Source: Octopus vulgaris (taxonomy: Eukaryota). Taken from it: a stretch of DNA of 64,000 nucleotides. This document shows positions 1 through 64,000 of the stretch, piece by piece (the first letter of the stretch is position 1; each line of letters begins with the position of its first letter). Below the pieces are notes generated by a model. That model was not told where the DNA came from. It searched no databases and was given only the letters and a program-made list of their open reading frames with translations. The DNA lies in contig OX597832.1 of assembly GCA_951406725.2 (NCBI GenBank), positions 67,828,001 through 67,892,000 of the forward strand, in the 5' to 3' direction. The position numbers were made by a program, and so were the translations under genes.

Positions 1-837
1 TTCAGATGAGGGTTAAAGAGAATATTGTATTCAAATCTATAAAATTTTGCGGTAAATTTAACAAAAATGAAATAGAAGAAATGCAAGTACAATAAGAAAT
101 TCGCCATGCGTCATTCTTTGATTGAGATATCATTAAGAAAAAAAATTATCATTATTTCTTTTTAAGAAATGTAACCAATTTAATGTTGAAATATTTTTGC
201 TTTAATTTTACTTAATTTGATGTTTAATTTTTTATCACATCCTTTAATATTTGATTTTAAAAGTGACAGTCGATGATGGCTAAAAGTGTAGAAAAGTGCG
301 CAGTATTTAACTGTAATTAAATTTCCTCTCTCTTCTGTGTTCGAATCTTGCTAGGGGTCAGCTTTCGCTATCGTTCCTTCACTGATTATAAAAATAAATA
401 GTGATAATTTGGGAGAGACAGCAAATTCAATCCACTTCCGCCCTTTTTTCTTAATAAATGACCTCCTGCTTTTTACTGCGTTGGGAAAATGTCATCAAAA
501 TGGGAGAGCATGCGAGAGGAAGTCAATACGCCCGAGGACGTGTCAGCAATTCTTTCCATCGTTTGAAGAACAATAACATAAGTTCCAGTCTTGTATTGAC
601 ATCGATCTTAATAGACTATAATTTCCCAGCACATTGAAGTTGACTTCAGACTTTGTTTGAATTAAGGGATATAAAATTCAACTTTTTAGGTCAATGAGCC
701 TCAAATCCGGTTGAACACCGAAGAAACTATATTCGAGAAGTTAATTACATTAGTTTTGCTTCTAAGTTCAGCAGTCACCATTGTCTACATTACGGTTTAT
801 AGCTTCGAGAGTGACATAATAATTCAAATGAAATATT

Positions 838-1047
838 AGCTGCAAATGTTGGCACATTGCCAGCAATTTGGGGGAAGTGGGTAAGGCGATTACATCGACT
901 CCACTGCTCAACTGGTACTCATTTCATCGACTCCGCAATGATGAAAAGCAAAGTCGATTTCGGCAGAATTTGACCTCAGAACGTATAGTCGGACGAAATG
1001 AAACTAGACATTTTGCCCACCGTGCTAAAAAATTTGCCAATTCACCG
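838..1047 (-). mobile_element. Degenerate tRNA-derived SINE (same family as 10666-10900)
   Basis: Reverse complement resembles the 10666 copy (gcacg..gggcaaaatg, tcaaattctgccga, gtcgatgaaatgagtaccag). Confidence 0.7.
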
Positions 1048-1695
1048 GTTTATTCAGATGAAATATTACAATGATAAATACGTTTACGGCACAACAGACT
1101 GGTACCGTCTTGAAGGTGTCGAATAGAATATCTTAGGTTGTGCAAGTAATTTATGAAGCAGCATTTTGGCAGAGTCGGAAAGCTTCGCTTGCAGCAATCG
1201 TTCTGGCCCTCCACGCTGTTCAATTCCTTCGAGGTCACCATTTTATTCCATACATTTACTGTTGTTATATAAAGTAACAGCCCTATACTTGAACCGATTC
1301 TTTTCGTTTTACTTTCCTTCAGTTTGCTTCCCTTTCTGGAAGAAAACTGCTGTGGTCACATCTGGTGAAAAAACGGATGGGTCATCTCTAAGATGACGTG
1401 ACAACTTCCCTACGACTCAATAAAGCGGGATTTTGGATAAACGGAAAGGCATATGCTTACACTAAGTTATCTATCTAAATCTATGTTTGTGTCACTGTTC
1501 TGATGTTAGAAGTCATTAACATAAATTTGTTGTAAACTGTCATACTGTATTTTCATCGAAGCAAAATGTATAAACCCTTTACAATTTCAAGAACATGGCA
1601 TTTAGCACTACCTCTGTTATGCTTGTATTATTATCTTCACATTGATTTGCACCTGTGTCTCATTTGAATGCATATATGCGTGAGCGTGAACACAC

Positions 1696-1882
1696 AGGGC
1701 GAAATGCTTAGTGGCTTCTCGTCCGTCTTTCAGCTCTGAATTCAAAGAACATCGAGGTTAACTCCGCCTTTCTTCTTTCATTTCATCCTTTCAAGCTCGA
1801 TGAAATAAGTACTAGTTCAATGTTATCGATCTACCGACTACCCCCGAACTTGCTGGCTTTGCACCAAAATTTGCAGCCAATG
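1696..1882 (+). mobile_element. Degenerate tRNA-derived SINE fragment (10666 family)
   Basis: gggcgaaatgctta...tttcatcctttc...gatgaaataagtactag matches the family core. Confidence 0.6.
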
Positions 1883-2917
1883 TTTTATGTCAGTTTTATA
1901 TAAAACTAATTTAGAATTAAACGATAACTCAATACTTTTTAGAGTATGGACATTTGAACCTTATAAGGAACAACTTCGAAAACAACTTCAAATATTAGTT
2001 TAACTTACCTTTAGTCTGATAAAGACATGCAAAACAAGCCTACTAACTTTTTACCTGTAAAATTAATGTATGTATAGAGTGTTAATGCAAGATTATTGTG
2101 CGTGTGTGCCTCGTGTGTAATTATATCATTTTTACCTCACTAAAATAAAAATTCGATTTCTCAGTTGTAGAACTTTCTCTTCATTTTCTCTGCAACTCGT
2201 TACCATTAATTTGTGGTCGTTTCCCTCAGTAGTGAACCAACTCTACTATTTCTTCAGTATATGTTGAGATTTTATTTTAACTTTACAAAATGTTGCTGTT
2301 AAAACTTATTATGTAATACTCCGAGTTCCCTCCACCCCCCAAAAAGACAAGAAAAGAATGTTTGGCTGACTAACAAAACGTCTTGCCATGTGATCGTATG
2401 TGGCATATACTACTTCATTTGTAGTTTAATCTCCATTTAATGTTTCTCCAACAACAACAAAAACATTTGTATGTGTGTTGCGGTGACATGAGAAAGAAAT
2501 CCAGGTAGCATTCAAAAATTTTATGTAGTTTGAAAGAATAACGTCATTTTTTTTTAAGAGAATGACTGTGTAACTGAATGAAGGCATGAATGTATACATG
2601 AAAAAAAAATGAAGGAGAACTAAGAATAAAAGCTCACCAAGTGCTTAAAGTCAGGAAGTCTTTTCGGTAAAAGGTGTAAATGCTATATAGAATTTTAGTT
2701 GAAAACTATATGAAAGAAATATGAATCATGTGATTAACTGTCAAAGCGAAGAGGTAGAAGGAAATACAAATTAAAATATAGTGCAGTGCTTTATAGGGAA
2801 ATATATTGTTTGAATCATTGATCTGTAGATAGAGGGGAACACAGATGCATAGATAGACCGATAGATAGATAGAACGATCGATCGATAGATATAAAGATAG
2901 GTGCGTGCATATATATG

Positions 2918-2969
<52 letters not shown>

Positions 2970-3009
2970 TAAATAGGGATACATATGTATATATGTACGT
3001 ATATATATG

Positions 3010-3087
<78 letters not shown>

Positions 3088-3179
3088 TCCTCAGTGATCC
3101 ATAGATAGGAGAGGTGCAACCGGAGGGTAAATGTCTAAAAGAGAATCCGTAAAGAGTAGATAGGTAGAAAATCCAGTGG

Positions 3180-3362
3180 AGAAGTTCGTGTGTGATAAGA
3201 GATGACAGGATCAACTGGTGCGACCACGTGAGCGTATCATATAGTATAACGCTCAGGAATTGAAAAAGACTTCTACGTTTCGGGCCTACGCTCTTCTAAA
3301 GAAAGGGACACAGAAAAAAACAAGGAGAGAAAAAATGTGTAGTGGCTACCGATTTATCCATT
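3180..3362 (-). mobile_element. Short non-autonomous repeat with a hammerhead-shaped motif (family shared with 39887-40070 and 13925-14040)
   Basis: Minus strand reads gccactacacattttttctctccttg...ctttc TTTAGAA gagc gtag gccc GAAA cg TA gaag...ttcctgagcgttatacta, homologous to the 39887 copy. Confidence 0.6.
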
Positions 3363-4347
3363 ATATATATATTGGCATATATATAATATATATATACGCA
3401 TATATGTGTGAGTGTTGACATATATATATATCAATAGGGCCACCAAACCCACAATTTGACAAGTGTTTGTTGTTTCTCCCTTTCGCATATCAGCCTGTCT
3501 TCCGCCGTCTCTCTCTTTCATTCCTTCCCTCCAATTTCTCTCTATAACGACGTTTGACAGCTACGCCGTCTCTCTGTCACTCTTTCCTCCACCACCTCTC
3601 TCACTGTACGTCTGTCTGTAGCTATAGAGAGAAAGCGTTGACAGCCGCAAAAGCTTAAACATTCCCGCTAATCTTAATATATTATCGTCACCAACCCCTA
3701 GGCTTTAGTGACGGTAATCAATGTCTATAAAGCTGAATTGCGAAAAAGTTTTTTGATTTCTTGGTTATTTTTCTCATTTTGTGATGGGAACGGTTTAAGG
3801 GGCGGTTTCTCATGTTTACGTATTTTGCCTTTTATTTTTTATTGTTTACAGTTTTCATTTTTTCTGAAAGAAATTTACAGCTGCATGTAACCCGTGTTTA
3901 GAGCTTTCATTTGCATGGTTAATCGTCGAAAAAATTCCCAAAATAAGTACTAAAGTTAACAAAGAAATCCCTTTTTCTCCTTATTTTAAATCGCTCGAAT
4001 AGTGGCACGTACAAAAGGCAATTGTGCTTTCCGTTGTCACTGCCTGATATTCATGATTCATCTTTCAAAATAGTTCCTTTCTCAACTTACTCAAGGTCTT
4101 TTGTTTTTTTATAAATGGGAAAGAGATAGATAGAGAAAGATAGAGAGTAACAGAAATCGAGGGCAAGTCCGAGAGAAGGGAAGAGTAAGAGAGTGGGAAA
4201 GTGAGAGAAAAAGGAGAGAGAAACAAAGAGAGAGAAAGAAAGAAACAAGAAACAGAAAGGAAGCTTCAGAAAGTAACAACCACATCCTCACCCACCCTTA
4301 GAGCGGGTCACCTTAAGCTAGTATGTGTATATTTATGCATAAAAATA

Positions 4348-4397
<50 letters not shown>

Positions 4398-4535
4398 TAT
4401 ATATTTAAAACATTACGTTATATAATTAGGGTTCAGTAAAATAATTTACTTTACCACACACCGAACTTTTAGAAATAGTAGCCCAAAAATGTTAGCTATT
4501 TCCTCTACTATAAGAAAAGTCTCCCAGACAATGTA

Positions 4536-4898
4536 TACTCAAAAATAACTCACGCAGGTATAGAGGGAAAAATAACGAAAGATCACATGTACATCGATTA
4601 CTTGAGAATGCCGTTTCTGGATTAATTGGATATAGAGATCAACATTCAAAGCCTCATTCGTACTTTTTGAATTTGTTAGTACTAGCGGTCGAAGATGGTT
4701 TGTCTGGGATTACTCATATCAGACGGGTATGTTCGATTTTTAGTGCTCTCTAATTCAAACCTAAAGAAATCTTGGGCTGATGACGGAAATGTTGATCTCT
4801 ATATCCAATTAATCCAGAAACGGCGTTCTCAAGTAATCGATGTACGTGTGATCTTTCGTTATTTTTCCCTCTATACCTGCGTGAATTATTTTTGAGTA
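4536..4898. repeat. Inverted repeat with 111-bp arms (4536-4646 / 4788-4898), part of a (TA)n-flanked HHR element
   Basis: Arms are reverse complements with about 3 mismatches. Confidence 0.9.
4771..4833 (+). ncRNA. Type I hammerhead ribozyme motif
   Basis: cttggg CTGATGA cgga..(long loop)..tcca GAAA cggcg TT ctcaag. Stem I is 6 bp; the first stem II pair is a C.A mismatch. Confidence 0.65.
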
Positions 4899-4975
4899 AA
4901 TGATATTTTTATATATTGAACACTACTTGGTAAAATTATTAATTAATAATTAATTAATTTTACCCTTTTATTATT

Positions 4976-5018
<43 letters not shown>

Positions 5019-5213
5019 AATGTACCCGTATATACATATATATCATTAAAGAGATTATGTAAAGTTATACACATACATCGATACATTCTTGCATTGATAC
5101 ATACATACATACATATATACATACATACATACATACAAGCATACATACATGCATACATACATACATACATACATACATACATACATACATACATACATAC
5201 ATACATACATACA

Positions 5214-5247
<34 letters not shown>

Positions 5248-5949
5248 CATACATGCATATATTCATACATATTGTGATTATCAAGTTCACTGAAACTTGA
5301 AAGTTCGCGTATGTGTATGTAAAAGCTAATGGTTACACTATTCGATTCACGATCTTACTGATTTGAGTTCCATTCCCGACTCGGTAAGCGCAAGAGCATA
5401 TTATCTGAAGTATTATATTTAATTTCCTGTTGTTCAAATATACTCATCTGAACAGAGGTAGCAAACGCAATATATTGGAAGTTATTGTCTTGAGATGGAG
5501 AGTGGTGTAATTTATGAGTGTCATATTGTATTCTCAATTAGTCGACGCCTCAGCAATAACATTAAAGTCCTATGAATAAAAAGATACTTACGCACTCACC
5601 TCTGCGTGTACTGAATCTTATAGCAAGAATAGCTATATGCTAATGAAATTCGTTACATAATCTCCTATTCCCTTGTCATTCATTTAATGCCATACTATGC
5701 TCTGAACTCCAATATCGTTGTATTATGAAGCGTATGTATACTGTATTCGAACTCCAGCTTGCTTGTACCGCTATGCTTAAACAAAGTATTAAAGTATAAA
5801 CTTCAGAAAAGCTTTGCATATTTTTATCCTTCCACTTATAGGTTGTATTTGTAACGTGTGAGTGATTTGGTTGATTTCTGAAAATGCAGGCTCATCCAAA
5901 CTGTCAGTCATGCATTTACTCACAAAACCAAATGCGACAATTATTATTC

Positions 5950-6900
5950 ATACAAATGTAAATTGTAATCCGGATATAGAAGCTGGACGTTTCGAAGCAA
6001 TTGTCAATAGTTATCCTCTTTCTCCTTGATTTTCAAACTTATTCACATCAGCAGACCAACTAACCTCTATATGATACATACCTTCTCTTGCCTGTCGCAA
6101 ACAACAATATCTGGCCTCTTATGTTTACAACTGGCAGGTATTTTTATGGGAATGTTCCCCTAGTATTTCTTGTCTCGCTGTTCCTTTATATATTTAGTAA
6201 CAGTAGAATTTGTTATATGTATTCCAGGACAATCTTTTGTCCGGATGGCATTGTATATTGTTTTTTCAACAAAGTCGTGTCTTATGGGTAGATAGTACCT
6301 TGAATCCATTTTTGGGCAGCTTCAAATCACAGGTGTGATGTCTTCCATAGAAATATGAAGTAATCTTTATTTTAGGATACATCTTGGAGCTCAAAAAACT
6401 TCACTATCTCTCTTGTAAATTAAATTTTCAACAGCAAGCTCCTATTCTTGGATCGCAAAAGCATGGCTTTCGAAGTGAGATATGATGTACCGGTCACGAG
6501 TACTAGAGTCTTCGCTTCATGACGATATTACTTTCTTCCTTATGTTTTCGAGAGACATATCCATGCATAGTCTCTTTTACTATACTGAGAGACTCACAAC
6601 GAGCCTTCTTTGAGGGATGTTAGTCCTGCTGTTTTGGGGATGTATGGAAGATCATCGGGACTAAGTTAATGCATTTATTTTTGCTGCTCTTGTTTAACAA
6701 GTTCTGTCTATGATATTGTAGACAATCATTCCGGTCTCCTTTCCAAGTGTAAGAATTATTGCCCAGCTCTTTGTAAGCTTCACAATGGTACTAATTAAGA
6801 TAGCAGACACCTTTCCAAATGGAGATACCTCAGAAGCCATTAGTGGGGAATATAGTCAAATGCCTTCCTCTAGTCGAGCCATATTCTTGCAAGGCCACTG
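5950..6900 (-). pseudogene. Highly decayed non-LTR retrotransposon RT remnant
   Basis: Minus strand near 6845-6872 reads RKAFDYIPH*WLL, similar to DYKKAFDSIPHTWIL in the Dong element. Many stops; boundaries approximate. Confidence 0.35.
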
Positions 6901-7199
6901 TGATGATATTTGGAGTTTAAAAAAAAATTGAAACAGAAAAGCTTTCTTCGTCAAAAGTTGTTCGACACATCCCTATACACCGCTCTATCCACCGGCCTAG
7001 ATTACCACTTGCCCTATTAGCACACACACATACATGTATGTATCTATATTTCAAGATTCGTATAAGAGAGAAGTGTGAGATGGAAAGATAGAAATAAAGA
7101 GAGGGAGAAAGTGAGTGAGAGAATGCAAAGAAGTTTGGACACTGCTATTTTCCTATCAGTATGTGTTTTCTGGGTGTATGATCTTGATAGTATTTCGTG

Positions 7200-7790
7200 A
7201 CTGCCTCCGCAAGTTTGCATTGACGGGGTGGCCCTTTTGAAGATAGCATATTAATACAATGCCTTTTCCATCCTAAAAGTTGTGATCATCACCTTCCTTG
7301 CAGAAGAAATGATCTCGGCCTTCCTTGGAACAGGTAAGGACGGGTGCATGGATTATCTCTATATCTCTGACGCAAAGTAATCAATCCACTACTCATGCAG
7401 GGTTACGAAATGTTGAAGAAAACCTATTGTGTCTTCCTGAATCAGTGTCAGATTTTTACCTGTGATGTGATCAGCCACGTGCGCTTTTGATAAGGGTTCA
7501 GAACGTGTGGAACCATCGCGCAAGAACCTTCAGCATGCGAAGTCCTTTGTTACAGAATATTTCTGATGCTTTCAAGGAATATGGTAATAGCTCTGGCTGT
7601 AGATCTATAGTTAATAACCTGCTATTCACTACATGTGGCGCATCCAGACAATATTTGCCTCGGTGGTGGCAATCTTAGGATGTTCAGACTCTTCTTTCTA
7701 GTAAATTCAGCTGCTCTCTTTTGCACTATTGATAAAGCAGGAGCGACTTCCCCTAACGTAGCAATCATGTCAGTATGGAGGAGGATGGAT
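7200..7790 (-). pseudogene. Decayed mariner transposase
   Basis: Minus-strand translation gives LGEVAPALSIVQKRAAEF, MVPHVL (WVPRLL-like), FLQHFVTLHE*WI and PVPRKAEIISSARKVM. Confidence 0.65.
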
Positions 7791-7791
7791 G

Positions 7792-7858
7792 AATGTGGGA
7801 TTATGTCTGCTCATCATTGAAGCAGTATAATGTGGGATTATGTCTGCTCATCATTGAA
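7792..7858 (+). repeat. 30-bp direct duplication, 37-bp period
   Basis: aatgtgggattatgtctgctcatcattgaa occurs twice. Confidence 0.9.
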
Positions 7859-7972
7859 ACATTACCAAGTTCGACATTGTTGCTCTTGCATATCTACCAA
7901 TCTATATATCTATCACTCTCTTGGTCTCTGTCTGTATAATATGCGTGTGTATGTGTGCGTATGTGTGTGTGT

Positions 7973-8017
<45 letters not shown>

Positions 8018-8239
8018 TGCACGCTCGCGAGTATTTCTTAGTTTCCTTTGTTTTCTGCAACTGTAGAGTGTAGAGTTGTAAAAATAATGTCATCTTAAGA
8101 TCGTAGATGGTAGCTTCGAGAGCTGCACATGTCATGCGTATGATCGGACAATGTAGAAACCCAGGAATAGAGGGAACGCTTGGCTGGTTGCTTACTTCAG
8201 CGATCGATTTTCGATGTTCAGATGACAAAACGCATGGCT

Positions 8240-8510
8240 TATTGAGTAGTATATTCGGCGGCTCAGGATCGTAAATTTGTGAGTTCGATTCCTGTCGGCG
8301 TGCTGTGTCCTTGAGCAAGACATGTCGTTTATTTCATATTGCTCTAGTAATCCAAATGCCCAGACTTGTCACATTCTGTGTCACGCTGAATTTCCACGTT
8401 CTGGACACGCGTGTCTATTGGGTGCTCAACCGATTGCATGTCAATTTCAAGAACAAGTTATTCGCTTAATCCAATTAACTGCAACACTTATCCTCGTAAC
8501 CGATAGAGTA
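8240..8510 (+). mobile_element. tRNA-derived SINE with CORE-like segment (related copy about 61195-61400)
   Basis: B-box gttcgattcc followed by gtgtccttgagcaagac. Confidence 0.55.
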
Positions 8511-8873
8511 CCAAGTCTCTCAGTTTATAAGCGTGGTGTATTCACTAGAAACCTGTAAACTCTCCATGTCTGAATGCAGTTCCTATGTTTGTATGTAGCT
8601 TATTTCAAAATATTAATATAACGCAAAGCGAACATTTCCCCGTAATCCCGTGTTGATTAATGTTATCCACCAGAGAATATATTGGCAAAATATCATCTCC
8701 TGCTTACTTGATCCTTATCCCGTAAAGCTGGCCTCTCTGTTACATCTAGAACATTCTATACAACTCTATCATACCTCTTATTGAAATTAATCTCCGTTTG
8801 TGACAACTCCCCGTTAAAGATTATCACTAGTTTACAGGGAACATTGGGTAATATAATTCCGGTGTTTCATATG

Positions 8874-8917
<44 letters not shown>

Positions 8918-9065
8918 CATTTATATATACATGTTTTTGTACATTTTATAAAAGTATGCATATATAAGTTAGTATGTATGTATACTCGTACATAATGTGT
9001 ATGTGTGTGAGTGTATATATATGCATATATATATATATATGCATATATATATATATGCATATATA

Positions 9066-9095
<30 letters not shown>

Positions 9096-9098
<3 letters not shown>

Positions 9099-9980
9099 TG
9101 TTATATTTCGGAATGGTCATATTGCCAGTTTAGCCAATAAAAACACACGCACTATATATTTGGTGTTATTTTGCTTCAGTGATATTTATTTTTTACATTA
9201 ATCTTAATCTTATTTCGGCCAAAGTTCTTTCGTCACACTCCTGTGACCGCATCAGTGGTCCTTTGTTTTCTTCTCACTTACTTGTGTCTCTCCTTACTAA
9301 CCGTCAGCCATTTTGTATTTCTATTGTATGTCTTCATTTGCGCATGCTTATATCTCTATGTGCGTCTATGTTTATTTAGTGTGTGTGTGTGGGGGGGATG
9401 CCTGTAATATTTGTATCTTCTGGTTATATACATTCTTGTAATTTGTATTTTGTTTTTGTTGCTGTTGCTTTTGTTCTAATTTTGTTCATGTGTTTACATC
9501 CACCCATTATTATCATTACATATGCTTGTATGTATGTATAACAACAATATTAGTAATAATAATAATAAATCTAATCGAAAAAAAAAGAATATACATATAC
9601 ATATATATATATACATACATATACATATACATATATATATATATACATATATACACACATATATACACATATACATATACATATATATACACATATACAT
9701 ATATATAGATATTCATTTCTATTTCTTTAATTACCTGTGTATTTATTATGTTTGCAGGATCCACTATTGTCATATGTTGTGGTGTGCGCTATTGCTCCAT
9801 TCTAGTTTTCTATTCAGGCTAGGTTTATTTTCTATTATATGTGTAGCTTCTGTAATTTGTCTAATTGTTGCATCTGTTCTATGTGTGGACAATATCTTAA
9901 TCTCTATGTTATTGATTGATCCCCCGTGTTCTTGTTCGGCGTGTTGGTACAGAATCGATGAGCTTTTTAAATATTTAAAC
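9096..9980 (-). mobile_element. 3' fragment of a Penelope-like element (GIY-YIG C-terminus plus 3' UTR split by a microsatellite)
   Basis: 9770-9979 minus translates FKYLKSSSILYQHAEQEHGGSINNIEIKILSTHRTDATIRQITEATHIIENKPSLNRKLEWSN, the H..H / RQI.EA..I / P.LN.K.EW pattern of PLE endonucleases. Confidence 0.7.
9217..9261 (-). ncRNA. Hammerhead-like motif with a variant core (CUGAUGC)
   Basis: ggacca CTGATGC g gtcac aggagt gtgac GAAA gaac TT tggcc. Confidence 0.45.
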
Positions 9981-10090
<110 letters not shown>

Positions 10091-10665
10091 TAGATAGATT
10101 TATTACCGAGTTTATTTTCAAGTTGAAACTTCTCCAATTACGACACTTCGTTTCACGTTTCCGATCCTTAGGGTAATTACGTGATTTCGGTGACATTCCT
10201 AGATTGCATAAACGATTCACTGATTAAAAACAAATTTTACCAGACTAAAAAAAGCAAATATTCAAACGCTTCATTCTACGTTTAAAAGATAAAAATATGC
10301 GAAACAATGACACAATGATAGTTTAAACTAAATGACATGATAGAATTAAATGGAATAACAAAATTAATAACGGTAAAAAGTAGTAATGTACAAAAAAAAT
10401 AAAAGAATGATTATGGTTAAAGGAATCATGAATAGAAAGTGTGACACTGTCTCACTTTTTGTTCAGACATTGTGAACGCACCGATTTTTATTCTCTTGCG
10501 TTCGTGTCTATAATATTTACATAAGAATGCATGTAACATAAAAATGCAAAAACGTAAGTCATATTAGTAGCATGGCTTTTATTTTACGAAATGTTTCAGA
10601 CTACAAAATGTTGTGGAAAATATCTTTCCATATGGGATAAACCGGAATGGTATGTATGTGTGTGA

Positions 10666-10900
10666 AAGGCGGCGAGCTGGCAAAAGCGTTAGCACGCCGG
10701 GCGAAATGCGTAGCCGTATTTCGTCTGCCGTTAGGTTTTGAGTTCAAATTCCGCCGAGGTCGACTTTGCTTTTCATCCTTTCGGAGTCGATAAATTAAGT
10801 ACCAGTTACGCACTGGGGTCGATTTAATCGACTTAATCCGTTTATCCGTCCTTGTTTGTCCCCTCTGTGTTTAGTCCCTTGTGGGCAGTAAAGAAATAGG
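10666..10900 (+). mobile_element. tRNA-derived SINE, well preserved (Octopus OK-like / MESC-type core)
   Basis: A-box gagctggcaaaagcg, B-box gagttcaaattcc, core gtcgactttgcttttcatcctttcggagtcgataaattaagtaccag. Many copies in the window. Confidence 0.85.
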
Positions 10901-11255
10901 TATGTACGTGTGTGAATGTGTACGTATGTGTGCGTATGTGTGCGTGTGTGTATGTGTGCGTGTATGAACGTAAGTGTGAATATGCATGAATGTGGTTCTG
11001 AATGAATGCGCGTGTTTTATACGTGTGTCGGCTGGCAAGATGGATATTGATGCCCACATCAACAGCTTACCACGACTCTCACCAACGGAAGCAGATTGCT
11101 GCGAAATGAGTCACTGGAAATTCGGGAAAGGATGATTAGTTCGTAATGGGCGAATCGCCTCGTTCAGCTCTACTCTAGAAGCTTTTTGCCTAAATGCGAC
11201 TCTCGTTCAGCGACATTTTGGAAGATATGCCGCAACAGAGAGCAATCGGCAAAGT

Positions 11256-11289
<34 letters not shown>

Positions 11290-11447
11290 CGTCTACTCAT
11301 ATACTCAGCTCTACTGGTGCTTCGTATTTTTAGCAATACAGTCCACTAATCAGGAAAATCGTTCTTTGCGGCTGATACCGTCAACCATGTTGGTCAGATG
11401 ATATTACTATCTTTTTAACTCTGAAAGAAAATAAATAAAAAACAATG

Positions 11448-11524
<77 letters not shown>

Positions 11525-12177
11525 AATTGTGAGTGTGAAACTATTTGAAACTAAATAAATAGCGTATGAATGTTTGACATCAAATCATATTTTGTGTAGA
11601 TACACGGAATTTAATGCAGGATCAAATTATTGGAAACTGAATGGCTTCGATTTTTACTTGGATTCATGAAACGTGTGAGATGGTGCTAGCAAAGCTGTAA
11701 TTATAGATCAGCGTATGAAAACTGAATATCTAACAGACATCAAATAGATTACGTAAAACATATATGAAAGCGCACGCATAAAATACACAACCGCATATCC
11801 TACAGCACTACATATAAGATATTTAAATGGAGATATATATATATAACGGATGTATATTTATACAGATTTCTATGCATTTATATATACACAAGCCATGTAT
11901 ATAGAACATAGATATATGTAAAAATTATATACGCCACTAAAATATACAGAGTTATCCTTCAATTTACTGTTAAACTGTTTTGATATATAACTTCACGTAA
12001 AATGAAGCATTAATATGCGGGTGTGTATCTGTATATGTATATATTTATTTATATGCTGTAATCGTGTGTGTATGTATACGTAATTTCGATCAAATATTGT
12101 CATTCTTCATCTCACATAAGCTTTGTACTACAAAGGTAAATGCTTGTATGCGTTTGAGAAATGTAAAATAACAGATG

Positions 12178-12257
<80 letters not shown>

Positions 12258-12269
12258 ATGTATATATAT

Positions 12270-12425
12270 GGCTTCTTTCAGTTGCCATCTATCAAATCCA
12301 CTCACAAGGCTGTTGTCGGCCCGAGGCTATAGTAGAAGGAATTTGCCCAAGGTGCCACACAGTGGAACTCAACCCGGAACCATGTGGTTAGGAAGCATTT
12401 TCTTATCACACAGCCACTCTGCACC
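12270..12425 (-). mobile_element. tRNA-derived SINE (28511 family)
   Basis: Reverse complement matches 28511-28676. Confidence 0.8.
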
Positions 12426-12599
12426 TATAGCCTCTACACAGGTATGTATGTGTGTGTGTGTGTGTGTGTGTTTGTGCGTGTGTGTGTATGTGTGTGCGTG
12501 CGTGTGCGCGTGTGCATTTGTGTGTATGTAATGGGTGCAATGGGTGCAATGGGTAAATTGTCGCCATTTTATATTTTAATTTTGTGCATGAGTATTGGT

Positions 12600-13340
12600 T
12601 CTTTTTGATCTTGACGACTACACAGTATAGCAGGGCCTGCTGGGTACCGTCTGTGAGAAGAAATGCACTATGACGCAATTCACTCTGCAAGAGATTTGGA
12701 AACTACACGCTGCACTGCTTGCCATTCGCGCCAGAAGCTCTAGTACGGAGTGGCGGAAGCTCCAATACGAACATATACCGAGGGCAATGAAAGTCAAACA
12801 TCCAATCAACATCATGATGTTTTAATATTCACTAAAGATGGCGACGTTATGCCTCCATTCATCTTCCCACATGCGCTCAGACTCAACATGGAGACCTATA
12901 TCAAATGTCTGGATGAGGTAGTGTTGTCTTAGGTCAAGAAGGTGACTGCTGGAAGACACTATGCCTGGGAATAGGATTCTGCACCATGCCACAGAAGCTG
13001 GAGAACTCAGTCATGGCAGTCAGAAAATTTCTGTGACGACAACACCCCTAATATCTGGCCACCTAAATCCCCATATTGCAACCCTCTTGATTATTATATG
13101 TGAGGTACAGTTGAGCGAGAGACCAACAAATGAACTTAAGACAAGGAGACTACTCAGAAAAGTTCTAGGAGATTCCGAAGTCATTTGGAGGTTGTGTTTC
13201 AAGCCATTATTGAATAGATATACTCTTTAGTATTTCATGTTATCTTAATGTAATTTTGGTGCATATATGTTAAAATGAGATGTCACTGTTATTTTCATAT
13301 TTGCGTAATTTATACAACAGTATATTCACAGCATCCTGTA
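12600..13340 (+). pseudogene. Decayed Tc1/mariner-superfamily transposase with right end
   Basis: DGDVMPPFIFPHALRLN..YIKCLDEVV, DSAPCH, WPPKSPYCNPLDYY. Ends catcctg followed by TA. Confidence 0.75.
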
Positions 13341-14037
13341 TATATATATCAATGTTCACAGAACACCTCATTACAGCAAAGAATGAATAAAGAGGCATCT
13401 TTCATCAATAAATATCTTCCACAACGCAATATGAACACGTAACTTAATACAGAACACTACTAACCTTTTAATTAATACCACTAACATCCGTATATCCCAT
13501 ACACCATTCACATTACAGGATTATATCTACCCTAATTGCACCAAATCCAGAACTACTTACCTCCTTTACACGTAATTTTTTTACTCAAGGACTAGTAGAC
13601 CCGATGCCGTTCGGTAATCGGTGCGCATTCAAACCCAATGAACAGTAATTTTACGAAACCGGTATGCCTTTGAATCTCTTTAACAATTCACAATAAAGGT
13701 TTTTATTACTTTTATTCCTCCTCAGTTCATGTAATTGTATATATCTATCGTTACTTTTCATAAAAAGCCTTTACTTTTTTTGATTTCCAATGTGCATTTT
13801 CGTTTATTTTTTCTTCTTACTATTCCCTTACATATCTACGTGTAGTTTATATTTCCTTTTTGTAACATATTTCTATTATATATATATATATATATATACA
13901 TATATATATAGATATATATATATATATAGTTAATCCAAACAAGAAAACACAGAAAAAAAGAGAAAAAAAGGAGAACAAAACACAGCAACGCAGGACGTGA
14001 AACAATTAAAGTATTATTGACGCTCAGGAAAGAAGGG

Positions 14038-14069
<32 letters not shown>

Positions 14070-14096
14070 CATATATATATATATATGTGTGTATAC

Positions 14097-14151
<55 letters not shown>

Positions 14152-14156
<5 letters not shown>

Positions 14157-14545
14157 CGGAGGAACTCTTGAGAGTCAACGGCCATCCAATAAAGGTCTTA
14201 AGGCTGTATCATGCGCGGGGACATAGAAATAATCGGACTGAATACTCGATCGTGCGGTTAAACCATTGGGAGTGAACGACTCCTTGCTTTTGTTAGGGCA
14301 TCCTTCTAGGAGAAGGTAACTCAGGTAACTGTGATAACTCCGACATAAAACCTGCGGCTCAGTGGTTACCGATGATGTTGACTTGTTCTTCTTTTCGGAT
14401 TATGGCTGCTGTTGCTTAGTGACTCAGTGCACAGCCTTTCTTCACTGAAAAAAAAATTTCTTGCACGGGCATTGCACGATAACAACATTGATTAAGCTTC
14501 GTGCAGTGGCCATACTCGATAACGGGAGGGGGGGCAGCCACCATA
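14152..14545 (+). mobile_element. Interspersed repeat, possibly RTE 5'UTR- or SINE-derived
   Basis: GC-richer block starting sharply after (TA)n, containing ggagaaggtaactc...aaacctgcggc. Confidence 0.3.
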
Positions 14546-14548
14546 TAA

Positions 14549-14910
14549 ATCATCATCATCATCGTTTAACGCCCGTTCTCCATGCTAGCATGGGTTGGGC
14601 GGTTCGACCGGGGATCTGAGAAGCCAGAAGGCTGCACCAGACTCAAGTCTGATCTGACAGTGTTTCTACGGCTGGATGCTCTTCCTAACGCCAACCACTC
14701 CGTGAGTGTAGTGGGTGCTTTTTACGTGCCACCGGCACAGGGATCACAACTGCAGTTTCCATTGATTTTTGATGCTGGTGTACTTGACACAATGGATCTC
14801 CTCAAGCACAGGGTCGAAACGGTGTTTCTTTACTTGCCACCTGCACAGGAGTCAGTCCAGCGGCCTTGGCAACTGCCGGGTGCCAGTCATAGGATTGGTT
14901 CAATTTCGAT
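14549..14910 (-). mobile_element. SINE with (GAT)n tail
   Basis: Minus strand ggttggcgttaggaagagcatccagccgtagaaac ... gggcgttaaacgatgatgatgatga. Confidence 0.75.
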
Positions 14911-14912
14911 TC

Positions 14913-15005
<93 letters not shown>

Positions 15006-15039
15006 GAGTCAGAGAGTCAGATAGATAGATAGATAGATT

Positions 15040-15101
<62 letters not shown>

Positions 15102-15672
15102 GAAATATAGGGAAGAGCAATTTAGACAGATTAATATATAAAGTACATTAAATACAGGAAATCCAAAATAATGTATATATTTATACTTACGAAAAGATCT
15201 AACTTCCGCAGAATGCATATGATACAGAGAGTTAAAGAGCTTGATGAAGAGTATTCAAATCTGTTTGTTGGAGTTCGGCGGTCCGTAATAATGTTTGTAG
15301 ACGGTCTCCATCATGGGATGACTCGATCCTCCGTCTTCAGGAAAGAAATCTTACATTTGAGAGGTTCAAGGAGAGACGTTCAGAGATTCTTCAAGTTTTC
15401 TCCTTTAACACACAAGTTGATGGGGGACTGACTTGAATAAATTTTTGTCAAATAAATCAACCGCAGTATTCATTTTTTAAAAGCCTTGTGCATCTTCTAT
15501 TCGTCTCTTTTACCGATAGCCTTCAGTTACGAGGACGTAAACACGCGCTAGATAACACTGGTTGTCAAAAATATAGTGGGAGAAACCTGCTAAGTCACTG
15601 ACACAGAGACACGTACACACACATACATACATACATGCACACACTCACACACACGCACACACACACACACAT

Positions 15673-15709
<37 letters not shown>

Positions 15710-15897
15710 CATACATACATACAAACGACAAGAAATAATTTTTGTCTCTTTTTATGGAGACAAAAGGGTTTATAGGACGGCAAAAAGAAGTGCTCAAATC
15801 TAAATGAGACAATGATAAAGAAACATTGATCATAGAACAAAAATCAAATTCGAGTCAACGACTTTTTATATAACACCATATCTCAAACATTTGAGTT

Positions 15898-16212
15898 CTA
15901 AAAAATACCATACTCATGGTTGCAAAAAGGGATCACCTCAATAAATTTATTTAAAGTTTTAGGCCCAAGAGACACAAGGATGGCAAAGGATTCCGTTACA
16001 CATAACTTACACTTATTAATATTAACTCTGAAATAAGGGGCACTCGAAATAATAGACCATTCAAGGGAATACCTTTTATAATTCCTCTTTAAACCGTGTA
16101 TATAAGATGCAAGTGTAGTATAATTACAGTAATTTTCGTTTGAAAGCGAATTCATGTGGGCCCTATACCTTGCCTTAACTTTTACGGTACTGCCTATATA
16201 AAACTTATCCAA
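15898..16212 (-). pseudogene. GIY-YIG endonuclease fragment of a second PLE lineage
   Basis: YIGST..KARY..H..S...T.LASYI..LK....LEWSII..A......CKLC..E...I......LNK..E...C.H. Confidence 0.75.
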
Positions 16213-17115
16213 ATCACCCTCCTCTTTAACAACAATTTATATATTGCATTAGTAGTGAGACAGAACCCATCAAGGGGACATAACGTTTTTTATATTTACC
16301 GACGTGAACCGTTTTTGAAACAATAAGTTTTCTTCTATTTTTCTGAAAGTCTATTGAAGTAAAAGTAGATATAGAAAGTGTATATAAATATATTCCTATA
16401 CATTTCAAGTATGTTGAGGCCAACAGGAAAAATAGAACTCAGAACATAAGTCTATGTGTACTTTTATCAATATTTATTAGAGGTAACAGTCATTCTAAGT
16501 CCGCCAGTTTCGTGCCTTGGCGCTTATATTTCTCATTTTAATATATGTGTGTGTATAGACACACGCATGTGTGCCTACTTGCGTGCATATATATTTTAAT
16601 ACGCATACATATTTACTCGTGTGTCTGTGTGTGTGTATGCGTGCATGAGTACGCATAAACCACATATTTGATTCTCTTGATATCACTATGTATATATATG
16701 AGGATATGAATTAGCTGGTAGCAAATACATGTGGTCATCATGCACAAACATTATAATACGCACGTGTGTTAGCTTACATCATGACAAATGCGTCCATTTA
16801 ATAATAACCCATTACCCCTCCCACTTTGTCTCTTTATATTCTTGGTACAAAAGCAACAACTACGCTCATTCCCCAAATCCAATTCCATGTGTTAAACTGA
16901 TTCTAACAATCACGCCGCGCTTAGATTAGCCGCAGCGGACCCGGTAAAACCTGATGTTTCAGAGGTACAGAGGGAGAGGTTTTCAAAAAAAAAAGAACCC
17001 ATCATACACTCAATCAAGCACAATACTGGCACACACACACACACATATCCATATATATATATACACACATATACATAGACTGGCAATTAGTTTGACGATC
17101 GCGTGATACTGGGTT

Positions 17116-17144
<29 letters not shown>

Positions 17145-17152
<8 letters not shown>

Positions 17153-17563
17153 TTAGTGAATTGAAGAAATGGAGTTGAACGAAGATTGAACAGAAATCGT
17201 TTTATTGCATTCTACACGTGTTTCGAAAGCCACAATTTACCAAATTCCGATTGAATAAGGAGACCATATTGTGTCTTTCTCTTCAGGAAGAAATAGGAAA
17301 TCCGTTGGAAAAAACAAAAACAGAACAGAGTTTGGCCATGGGCTCTTAGGAGCCTCGTTCGATTTGTTTTGCTCCGCCTCTGTTCTGTTTTTGTTTTTTC
17401 CAACGGATTTCCTATTTCTTCCTGAAGAGAAAGACACAATATGGTCTCCTTATTCAATCGGAATTTGGTAAATTGTGGCTTTCGAAACACGTGTAGAATG
17501 CAATAAAACGATTTCTGTTCAATCTTCGTTCAACTCCATTTCTTCAATTCACTAATAATATTA
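17145..17563. repeat. Palindrome with 186-bp apparently identical arms (17145-17330 / 17378-17563) and a 47-bp loop; element continues to about 17715
   Basis: Direct reverse-complement match. The ORF track shows mirrored peptides on both strands. (TA)n on both sides. Confidence 0.95.
17419..17498 (+). ncRNA. Type I hammerhead ribozyme with long stem II (mirror copy 17210-17289 on minus)
   Basis: ttc CTGAAGA gaaagacacaat...attgtggctttc GAAA cacgtg TA gaa. Palindromic stem III ACACGUGU. Confidence 0.8.
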
Positions 17564-17709
17564 AAATTCAATTATTTGCACCAACGCATGGTTGCAACAC
17601 CATATGGTTGTACCTCCAAACGTGCTGTCTTCTGCTGTGATTTTTGCTACCAAGGTATCGGTTAAACTTTTGATTAATCTGCAACAAGATTATTCATCTT
17701 TCTATTTCA

Positions 17710-17772
<63 letters not shown>

Positions 17773-17999
17773 TATATCAGAGTGTATTAGATGATGCAGC
17801 ACGATTTGATTTTCATATATTTGTAGGAAAAGTTCCCTTCTGGGAACAAATTTTGCAATTCCCATCCCATATATATATGTATATATATAAATATATATGT
17901 GTATATATATAAATATATGTATGTGTATATATATAAATATATGTGTATATATATAAATATATATATGTGTATATATAAATATATATATGTGTGTGTATA

Positions 18000-18045
<46 letters not shown>

Positions 18046-18159
18046 TATATATATATATATAAACATATTCAAATAAGGTAATAACATAAATTATTATTAC
18101 CAGTGGTCTAGCACAAAAGACGAGTTAGTCATTAGACTATATATTTTTCGTATAGAAAT

Positions 18160-18420
18160 ATAATAAAAGGCTTCCAAATAAGGAAGCGTAGTGCTAGAAA
18201 CACAAAAAGGGATAAATTCATGAAAGGAATGAAAATTAAAAACATTTGCCATCTCAGTTATATCCCAAACAAATTTATCAACAATATCTAAACATAATTA
18301 AATAGGGTAATAATTTGTTTGGGATATAACTGAGATGGTAAATGTTTTTAATTTTCATTCCTTTCATGAATTTATCCATTTTTGTGTTTCTAGCACTACG
18401 CTTCCTTATTTGGAAGCCTT

Positions 18421-18427
<7 letters not shown>
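18160..18427. repeat. Inverted repeat with about 116-bp arms (18160-18275 / 18312-18427)
   Basis: Reverse-complement arms with about 2 mismatches, next to (TA)n. Confidence 0.9.
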
Positions 18428-18469
<42 letters not shown>

Positions 18470-18471
<2 letters not shown>

Positions 18472-20007
18472 TAAGAAAGTTTGTTTGGTAAAGCACGTGG
18501 GTGAATATATAAGAAAATAGTAAAGTGTGAAAAAACGACAGAAGGCTTAAATGTTAAAAAATATATATATTTGTGTCAAAATGTCTGGAGAATATTGGAA
18601 AAATTTTTTTTCCCTTTCCTTAAAATGACATAATTTTAAAATTTTTAAAGAAATTACCGGTTTCGCGTGTAGCTTTTCAAATTTCTTGTGACGTTATGTT
18701 TATATTGCATGGAATTATCGTTGTTTTTATTTCCAGGAGATTTCTAAATAAGGGGAGGTAGTGAGTGATTTTTTCCGGTGTAGGGGAGATAATCGCTTAA
18801 AAATTTTTTTTCCCTTTTCCTTGTTAATTTCTCTGTGTCAGTATGTTCGGATGGTTGAGTCTGGGTTTGTACTTTTCAATGAAGAATGTTTCCTTGTTCA
18901 GTCTCATTTGTGTTGATGATCCGAAAGCACATTGGTAAAATGGGAAGATTAAAAATTGTGGCAGTAGTTGCTTTGCGCATTTCTCAATGTGCTCACTAAA
19001 AGGTATCATTCTATATTCTGGGAATGCAATCTGTTGTCGATGCAGTGTGCATCTGCGCCTGAGTGATAGTCCCGTGGAACCCACGTAGTCTTGGTGGCAG
19101 CCCGAGCATTTAATAACATAAATTATGTTTTCAGAGGCACAAGTAAAGTTAGATTTGATCTTAAATTTCTGTCCCTCTTTAAAGAAGAATTCTGATCCTT
19201 CCAATAGGTTAGGACATGTTGCACAGTTCGATCTACCACATTTTTTTACTTTTGCATCCGTAATTTTAGAAGACAATTTTGCCTTTGTGAGAATCTTTTT
19301 AAGTGATTTAGGCTGTTTGTAGCTTTTAATGATTTGGTGTATGTTTAGAATTTCCTTTAATTTTGGGTTTTTATGAAGTATTGGTAAATTCTGGGTGATG
19401 ATGGTGAAGGCTTCTTTGTTTCTGGGGTTGTATGTAGATATGTAAGGTAGTATTTTCGGGGAAGGTGTGTTGTTGTGTTGAACTTTTCTTAAAGTTTCTA
19501 TGTTGATTTCTGTTGCACGTCTGATCCCATCCTCTATGAGTTGAGCTGGGTAATGTCTGTCAATTAGGGTGTTTTTGAGTTCTTGCAGTCTAAAGTTCCT
19601 GGTATTTTGTTCTGACACTATTGTGCATTTCCTTCTTGCAAGGTTGAAGGGGATGTTTGTTTTAGTGTGTCTTGGGTGGCATGAATTAAAAGAAGGTATT
19701 GTTTGGCGTCTGTGGCTTTGTAAAAAATGTCTGTTTCTATTTTAAGGTTAATTTTTTTAATTAGTATATCCAAGAACGGGAGCTCCTTTTGGTTGTATTC
19801 CATTGTGAACTGTATATTTGGGTTTATGCTGTTCAATAGGTTTTTAAATTTTAGGAGTTTATCTATGTTTTCATTCCAGAGAATGAAACAATAGTCTAGG
19901 AATCGTTTCCAATTCTCTTTATGTATTGAGAGAGGGAGTTTCCAAAGATTGATAGAGATTCCTGGTAAATGATTATTTCCATGTATCCCATTGTTAAGTT
20001 CGCAAGT
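18470..20007 (-). mobile_element. 5'-truncated Penelope-like element (Neptune-like): RT C-half, Cys-rich linker, GIY-YIG and 3' UTR; frameshifted
   Basis: LANLTMGYME, WKRFLDYCF, IQFTME...LPFLDILI, TDIFYKATD, CGRSNCATC, FTCASENIIYVIKCSGCHQDYVGST..RRRC..H, E.FFI..Y.P.LN. Confidence 0.9.
18648..18687 (-). ncRNA. Minimal hammerhead with U3:A8 core, in PLE 3' UTR
   Basis: aagaaat TTGAAAA gc tacac gc GAAA ccgg TA atttctt. Confidence 0.75.
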
Positions 20008-20009
20008 CA

Positions 20010-20902
20010 TTCACCATCATCACCCAGAATTTACCAATACTTCATAAAAACCCAAAATTAAAGGAAATTCTAAACATACACCAAATCATTAAAAGCTACA
20101 AACAGCCTAAATCACTTAAAAAGATTCTCACAAAGGCAAAATTGTCTTCTAAAATTACGGATGCAAAAGTAAAAAAATGTGGTAGATCGAACTGTGCAAC
20201 ATGTCCTAACCTATTGGAAGGATCAGAAGTATTGGTAAATTCAGAAATTTAAGATCAAATCTAACTTTACTTGTGCCTCTGAAAACATAATTTATGTTAT
20301 TAAATGCTCGGGCTGCCACCAAGACCACGTGGGTTCCACGGGACTATCACTCAGGCGCAGATGCACACTGCATCGACAACAGATTGCATTCCCAGAATAT
20401 AGAATGATACCTTTTAGTGAGCACATTGAGAAATGCGCAAAGCAACTACTGCCACAATTTTTAATCTTCCCATTTTACCAATGTGCTTTCGGATCATCAA
20501 CACAAATGAGACTGAACAAGGAAACATTCTTCATTGAAAAGTACAAACCCAGACTCAACCATCCGAACATACTGACACAGAGAAATTAACAAGGAAAAGG
20601 GGAAAAAAATTTTTTTTCAGCGATTATCTCCCCTACACCGGAAAAAATCACTCACTACCTCCCCTTATTTAGAAATCTCCTGGAAATAAAAACAACGATA
20701 ATTCCATGCAATATAAACATAACGTCACAAGAAATTTGAAAAGCTACACGCGAAACCGGTAATTTCTTTAAAAATTTTAAAATTATGTCATTTTAAGGAA
20801 AGAGAAAAAAAATTTTTCCAATATTCTCCAGACATTTTGACACAAATATATATATTTTTTAACATTTAAGCCTTCTGTCGTTTTTTCACACTTTACTATT
20901 TT

Positions 20903-20905
<3 letters not shown>
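20010..20905 (+). mobile_element. Inverted second copy of the PLE 3' portion (GIY-YIG plus UTR)
   Basis: Reverse complement of about 18505-19408. ORF 20329-20589 matches the end of ORF 18824-19618. Ends in (TA)n. Confidence 0.95.
20729..20768 (+). ncRNA. Minimal hammerhead with U3:A8 core
   Basis: 7-bp stem I aagaaat/atttctt, 2-bp stem II, palindromic stem III ACCGGU, GUA site. Confidence 0.75.
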
Positions 20906-20980
<75 letters not shown>

Positions 20981-21693
20981 CATACATATACATGTATATA
21001 TGTGTGTATATATATACACAAATATGTTTGCGTATATATATATATATATATACATACACAAATATATATGTAAGTATATACACACACACAAATATATACA
21101 GTATCTTTTATTTTTTATATTTTGACTTGTTTCAATCATTTGTCGGCGGTTATTCTGAGCAGCTGCCGTGAGGAAATTTCGACGAATGAACCCACCCTGA
21201 AAATGAAGTTTCAATCCTGTCATATATTCTATCGATCTGTTTTATATATTTACAAATGGGCTGATGCTCTTACGGAATATATCCATTTCCCGCTTAATCA
21301 ACAAATATATGAATAGAGGAAGGTTATTTACCTGTACATTTTTGCCATTTCAATTCATATTTCACAGGTGTATACGTATACATAAACGTGCACACATATA
21401 CACAAACATGCAGTCACATGCATGTATTGGTTATGTATATACGCATGTGCACCGGTTTGTGCGGGTATTAGGGGGAATGTGTGAGTGTGTGTTTGTGTGT
21501 CTGTAAGGGTGTGTATCAATTCAGGGAGGATAGTTACTCATAGGAGATCGAATGTCATGAACGTGGAGGTTAATAACCGTCCTTGGTTTCCGACGAAACA
21601 CTTGCATCCAGAAAGGATATATATCAACTTACTCTAAAAAAACAATACCAAACGACATGCGCTACATACATACATACATCCACCCAGCCATCC

Positions 21694-21766
<73 letters not shown>

Positions 21767-22173
21767 TGTGTGTGTATGTGTGTGTGTGTGTGCGTGTGTG
21801 TGCAATATCTTTACATACATATACTGTAAAGAGACATTTTCTTATAGATTCATGCGTATACATACACATATATTTCTCCGAATATATATGTAAACTTATG
21901 TGTATGATTATGATATAAACATGCATATATATGTGCGTGTTTGTGTGTCTTTCTGTGTGTGTGCATGTATGTTCTCTCTATCTGTGTGTGTGTCCGTATA
22001 TTTATAGAAAGATGTAATGTTTAAACATATGCATATGGTATATGCATACATTTAATCTCACACACAGACGCACGTACCTGTATATATATGTGAGAGAGAA
22101 AATAATAAATATATACATGAGGACAAACATAACACATTTATTTATGTTTCTATATGTATGAGCAAGCGATATA

Positions 22174-22207
<34 letters not shown>

Positions 22208-22325
22208 CTGTGTGTGTGTGTGTGTGTGTATACACTTCTATATCTATTGAATGTTTAAGTATATAAACATATATGTATGTATCTACGTATAAATATGCAT
22301 AGATAAACTGAGGAAATAAGTAGAG

Positions 22326-22385
<60 letters not shown>

Positions 22386-22652
22386 ATATATATATATATA
22401 TATATGTACATGTATATATATATATACATATATATATACATACATATATATAGATATATATATATACATACATGTATATTGATATATATACATACATGCA
22501 TATAGATATATATTTATACATACATGTATATATATATATATACATGCTTGTATATAGATGTATAAATATATGCATACATGTATATATATATATTCATACA
22601 TGTATATATATATATATATATATAATCATACATGTATATATATATATATATG

Positions 22653-22692
<40 letters not shown>

Positions 22693-22735
22693 CATACATA
22701 CATATATATACATATACACACATATATATAGATAT

Positions 22736-22778
<43 letters not shown>

Positions 22779-22847
22779 TATACATATACACATATATATA
22801 TATACATATACAAACACATATGTACACACATAAATGTACACATATAC

Positions 22848-22906
<59 letters not shown>

Positions 22907-23340
22907 CACAAGTAGATAAAGATATACATTCATAAAGCTTTCTTTAAATAAGTTTATATAAGTAATAAAATATACATCTATATATACTTGCGGTTTGAAA
23001 CAATTTTCTATCCATCTAATTTCTATTCCTCCCCATTGTCTAACGAAAAAAAATTCTATCATTGCTAAAGATATAATGTTTCTTTTACTATCGTTAAACT
23101 ATACGGTGGAAATTCACAATGGATTCTATATGTGCAACCATTAATCTATTCCTTTTGGCTGATATCTATTTCTATTCGATACTGGTGACCATTTTATTCA
23201 TCGTAAGATATATCCTTTAGCGTTGGTTTTGAGATCTCTCTTTATCTGTAATGCCGTAATAGACAATATAAAAATCTCCCCGCCTGCACCAACAAATATT
23301 TACATTTATGCGTACAATAATCTGTGTGTGTATATATACC

Positions 23341-23398
<58 letters not shown>

Positions 23399-23524
23399 TA
23401 TGTGTGTGTGTGCGTGTTATATACACATATGATTATGTGTATGTACCAATACATGTAGATACTTGCAAATGTAAGTACAAATATATACCTTTGTGTGTAT
23501 ATTTAAATATATAGAAATATAGAA

Positions 23525-23645
<121 letters not shown>

Positions 23646-24108
23646 TTTTCTTAACGTGCTGTTCTATGCGTACATGAATCCTGTCTCTAAATGGCAGAAG
23701 ATAAAATGAATCTTGACCACCTTTATAGAAATATATATTCATTTCTGAATGTATAACCTTTTAGAAACCGTATTCAAATGATTTTATCTATAATGTTGAC
23801 CTGAACAAAACTATCACCTAAATTACGATGTCTTGATAAACCCTGACAAAAGGCCCTGTACGACAGGATTTACATAGCATATTATAAATTTGCTAATCGG
23901 TATCATCTCTTTAAGATTGAGAATAATTCTTTTATTTTTCTCTGCTTAACTATTTATTCTTTAACAATACTGCTATCTTACGAAAAGACCTTAGCTTGCA
24001 ATAATTCATTTGAAATTGAAAATTGTGCATATACCTGTGGATTCATGTTTTTCTAATACTTATATTCAAGTTTCAAATCTATTATTGGCTTCCATAAGAA
24101 CACACACA

Positions 24109-24143
<35 letters not shown>

Positions 24144-24280
24144 GCACTTACATATATGCATATGCATATATATATAAACATGGACTCTTGCACACAAACA
24201 CATACATACACACGCAAGCACTTGTGATTTTATATACACACGTATCTGTACACTTTATATATATATATATATATTTATAT

Positions 24281-24356
<76 letters not shown>

Positions 24357-26104
24357 GCAAGAGATGCAATCTTGTCCCTGATGCATTTCTCCGAGATTGC
24401 TTTGACTGAGTATCTTCAATGATGTCTAAACTCTGGGTGTTCCTACGTCTTTTTACTCTAATGGCATTAAGTCTGTTTTGAACAAACTTTCTTCTGAAGA
24501 GAATCGTTGATCTCCAATAACGAAAGCCAACAACGGTTAAGATATCCACGATCAAATCTGTTGGATCGTAATGAATGAATGAATAGGTGTAACGTTTTTC
24601 TGATTGCATGAATTTGCAAAAATAAAGAATTGTGCGGTAAATGATATTCATGATGTATTATTGTTTTATTTAAATAATTCATCTTCCATTCGAGAGAAAA
24701 GTAAGCACAGGCCACATCGCACGAAATAGTTATCTTCCAAAACTGTTTTGTATTTAATGAGAGGCAACCGAAATTTCTGGAAACAAGGGCAAAGCAGCGC
24801 ATACTTATTACTGCTGCAATATTCGTCATCAGCACAAATTTTCCATTCCTCCCTTGACACAGCATACCGAAGCTTGAAATACTAAAAGAGCAGAGGTGTG
24901 TGAGTGTGTGTGTATGCATATACGTGTGTGAATGCGTGTGTGCGTACATGCACCTACATATATAAAAGCGATGATGCTACTGGTAATGATGGTGGTGGTA
25001 AACTGGTGAGGGTGACGCTATTGGTAAAGATTTTAATGGTGGAACCGGTTTGTAATTTAGGCACTTGACCATCAATTTCAAATGGTGATGCCTTATATGC
25101 AACAGTGACACCAAGACTTTTAATAATTGAACCTGCATCATAGCCGTTTAACTTACAGGTCGACCTCGGGCAGTCATCTATGGTTTACTTCTCAAACAAG
25201 CGAAAGGCCTGCAATATGGAGTTGCTGGATTATTACAAGATTATAACGCTAATAGTTGAATAGTACGTTATTTTATCGAAGCATCCACTTCCAGAAGAAT
25301 GAAATTCCAAACTCACCTGCGCAGTATTTGAACGATAAGGAGAGACAGCTGCAGTGGATCTACATCATTGATCCGGTTGCAGTTGGTACAATCATAATAT
25401 TGAAATTAAATAAAAGCTGTATAAGTGAAAATAACAGATTTCTTCTGTACTTAAATGGCTAACATTCAGTATTTACGTTCTGATTTCATATTTGATCGAA
25501 AGCTGAATTTGCTTTTCGAGGTATGTAAAATAAATACCAGTTGCACCCGTCTTCACCTTTGCTCCAAAATTGGTGTCTTTGGGCCAAGAATAGAAATTTA
25601 TACACACCGTTCACCGTTATATTTGTTTCGGCATCAACGAGCAGTCTCAGATCGAATCACTTACCACGAAATTCTTCCTTCGGAACATATAATAAGAATG
25701 GGGTTGATAGTAAGAGCGGGTTGTTTAAGTACAGTCCACTCTGTTGCAACTGTTCAGGCAACATTTTCGGGTCGAGGTTACGACATTGCCACTCCCCACT
25801 CACAGCAATGTCCGTGCCCGGTGGTATATATGCATGTGTATGTATATGCATATATGTACATGTATCAATGTAAATGTATGTGCATGTCTGGGTATGCGCG
25901 TTTGGGCTTGCGTGTCTGTGTGTGAGTGTGTATGTGTGGGGGGCCTTCCCATGTATGTATATATGATATGCATGTATGTATATATAATATATATGTATGT
26001 CTTAATATATGTATATATATATATATATATATGTATGTATAAATAATATATATGTATATATGTATATGTATAAATAATATATATGTATGTATATATATAT
26101 ATGT

Positions 26105-26374
26105 ATATATATGCATACATAATATATATAGATATATATATATGTATACACATATATTGGTATGTATGTATACATATATATTTGTATATATGAATACATA
26201 TGTATTTGTGTATATGTATACGTAATACATATTTAGGCGTATATGTATACATAATGTATATATGCATGTATATATGTATATATAATGAATATGTATGTGT
26301 ATATGTATATATAATGTAAATGTATGTGTACATGTATATATATTTGTGTATATATAAATGTGTGTATATATGTG

Positions 26375-26411
<37 letters not shown>

Positions 26412-26440
26412 ATCTATATATATATGCCTATATGTGTATG
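26105..26440. repeat. Low-complexity block duplicated in inverted orientation at about 29345-29680
   Basis: Unique anchors (ttaggcgtatatg, tattggtatg) are mirrored. ORFs 25800-26333(-) and 29454-29738(+) start with the same peptide of more than 60 aa. Confidence 0.85.
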
Positions 26441-26752
26441 TATGTATGTGTGTGTATAAGTGTATATATATGCGTATGTATATGTGTACATATATGTACG
26501 TGTATTTTTATGTATGTGCATATATGTATGTGCATATATGTATGTGCATATGTATGTGTATATGTATATGTTTATGTAAGTGTATATGTATGTGTATATG
26601 TATGTGTATATGTATGTGTATATGCATGTGTATGTGTTTGTGTATATATATGTGTATGTGTATATATGTGTATATGTATGTGTATATATACATATATATT
26701 TTTATGTGTATATATAATATATATATATGTATATATAATGTGCATATCTATC

Positions 26753-26797
<45 letters not shown>

Positions 26798-26838
26798 ATC
26801 TATAGTATATATATATGTCTATATGTATATATAGTATA

Positions 26839-26903
<65 letters not shown>

Positions 26904-27440
26904 TATATAGTATATATATCTATATGTATATATAGTATATATATGTCCATGGATAGACGAGGAGGTATATTCGTGTGCTTATATAGACACACGTGTATGT
27001 AAGTGTGTATGTATACATATATGTATATTTGTGTGTGTATGTATATTTGTATATGTATTTGTATATATGTATATATATAGGTATATGTATTTATATGTAT
27101 GTATATGTATGCATGTTTATATGTCTTTATGCATGTGTGTATATGTGCGTGTATATGTGTGTAGGTTTCCGTGTGTGTGTATGCTTCTGTGTATGTATGT
27201 GTGTGTGCATGCATGCATGTGTGTGCATGTTTGCATGCATGCGTGTGCATGTGTGTGTATGCATGCATGTGTCTGTGGGTTGCATGCATGCGTGTGTATG
27301 TGTATGTACATGCATGAGTGTGTGTGTGCATGCATGTGTGTATGCATGTGTAATATATACACGTGTATGTATATTATATATTCTTTATTCATTTCCTTCA
27401 GAAGCACCACCTTTAGTCGTGCATATTGACCCCCGCTATA

Positions 27441-27511
<71 letters not shown>

Positions 27512-27596
27512 CAAAAGAAAAACAGGATGCAAATGATCCTGTTTTTCTTTTGATAAATCTGGCATATACAGGTGCTTACAGTTATCAAGTATTCAC

Positions 27597-27665
<69 letters not shown>

Positions 27666-27670
<5 letters not shown>

Positions 27671-28481
27671 AAATATATGGTACGACGAAGTACCGATATT
27701 TACTGGAAAATAGCGAACGTAATAAATACGACGCTAATGTATAGCTTCACCGCGTATGTACTAGCAAAAATGCGTGTGTGCAACAAAATTGAAACAAATT
27801 GTCTTACCTCCAGGGTGAACATCTGAAAGATGAAATACCTAGAAAGGGATAATGTGGTACCGGTTTCAGATTTTTCAAGATATGTCTGCACACATATACT
27901 TGATTTATCTTCATCAGCCAACATATACCTCGACAACATTTCAAATGCTGCCGCATCAATGCCAATGCACTCGACTGAAACGCCAAAACGCTGACAGAAC
28001 GAGAACAGTGAAGAAGTTTTAAAAAAATAGTAATGCAATACGAGAGTATTGCTTTCCAGTAAAGAATAGCCCGTGAGGGAAAATTATACATTTTGGCGTT
28101 TCAGTCGAGTGTATTGGCATAGATGCGGCAACATTTGACATGTTGTCGAGGTATATGTTGGCTGATGAAGATAAATCAAGTATATGTGTGCAGACATATA
28201 TTGAAAAATCTGAAACCGGTACCACCATTATCCCTTTCTAGGTATTTCATCTTTTAGATGTTCTCCCTGGAGGTAAGACAATTTTTTTCAATTTTGTTGC
28301 ACACACGCATTTTTGGTAGTACATACGCGGTGAAGCTATACATTAGCGTCGTATTTATTACGTTCGGTATTTTCCAGTAAATATCGGTACTTCGTTGTAC
28401 CATATATTTACTTCTATGTATAATTTTCCCTCACGGGCTATTCTTTACTGGAAAGCAATACTCTCGTATTGCATTACTATT
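27666..28481. mobile_element. Tails-out inverted pair of an approximately 425-nt HHR element, circularly permuted
   Basis: 27666-27988 is the reverse complement of 28091-28414, and 28026-28090 is the reverse complement of 28417-28481. Confidence 0.9.
28159..28224 (+). ncRNA. Type I hammerhead ribozyme (mirror copy 27855-27920 on minus)
   Basis: tgg CTGATGA agat..(hairpin)..atct GAAA ccgg TA cca. Confidence 0.8.
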
Positions 28482-28510
28482 TATATATATATATATTTAT
28501 ATATATATAT

Positions 28511-28682
28511 AGGCCCAGGAGTAGCTGTGTTGCAAGTAGCTTGTCTACCAACCACATGGATCCGGGTTCAGTCCCACTGCTTGGCACCCTGGGCAAGTGT
28601 GTTCTACTATAGCCTCGGGCCGACCAAAGCCTTATGAGTGGATTTGGTAGACGGAAACTGAAAGAAGCCCGTCGTATATATG

Positions 28683-28746
<64 letters not shown>

Positions 28747-28925
28747 TGTGTGTGTTTGTGTGTCTGTGTTTGTCCCCTAGCATTGTTTGACAACCGATGC
28801 TGGTGTGTTTATGTCCCCGTTACTTAGCAGTTCGGCAAAAGAGACCGGGGTCGAGTTGCTTGATTAAAGGCGGTGCTCCAGCATACCCGCAGTCAAATGA
28901 CTGAAACAAGTAAAAGAGTAAAAGA
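28511..28925 (+). mobile_element. tRNA-derived SINE (Octopus OR-like) with internal (TA)/(TG) tract
   Basis: tRNA-like head with ggttcagtcccactgc, then ggcaccctgggcaagtg and gtggatttggtagacggaaactgaaagaagccc; tail gactgaaacaagtaaaagag. Confidence 0.85.
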
Positions 28926-29671
28926 GTATATATATATATATCTGACTATATTCGTGCACAGATATCTCTATCTGAATTCAGATCTGCTTTTCATCCAGCC
29001 TTGTTTGATTAAAATATCGTACCACTCAATTACTGAAGTCGATATAATCGAAGATGACTTTGTGATCTTGTACTTACGCACACACACACACATACACACA
29101 CACACACACAGAGGCAGACAGACACACACAAAAAAAACTGATATTCAGTCGTTCAGGACGCGAGTGATCCGATCAAACGAACACGTGCTCATGAATTTAA
29201 TTGGTTGAGCATGTCCCAAAAACGCGTATCCTCAATGTTGTTCTGAAAAAAGATCCGGTGTGACTCTTTGAAATACTCATGCAACTCATGTTTTTCAACT
29301 GAATGAAATAGTGCTACGTGATATAAAGTATATTCTTGAATATATACACATATATACACATATAGGCATATATATATAGATATACATATATATATATATA
29401 TATACATATATACACATATATACACATATTTATATATACACAAATATATATACATGTACACATACATTTATATTATATATACATATACACATACATATTC
29501 ATTATATATACATATATACATGCATATATACATTATGTATACATATACGCCTAAATATGTATTACGTATACATATACACAAATACATATGTATTCATATA
29601 TACAAATATATATGTATACATACATACCAATATATGTGTATACATATATATATATATATATATATTATGTA

Positions 29672-29729
<58 letters not shown>

Positions 29730-29994
29730 TATTCTTGAAGGAAACAACTCACATCAGGAATCGAACACAGGACCTTACGGTTGTAAGCAATATACGCTAA
29801 GCACTAAGGCACGCACCTTCACTATATATTTCTGTGTGTGTATCTGTGTATGTATGTATGTATGCATGCATGTATGTATTTATGTATGTATGTATGTATG
29901 TATGTATGTATGTATGTATGTATGTATGTATGTATGTATGTATGTATGTATGTGTGCGTGTTTGTATGTAAGAAGGTTGTATTAACAAAACAAA

Positions 29995-30545
29995 TATTCT
30001 TTTCTACTCTAGGCAGAAGGCCCGAAATTTTGATTCATCAACCACAAAAGGATAAAAGGCAAATCCGACCTCAGCGGAATTTGAACTCACAACGTAAAGA
30101 CATTCGAAATACCGCTTAGCATTTTACCCGGCATGCTAACGTTTTTTTATTTCTTACTCCCCAGAAGGGGCTACACTCAGAGGGGTCAAACAAGGACAGA
30201 CAAAGGGATTAAATCGACTATATCGACGCCAGTGCTGAATTTAATCTTTCCTGAAAGTATGAAACGCAAGATCGACCTAGACGGAATTTGAACTCAGAAC
30301 GTAGCAGTAGACAAAATACCTATTTCTTTACTACCCAAAAGGGGCTAAACACAGAGGAGACAAACAAGGACAGACAGATGGATTAAGTCGATTATATCGA
30401 CGCCAGTGCGTAACTGGTATTTAATTCATCGACTCCGAAAGGATAAAAGGCAAAGTCGACCTCGGCGGAATTTGAACCTAGAACCTAACGGCCGCTAAGC
30501 ATTTCGCCGCCGGGCGTGCTAATATTTCTGCCAGCTCGCCGCCTA
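29995..30545 (-). mobile_element. Nested/tandem copies of the 10666-family SINE
   Basis: cggaatttgaac occurs three times and aaacaaggacaga twice. Confidence 0.8.
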
Positions 30546-31040
30546 AGCAAAGCAAATATTTAGTTAAAAGAAGTTTCCTTAGTTCTAGATTTCTTATAAC
30601 TATTGACCTCATTCCTGAACTGCTGAGCAGCAACGATGCCCACACGAAACTCCTTCTCCCCACCTCTCTGTCTTTCACACACACACACACACACGCACAC
30701 ACACAGACAGACAAACTTTATCAGCTATATTTATACGTGAATGTGTGTGCGCATGTGAGTTTAAGTGTTAAGTCGTATTTGAAAAAAATAACTATGCACG
30801 CAACTGCATACGTACAAACGAGTTTATATATGTGTGTGTATGTACTATGTAATACTATTGTATACATGTACAAAGCTGTATGCATATAGGCGTTCATGTA
30901 TTTATATATGTATTATGTATGTGTGTGAATGAAATGTGAGGAGACAGAAAAAAGGATACACATAAAAAACATGAATATACACACACACACACGTATATAT
31001 AAGCACAGAAACTCATACACGTACAAAGTCATATATCTTA

Positions 31041-31112
<72 letters not shown>

Positions 31113-31827
31113 TTATATATATATATAATCATTGATTATTGCCATGCACAAGGAAGGAAATAAATGAAATAGATTAAACATGCTTGATTCGCCATTGAAA
31201 GGAAGTCCCTCTATTGCAGCGCACATGTTACTTTAAGGAATGAGTTAACTTCAGCTACCTGAACAAGATTGCTTGGTGAATAATGAAGGAAATTCGAAAA
31301 TGAAATATGAAAATTTGAATTGAATTATTCACTCTGTAACTATGGTTAACAAAGTTTCATGTAAAAATAAGGTACAAAAATAAATCACATAATATCTTAC
31401 CTATTTCAAACATGAAACTTTAAGATCAAAGTGAGAAAATTGGTAAATAAAAGTTTGATCAGAAATTCTTTGATTTATTCAAAATATTGCATTCACTTCA
31501 CAGAAACAATTTTCACAAAGTAAGCCTGTCTATAAATATAGGTGTGTATGTTTGTGCGTATGTACATGCGTAGTTATGTGTTCATGTATGTATTTTTGTA
31601 CGTCTATAAGGAGGTACGCGTGTGTGTATTTATGTATGCGTTATTTATTTATGGACTTAGGTGGATATACATAGATATGTTTCTGTATAGATATGTGTAA
31701 CTGTGCGTATCGTCTCAAGGTTGAAAATATATATATACATGTGTATATACATATATAGACACACACACACATGTGTATGTATGAAGTATCATATGAATAT
31801 ATACAAACATATGAATATGTGTGTGTG

Positions 31828-31873
<46 letters not shown>

Positions 31874-31974
31874 CACACATATATATGCATATACAGGTAG
31901 ATAACATATATAGATATACATACACAAGCGCGAAGACATAAACATATATGTATGAGTGTGTACATATATATATG

Positions 31975-32045
<71 letters not shown>

Positions 32046-32410
32046 GCACACATAAATGTACGTATATATGTACATATATGCATATATATATATGTATACT
32101 CATACACGCGCGCATTGAAAGCCTACTTGTATTTTGAACCTCTCATATAAACTGAATATAAAATTCTGCCATTATACATTGTGCTCAGATGTATACTTAC
32201 TGTAATAGCATTCCTCACAATATATTACTCCAAACTATAAACTCATACATGAATATATTTATTTACACATGTGCTGTTACATAGATTCCTAATACATACG
32301 TACGTACATACAAATTGTTGTGTACAGTTCTCCAATCACTCATGTATAGGAGCATTTATACATATATGTGAGTGTTTGCTTGTGTGTTAAAGTGTGTATG
32401 TATACTTACC

Positions 32411-32464
<54 letters not shown>

Positions 32465-32747
32465 CACACACATTTTGCGGCGTTAATATTATTATTGTTT
32501 TTTCATTTCCATCGTTATTATTTCGTTATTTTGTTACTGTAGAATATATTGCCTAGCAATTAGTTAAATTTCATTTTGCAACAGAGAAGTTTTATGATTC
32601 TTTGTGTAAAATTATAATGTTTATAGATTTTATTCCCTTTACCTTCATTTAACTTTTACATTTAAATCGAAATTTTGTCTTTATTTGCTTACATAAAGAA
32701 TTGCAGTATATACATGTATCTAAGTATGAGCCTATGCATGTGTAAAA

Positions 32748-32812
<65 letters not shown>

Positions 32813-33608
32813 GTGTCTGTATCTAACTATATCTATGTATATACACAGACATATATATATATAGATATATATATACATATATATATATAATATATTCGTG
32901 TTCATATGTGAATATACTTTTATATAAATTATATAAATATGTGTGTGTGTACGCGAGCACAGTTACATGAATATTATATATCATGTATAGATTTGTATGC
33001 ATGCATGTATAGATAAGCATATCTATGCATACAATGTCTATGCATATTATTATACATATATACGCAATGTATATATTTATGTGTGTGTGCAATATATGTG
33101 TGTGTCTGTGTGTCTGTCTGTATGAATATATTTTCTAAACAGCAAATATGCAATAATAAGTAAGGAAGCGAGGTATGGCACCGGTTTTAATAACTGCACA
33201 CACTGCCACACTGCAGTGAAATAAATGAACACGTTATTTCATACTTGTTGCTTGGTTTTTCAAACACAATGCATCGCTCTTTGATTTACACCTTTGTTTA
33301 TGTGCGCATTTTTACATAATATATTAAAAATGTATATGTATACATGTATAAGTATAAGTTCATGTGTGAGTGCATGTGTGTATCTTTGTGTTTGTGCTTA
33401 GATGTAGGTGCGTTTCGTATTATATACATCTCTGATTCTATATATAAATCTACATGTTTATATATATATATGTATATGCATGTATATATGAATATATAAT
33501 ATGAATATATATATATATGTTTTCTATATATATATATATATATACACATATATGTATATATACGTATAAGTATGTATATATGAGTATATAGTATGAATAT
33601 ATATGTTA

Positions 33609-33644
<36 letters not shown>

Positions 33645-33767
33645 CATACATATATACATATATTCATAGGTATATATATATATATATATATGTATATGAG
33701 TATATAATATGAATATATATATGCATATATATATGGGTATATGTATATATGTATACATACACAAGTG

Positions 33768-33800
<33 letters not shown>

Positions 33801-33820
33801 ACACACACACGTATATATAC

Positions 33821-33899
<79 letters not shown>

Positions 33900-35653
33900 T
33901 GTGTGTGTGTGTGTGTTTATTACGCATGCATGAATTTTTATCTGAAAATAATATATTCATATGTAGATGTATGTGAAACGCATAAACATTCACAAACCTT
34001 TGCGTGTATATATCTGTGTGTGTCTGTGTGTTCAGGAATGCCTATATGTACATGTTTATGCATACATATTTGCGTGCATGTGTACATATACACAGAGACA
34101 CACGCATATATTTTCCTAAATAATTTATATTAACCTTTGTGTTTATATTATAGGTTAAATATAATTATAAATTTCAAATAACTGTAATGAAAATAAATTT
34201 ATATTTCCAATGCTTACAAAACTATTTGTTGTGCTATCTGAATACCAATAAGCAGAAATTTAAATAATTTCATTAATATTCCATGAAGTTTTCATTGCAA
34301 TAATATTCGCATCTAATAACATTGTTTTGGTTATTTCTTTCTCTTTGAGACATTCTACTGCTCCATATATGAACTCTCTAAACACGTTAATATGTTTAGA
34401 GAATTTTGAAAATTTTAAACATTTTTTGTATAAATAATTTTATTCAGTTGAAGTATTACATGCTTTTTTAAAAATGTTTCACATATTACACAATTTTGAA
34501 AAATATATTTTAAAAAAATATTATTTAAAACATGCCATTCACATCCCAATCGTATTAAGTAAATTATCATTTTTATTTTCTCCCTGTAATCTGTGAATTT
34601 GTTGAATTAGAAATTTTTATTTAACCAAGGGCAAAGTTTCAAGTATAGTAGGTCGATCTCTATTTGATGATATTGAAGCATTGAAATATTTCATGATCGA
34701 TACATCGGTGAAAACCCATATTTATTTAATGAATGGCTCCCATCGTCCATATTATTTCATAGTGTATATTATTAGACTATTTTTCCTTCTTTTTTTGCTC
34801 CACCCATTTTACTTGATATACGTGTGTAAGTGTGTACGTGCATGTGTGTGAGTACAACAGTTTTCGATAACCGCAGCTCAGCAATTAGCATAGTCACATA
34901 TCGACTAAGTATTCAAGTAAATCTATAAAAACCTTGCAAGATTTGCCACTCGTGTGTTAGTTAGAAATAGCGACATAAACTTTATTGGTAAAATCTCCAA
35001 GAATGCGACTGTACTAGGCCTTTCAGTGTAACAAACTAATATATGTGCATGTACGTGTCTACTTATTTCTATGTGTGTGTGTGTACTTCGCGCATTCTTT
35101 TACTGCTGTTGATGTACCGGGAAAAGTGTGGGTCTTCTAATGGATTGTTTCATAATTTGGTGATCGTTCAGCAAAGGAATATGTGGGTGATCCCTTCACC
35201 GACGCCAAAATGCAGTTCAACTCCCTATAAACCAGAAATATCAAGTTAGCTTAGTAGTGGATATCTTCGTTTGCATATTTCAAATATACCCCAAGAAGGT
35301 CACTGGTGGATTTTATCGGCAAAATTGGTGGCAACAGAAAGAGTACAGTGAAATAGCCGTGGAGAGTAGCTTATTCCATGTTTGTGGCAGCCCCCTTCAT
35401 GGTAAAAATAATACGAGGTGAATAAAACAGTTGTTTGAGTACCTGACTGGTTTTCATGGCTCTGCATTCATGATTATCCATCAAATGCGCAGTGCAGGAT
35501 AAACCGAACAGAACCCATTCTGTTAATTTCGGAACCAAGTACAAAGTGAGGAAACAACGAATGTACGCACAAATATCCTTGCTATACTAATGAGACAAAA
35601 AGGGGCTGAGAGTTAGCTGTTTGACATTTTCTTCAACGCTGTACACGGCTTTT

Positions 35654-35704
<51 letters not shown>

Positions 35705-35770
35705 TGTGTGTGTACATGTGTATGTAGTATGTAAGTATATATATTTATGTATATATTAATATATATAATG

Positions 35771-35828
<58 letters not shown>

Positions 35829-36631
35829 AACATACGTATATATACATAGAGGCGTATATATATATTCTGTTACGTAAGTACAGTAATAATGGCTTCATAC
35901 AATATTCGCAATTATTCAACCGCAGTTTCAATAATTCTGATTGACACACGTATGGTTTATCCGAGAATGCGCGCTCGTACGCATACACACGTACAGAATA
36001 ACGAATGCGTTTTCCCTTCTTTACAGCACTATATGAACTCCATTAAAACAACTCCAATAGAATATATAAAATCATTTACCCATCAACAACTCAACCAATA
36101 GGTATCTCCTCTTTAAATATATACAGGAAGTCACAGAGAAGTAACGACCATTACTGTAGCGACTTCAGCAATACGTATTTCTTTGGTAAAAAGCAATGAA
36201 TTTATTTAGCCAAAAAGATAAATAGTAATAAATAAATAAATGTAACCAATCATAAACGCGGATTGATGTATCGTTTTCAGCAGAAATTAGTGGGCATAAT
36301 TATATTGGTAAACGAATTTTCAACATAAAACCAACTTAAATACATCAGGTTTCAATTTACAAAAGTACATTTTATCACCTTAACTGACTTTTATCAATGA
36401 TTCCCGTAAATTATATAACATCAAAAACAAAATCTCTTTAGTTCAGTCTTAACTTCCGTCTAGACGTATATCTGAAAAATTCTTTAATTGGGAGAACTCT
36501 GTTTTTTTTTCTATCTCTCTCTTCCTGGTTTTACTTGGCTAAATAGCAACAACATAAATAATGATAAAATAGAAACATAAATGGAGAATGTTTTAATTCA
36601 TTTACTTATTTTTGTATCATTATTACCATCA

Positions 36632-36735
<104 letters not shown>

Positions 36736-37026
36736 ATTATTATTATTATTATTATCAAGATTTTATTTTCATTTCGGAAAATGCATTAAAGACGAACTTT
36801 CGTGTTTCTTTGAAAGCTGCAAGAAACTTTGTTCTATGTAAAAAAAAATAAAATGTGCCGTTGGCGAGTTTGGTGATGATGATCTTGATGATCAGATGAT
36901 GACGATGCTAAAGTTGAGGCAGTGGTGGTGAATGTTGTGGTAGAAGGAAGAGATGAATGTTTTATGATACTTTGACAATTTTCTTAAGTTTTGTTTGAAT
37001 GTGTACATCATATACATACATGTATG

Positions 37027-37092
<66 letters not shown>

Positions 37093-37118
37093 CGTGCTTG
37101 TACATACTATTTATGCAT

Positions 37119-37470
37119 AGGCGAATGTGTGGCTGTGTGGTCGAACGTTTGCAACCCAGTTCCATGTCACGTTGGGCAGTCGTCTTCTATACACTTGCGT
37201 TGAGCAAAGCCTTGTGTGTGCATTTGGTAGACAGAAATGGAAAGAATCCCGTAGTGTCTGCGCGTGCGCAATTGTGTGTTCATGACCGTGTCTATTTCTG
37301 TTAGGGTCTGTCTTCCACCACAGCTTGACAACCGATGTTGACGTGTTTATATCCAGGCAACCTAGTGGTTCGGCAAAAGATAACGATGGAATAAATACCA
37401 GTACTGCAGCTCATTTATTAAACGAGAAATTCTTCAACACTTTGCCCTTGCATCACTGCGGTCTCATTAG
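37119..37470 (+). mobile_element. Degenerate SINE (28511 family)
   Basis: gtggctgtgtgg, aaagccttgtgtgtgcatttggtagacagaaa, cttgacaaccgatg. Confidence 0.75.
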
Positions 37471-37625
37471 TCATTGGAAGAAGTAAAATATAAAATGTAA
37501 AACGTGTGTGTGTGTGTTCGTATGTGTGTGTATGTGTGTATGTGCATGTATGTGTATATATACATATGTATATATATATATACATATGTATATATATATA
37601 TATATATATATAAATATATATATAT

Positions 37626-38438
37626 ATCGTGACGTATTTTTGCCATTTCAATATGGCTAACCCCTAAGGGTCGATGCTACTGTAGTTTTTAGCCCCAGGA
37701 GGACACACTCCTCCAGCTGGCCATAGACACACTATCTGTGTCCTGTCAGTATTTGCAAAGGGAAGTCATCCTTCCCGTCTTCAACTTATGATACACACGG
37801 ACTCGAGTTTCGAGGTATTGACCTCTCGTCAGCGTGTGACAATCATAGTTGTCGCCGAGAATTAGATTTCCTTCACGAATACTTTTACTTTTTCCAGCGT
37901 CCACTGTCGCTGATATTGAAAAAGTGAAATCAAACAATGATAAATATCAAAGTAAGTTATATACAGTAGCGGTAACACATCGTGACGTATTTTTGCCATT
38001 TCAATATGGCAAAAATACGTCACGATGTGTTACCGCTACTGTATATAACTCACTTTGATATTTATCATTGTTTGATTTCACTTTTTCAATATCAGCGACG
38101 GTGGACGCTGGAAAAAGTATAAGTATTTGTGAAGGAAATCTAATTCTCGGCGACAACTATGATTGTCACACGCTGACGAGAGGTCAATACCTCGAAACTC
38201 GAGTCCGTGTGTATCATAAGTTGAAGACGGGAAGGATGACTTCCACTTGCAAATACTGACAGGACACAGATAGTGTGTCTATGGCTAGCTGGAGGAGTGT
38301 GTCCTCCTGGGGCTAAAAACTACAGTAGCATCCACCCTTAGGGGAAATGCAAAAATAGCACATGTGTGAGAAAATGGCTATAAAAAATACGTCACGATGT
38401 GTTACCGCTACTGTATATAACTCACTTTGATATTTATC

Positions 38439-38441
<3 letters not shown>
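37626..38441. mobile_element. Fold-back palindrome of an approximately 353-nt HHR element, both halves terminally redundant, in (TA)n
   Basis: Arms 37661-37999 / 38006-38344 with a 6-nt loop. 37626-37657 repeats at 37979-38010, and 38011-38069 repeats at 38383-38441. Confidence 0.95.
38167..38211 (+). ncRNA. Canonical type I hammerhead ribozyme (mirror copy 37794-37838 on minus)
   Basis: cacacg CTGACGA gagg tcaata cctc GAAA ctcgag TC cgtgtg. All stems perfect; GUC site, cleavage predicted after 38205. Confidence 0.92.
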
Positions 38442-38483
<42 letters not shown>

Positions 38484-38489
<6 letters not shown>

Positions 38490-39082
38490 GAAATATTAAA
38501 ATTACTAAGTCTTTCTAAAAGAGAACACAGCAGCGTTCCTGGAAATTAATAGTTATCGCCATACTAATATGGCATTCTTATAAAAATAAGAATAAAGCTG
38601 TCCGTTTATTAGCTCCATGAGGCCATCACCTTAAGTTAGCTATTTGATACACAAACTGTATCCATATAACCTTCGAACAAGGGAGGTCAGTCGCTCCACA
38701 CTACTTGATCGACAGCTACAGACGCATTTCGGGGTATTGCCCCTTTTCAATGTAGCGTAGTCAGACCAGTAGGTGTCGCTTCCGACAATCCCAGTTCGAA
38801 GGTTTTATTTACCTAGTTTTAGTGGAATACATCCACTTGTTTTCAATAATAGAAATATTAAAATTACCAAGTCTCTCTAAAAGAGAACACGGCAGCGTTC
38901 CTGGAAATTAATAGTTATCGCCATACTAATATGGCATTCTTATAAAAATAAGAATAAAGCTGTCCGTTTATTAGCTCCATGAGGCCATCGCCTTAAGTTA
39001 GCTATTTGATACACAAACTGTATCCATATAACCTTCGAACAAGGGAGGTCAGTCGCTCCACACTACTTGATCGACAGCTACA
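38484..39082 (-). mobile_element. Partial tandem (about 1.65 units, 362-bp period) HHR element
   Basis: 38486-38720 repeats at 38848-39082 with few substitutions. The 3' end abuts (TA)n. Confidence 0.92.
38715..38756 (-). ncRNA. Type I hammerhead with U3:A8 core
   Basis: gctaca TTGAAAA gggg caata cccc GAAA tgcg TC tgtagc. Confidence 0.85.
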
Positions 39083-39800
39083 TATTTTGATGTGTGGTTG
39101 TAAGTTTCAAGCATCCGCTTGTAGGAAGTTAGTAAGCTTTGAGCAGTCCGTGGGAAGTCGTAAGAAACAATTTTCGGGAACAATAAGTTTATTGGCGTTT
39201 TCTCATATCGATGTTCGCTAAGCTGAAAACTTTTTCTGTCTTTCTTTATCATAGTTCACATTAGTTTTGCCAAGAATGCGAATAAATATGCAAATTGAGG
39301 GAATAGAGTAGGTAAGAACCAGGCTACATATTTCTTAGCTAGCTGACCCTCAGAAGTAATAACTGGAGAGGAAAAAGATATTGGTAGTTCCAGATACATT
39401 TAAAGTAATTGTTTCACATACATTTAAAGCCAGGTTAACCTCAGTGGATTCTAAGAAAGCAAATTACTCTAATTTTGTTTATAGTAGAAGCAAACTTATT
39501 TGGGTCAGAATGAATTCAGATCATTAACCGTTTATTCTCAATACAATATAAAGTAAATGGACAGATATAAAGAAATCGAAAACAGGGTATGTCATTGTCG
39601 TAAGGCAAAGAGATATACCCATAATAAAAGTGTAACTATAAAATATTAATTAGAATTCATTTACCAATCGGAAGGTATACATCTATACTTGTTTATTCTA
39701 AAGGATTCTAAACGTTTTCAATCATTCGATATGGTTTTTAATAGCATGCTCGTAAGTTATCAGCTTACCTTTAAAATAATTACTCCTTTGTGGTATGTAC

Positions 39801-39865
<65 letters not shown>

Positions 39866-39886
39866 TACACACACATACCGGCCTTC

Positions 39887-40070
39887 GCCATGATAGATCG
39901 CTCGCCACTACAAATTCTTTATTTTCTCTCCTTGTTTCTGTGTTGCTTTCTCTGAAAGAGTGTTGGCTCGAAACGTTAAAGAGTTTTCAATTCCCGAGCG
40001 TTATACTAATACATCTCATTGTTGTCTATACCACCTGTCTTCGTATTTTGTTTTTTTGTGAATTCTCCCT
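39887..40070 (+). mobile_element. Short repeat with hammerhead-shaped motif at 39946-39981 (family of 3180-3362)
   Basis: ctttc TCTGAAA gagt gttg gctc GAAA cg TT aaag; flanked by (TA)n. Confidence 0.6.
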
Positions 40071-40097
40071 CAACATATATATATATATATATATATA

Positions 40098-42090
40098 AAC
40101 TTAGATATGTTTCAACCAAAGATTGGTCCAGGCCATGTCTAAAATTAATAGCACCACCTGACATGATTATCTAAATCCTGTTTAAGTCAAGTTTTGTTTA
40201 TGGTCCATTAAAGTAGTGAGATTTTGTTGGGTGAGTCGTATCCGTTTATGGGTGGCTTATCTGGTATTCGTCGAAGGAATCTATCCAGACTCCGTTTAAA
40301 GTTGATGGGATCCTTTTCCTCTTTGATCTCTTTCGGGACAATGTTAAATAGGGAAGGGCCTGTTGAGGAAAATAAATTATGTTGCAGTGTACCTATATGC
40401 TGTGATCCTGAATTGGGCAGAGGACGTATGGTCCGTGGTCCCAGTCTTGGATGAACCTTGAAGCTAATGTTCTGGTCGTTTGGGCAAAGTTGGCAGTATA
40501 TTTTCCACATCGTACAAATGATGTACCGCTCACGGTGGCGCTGGAGAGAGTAGAGTTTCAAGGCTTTCAGGCGGTCCCAATAATCGAGAGCAGCCATGCC
40601 TTCAATTCGTTTAGTGAGATCCCTCTGGGGTGATTCAATCCTCGAAATGCTTTGTCTTTTATGGGGAGACCACAGTGAGCAGCAGTATTCGAGGTGTGGC
40701 CGTACAAAGGAGGAGAAAATTGGTATGATGACACCTTGTTCTCTGGACCGCAAGGTTCGTAATATCCAGAAACTCATCCTACAAGCTATATCGACCTTAT
40801 TGTTGATGTGGGCACTCCAACTGAGATTGTCATCAACAATTACGCCCAGGTCTCTGATATTGTTAGAGGCTGTGAGCGGTTCCCCTGAAGGAAGAGTGTA
40901 TGGCTGTTTTAGTGTGGACTTTCTTCCAAAATGCATCAGCTCAAATTTTCCCTCGTTCAGTTGCATTTTGTTTCTGTCTACCCATTGACTCACAGAATAT
41001 AGATCACACTGGAGTTGAGTTTGGTCTGCTTCTTCATTGATGATTTGCTGGAGCTTAGTGTAATCAGCAAATATTTTCACTTTGCAGTAATGTACGACAC
41101 TGGAAAGCTCGTTTATATAAATTATAAAGAGGAGCGGGCCCAAGACAGTCCCCTGGGGGACACCGCTGGTGACTTTTGCTGAGCTTGAGTGGACTCCATC
41201 GACTACAACATGTGTTCTATTCGCCAGGAAATACTTAATCCAGTGTAGAAGTTTTCCACGGATTCCAACATTTGCCAATTTTGAGAGTAGGATAATATGG
41301 TCAACCCTGTCGAATGCTTTACTGAAGTCAAGATATATGACATCAGAGTTCGAACCTGTTCCCAAGGCTTTAAGTATATCTTCAATGTGGTGTAAGAGCT
41401 GTGTTAGACAGACCCTGCGACAGCGAAAACCATGCTCATTTGCATTTAGGAGTTTGTGGGTTTGCAGGAAGTCAGCTATCCTTGATCTTAACACTCTTTC
41501 AAACACTTTAATGATGTGGGAGGTGAGTGAGATTGGGCGATAGTTGACTGCGAGGGATCTGTTTCCCTGTTTGAAAACCGGGATGACAGACTGGGACAGA
41601 AGCTGTTTCGGTATATAACTTGAGTCTAACGAATATCTCCAGAGGTTGGTCAGAGGGATTGCAAGTTGGTGTCTACATTCCTTCAGGAGACTAGCGGGGA
41701 ATCTATCAGGGCCTACAGCAGAATAGTATTTAACCTCATTTATTGCTGCTATGATGTCAGAGGCAGTGAAGGTTATGTGTGAGATTTTATGTTCGGCATC
41801 AACTTCGTTCGCTTCTCTTACGTCAATATCAGTGGGAACACTAAAGACAGAGCAGTATTGTTTCTGCAGTATTTCTGCCATTTCTTTAGCATCGTGTTGG
41901 GGAATGCCGTCATCATCAATCAATGGCCCAACGGGTGAGACAGTGGTTCTATGCTTATTTGTATAAGAATAGAACACTTTTGGGTTCTGTTTGAGGCTTT
42001 TTATTACCCACTGTTCCTCCACAGCTCTTTGATTTTCAATGTAGGTTTTCATGTCGGTCTGCAGATGAAGTTTTTCCAACTCTAGCCTTT
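40098..42090 (-). mobile_element. 5'-truncated CR1-like LINE (RT portion, open frame 40208 to about 42090)
   Basis: GPD, NYRPISLTS, HGFR, LDFSKAFDRV, GVPQGTVLGPLLF, FADYTK, RDLGV, VRPHLEYC..WSP. No endonuclease domain. 3' end at (TA)n. Confidence 0.92.
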
Positions 42091-43689
42091 TCATTGTTGT
42101 TGAATGTGGATGTTGTATGCGGGAATATTTTAATTGGTTGATTTTTTTTATTGAGTCTATATAATATAGAATCCAATACAAAGAACCCCGTTTCTTTTAT
42201 AGGGATGGAAATATCCAATTTTTCACTGGTTTGCCGTTTTTAATACACAATATAGCAGAAAAAAACTTTTGCATAACACCAATTGGCATATGTTCAATGT
42301 ACACAATGAATAGAAAATGAAGATTTACGATTGTCATACTTCAATTTATTAACATAAAATTATATTACGATATTATATAATATAAATACAAATATTATAA
42401 TCCTACAAATTGTTTCGATTCAGACCCAATAATGAATTTGTGAAAAATTCATATTTATGGGTAAGAATCTCATCGTTGAAATATTTGTCAGAAATTAGAT
42501 GTATGACAATATGCAGATTGTTAGAAAATATAACAATAGTAAATCTCCACTTTTATTCCGCATCGCAAAGTTTCGATATATTTCTTGAGAAAAACCTTCG
42601 ACTTATTTTATTTCATTTTATTGTATTTTATAAACCCAATTTGGTCATTTAATTTATAGATAATTCAATATAGGGTGTTATATTTTGCATGTCTTTTCCC
42701 TAAATTTTTTATTATTATGCACTCAGCAATTATAAAAAAATAATGTTGGTTGTTATATACGTCAGATCCTAGACATGTTTTTATGTGAATATTTGTATTG
42801 GCATGCATAAGTATTCGTAAGCACGCGTAAGTGTGTAACTGAGCGTGTATGTTTGTACTTATTCACATACATACATGGATGTATAAGTATGCATGTATTC
42901 TCTTGGATTTGTGTGGATGTGTTTTTACATACTAGTCTCTATATATTTATATATATGTTTTTATATGTGTATTTAATGCTAATATACACTTTTATTCACA
43001 CATGTATACGTAATTATATTTTATAAAGTTCGTTACGCATAGTCAGACTTTTTTCTTTCTTCCTCCTTTTCGTTATTTTTCTCTCCCTATTCGTTACTTG
43101 TATAGAGTCCTGTAACTTTACGCTCCTCTCCCCTTCTCTTACTCACGTCTTTAGCTTTCTGTTGCTTATAAGATCGTTACCTTTTCTTTTCTTGCCCCTC
43201 TCTGCGTTTTACTTCTAGTTTATATGTATACATCAAGTGATTTTTGCATGCGAACAAGATTGCGTATACATGTGTGTACATGTATTTGTGTGTATATTTT
43301 CGTTTTCCCTTTATATGCCTGTATATGTAAGTGGTTTGTGTACATCTGTCTGTGTATTTTGATGTACGTATGTATATTGATGGTTTAGTATGAGCATATA
43401 CTATTGTGAAATATTGTAATATATTTTTATTTTATTTTTTATGTATTAATTGTATTAATCAAATAATATTTTCTATATAACTAATGACAATAGCTATTTG
43501 AATCAACTCTTCAATTTAAGGTTTTTCCTCGATTTTTATAATTTATATTGAACTCATTTATTTTATTTATTTTGTTTATCCCTTGCCTAAGACCGTTATT
43601 TGAAAGGACCAATGAAGCAGATCCATATTTAAAGGTGTATCCTTTAGCTAGTTTTCATCAAATTGTCATCTCGGTTCTATTTTAGCAAA

Positions 43690-43729
43690 GCTGTCCGACG
43701 AACGGGAACGTGAAACTCCGAGTAACAGC
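43690..43729 (+). ncRNA. Minimal hammerhead with U4C variant core
   Basis: gctgt CCGACGA acg ggaa cgt GAAA ctccgag TA acagc; about 100 nt upstream of a (TA)n tract. Confidence 0.7.
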
Positions 43730-43877
43730 ATTTGTTACATTGCTTCTGCTTTTAAATAAAGCATATTATTCTACCTCTGGTATTTGAGTACTCTTTTTTC
43801 CACCTTGTTTCACATTTATATGCTTACTCCGGTATATATGTATATATATGTATATATATATATATGTATACATATAA

Positions 43878-44063
<186 letters not shown>

Positions 44064-44274
44064 TTGGCCAATTTTCACTCTCTTACGACAACCCATAGTT
44101 TCTACCTCTAAGGAACTATTTTTCTAATGCGCATGGGAAAATTTTGGAGGGAAACTTTACGAATTCAACTGTCTATTTAGGTTTAGCCTATGCTCGCTTT
44201 CTTCCACTCTTTTGATGTCACCTGATCAGAAGGTCGAGATACGTAGCATTTGAGAAATCTATTTTAATGGAGAG

Positions 44275-44338
44275 TTGCGCTGATGAAAGATATGATATAT
44301 ATATTCATTATATTTATAATCCAGAAACATGTTCGCAA
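44275..44338 (+). ncRNA. Type I hammerhead motif with degenerate long stem II
   Basis: ttgcg CTGATGA aagat...atcca GAAA catg TT cgcaa; palindromic ACAUGU. Confidence 0.65.
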
Positions 44339-45663
44339 ATGACCGTTAGTCTTTGTTTTCGTTATTTATTCCTTCTTTTTGCATATGTGAATTACAGGGA
44401 TATGTCTATGTGGAGTCCCTTTTGTAGAAAATAAAAATAAACACTCTATGACTGCTATTTCTAATTTTTTCGGTATGATGCCAAGCAACCTGTTGCCTGC
44501 CCCTTTTATTTATAGACAACATATAGAAACTGAACTTTACAAAAGTTCCTACCGTTAATGGTTATATTTAAATGCCTGAAAACTACCAGTAAATAATTGT
44601 TGGTTTTTTTAAAAACCATTAAAGAAATTATTTACTCTAATTTATATATATAAATGTATATATATATATATGTGTATATACATGTATATATATATATATA
44701 TATGCATGTATATATATGTATATATATATATATATATATAAATATATATGTGTGTGTGTGTAAGTGTATATATATGTGTATATATATGTGTGTATAGATA
44801 TGTGTATATATATATATGTGTGTATATATATATATGTGTATATACATGTATATATATATATATGCATGTATATATATATGTATATATATGTAAATATATA
44901 TATATATGTATATAAATATGTGTGTATATATATATGTGTATATATATGTGTGTATATATATGCATATATATATATATATATATGTGTGTATAAATATATA
45001 TATATATGTATGTATGTATATGTATGCATATATATATATGTATTTATATATATATGTATATATATATGTATAAATATATATGTATGTTTATATATATATG
45101 TGTGTATATATATATGTATGTATATATTTATATGTATATATGCATATATATATATATATATATGTATGTATATATATATATGTATATATATATGTATATA
45201 TATATATATGTATGTATATGCATATGGTTAAATATATGTATGTATATATATGTGTATATATATATATGTATATGTATTTATATATGTGTGTATATATATA
45301 TGTATATATATATGTATATATATATATATGTATTAATATATATATGTATAAATATATATATGTATATTTATATAATGTTTATATCTATGTATATGTATAT
45401 ATGTATATATATGTATGTATATGTGTATATATATGTGTGTATATGTAGGTGTATGTATATATATATATATATATATATAAATGTGTATACGTATATGTAT
45501 ATATATATGTATATATGTGTGTATATGTATGCATGTATATATATATATATATATGTGTATGTGTATATGTATATATATTTATGTGTGTGTGTATGTATAT
45601 ATATGTGTGTATATATATGTATGTATATATATATGTATATATATATATATATATATATGCATG

Positions 45664-45732
<69 letters not shown>

Positions 45733-46292
45733 TATATCGCCGGCCGCTTTAATTTGAACCACATCGCACAGTTCTACTTATTAGCATTCAGATTCAGACC
45801 TGTTCTTGACTTTACGGCACACTGACAAACTCCATGTCTCGTCTTGTGCTAAGAAATACAGAGAATATATAGCTTACCTAGTTTTTGTTTAACGTTTCTC
45901 AATGTTAATCTTTTGCGAAATGAAATGCAGATACATTAAAATTAAAATTTGTAAAATACTAGCCTACACTTTCTTTAATTTTTAAATTTCATCTTTAATC
46001 ACTCAAAAATCAATATGCCAAGTTACTGTGGAATGAAAATACTACAATTTAATTTCTTTGATTTCTCTTTCCTTACCTCACAGTCAATTGTTATTATGGT
46101 TGGAGTCGAAACATCAAGGACATATAACACATTTAAGGGATGATAATGCATTAAATATTAGATATTTTAAAAGAGCACAGGCTTTGGGATTTTTTTTCTT
46201 ATTCAACTCCGTCTTTTTCCATTTACTAATTAGGAAATGTTGCTTTTATTGGGTTTCCACAAAGAAGCCAATATTTTGTTATCATTTTAGAA

Positions 46293-46405
46293 TATTCTTT
46301 TCTACTCTAGGCACAAGCCTGAAATTTTGAGGGAGGGAGCCAGTCGATTAGATCGACCCCAGTACGCAACTGATAGTTAATTTTGTGACCCCTAAAGAAT
46401 GAAAC
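46293..46405 (-). mobile_element. SINE 3' fragment (10666 family)
   Basis: ttttctactctaggcacaagcctgaaatttt...gatcgaccccagtacgcaactg. Confidence 0.65.
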
Positions 46406-46477
46406 GTGTTTACAAATGAGAACCAAACGCTCGAGTCGACTCCAAAGCATGCCACGTAATAGTTTCAAAACTGGCCA

Positions 46478-46526
<49 letters not shown>

Positions 46527-48211
46527 CGTTATTGCTTGGTTTCAAACAAATAGTTGTATCAGGAGATACTAACAATTTTCTCTTTAAATATTCATTTCTT
46601 CATTTCTTGAGTTATCCGTTCAGTATAAATGACCTGCAGCCAAATTTGCACACCATATTATTGCTCATTCTCAGCAAATAACTGAAAAAATAAAAGGGTG
46701 AAAATATGTAAAAATAGTGAATAAATAAAAGTATTCAACAGATATTCGGTGGTGTCAAGAGATCGATAAATATTGGGTGAGTTCTTGGTCTGCTACCAAC
46801 AACACCAATTTGCTGCAATGCCGAAAGAACTATTGAACACTTTAGTTGCTACATAATTAACTACGAATAAAACCAACATAATGGATATTAATAGCGGACA
46901 GACTTTCGGGTAATACTCCGGGTATATTATTTAGCGAACAAATGAAAGTTTCTGTGTTATTTCATGACCTAAAACCAAAAATAGAGCTTTACTAGCATAT
47001 TGTAAAAACTTCTGGTGCGTGCCGGTTACTTTCAGATTTACAAGTAACACTGAAAAATATATAACATCCAGGTAACCGCAGACCTTTTTGAAGTTGTCTT
47101 CTGCCCTGATAACATCTTACCAATTCTCTTTACATGATGTAGAACCATACGAAGGTACCTGTGTAACATCCATTTGCGCCATGCCATAATGAAATACATT
47201 CAATATTCAAATGCAATTAGAATGCCTATATTTCTACAGACTGACGCAAAATAGCAGAATCGTTTTTAAATATTCATATTTAGTAGGCCTTACGATTAAT
47301 CTCAGGGCATAGCATATGAGACAAATGTTTTTTAATATAGCCTGAGTTTGGCCCAAAGCTTTTTAGTGAAGATAAATACAAGGACACAGTGTCGAAGCAC
47401 GTAAGATACATTACATTATTATCTTGCTAAAAAAGTCTTGCATTAGCTCACAGTGTCACACCGACTTTCCTTTTACATTAAGTTAACGGTATAAATTTTC
47501 AGAAAAGACTTTTGCCTAATGAATTGCAAGAATTCCAAGGTTAATAACGTTTAGACCAGTTACAGGATTTTCCTGTATGACTAGTGTCTTACATCCTGTT
47601 TAAGACGGGAGCATTACATGAAGAGGGTGTGTTGCATGAATGCGGACAATTAGCTGGCTGCAAGACGTAATTAAACTATACACTACGCAGTATTGATTCA
47701 AACACTGTCATTTCTACTACGACCTTGAAGAAAACAAAAACACCTATAAAAATAAGAATTCCGAGTCGATAACAATGTTGGTAATTCTGAAAATAAGGAA
47801 GAATAGTCGAACAATTACATTATATTTATTTATTAATGTTTACTTCCAGGTAGCGATTTCATTTTTTTCTCTCTCTCACTCCTTCTCTTTTTTATTTTCT
47901 CAGTCAGAATTAAATTTCCAAATACAAAATCGATTCTATGTCACCGAGATTTTAGAAGCTGAGTTTTGTTATGCAATTTCAACAAAACTATAGAAATTTT
48001 GAGACCTGTGAAAGACAAAAGAATGTCAAATGTTGAGTGGGTGTATTTATCGTTATTTTTACATTTTTTCATTATTTATTTGTCTTTTGTTATTACCATA
48101 TAATGTGCTGTGTTGTTTTGAAGCAACGTAGGGTAAAAAATATTAATAAATATCTATGTTGAGGGCAGTAAACAATACGTCGGATCCTAATTTCGATACG
48201 TGTGGAAGATA

Positions 48212-48351
48212 TTAGGTTGTCCCAAAAGTTCGTAAACACTAGCGAAAATTGAATTTTTACTCGCCAAGTACTAAAAAAACAACAAAAATTATTCCTCAAA
48301 ATAAAGACCATTATTTTCCAAGACTTTCTACGAACTTTTGGGACAACCTTA
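48212..48351. mobile_element. Mariner-type MITE, about 140 bp, TA target duplication
   Basis: TA-ttaggttgtcccaaaagttcgta ... tacgaacttttgggacaacctta-TA. Confidence 0.85.
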
Positions 48352-48489
48352 TAGTAACGTTTATCACAATTGTAGTGAAGATATACAAACGTAGTGCCAG
48401 ACTTTAACTCAATCAGTAATCTAGTTAGTGATAAGAATAATTAACATTATTAACAATAAGGATGATAATAATTATATAACAAAATCGAT

Positions 48490-48860
48490 GTATCGATACC
48501 AACAGATGACAACGTTTGTCTAAAAGAAACGGAGAAACTTTCAAAATACAAGAATCTGGAAATAGAGGTAAGTCGAATGTGGAACCTAAAACAGAAACAA
48601 TTCCTATTACAGTAGGCGCATTACGTATGATAAAAAAACATTCAAGCAAATGCATGACAAAAGCACCAGGACTTACAAGTGTATATAATTTACAGAAAAT
48701 AGTACGACTAGGCATCGCATACATCCTACGTAAAACGATTTCAATGCAGTAAGAGCATCACAACAAGCAAAGAGCATACCCAAGTCACACAGAGCGGCGC
48801 TGGGCAGTGCAGTGAAATCACGTGATAAAAGAAAAACTATTGAATAAAACTAATGCTACT
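48490..48860 (+). mobile_element. Older 3' fragment of the Dong/R4-type LINE
   Basis: Similar to 53500-53853 (KTETIPITVGAL.MIKK, and the 3' UTR). Confidence 0.8.
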
Positions 48861-49069
48861 ATTAATAATGATGATTATAATAGAGCAGATACTACAATCG
48901 TAGAGAAGGAAAAGTGAAGTTCCTTACTTATCGATCCATCATGCCCGTTTGATCCTAGCATCATAAAGTAAGAGGAAGAAAAAACACAATCCTTTAAAAT
49001 TAGAAAGAGAGAGAATTTGGATCGTGCAAACAGTAAACGTTACACCTATAATAGTGCGTTGGTAACAGA

Positions 49070-49458
49070 AGGGTTAGTCGATTGCATCGGCCCCAGCGCT
49101 AGACTGGTACTTATTTCATCGAACCCTAAAGGATGAAAAACAAAGTCTATCTCGGCTGAATTTGAACTTAGAGTCTGCCATCTGTAGCCCGATGTCAGGA
49201 TTTTTTTTACAGCAGTCTAATCTGCTGAGTGTATATGAAAATAATATTTTCTACTATAGGCACAAGGGCTGAACTTTTGGAGGAGGGAATTAGCCGATTA
49301 CATCGACCCCAGTGTTCTACTGGTACTTAATTTATTAACCTCGAAAGGATGAAAGGCATAGTGGACCTGCGAGTTATCAGAAATCAGAACGTAGTGACAG
49401 CCAAAACGCCGCTAAGCATTTCGCTCAGCGTTTTAACGTTTCTGCCAGCTCACCATCT
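49070..49458 (-). mobile_element. Two SINE fragments (10666 family)
   Basis: ctggtactta...aggatgaaa occurs twice. Confidence 0.7.
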
Positions 49459-49465
49459 TACTACT

Positions 49466-49541
<76 letters not shown>

Positions 49542-49659
49542 TCAATAACAATGATGATAATAATAATGGAAAATAAGAAAGTATTATCTATCTGCGGTCC
49601 TTGTGACTTGACAGATGACTAAAGATTCCGGTGCATTTTTGCCTACACTGGTGTTACGA

Positions 49660-49727
<68 letters not shown>

Positions 49728-49757
49728 TAATAATGATAATAATAATAATAATAATAA

Positions 49758-52700
49758 GAGATTACACCGGGGACGTTAAACATGTGAGAGCGATAAAACA
49801 GTGCTCCGAAATTTATCCACAAACATCGGAAACAAAGACAACGCCTGGAGCTAAAAAATAACTGACAAAGGATTGGACAATATCCGAGTAAGTAATACTC
49901 ATTGAAATTTATTATTCTTTTCAAAACGAAATGAAGTATTTTAACTCGATATCATCTCCACCTGTAACACAACACATGTAAACATGCTTGATACATTACG
50001 ATCCATCAACACCAGATCATCTCCGGCCCCAAACACCATGTACAAAAAAACTACGAATAAATTAAATAATACCGGTATTATTCAACCCAAGAATAACAAT
50101 CGGGAAGTACGTACTGTAAATTTACAACATAAAATGTACGAAAAACTACACGTGCGAAATAATGTGACAACAGAAATGAACGGACCGGTACCCTACGAAA
50201 ATGACGACCGTCAAAATAATGGGTCGGACGTTGTTCCTCATGTCCCGCAAATAAAACCCAAAAGACATAAATGGACACGTGAGGAATACATTTCTATCCT
50301 ACACGCTTACTTTACAGCAGTGCTCTACTCAAAGAATGAAAATACAACAACACATACATACAAAATATGGAAGAAAAATAACATAAATAAAGACCTGGAT
50401 ACAACAATGAACCCTAATAAACTAGCAAATATACGGAGATATATTCTCAACGCAAAAAAGATATCAGAAATAGAAATAGAACATTTAAAAGAAAAAATAC
50501 ATCAGGAAAATGTAGATAGAAGCCACACAACAATGCCAAATAATATAAACACTGAAACAGTAAAACACGAAGACAAACGTAACATTTCTAACAAAAACGA
50601 TGAAAACAAAAAACAACAAACCCAGACCGTAAGGATACATAATAATACACGACAAACAGCAAGCCAAAAACACGACAAACAAATATACGGAAAAGATAGA
50701 AAGCGACACAAATCTAAAACCTGGAAACAACGAAGGGGAGCCTAATGATTATGAAACTATAAAAAGTAGAATATTCAAAGAACTGAAAACCACAGAGCGC
50801 AAAATGGACCATCGACCAAAAATCAAAATAGACAAAACAACAACACCAATTATAAACAACATATAACTAGCCGTCACGGAATTAATAGCCACTGAAACAA
50901 AAAGCGATATCACTGAGCTAAATTACTTAGTATACGCAACAGCCACTGCAGCCACAAAAGAAGCTGGATACTCACTCAAACACATTCAAACAGGAGTACG
51001 ACCACCCAAACAAACCCTGTGGATAAATAACATCCCAAACAAAATACAAAAATGAGAAAAGATCTGTCGATTCTTAATGAAATCAGTAGACAATCAAAAG
51101 AAAAATACTCCGCAAATACAACACCACAGAAAAAGATTTACCCGAGATAAAAGAAAAGCTGAAGCAAGATATACTTGCCAAAGCACAAAGGATCCGCCGG
51201 TACGAGAAACGCCAAAGTTTCTTTGAACAAAATTAAAAGTTCAACTCCAACACCAAAAAGTTCTACCAATAACTTGGCAAAAATAAAATAGAAATCACTG
51301 CAGCACCAACGGCAGAAGAAGTGGAAGAATTCTGGAGAGAAATATGGTCGGCGAACGAACAACCAAAAAAACGGAGTATCAAAACAACAAACTCAGCATC
51401 TGAGCAACTTTGGACCCCCATAACAACTGAAGAGGTCACCCAGGCACTGCAAAGACTAAGCAACTGGAAGGCACCTGGGCATGACAAGATCCCCAACTTC
51501 TGGTTGAAATATCTAACAGGAATGCATAAAAAGCTGGCTGAAAATTTTAACAACATACTTTCAGAGCCAGAGACAACGCCTGAATGGCTCACGAAGGGGA
51601 AAACCATCTTAATTCCCAAATCAAATGAGACAGCAAAACCAGAAAAGTACAGACCTATAACCTGTCTCCCTACAACGTACAAAGCATTTACTGCAGTAAT
51701 ATCGCAAAGACTGAACAAGCACCTGGACGAAAACAACCTGTTTCCAGAAGAGCAGAAAGGATGCCGCAAAGGCTCATATGGCTGTAAAGATCAAGTAATG
51801 AACAATAAAGCCATAACTAAAGACAGCCACAGAAAGAAGAAAGGCCTCAGTATGGCCTGGATCGACTACAAAAAGGCGTTTGATAGCATCCCCCACACAT
51901 GGATTCTCTAAACACTAGCCATGAACAAAGTTGCACCAACAATTACAAAGTACATAGGACATTCTATGAATAATGGCAAACAGTGCTACAGCTCCAAACA
52001 AAAGAGGGACTCGTGAAAACCAAAGCCATCCCCATTAGAAGAGAAATATTCCAGGGAGATACGCTCTCTCCGCTCCTTTTAAGCTTGGCACTGTCACCTC
52101 TATCGGATATGCTAAACAGAACTGGATGCGGATATAAATGTTACGGCAAAAAGATCAGCCACCTTTTATATATGGATGACCTAAAACTATACGCTACAAA
52201 TGACAACAGCTGGAAACACTACTAAATACAGTTCATGGATTTACCAAAGAAATAGATATGAAATTTGGAATAGAGAAATGCGCCAAAGTAACTCTGAAAA
52301 GAGGAAAACTAGTTAAGAGTAGCAACATCACACTAGATAAAACCAATGAAATAAAATAATTAAACCAAAGCCAAACTTACAAATACTTAGGAATCCATGA
52401 ACTAGATAAGACACAACACACACAAATGAAAGAGAAAATAAAAAAAGAATATTATAGACGAGTTAGATCAATACTAAAAACAGAGCTCAATGCTAAAAAC
52501 AAGATAATAGGTATCAACACTTTAGCCGTCCCAGTTATAAGTTACAGCTACAATATCCTTAACTGGACACTAAATGAACTGACCAAAATAGATAGGAAAA
52601 TAAGAAAAATAATGACAGGATCTAGGTTACATCACCCAAAATCTGACATAGAAAGGCTATATATACAATGTATAGATGGTGGTAGAGGCCTTATACAGCT

Positions 52701-53851
52701 GGAAAACTACTATAAAATAACCACAATAGGACTGCAAAAATATCTACTTCAGAAGGAAAGAAAACTGATACAAATAGCGGCAAAATACGAGCAAAACAAG
52801 GAACTGTTCTCAGTATTTAAGGAAGCTGACAAATACAAACAAGAAAGCATACCACCTAGCATATATGCAGAAGAAGAAGAAGAAGAAGAAGAAGAAGAAG
52901 AAGAAGAAGAAGAAGAAGAAGAAGAAAAGCTATAAAACATATGAAATCCAAACTAAAAATAGAAGAGCAACGAACCATGATAAAACGATGGCAAGAAAAG
53001 CCCCTTCATGGCAAATACTGGACTAAACTAAATGCAAAAGAAATAGACAAAGAAAAATCCCAACAATGGATGAGAAGCTCAGGACTGAAAGCAGAGACAG
53101 AAGGATTTTTATTTGCAGCGCAAGACCAAAGCCTCAACACCAGAAATTACCAAAAACATGTAATGAAAAGAAATATAACAAGTAACAGCAGAATATGTGG
53201 AGATGGACAAGAAACAATAAATCATATTATCTCTGGCTGCCCAGTCCTGGCTAAGAAGGAATATATTCACAGACACGACAGAGTTGGGACCTATATACAT
53301 TGGAAACTATGCCAACATTATGGAATAACAACAGAAAAAAGATGGTATAGGCACACACCAGAAACGGTCACAGAAAACGAGAAAGCAACCATACTCTGGG
53401 ATATGCCGATACACACAGATAGAGAAATTAAGGCTAACAGACCAGATATAGTTGTCAGAGATCATGAAGAAAAAAAATGTTTTCTAATTGTTGTATCATT
53501 ACTAGCGGATGACAACGTATCTCTAAAAGAAATGGAGAAACTTTCAAAATACCAAGACCTGGAAATAGAGATAACCAGAATGTGGAATCTAAAAACAGAA
53601 CCAATTCCCATCATAATAGGTGCATTAGGCATGATAAAAAAAATATTCAGACAAATATATAACAAAAACACCAGGACTTACAAACACATATAACATACAG
53701 AAAATTGCACTACTAGGCACTGCACACATCCTACGCAGAACACTTTCCATACAATAACCATCAGAGCATCACAACAAATCACAGCACATACCCAAGGCAC
53801 ACAGAGCTGCGCTCGGTAGTGAAGTGAAAGCACGATATAAAAAATATACTA

Positions 53852-53853
<2 letters not shown>
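49758..53853 (+). mobile_element. Near full-length Dong/R4-clade non-LTR retrotransposon (RT plus restriction-like endonuclease), disrupted by stops and frameshifts, in (TAA)n
   Basis: KAPGHDKIPNFWLK, YRPITCL, EEQKG, DYKKAFDS, FQGDTLSPLL, HLLYMDDLKLY, RICG..QETINHIISGC, RHD, RPDIVV, K..KY..L. (TAA)n on both sides. Confidence 0.93.
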
Positions 53854-53927
<74 letters not shown>

Positions 53928-54030
53928 GAAGAAGAAGAAGAAGAAGAAGAAGAAGAAGAAGAAGAAGAAGAAGAAGAAGAAGAAGAAGAAGAAGAAGAAG
54001 AAGAAGAAGAAGAAGAAGAAGAAGAGGAAG

Positions 54031-54985
54031 AAATACAAACAAGAAATCATACCACCTAATAAACACGAAGAAGAAGATGATGAAGAAACAACAAAAGCTA
54101 TAAAACAAATGAAATCCAAACTAAAAATAGAACAACAACGAACCATGATAAAACGATGGCAAGAAAAGCCCCTTCATGGTAAATACTGCACTAAACTAAA
54201 CGCAAAAGAAATAGACAAAGAAAAATCCCAGCAATGTTTGAGAAGCTCAGGACTCAAAGCAGAAACAGAGGGATTTTTAATTGCAGCACATGACCAAAGC
54301 CTCCCCACCAGAAATTACCAAAAACATGTAATGAAAAGAAATATTATAAGTAACTGCAGAATATGTGGAGATGGACAAGAAACAATAAATCATATTATCT
54401 CTGGCTGCCCAGTCCTGGCTAAGAAGGAATATATTCACAGACATGACAGAGTTGGAACCTACATACATTGGAAACTATGCCAACATTATGGAATAACAAC
54501 AGAAAAAAGATGGTATAGGCACACACCAGAAAAGGTCACAGAAAACGAGAAAGCAACCATACTGTGGGATATGCCGATACACACAGATAGAGAAATTAAG
54601 GCCAACAGAGCAGATATAGTTGTCAGAGATCATGAAGAAAAAAAATGCTTTCTAATAGATGTATCAATATCGGCAGATGACAACATGTCTCTAAAAGAAA
54701 TGGAGAAACTCTCAAAATACAAAGACCTGGAAATAGAGATAACTAGAATGTGGAATCTGAAAACAGAAACAATTCCTATCATAGTAGGTGCATTAGGCAT
54801 GATAAAAAAATATTCAGACAAATACATAACAAAAACACCAGGACTTACAAACACATATAACATACAGAAAATTGCACTTTCCATACAATAACCATCAGAG
54901 CATCACAACAAATCACGGCACATACCCAAGGCACACAGAGCTGCGCTCGGTAGTGAAGTGAAAGCACGATATAAAAAATATACTA

Positions 54986-54988
<3 letters not shown>
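54031..54988 (+). mobile_element. 5'-truncated second Dong copy (zinc knuckle plus endonuclease, ORF 54109-54891)
   Basis: Highly similar to 52831-53853; followed by (AAT/AAC)n. Confidence 0.93.
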
Positions 54989-55032
<44 letters not shown>

Positions 55033-55035
55033 CAC

Positions 55036-55095
<60 letters not shown>

Positions 55096-55099
55096 CAAC

Positions 55100-55131
<32 letters not shown>

Positions 55132-55141
55132 CAACAACAAC

Positions 55142-55173
<32 letters not shown>

Positions 55174-55204
55174 CAACAACAATAATAATAATAATAATAA
55201 CAAC

Positions 55205-55268
<64 letters not shown>

Positions 55269-55299
55269 GTGGTAGTAGTAGTAACGACAACAACAAATC

Positions 55300-56255
55300 T
55301 TTTGTGCAAAAGATGGGCTGCAGCAAAAATGCTGCTCAATACCGCATAATTCCTGATCAGTTGCTTGTCCTTAAGCGGTTCAGTATATCATTGAATTGCT
55401 GACAATAATTGGTTAAAAAGATAAGCAGTGTTGGGGAGCATTGAACAATTCACCCCATCTTTAAACAACCCTTATTCAGGGACATTTTGAGAAGGATGAG
55501 CTACTCAGCCTCAAGAAAATTTTAACTGGGCCCCACCTGTAAAGTCATGCGTTATTTATCTGTATGTCACACACATGGTTTTAATGCATGTGCATTATCA
55601 GACAAGTAGTCATGTGTTTATTGTGCTTCCTATATTCATACCCAGCATCACTTTGATGACAATGTTGATGATGAAGATAACAATACTAAGAATAATAATA
55701 ATTTTTTATAATAGACAAATAAATAATAAATAAAGGCACTGGCTCGCATGGCTTCTGATCTTAACTGCCTGGAAGTGTTATGTACATATTTCGTCTTGGT
55801 ATAAAAGATGGGCTACAGCAAATATTCTTCTCAAAACCACAGATTTGTTTGTCAGTTGCTTGCCCTTAACCAGTTGAGCATGCTCCTTGGTGACTGACGA
55901 TATGTGCATCTCTGATCACAAGCAGAAGTAGTAGGGAAGCATCAGTCATGTGTTGGAAAGAATTCTTCGAGGTTTGACTAATTCACATTGGGTGTTTCGT
56001 TCAGCATCCTTAACCGTTATTCAAGGACTATTTGAGAGGAATGGGATACTCGACCTGATGAAAAGTCTACCTTGGCTCCACCTGCAAGGTCATGTGCTGT
56101 TTATTATGATATGAGATCACTTTGTCGCGCACATATCGTTGTGATGCATGTACCTGGTGTACTCTTATCAGGCAAGTAGTCATAATGGGTATACTGGACT
56201 TCGTATATTTTATCCCAGTGTCACTTAGATGGCATGCACTGCTCTCTCACTCTAT
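55300..56255. repeat. Two diverged copies of an interspersed repeat (about 55300-55660 and 55800-56255)
   Basis: Shared aaaagatgggct.cagcaaa, cagttgcttg.ccttaa, ccacctg.aa.gtcatg and caagtagtcat. Confidence 0.65.
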
Positions 56256-56264
56256 AATAATGAT

Positions 56265-56720
56265 AATGATTCAGTGCGACCATGAGAGAGAGAATAGGAA
56301 ACCAAACATAGTGTTAATCGAGAAAGAAAGCAAACGATGCTGGATCATAGATATAGCATGCTCAGCTGACAACAAGGTATGCGATAAGGAAGAAAAAGTC
56401 GAGAGTTATGACAGGTTAGTGTGGGAGGTAAAGCAGTTGTAGTCGATGAAGACGGTGGTAGGAGTACCTATAATTGTAAGAGCGCTGGAAGCAGTAACAT
56501 TCTTGAGAAGTACATGGAACAAATAGGGGCTGCATTAACGGTGGAGCACTTGAAGAAAGCAGCATCGCTTGGAACTGCTCAAATATACCGATGGTACTCG
56601 TATAAATATGACTTATTATTTTAGTTTACTTGTAGTGAACAGCTGACATGGTAGTACGTATATCTCTAGTGTTAGAAGCAGTTCAAAGAAAATAAATAAT
56701 AATAATAATAATAATAATAA
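56265..56720 (+). pseudogene. Restriction-like endonuclease fragment of another R4-type LINE, ending in (TAA)n
   Basis: IQCDH..ENRKPNIVLIEK..K.CWIIDIACSAD...KEEK..SYD.L. Confidence 0.7.
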
Positions 56721-59700
56721 TATCAACCATTACGACTAAGGAGAAAGAGAAGTAGGAGGATGAGAAGAATTTGCACAGCTATATTTTAATCTATGCCGCT
56801 TACGGTATCTTTAATTAAAACCGCTTCATAATGTTTTGCACAGGCCAGGAAATACATTACCTGCTCCTTACATATACGAATAATAATAATCCTTACTGCG
56901 CTATGAACAGGAATTCAGTACCTGTTTCTGATGAAGTTCGGTGACACAGAAACACGTGGCCCACTGTCCTACGAACTCATTCAAAACGCGGTTTGGTGTG
57001 TTTTTGCAAACACTGCCTATAAGGAGACTTTCTCTTGATTGTACACGGAATTGTTGCATATAGCTGTACAGAGGTTTATTTTAATTACGGCTACTTAGTG
57101 GACCTTAAAATAATTTAAGTAGTAGTATCAAGTAGTAGTAAATTAAAGTTGGTGAAAGACACGGCACGCTTGAAAGAAAAAAGAAACAGTAGCTTTAACA
57201 GAAATAAGTCTTCACATTTCTATACTTCGATACATTCAGACAAAATCTTCCTTTTTTTTGTGTGTGTCTGAGAAAATTTGTTCCTATACATCGGTGTAAA
57301 TTACAATAATTACTTGCCTCACAAAATTAGACAAAATTAGAGTTAACATAATTGATGTACTGAGAAACAAAAGCCTCTAGGCAGGAATATGTACGTAGGG
57401 GGGAAATTGTTTGTTTATTGCGTAATGATTTTATTAAATTTAGCAAATAGCGATAAGAATTTCCAGGTTTCGATAACCTTAGCACCCATTAGCAACACTT
57501 GGATTTCATCTTACTTTCTCAAGTAATGATTTGTTTTGAATTTGTTGATTTTTAAACCTAAATATAAAAACAAAATTGGAGCTAATTTCGAGGATGTACT
57601 TTCGAAGCCAATGATTTCATCTGAAAGTATGTGTTGAGTCTAAAGTAATTATCGCGCGGCAAACACTTATTAACCATTCAAATCACACAGAAAATTTGCG
57701 ATAGGATTGTATCTGTGACCAGGTTGCCGTTAGTGCGACAAGAATTTTGATAGCAAATAATAAATGCTTAACTTGAGTGAACACATATTTGAATTGTTAA
57801 GTCTTCCATACTGTAAATACTTACTGATACCCTTCCCACTACTTCAACACTACTTCATTCATGTTCACTGACAAAATCTGGCATTCATCTTTGAGTCTAA
57901 GAAATATCTCAGATCTCAGCAACACTCTTCGCAATCCATTACTGAGACGGTAAGTCTCTTTGATAAACGCCCAAAGTCCTTAGGTTCAATTGAATAAAAT
58001 ATCACGCAACTAATACGCATGGTGTTGCCCTCTGTCGTAAATTAATCTCTGGCCTGCTGACAATCTCCCTTCTTTGACTTTTCAATGCTGTGGTGGCCTC
58101 TCTTTCTGGGCGATACTCAGTTTCATGAGATCTCATTTCAGCCCCTCGTCACTCATTCCACATTTCGTGATCACAATTCTCCTATGCGCAAGGCTCTACA
58201 GTTATTTATCTTCACTTGGATATTAATCTCTGGAATCACCTTTACTTTACATGTGGCCTTCATGCTCATATTGTCTGGCAACAATTGAGCAGGAACCCTT
58301 CTTGCATTGATTTCAGCGGTATTGGATAAAATAAGACACTAAGGACACAGTTCTTTCCATGAGAGTAACACGCCCTCTTCAAATAATTCTAATAAACAAA
58401 ATGAAGATGCTTTGAAATTAAATAATTCAGAAATGTGTTTGTAAGAACAATAATTGCGTATTTGAAGTGTAGATGGTGTATTTTCTAAGTAAAAATAAGA
58501 GGCTTTAAATAACCGCCTGACTAATAAACGTAACTCTACAAGCATTCTGTCTGATGCAGTGGTGTACTTAGTCTGTGCTATTGGGAGTGGTCCTACGGTT
58601 TCCCACTCTCCCATGAAATGCATTTGATAATATATAAGAACATACATAGAAAACTGCCTCTTCACGTCTGCTGATTTAGAAAAATGAGCTGCTGTCCACT
58701 GGAACAACTTGGAGAAAGTGGCAGTGAGTATTTTCTAGAATAGTTTATAAAAGCACTTAGATAATACGTAAGTATTGTAGGAAATTCTGTTTTTGCAACT
58801 ACATTGGTGCCATTGCTTGCCTTGAGCTCTTAACTCAGTGAGAGGGATGTAGATGGCACCTTCATTATATACGGCATGTGTTGGATATTTAAAGACCTGG
58901 TGAAGCCCCTCATTTTCATTTGATAGAGAATTTGTAAACTTCCGGCTGATCTCAAATTTGAATGACGCCATAAAGTATTCCCATAAGAGGTGACGAGAGT
59001 CTGTGAAAATTGAAAGGGGGCGGGCAGTCTCTATTATTATAGCAAACGACAGATGCTTTCTAACTTTAAACTTGTTAAATAGTATAATGAAGAAACAATA
59101 ATTAATACAGATGAAAATTTATTTCTTAATCTCAATAAACTGGTGGGTAGACATCCCCAGAAATTATATTTATATTTTGAATCAGCTGATATTTCATAGT
59201 TTGAGATCAACAGATATATATCATGTCTGCTCCAAAGTGGCCAACCTGGGGTTAAAGAAAAACAATGCCATCAACCACTACAATATCGTAGACAATAAAT
59301 AGAGTGTGTTCTGTAATTTTATTGACGTATTCTCTACCTTATATATTTAACAGTCGGCATGATATCAAAGAGACACAGAACGTTTAGCTGCTTTGTTTTG
59401 TATTATCTTGTGATGATTTGTTCGGCTTTTGCTTGTTCAGGTTTGTTCTTTTTTTAAGAGTAACGACCACAATGTAGAACTTTTAATCAGTTGCCAAGCA
59501 ACCCTGGAATTTTGGAGCAACAGTTTAGCTATAATTTATTATTTCATGTCATGATTTGTCATGACATCACAAGAGTTTGACGTAGGAAACAAACGAACAG
59601 AAAATTGCAAACAAAATTTGTCTACATATGTCTGTTGGTGGGTATCTTCCAGTATTTATTTAATGCTGTTTCACCCTCTTTATTCCCTCTCTCTATCCCA

Positions 59701-59828
59701 TGTCTTTTCCCTCTCACTAATGAATACGTGCGCAGACACGAATGTACATGTGTAAAGGTATATATGTATATATAAATACACACACAATCATCTTCCCATC
59801 CCCATATATATATGTATATGCGTGTGTG

Positions 59829-59961
<133 letters not shown>

Positions 59962-61510
59962 TGATTGAAGAAGTCATCGTCGTCAAAGTTGGTATTGCCT
60001 TTTTGTTTTACGGATGAAGCAATATGAAATTCTTAACACCCTGTATCTAGATATCGGTCTGGAGTACTGCCCTGCATTATCCTCATTTTGTTGGTAACGT
60101 TTATCGGAGCTGGCAGCATCTTTTTCCTCATTGTTAAGATTGTTGTGTTCTTCAGTTTTAAAATTAATGTCAACTTTTTCAGCCTTATTGTACGCTTCCT
60201 CAAGTAACAGTTTAGCCGAGTCAAATTTTCTTTCGATACAATTACTTGAACTAAATCGATGTTCTTTAAAGGCTCTCCTCCTGACATTATCACCTCATTA
60301 GAAACACAAGTTAGTATTATTTAACCTCTTAAATAGTCATTCTCTATTTTCAATGTCTAGAGTGTCATAGAAAGTACAGATGAATCTTGTGTATTTCAAC
60401 GGTAAACTCTTTCTATGGGTACAAATCGCCGGCTACTTTTTTTTCCCAGATGATTTGTTTCATAGTATTTTTAACTGGCTCTTTGTTCATGCAAGATCTT
60501 ATTAGAAACTTGCATTGAAAAATTCTGTTCTTTCGGTTGTGGACCATTATTGGAACAAATTGACAGGCATTGATGGTCATGTATTCAATCGCTTATACAT
60601 TGAGAAAGGGAAACATTTGCTTGCATCTTAACAAGTGTTATACATCAAATTGTTGAACTGTGAGTGCATGATCATCAGCGTAGTTAGATATAAGTAAGCT
60701 CTGCTCACCTTATGATCTTTTCCATTCGGTTTGATGGTGAGGCATTTGTCTTTCAGGTTACGAAACCTGCAAAAGAGCTACATGTAAACGAATCTTTAAA
60801 GTTAGTCAGCTTCTTTCTAGCGAGGGAGCAGTCCACCCGAGCGCGGTTTCCTTAGGATGGTGATATTCTCTGTAGAAGAGAACACATACGCTTCTGAACA
60901 TATACATTTCGGAAGCCTTGTATAAACGTTAACAAGACCCTATTCTTCCAAATGTCTTTTATGTGCCTTATGTTTCTCTGGCTGCTTTGGTTGACCGTGT
61001 TCCCACATTGATCTCGTCTTACAGCGAATAAAAAAGGCTTCCGAAAGGCAATTCAGAGCCCTAACAGTTCCTAATCAAGGCTCCGTAGTTGCAGTTGTCG
61101 CTGGCCTTATTACGTTTTACAACCTCTACAGTGTTCACAGAACATTGAGCAACTGTCCTGATATCAACATTTTGATGCTGCCCCGGTAGATTTACGGTGC
61201 GTTGTATCCTTGAGCAAGACTCTTTATTTTAGGTTATTCCATTCCACTCAGCTGGCAAAAAGGAGTTACTTGAAATCCAAAGGGCCAGCATTACCACACT
61301 CTGTGCCATATCGAATCCCATTGAGAATTATGCTAAGAGTACGAGTATTCGTTGATCGGATCAACTGGAATAAGCGTCATCATAATCGACAGAATACCAT
61401 TTTGACGCCCAGCACAAATTAATCTGATACAAGGAACACTTTTCGAATATTCCTATGACTTTCATTCATCCCTGACAGCTAACATTTTCTCAGCTTCAAT
61501 TTTATTCTTT

Positions 61511-62227
61511 ACTAGCAGTATAGCCCGGCTTTGCTCGGGATTAAGTTAGAATTATTAAACTAATCAAGCTCTTTATTTCAAACCAAACTAAGTAACATCG
61601 ACGTCAAATTTGAGCGAAATCCGTTGAAATTGGTAAACTTTTGGCTGAAAATGAGTTGCTAACAATTTGATTGGGAGATCACATAAGGAATCGGTTTGTC
61701 GATTTTTTTTTTTCGTTTTTTGGAGAATTTAAAGCATTCAAAGATCCCACGAGTCCTAAGTAATGCTGGCATCAAATTTGAACAAAATACATCAAGATTG
61801 GTAAAAGTTCTGGTTGAGAATAGGGTGTAGCCGAGTTTAGTGGGAAGTCCTACAAGGAATCGGTTTGTCGATTTTTTATTTATCCTGATTAAATAGAAAA
61901 CCCTATAAGGAATCAGCTTATTGATTTTTCACTCGAAATAGGACTTAACAGAACACAACATTGCTGATTCAAAAACATCAATATTTATACTTTAAAGTTG
62001 GTTTTCATACCCAACCCAATTCTGCAGCTTCAGTGTCGCGACGGGAGCGCTTAGGTTGGGAGTTTGATCGGCAGAGGTGATCAGGTTGCATATGCCAACC
62101 CTTTTGAAAACACCACCCCATCATGTAAATCCCCTTTGCCTATGGGTTGGGAACCCTTCCAACAAAGAAAATAGAACGCCCAAAAGGGCACCCAGTCCTG
62201 TGTGTGCCCATATGTATGGGCAACACA

Positions 62228-62271
<44 letters not shown>

Positions 62272-62423
62272 TATTCGTACATACACCTATTTTCGAAACA
62301 TTGTTTACAAAATAATAGCTGATCGTTTGCGAAGGAGCGTGTCTCGAGCAACACACACACAGACACACACAAACATATACGTACATACACCTATTTTCGA
62401 AATTAAAAAATTTTTTTAATCTG

Positions 62424-62454
<31 letters not shown>

Positions 62455-62458
62455 GCTC

Positions 62459-62495
<37 letters not shown>

Positions 62496-62718
62496 TTACG
62501 CCGTCGCTAGAAGGGGACTTAACTCATATTTGCGAATGGCGTATTTCTACGACCTGAAATATGTTTAAAAGTTACGGCTCAAAATTATTTTTACCATTAT
62601 TCGCTGCTGCCTCGGGGGAAAATAATTTGACGAAAATACTGCTAGGATCGTGACGAACGTCCTCCTAAAATTTGAGCGACATGCGTGCTAATTTGTAGAC
62701 GTGCATAATTTACATTCA

Positions 62719-62779
<61 letters not shown>

Positions 62780-62845
62780 ACAAACACACACACACACATA
62801 CACACAAACACACACACACATCAAGCCTTTTATATATATACAGAT
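61511..62845 (-). mobile_element. Non-autonomous Helitron-like element
   Basis: Minus 3' end cccgagcaaagccggg hairpin plus CTAG-T. Minus 5' end TCtgtatatatataaaa followed by (TG)n. Internal repeats of about 170 bp. Confidence 0.6.
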
Positions 62846-63119
62846 GCTCCCTAATGCTGCTGAATGCTCGCCAATACATCGCGCTGTTCTTGAACAAAAA
62901 GACCAGAAGCAAATCGCCAAATATGGCCCCAACACCCTGTATATATAGCACCCGACACCCAAATTATAAGCCTGGTGCCTATCGTAGAAAGAAATATGTC
63001 ACTTATTACAAGGGATTAATATTATGTTACTTTTACAAATATATTCCGAATGTCTTATTTTTTCTTTCGGCTCTTAAACTGCGGGCATGCTAGGCAATAG
63101 CCTTAAAGAAATTTAACAG

Positions 63120-63410
63120 AACGAATCAATCACACAACTTATTTGCTTTTTAAGCCTGGAACTCATACAGAGGCATAAACACACCAACACCGGTTGTCAA
63201 GTGATGGTGGTGGATAAAACAGACAAATACACACACACACACACACACACACACATACGACGGGGCCTATTTCAGTCTCCGTCTACGAAATCCATTCACA
63301 AGTCTTTGGTGTGCACGAGACTGCAGTAGAAGACACTTGTCCAATGTACCACGCAATGGGACTGAATCCAGCACCATCTCACTGGTAAGCAAATTTCTTG
63401 TCACAAATAC
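63120..63410 (-). mobile_element. SINE (28511 family)
   Basis: ttcagtctccgtctacgaaatccattcacaag, gaagacacttgtcca, gggactgaa. Confidence 0.75.
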
Positions 63411-63599
63411 TCGCCTAAATTTTGAAAATTTTGCTTGCGGTTCAATTTTAAGTTTTTTTCTTTCCCGTTGATGCATTTTCACTTTTATTCTTTCTTTCCA
63501 TAAATTAAATTTTAATTCTCTGAACATAATTAAAGTTACATCGCGTAAAATAGATGCTGTATCTTTGTCTGTCTTACAGTCTGTCTCTCACTCTCTCTC

Positions 63600-64000
63600 T
63601 ATCTTATATATATAATATATATATTTATATATATAAAACTGAGATTGTGTGTCTGTCTGTGTGTTTCCCTAAAACTTGAGAACTACACAACCAATTCCAT
63701 TCAAATTTTACACATGCCTTACTTACGGTCCATGTAGTTTCATGGGCAAAAAATGTTCAACTTCTTGCCTAGAGCGAGCCCATAGCAATATCATATCTTC
63801 TCCACTATTTCAGTATTACGTGTTAAAAGTGAAACAAAAACGTTTCTCTATTTTATGTCAGATACTTTCACTTTAACAATAAAAATAATAATAACAATTG
63901 AATTATATGTAGTAAGTAATAATTAAAATCAAACTAAAGTAACATAACAAAAGTAAAAATAGCAATTGGTATAACATTGCATCAATGATTTGAACTTGAA
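63600..64000 (+). mobile_element. 5' part of a Helitron-like non-autonomous element (probably runs off the window)
   Basis: TC..atatatataaaactgagattgtgtgtctgtctg..aactacacaaccaattccattcaaatttt. Confidence 0.45.

What the first reader, a model, noticed from the sequence alone, without database searches (positions are those of the whole stretch)
27666..28481. Inverted pair whose halves are circular permutations of one ~425-nt unit
Seen: the minus half reads B(28090-28026)-C-A(27988-27666). The plus half reads A(28091-28414)-ta-B(28417-28481). B precedes A in one copy and follows it in the other, with a canonical HHR inside A. Inference: the template was a circle or a head-to-tail multimer, as described for retrozymes. 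The arms differ at several sites, so a simple assembly fold-back is unlikely.
Basis: partly seen in the sequence, partly recalled or inferred. Interest (0 to 1): 0.75.

Follow-up and report, generated by a model that had tools for sequence, protein, structure and literature searches.

The report
Two-armed hammerhead retroelement in TA repeat
This is one of many hundreds of copies of a 428-base non-coding repeat that carries a hammerhead (self-cutting RNA) motif and sits back to back in TA repeats; it was likely pasted by a Penelope-type retrotransposon enzyme copying one RNA source from both cut DNA ends, and whether that RNA was a circle is untested.

Summary
The left arm reads B-C-A and the right arm A-B (A 96.3%, B 100% identical). 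The unit is a 428-nt ORF-less dispersed family with 707 exact matches to one motif, so the A-B join is not local. Arm 3' ends fall at two fixed sites about 60 nt apart, abutting (TA)n. All 23 classifiable head-to-head pairs not selected for either end join one 'near' and one 'far' end. Paired arms share subfamily alleles (151/174 against 59% when shuffled). This is the tail-plus-inverted-copy footprint published for Penelope-like elements, and it explains the permutation. The type I hammerhead shows compensatory changes and a palindromic helix III. A circle is not shown: the one circular-looking contig traces to a linear genomic copy. No sequence-related autonomous partner was found. Verdict: a new member of the animal non-LTR retrozymes / non-autonomous Penelope-like elements. 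The scan reported the same pattern before in another genome (e1-8671497).

The parts
27600..27667 (.). Left target flank: (TA)20 followed by (AG)14 on the + strand. The (CT)n run is probably slippage at the arm's ...TTCT 3' end (inferred; older-subfamily copies often end the same way).
27665..28091 (-). Left arm, B-C-A, 1.00 unit (unit positions 326 to 428, then 1 to 325); 3' end at the 'near' site
27850..27927 (-). Type I hammerhead of the left arm: core CUGAUGA at 27917-27911, long helix II, palindromic helix III ACCGGT, predicted cleavage after GUA at 27858
27989..28024 (-). Segment C (36 nt), which links B to A inside the unit; pyrimidine-rich, ends CAGCG
28025..28091 (-). B at the 5' start of the left arm (100% identical to 28416-28482)
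28091..28091 (.). Head-to-head 5'-to-5' junction with one shared base (family median overlap 2 nt)
28091..28482 (+). Right arm, A-B, 0.92 unit (unit positions 1 to 392); 3' end at the 'far' site
28152..28230 (+). Type I hammerhead of the right arm: core at 28162-28168, predicted cleavage after 28221; carries a private helix II substitution and a 1-nt insertion in helix I
28269..28277 (+). GAG|GTAAGAC, a splice-donor-like motif kept in the 66%-identical older subfamily (also at 27811-27803 on the - strand); function untested
28413..28422 (+). 'Near' 3' start site (unit positions about 323-332), just after the hairpin GGTAC..GTACC; 74 of 85 near ends map to 332
28423..28482 (+). About 60-nt 'tail' between the near and far start sites, with the perfect hairpin GCAATAC-TCTC-GTATTGC at 28455-28472
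28478..28511 (.). Right target flank, (TA)17

Best explanation
The locus is a single head-to-head insertion of a 428-nt, non-coding, hammerhead-bearing repeat into a (TA)n tract, likely made by a Penelope-like element's reverse transcriptase/GIY-YIG enzyme acting in trans. Steps: (1) the enzyme nicks both strands of (TA)n (inferred from the flanks and from PMC11167929). (2) Each free 3' end primes copying at one of two fixed internal sites about 60 nt apart, one site per end (the end positions and the one-of-each rule are shown; priming is inferred). (3) Both cDNAs come from the same source variant (shown statistically). (4) They run on across the unit boundary and the hammerhead site, so the template was a circle or a head-to-tail multimer (continuity is shown; I put a circle at about 0.5). 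(5) They stop at variable points and are joined 5' to 5' by a few bases of microhomology (overlap shown; repair step inferred). The left arm made one lap from the near site (B-C-A) and the right arm made 392 nt from the far site (A-B), which gives the apparent circular permutation.
For: Dispersed family: 1,528 candidate places, 40 scored; 707 exact matches to a 19-mer and 0 in the control. 3' ends of 203 distinct arms in 167 loci: 104 near, 77 far, 22 elsewhere. A microsatellite lies within 22 nt downstream of 79/85 near and 58/62 far arms, against 5/16 others. Of 37 pairs from loci not selected for the far end, 23 were classifiable and all 23 are near+far (binomial p 2e-7 against 0.5); 14 had a broken arm. 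Of 27 pairs selected with the A-B query, 23 are near+far, 3 are far+far (one compound, duplicated locus) and 1 is broken. No tail-to-tail pairs. Arms of a pair agree at 151/174 diagnostic sites against 59+/-4% (maximum 69%) in 300 shuffles. Junction overlap median 2 nt. Arms reach 1.78-2.66 units; only 4 of 181 5' ends fall in the 121-140 bin that holds the cleavage site. Hammerhead: 94% of cells paired and 8 of 19 pairs changed on both sides across subfamilies about 66% identical, against 19-37% paired for slid controls; helix III is a perfect palindrome in 108 of 133 motifs, in several different sequences. At least two abundant RT+GIY-YIG families that end at (TA)n exist in this genome. The same geometry is published for PLEs: partial tandems, inverted 5'-truncated copy, one-sided tail, (TA)n bias (PMC8557442), and two internal RT start sites bounding the tail (PMC11167929).
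Against: No autonomous element sharing sequence with the unit was found among the 56 PLE-bearing loci compared; only 150 of 6,136 and 150 of 13,996 candidates were scored. The tail is about 60 nt, longer than the published 30-40 nt. In vitro, the Anolis enzyme showed no strand difference in start site and did not need hammerhead cleavage. At this locus the near end is atypical (325 plus a (CT)n run instead of 332). Two chimeric pairs that join a unit arm to a PLE arm (L124, L120) could be chance co-insertions into shared (TA)n sites. Ribozyme activity and transcription are untested.
Confidence: 0.82

Rival explanations
1. Same enzyme and geometry, but the template is always a linear read-through transcript of a partial-tandem genomic copy (a plain miniature PLE with an internal promoter). 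No circular RNA is involved and the hammerhead is an inherited pLTR feature. This is an alternative at step 4 of the best explanation, not to the whole of it.
For: 45 of 163 arms exceed one unit and could serve as templates. 5' ends are somewhat enriched at 161-180 (14 of 181, including repeats from one duplicated locus), next to a conserved donor-like motif, resembling the Penelope start-site and intron layout (PMC8557442). Hammerhead cleavage is dispensable for the Anolis PLE in vitro. The only contig cycle traces to linear copy L063. No two-hammerhead tandem was found in the window's own subfamily (0 of 85).
Against: Daughters cannot be longer than their linear parent, yet arms reach 2.66 units, and exact-motif searches found no array of 3 or more units (6 and 1 matches). 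The unit has kept its length and ribozyme structure across about 35% divergence. The 0/85 against 6/170 contrast is not significant (Fisher p 0.18).
Confidence: 0.45
2. The arms are just the 3' ends (pLTRs) of 5'-truncated copies of an autonomous PLE not yet found, not an independent non-autonomous family.
For: This is the usual explanation of head-to-head hammerhead pairs, and the partner search covered only a small part of the candidates.
Against: B is followed by C and then A with no ORF in every long arm mapped, and the unit repeats with a 428-433 nt period up to 2.66 times. The older subfamily has the same closed unit. tblastn with a PLE protein found only 4 hits in the unit-bearing loci, none continuous in the sense direction with an arm.
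Confidence: 0.07
3. A local DNA rearrangement or assembly fold-back of one monomer.
For: The two B copies are 100% identical over 67 nt.
Against: The arms differ by 11 substitutions and 1 indel. The A-B join and the near+far pairing recur on many chromosomes with different junction points. B is well conserved across the family (3.1% departure from the majority).
Confidence: 0.01
4. L1-style twin priming on one linear RNA, in which the two arms copy non-overlapping parts of the template.
For: Head-to-head geometry, short junction overlaps and a shared source variant.
Against: The 5' ends of far-ended arms do not stop at the near priming site (unit 333); they are scattered. Both outer ends are fixed internal sites, not a poly(A) end.
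Confidence: 0.05

Closest known systems
Animal non-LTR retrozymes (Cervera and De la Pena 2020, PMC7229834; Li et al. 2026 preprint 10.64898/2026.07.22.740005)
   Same: Non-coding 150-450 nt unit, low GC, type I hammerhead, self-paired fold (z about -5), co-occurrence with PLEs, a few copies with two hammerheads in tandem.
   Different: Published families are described as tandem repeats (dimers up to 62-mers or more) with circRNA shown by northern blot. Here copies are mostly single-hammerhead, dispersed, 5'-truncated and two-armed, with fixed PLE-type ends, and no RNA is shown. 'Inverted' does not occur in the main text of PMC7229834.
EN+ Penelope-like element insertions with pLTR, inverted 5'-truncated copy and tail (PMC8557442; PAc mechanism PMC11167929)
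   Same: Partial tandem plus inverted copy, tail at one end, two fixed 3' ends, (TA)n target, hammerhead upstream of the start sites.
   Different: No ORF; the repeating unit is 428 nt rather than 3-5 kb; the tail is about 60 nt; no sequence link to an autonomous family was found.
Non-autonomous Chlamys PLEs such as MRC1 (PMC8557442, passage)
   Same: ORF-less PLE satellites that give pLTRs and multi-copy head-to-tail insertions.
   Different: Those generally share 3' sequence with autonomous families, and most Chlamys elements lack a hammerhead; they occur in green algae.
Dimer-dependent type I hammerheads of metazoan PLEs and tandem repeats (PMC4209133, passages)
   Same: Short helix III capped by a small palindromic loop, predicted to need a second copy.
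   Different: Helix II is much longer and closes with A-U (A.C in many older copies) instead of G10.1-C11.1. At this locus the two motifs lie on opposite strands, so they cannot pair in one transcript.

Membership tests
Animal non-LTR retrozyme | Short non-coding unit (about 150-450 nt), low GC, no ORF | tested here: met
   428-nt closed unit B-C-A in all long arms; no PLE protein match within arms
Animal non-LTR retrozyme | Type I hammerhead in each unit | tested here: met
   Core invariant; compensatory pairs in helices I and II; Rfam itself gave no hit
Animal non-LTR retrozyme | [quoted passage not shown] | tested here: inconclusive
   Not met at this locus or in its subfamily (0 of 85); met by 6 loci of sister subfamilies
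Animal non-LTR retrozyme | Self-cleavage of the RNA | not testable with these tools
   Needs in vitro transcription
Animal non-LTR retrozyme | Expressed as a circular RNA | tested here: inconclusive
   Only assembled contigs of runs guessed to be RNA were available; the one cycle maps to linear copy L063
EN+ PLE-type insertion | Partial tandem plus inverted 5'-truncated copy joined at the 5' end | tested here: met
   64 head-to-head pairs; no tail-to-tail pairs
EN+ PLE-type insertion | Two fixed 3' ends bounding a tail, present at one end | tested here: met
   Ends at about 332 and 392; 23/23 unselected pairs have one of each; tail about 60 nt rather than 30-40
EN+ PLE-type insertion | (TA)n target bias | tested here: met
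   137 of 147 near or far ends abut a microsatellite (sequences)
Autonomous PLE | RT + GIY-YIG ORF within the element | tested here: not met
   No ORF in the unit
Non-autonomous derivative of a specific PLE | Sequence shared with an autonomous family's pLTR | tested here: inconclusive
   No match in 56 PLE-bearing loci; only 150 of 6,136 GIY-YIG candidates were scored

The most novel reading that the evidence does not exclude
A 428-nt hammerhead circular RNA has persisted in this lineage across about 35% sequence divergence as a parasite of a Penelope-type enzyme to which it has no detectable sequence kinship. A dimeric enzyme copies the circle by rolling-circle reverse transcription from both nicked target strands, each subunit obliged to use a different one of two start sites. 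The genomic copies would then be a fossil record linking retrozyme circles to the PLE transposition cycle and fixing its stoichiometry.
Probability: 0.35. Interest if true: 0.7.

Novelty: new member of a known kind. Interest (0 to 1): 0.42.

Why it matters
How animal retrozymes are pasted into genomes, and how Penelope-like elements make their tandem and inverted structures, are both called open in the papers read (10.64898/2026.07.22.740005; PMC8557442). This family carries the full Penelope insertion footprint with no ORF, which supports trans-mobilisation by a Penelope-type enzyme from insertion anatomy rather than from co-occurrence. It also gives two countable rules: one near plus one far end per insertion, and both arms from one source variant. 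The published Anolis in vitro system can test these directly. The geometry itself is common: three other head-to-head PLE-type insertions lie in this same 64-kb window.

Tried and rejected
Rfam scans found no hammerhead. Sequencing-run search: no RNA holder listed; all runs are contigs and 'RNA' is a guess. Reads were laid for 8 of the 24 listed runs; no joint from the donor-like motif to an acceptor appeared among the joints shown (one search listed 8 joints; one search left 48 unshown), and the summed depths are not a measure of expression. In run X3, two contigs (402 + 86 nt, with 30-nt overlaps at both ends) close into exactly 428 nt; I rejected this as circle evidence because the 402-nt contig starts at unit position 211 and carries the variants of linear copy L063 (5' end at 211, 1.29 units). 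Spliced retrocopies joining the donor-like motif to either candidate acceptor: 0 matches. A link between extended helix III and multimers: 6/170 against 0/85, p 0.18, not significant. A 19/20 match to locus L101 was chance. The mirrored structure at L130 is a nested LINE plus an inverted segmental duplication, not a PLE product. Chimeric pairs L124 and L120 were kept as weak hints only, since the L124 partner family has about 14,000 candidate copies. The first structure string for pair counting was out of register and was redone. Literature searches turned up no description of this family; the preprint's supplements are closed, and repeat libraries (Repbase, Dfam, supplements of PMC13282606) were not seen and may already list it.

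Full report
OBSERVATION. A (28091-28415, +) matches 27988-27665 (-) at 96.3% over 325 nt. B (28416-28482) matches 28091-28025 (-) at 100% over 67 nt. C (36 nt) occurs only in the left arm. The unit is 428 nt. Both outer ends are 3' ends that abut microsatellites, and the 5' ends meet at base 28091. The arms differ by 11 substitutions and one indel while sharing four subfamily alleles, which excludes an assembly fold-back. The genome is a 2.8-Gb animal assembly, probably a cephalopod (recalled from its repeat content, not tested).

FAMILY. The A-B stretch has 1,528 candidate places, of which 40 were scored. A 19-mer near the end of A has 707 exact matches and 0 in the control. An older subfamily, 65-71% identical, has 844 candidates and the same period. 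In every long arm mapped, B is followed by C and then A with no ORF.

FIXED ENDS. Of 203 distinct arms in 167 loci, 104 end at unit position about 332 ('near'), 77 at about 392 ('far') and 22 elsewhere, mostly broken by later events. 137 of 147 near or far ends abut a microsatellite, mostly (TA)n. Among 37 head-to-head pairs from loci not selected for the far end, 23 could be classified and all 23 join one near and one far end (p 2e-7); 14 had a broken arm. Among 27 pairs selected with the A-B query, 23 are near+far, 3 are far+far from one compound duplicated locus, and 1 is broken. There are no near+near pairs and no tail-to-tail pairs. Several apparent solo arms have a tiny inverted partner of 7-24 nt that fits the same rule. 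Arms of one pair agree at 151 of 174 diagnostic sites against 59+/-4% for shuffled pairs, so both derive from one source variant. Junction overlaps have a median of 2 nt (BLAST end extension adds up to about 1 nt by chance). These samples were chosen by similarity or exact motifs, so they lean towards younger and longer copies.

WHY IT LOOKS PERMUTED. The left arm began at the near site and ran one lap (326 to 428, then 1 to 325). The right arm began at the far site and ran 392 nt. B is essentially the roughly 60-nt tail between the two start sites. Arm lengths in the family vary from about 40 to 1,139 nt, so the exact one-unit length here is chance.

TEMPLATE. 45 of 163 arms exceed one unit. 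Six loci hold two hammerheads in direct tandem, with arms of 1.6-2.66 units. A search for two consecutive C segments gave 1 match, and no array of three or more units appeared. 5' ends do not pile up at the predicted cleavage site (4 of 181 in the 121-140 bin), so templates were not cleaved linear monomers copied to their end. Seamless copying across the unit boundary is thus shown. Whether it came from a circle, from template jumping, or from linear partial-tandem transcripts is open. A circle would explain how multi-unit arms regenerate without a master array. A linear source is supported by the many arms longer than one unit and by a mild excess of 5' ends at 161-180 beside a conserved donor-like motif. 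I put the circle at about 0.5.

RIBOZYME. Both arms carry CUGAUGA, a long helix II, GAAAC-CG-GUA and helix I; Rfam misses it. Across 20 distinct young and old copies, 94% of cells pair and 8 of 19 pairs change on both sides, against 19-37% pairing for slid controls (these are related sequences, so not independent events). Helix III with its loop is a perfect palindrome in 108 of 133 motifs, in several different sequences such as ACCGGT, ACCTAGGT, ACCTGCAGGT and ACCTGCGCAGGT. This matches the dimer-dependent type I form described in PMC4209133 (passages). The unit folds better than shuffles (z -5.4 as a circle; the antisense strand -4.6; 40 shuffles). Two-hammerhead tandems were seen only in subfamilies with a longer helix III (6 of about 170 against 0 of 85), which is not significant. 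At this locus the two motifs lie on opposite strands, so it cannot itself release a circle by double cleavage (inference).

PARTNER. The genome holds abundant RT+GIY-YIG elements that end at (TA)n: one family with 781-codon frames and one with about 14,000 candidate copies. Neither shares sequence with the unit (56 loci compared). Two loci join a unit arm 5' to 5' to a PLE 3' end (L124, L120); given how abundant those families are, these may be chance. The mobilising enzyme is inferred, not identified.

RNA. The read data are uninformative; see Tried and rejected. One result needs stating because it looked positive: a closed 428-nt contig cycle in run X3 is explained by the linear 1.29-unit copy L063, whose 5' end and variants it carries. 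This also shows that junction reads cannot prove a circle for this family.

COMPARISON. PMC8557442 (passages) describes partial tandems, an inverted 5'-truncated copy, a 30-40 bp tail often at one end only, (TA)n bias and non-autonomous members. PMC11167929 (parts 1-2 of 4) shows both-strand nicking and two internal RT start sites bounding the tail, with hammerhead cleavage dispensable in vitro. PMC7229834 (part 2 of 6 and passages) defines animal non-LTR retrozymes and shows their circRNAs. The 2026 preprint (parts 1-3 of 5; supplements closed) derives them from PLEs by co-occurrence and pLTR phylogeny. PMC13282606 (passages) has no mention of hammerheads, ribozymes or retrozymes in its main text. 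Six literature searches found no account of this family, but repeat libraries were not seen. Three other head-to-head PLE-type insertions lie in this window, one with the same permuted layout. Earlier scan notes report the same pattern in other genomes; I had stated my reading before seeing them and did not test their claims.

VERDICT. The feature is real and well explained: a new member of the non-LTR retrozyme / non-autonomous Penelope-like class. Its added value is the strict one-near-one-far rule, the shared source of both arms, and the multi-unit arms, which make a circle-copying model testable. Interest 0.42.

Noticed in passing
window 37626-38441: A second, unrelated ORF-less hammerhead element with the same architecture: head-to-head arms (97% identical), a 59-nt segment repeated at a 372-nt period in the right arm, palindromic helix III ACTCGAGT, both ends in (TA)n.
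   Followed up: partly
window 17145-17714: A third head-to-head hammerhead pair between (TA)n tracts (helix III ACACGTGT); the right arm runs about 150 nt beyond the left arm's end.
   Followed up: partly
window 18434-20980: Head-to-head pair of 5'-truncated, broken RT+GIY-YIG PLE fragments, 95.8% identical over 978 nt.
   Followed up: partly
L124:2020-3809 and L120:1027-1510: Chimeric head-to-head insertions: a unit arm joined 5' to 5' to the 3' end of an unrelated GIY-YIG PLE family, both outer ends in (TA)n. In L120 the foreign arm runs about 35 nt past the end seen in L098.
   Followed up: partly
L223, L225, L226 (G000 C8:57.97 Mb and others): A very abundant young PLE family (13,996 candidates, about 97% protein identity, tandem unit about 4.5 kb, minimal hammerhead about 110 nt before a single 3' end).
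   Followed up: partly
L091:930-6172: A 781-codon RT+GIY-YIG PLE with an upstream ORF and a 456-nt pLTR that starts at a TATA-like motif; its 3' UTR has repeated ATTGG and TGACGTC motifs, and my scan found no hammerhead.
   Followed up: no
L194-L222: An older subfamily of the unit (65-71% identical, 844 candidates) with the same period; many copies end in (CT)n before (TA)n.
   Followed up: partly
L130:2373-7646 and L127:536-717: An RT-encoding LINE with a 1,146-codon open frame nested in the unit at about position 253, inside a 99.7% inverted segmental duplication; a short 3' piece of the same LINE family interrupts an old copy in L127.
   Followed up: partly
L102:2950-3400 and L101:5581-6334: Further small families: a head-to-head hammerhead pair with unequal 3' ends, and a 345-nt partial tandem ending at (TA)n with no hammerhead seen.
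   Followed up: no
unit positions 161-183 (window about 28251-28273): 5' ends recur near 177-180, just before the conserved donor-like motif; this may be a transcription start or an RT pause site.
   Followed up: partly
window 27665-28482: A transcript through the whole locus is predicted to fold into an 818-nt hairpin (-583 kcal/mol, 85% paired), a possible double-stranded RNA substrate for editing or silencing.
   Followed up: no
window 28513-28930: A very high-copy SINE-like repeat directly right of the element (depths; the SINE label is recalled, not tested).
   Followed up: no

Follow-up and report, generated by a model that had tools for sequence, protein, structure and literature searches.

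A Probable Penelope-Mobilized Retrozyme Insertion in Octopus vulgaris, with its 5' End at a Predicted Hammerhead Cleavage Site

The insert, its ribozyme motif, and its neighbors

The insert described here lies on the minus strand of a window of 64,000 nucleotides of the Octopus vulgaris genome (contig OX597832.1), the window being the whole stretch of DNA that was analyzed, and is formed by one complete unit of 362 nt and part of a second. The unit is numbered from the base that follows GUC (position 1), with position p lying at 39083-p in the full copy and at 38721-p in the partial copy. The principal features are as follows:

39082-38484, minus strand: whole insert, a complete 362-nt unit and the first 237 nt of the next one (copy-to-copy comparison)
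38721..39082, minus strand: full 362-nt unit, position 1 at 39082 and position 362 (C17) at 38721
38484..38720, minus strand: partial second unit, positions 1-237, which stops at the long fixed 3' end
39082..39083, minus strand: 5' junction at the predicted cut, with one base (T) in common with the target TA run
38484..38491, minus strand: long 3' end (positions 230-237, TCTATTAT), continuing into (AT)n
38546..38553, minus strand: short fixed 3' end at positions 168-175 (ACTATTA), which this copy carries internally
Positions 175-237 of the unit, minus strand: optional Penelope-type tail
39039..39044, minus strand: main 5' breakpoint hotspot of the family, positions 39-44, read through in this copy
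38715..38756, minus strand: predicted type I hammerhead with a U3:A8 core, cut between 38721 and 38720 (motif scan and fold)
38668..38805, minus strand: predicted long imperfect rod that extends stem I, positions ~278-332 paired with 1-53
38441..38483, strand not applicable: (TA)n target tract, in common with a neighboring element of another family
39088..39365, strand not applicable: 5' flank, the start of an old repeat with ~72% identity to its other copies

The stretches 38484-38720 and 38846-39082 differ by 4 mismatches in 237 nt, and the identity between them stops at 38720/39082. A first-pass annotation of this DNA had placed the break in homology at 39082, the equivalent of 38720, which the comparison bears out with one base of ambiguity: T1 may instead be the final base of the target TA run (flank ..AAAATA followed by TGTAGC), which puts the junction at position 1 or 2. 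The 362-nt unit that had been proposed also holds, while the additional portion, estimated originally at about 236 nt, is a partial unit of 237 nt by alignment. The full unit is 95-99% identical to the family copies; no ORF of at least 120 aa was found overlapping the insert, and an RT/GIY-YIG ORF is absent from it.

The 3' end of the insert abuts the (TA)n tract at 38441-38483, and the long 3' end at 38484..38491 is likely to be the site at which the reverse transcription of this copy was primed. The old repeat of the 5' flank follows a TA-rich tract in several of its other copies, and little or no target DNA thus seems to have been lost. The insertion sits at the edge of the TA tract, T1 possibly being a target base. 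Microsatellites dominate the results of repeat finding across the whole window, and the host genome, of 2.8 Gb, is rich in these sequences.

The TA tract is shared with the element at 37627-38441, a head-to-head twin of another non-coding family. Each of its arms bears a type I hammerhead of canonical form (CUGACGA; helix III palindromic), one on the plus strand at 38168 and the other on the minus strand at 37837. The two ends of the twin lie within (TA)n, and only one of them has a tail, of ~42 nt. The 5' breaks of this family are broadly spread. The old repeat at 39088-39365 (~70% identity, hundreds of candidates) has an end that faces TA-rich tracts in several copies, so that the TA tract found here was apparently the target of three different elements. 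A further repeat is present beside TA tracts in two diverged copies (78%), at 39860-40070 and 3242-3358, the former with a hammerhead-like motif (CTGAAAGA...GAAAC) recognized by eye, which the strict motif scan does not list. Long ORFs at 40208-42196 (-) and 49945-54891 (+) resemble, also by eye, fragments of LINE-type reverse transcriptases.

The motif scan recovers the minus-strand hammerhead that the first-pass annotation had described at 38756-38715, with a predicted cut after GUC. The motif comprises stem I (GCUACA/UGUAGC), the core UUGAAAA (U3, A8), stem II (GGGG-CAAUA-CCCC), GAAA, and UGCG-UC, and has the features of a type I core, that is, the 3-8 pair, G5, A6, A9, G12, A13, A14, A15.1-U16.1, and H17, with N7 being free. 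In the window, no match to an Rfam hammerhead was found at the gathering threshold. The core positions are at least 98% constant over ~300 unit copies, with N7 varying between A and C, a constancy that is weak evidence by itself, given that the family is young.

The helix III palindrome is ACGCGU in the family and AUGCGU in this copy. As CGCG is the family state (305 of 308 unit copies) and UGCG, with T at 357, is found in only 3 of 166 insertions, the T at 357 of this copy is likely to be the product of later CpG decay. In the computed folds, the closure of helix III within the monomer is unfavorable (-6.2 vs. -11.8 kcal/mol open), and the duplex of the palindrome has -8.9 kcal/mol, or -7.1 kcal/mol for this copy with a family partner; on this modeling, the palindrome would pair with a second copy of the unit. 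Positions 322 and 9 are compensated, with A322-U9 and G322-C9 alternating between two subfamilies and a matched Watson-Crick pair in 302 of 306 cells, which represents one evolutionary event only.

The family and its probable mobilization

A 26-mer of the unit has 2358 exact matches genome-wide, the first 100 of which fall in ~45 loci, indicating a family of at least about 1,000 insertions. From 380 loci, a non-random sample, 254 distinct insertions were mapped, comprising 169 head-to-head twins, 71 single arms, and 14 complex insertions, with arrays that reach 5-6 units. The 3' ends of the arms pile up at ~174 and ~237; at either position they follow CTAT or CTATTAT and continue into (AT)n. 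The long end is found exactly at 237 in 135 of 409 arm ends, and nearly all of the 50 arm ends drawn at random join (AT)n-like sequence after CTAT or CTATTAT. The two ends are combined in an almost invariable manner in the twins: 145 of the 169 have one end at ~174 and one at ~237, two carry a pair of short ends, a pair of long ends is never seen, and in 22 an end is degraded, which leaves one short and one long 3' end in 145 of the 147 classifiable twins.

The non-coding tandem unit, within the range of 150-450 nt, the GC content below 50%, the single type I hammerhead per unit, and the lack of an LTR arrangement are all traits of retrozymes, and many loci of the family (L002, for example) carry at least two consecutive complete ribozymes, the "active" criterion of Li et al., while this copy has one. 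A pair of fixed 3' ends, a tail that is optional and confined to one end, an inverted and 5'-truncated second arm, and an AT-rich or microsatellite target are the traits of mobilization by Penelope, a point overlooked by the first-pass annotation. It is very probable that the one-armed insertion belongs to a young family that is a new member of the animal retrozymes mobilized by Penelope. None of the runs listed with the stretch is on record as RNA; it is present in the assembled contigs of 14 runs guessed to be RNA, and four runs cover it, contigs being a form of data that cannot show ends, strand, or circles.

A candidate partner is represented within the window itself, at 18470-20900, by a twin insertion of a young, autonomous Penelope-like family with a GIY-YIG-like region and a CX4CXXC linker. 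At other loci, such as L419, this family retains an intact ORF of 811 aa for a reverse transcriptase and a GIY-YIG-like domain, in which RVT_1 is recovered with E=8e-7, just under the Pfam cut-off, together with a weak GIY-YIG match; the CX4CXXC linker is as in Neptune and Nematis. A U3:A8 hammerhead motif lies ~146 nt after the stop codon, and a tail of ~37 nt is found at one end. The family is young and abundant, with at least 149 genomic matches that are 100% identical over 158 aa. In the comparison of the unit with this one Penelope-like family, at 36 loci, the best match was 15 of 17 AT-rich nucleotides (E 0.2-8.9), which is not significant.

The distribution of the 5' ends

The a priori chance that a single insertion breaks at one named base of the 362 is ~0.3%, and the genome contains more than 1,000 insertions, so that only the distribution of breaks across the whole family can judge the junction of this copy. 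The first-pass annotation had predicted that the breakpoints of the genomic copies would peak at the GUC site.

The census of the subfamily covered all 100 matches of a 23-mer at positions 5-27. Of these 100 passes, 92 cross the cut site intact and 8 stop at positions 1-4, with 2 further stops at 354-362, 2 at 336-353, 13 at 301-335, and 11 at 261-300. When this copy and one duplicate are removed, 6 of 98 end at cut+1..4, vs. 1.6 expected (P=0.006).

A second sample, which has two loci in common with the census, was taken from five contigs with complete listings (C1-C5), using matches of the core at 58-82 in which the base at 353 is not G. Rows that looked truncated were fetched and some plain indel rows were skipped, and 165 of the 195 cores examined break within 354..58. 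Here, 20 of 165 breaks fall at cut+1..4, vs. 9.9 expected (P=0.002 under uniformity; P=0.006 against 354-362), while the exact position 1, with 4 of 165, has no significant enrichment (P=0.23). The largest peak is the hotspot at 39-44 (49 of 165, P=3e-14), and the remaining zones hold 19 breaks (354-362), 28 (9-16), and 18 (17-38); those at 354-362 lie just upstream of the cut, beyond the reach of run-off, and with them the zone from 354 to 16 is elevated as a whole. Position 3, a TA able to pair with the target, is the commonest of the four (9 of 20). When the flank-joined ends of these data are taken alone, 5 of 40 are at cut+1..4, vs. 2.4 expected, a weak excess. Genome-wide, the 58-82 core has 1972 matches, 1369 of them with G at 353, which indicates that ~70% of passes cross the whole zone.

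An unselected sample of 65 arms, from 40 of the ~45 loci on C1 (~52 passes), had no arm end at 1-4 and 9 at 39-44, on a background of 2.9 per 1000 nt. A zero at 1-4 has P=0.07 if the true rate is 5%, and 0.013 if it is 8%. In the neighboring canonical-core family, none of the breaks was at +1, and two were at +1..4 in a sample of 24 and again in one of 17, both samples being small and partly overlapping; a +40 hotspot that this family had appeared to share vanished in a wider window.

The breaks are thus not random, and the 5' ends at cut+1..4 are in excess by a factor of ~2 to 5, a real feature, but a minor and blurred one: the predicted peak exists in this form, while the exact base is not enriched and the main peak is at +39..44. 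The share of the ends at 1-4 that lies above background is about one half in the five-contig sample and about three quarters in the subfamily census, and the excess is likely to record occasional cleavage in living cells. The twin arms that end at 1-4 join many different partner positions, as free ends would. In L284, L341, L269, and L098, twin joints connect an arm that stops at cut+2..4 to one that stops at +40..42, and have hardly any or no microhomology, as would be expected if the two hotspots were genuine cDNA ends.

The hotspot at 39-44 (39039-39044 and 38677-38682) has a sharp upstream edge and is rich in pyrimidines. Its sequence, which we take to resemble a pyrimidine-rich initiator, makes it a candidate site of transcription start or pausing. 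An extra G, the trace of a cap, was not evident before the ends at +39..44 (2 of 13 flank junctions, by eye), and the idea of a transcription start at +40 is therefore not supported by that test. The motif scan found no second hammerhead core near +40, and a model of the cost of unzipping the RNA did not predict the breakpoints (rho -0.12, P=0.33).

The form of the template bears on how the ends arose. The first-pass annotation had proposed that reverse transcription read through an intact ribozyme, on a multimeric or circular RNA, and ran off a self-cleaved 5' end. Reading through intact ribozymes on a template of more than one unit is observed, and is the rule in the family, while the run-off stands at about even odds. 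A run-off at +1 after a full pass requires a linear multimer cut at one site, so that, if the end was cleaved, the template was multi-unit but would have been a linear multimer cut once, not a monomer circle. One full pass before the stop, as in this copy, is found in 5 of 24 such arms.

Within an insertion, the units diverge by 0.69% in register and 0.70% within an arm, vs. 2.0% between insertions, and in 68 twins the in-register divergence (0.0072) is nearly equal to that off register (0.0080, P=0.049). Four private variants are common to all copies of their insertion and, together with the near-identity of the units, would fit a circle or a very young donor. Five others are present in some copies only, three of them in register on both arms; all five may be accommodated by the unequal units of a linear template, with gene conversion between the arms as an alternative source.

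The best explanation, to which a probability of about 0.5 is given, is that a protein-free retrozyme of 362 nt was copied by a Penelope enzyme, and that its cDNA ended at an RNA end cut by the ribozyme. The Penelope-like enzyme would copy multi-unit RNA into a TA microsatellite as a one-armed insertion, with a GIY-YIG nick in (TA)n and the cDNA primed on the UAU of CUAUUAU at 237 or 174; a two-ended cut would normally employ one start site each. In this copy, synthesis would have started at 237, passed through one uncut ribozyme, and stopped at the end cut by the upstream ribozyme. The ribozyme may have little activity as a monomer and cut in the form of a double hammerhead, paired by way of its palindrome; it is proposed that the upstream cut releases the partner, so that the downstream site is left uncut, which is the template needed by this copy. 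Some 5-8% of passes would meet a cut end, with 0-3 nt lost in joining, and most cDNAs would stop elsewhere, chiefly at +39..44. The lone junction of this copy is no proof of ribozyme activity, and the family statistic is a modest hint.

A serious, if somewhat less probable, rival retains the Penelope route and leaves the template uncut at this point, the end being due to pausing or drop-off as the enzyme exits stem I at the three-way junction, or to a TA microhomology joint. The match to the cut site would then reflect structure rather than catalysis, and an uncut multimer and a ligated circle would both be possible templates. Breaks are indeed raised on both sides of the cut (19 at 354-362, 20 at 1-4, and 28 at 9-16, of 165), and cluster at palindromes and TA, with most twin joints having 1-4 nt in common, yet the upstream edge is sharp in the subfamily, with 8 stops in positions 1-4 vs. 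4 in the 27 nt upstream, and the computed unzipping cost has no predictive value. Uncleaved RNA is the dominant template of the Anolis element (PMC11167929), and the register-independent divergence of ~0.7% and the four insertion-wide variants are as expected of a circle; a single circle, however, cannot explain the three private variants that are in register on both arms and absent from the other units.

Plain chance is an improbable explanation, by which the window was singled out because one of more than 1,000 scattered 5' truncations chanced to stop at position 1. The exact-base count, which is not significant, and the zero at 1-4 in the unselected sample speak for it, and a background of ~3 stops per 1000 nt would by itself place several of the ~2,000 arm ends at position 1, but the excess recurs in two samples at a site named beforehand (P=0.006 and 0.002). 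Local tandem duplication, or a satellite, would account for a head-to-tail repeat, but is refuted by the family anatomy, in which copies are dispersed over many contigs, the 3' ends are fixed, twin arms are inverted, and the targets are TA, and is scarcely credible.

An ending of the cDNA at a ribozyme-cut RNA end may also be set within a broader reading, which is speculative and, taken as a whole, unlikely. In this joint reading, the 5' ends of the genomic copies would map the true ends of the RNA: +1 would mark in vivo cuts by U3:A8 double hammerheads that spare the next site, +40 the start from an internal promoter, and the templates would be linear multimers, with a dimeric Penelope enzyme using a single unit to prime the two DNA ends, each from its own CUAUUAU. 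If true, it would be the first in vivo sign of U3:A8 hammerhead activity in the literature searched, and would argue against the spread of retrozymes by circles alone.

Significance and comparison with known systems

The accessible text of PMC4209133, PMC8557442, and PMC11167929 presents as open whether Penelope and retrozyme hammerheads cut in vivo, and which form the template takes (cut, uncut, or circular). A young family of more than 1,000 insertions allows cut and uncut templates to be counted from the DNA alone. The cut ends, if such they are, account for only ~5-8% of passes, reading through is what usually happens, and 40 nt downstream there is a stop that is stronger and unexplained; the family also yields a sharp rule for the pairing of its two start sites.

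As far as the available text of PMC7229834 and 10.64898/2026.07.22.740005 goes, the animal non-LTR retrozymes are alike in their non-coding tandem unit of 150-450 nt (350-390 in the mussel), GC content below 50%, and one type I hammerhead per unit, and they co-occur with Penelope-like elements, their proposed mobilizer (PMC7229834; Li, Clavereau and Pollet 2026, 10.64898/2026.07.22.740005). The axolotl HHR_Amex1, in the portion of its description available, has a palindromic helix III, as in this family. The octopus family differs from the animal retrozymes, as these accessible descriptions present them, in its U3:A8 core, its short dispersed arms rather than long arrays, and the visibility of its twin arms and fixed 3' ends. 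The same partial sources demonstrate circles and cleavage for the coral, mussel, and axolotl retrozymes, whereas cleavage in the octopus family is predicted from DNA alone.

The accessible text of PMC4209133 reports U3-A8 covariation, the core covariation of the octopus motif, in the minimal hammerheads of the Cercyon Penelope-like elements of Schistosoma, for which dimeric action and low activity are predicted; this precedent for the core was overlooked by the first-pass annotation. Those motifs, as presented there, combine a long helix II with a helix III that is minimal or absent, and are mostly single, while the octopus motif has a helix II of 4 bp, a 4-nt palindromic insert, a long extension of stem I, and tandem units. 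In the literature searched, U3-A8 hammerheads were found only in PMC4209133. No breakpoint census at the hammerhead site of Penelope-type elements was found in the openly accessible main texts of that literature. The dimer cleavage of Penelope-like hammerheads is reportedly the subject of Lunse et al. 2017, which may include U3:A8 tests. The U3:A8 hammerheads, the animal retrozymes, and the Penelope tails are already known, and what is new is the modest breakpoint statistic.

The Penelope-like elements have an optional tail at one end and the anatomy of pLTRs and inverted copies (PMC8557442, in its accessible part), and in the Poseidon element PAc of Anolis the optional tail is explained by two internal start sites (PMC11167929). 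The octopus family resembles PAc and Penelope, to the extent that PMC11167929 and PMC8557442 are accessible, in its two starts flanking an optional tail, AT-rich target, extension of both strands, inverted 5'-truncated second arm, one-end tail, and read-through of the ribozyme. It departs from the Penelope elements, as the available descriptions have them, in lacking an ORF in the unit and in its tail of ~63 nt, not 30-40. The two octopus start sites have CUAUUAU in common and a microhomology of 3-4 nt to (TA)n, whereas the PAc starts are reported to be non-homologous to the target (PMC11167929), and the pairing of one short with one long end is near absolute (145/147), unlike PAc (PMC11167929). 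In PAc, mutants of the ribozyme retain normal insertion, and none of the RNA-seq reads starts or stops at the cut (PMC11167929); where PAc has no RNA ends at the cut, the octopus family has a small excess of DNA ends (PMC11167929). The 5' junctions of R2, in turn, record the cleavage of an HDV-like ribozyme, blurred by chance microhomology (PMC3774820, accessible text). In R2, according to the same text, the cut fixes the element's 5' end, while in the octopus family it accounts for a small minority of the ends.
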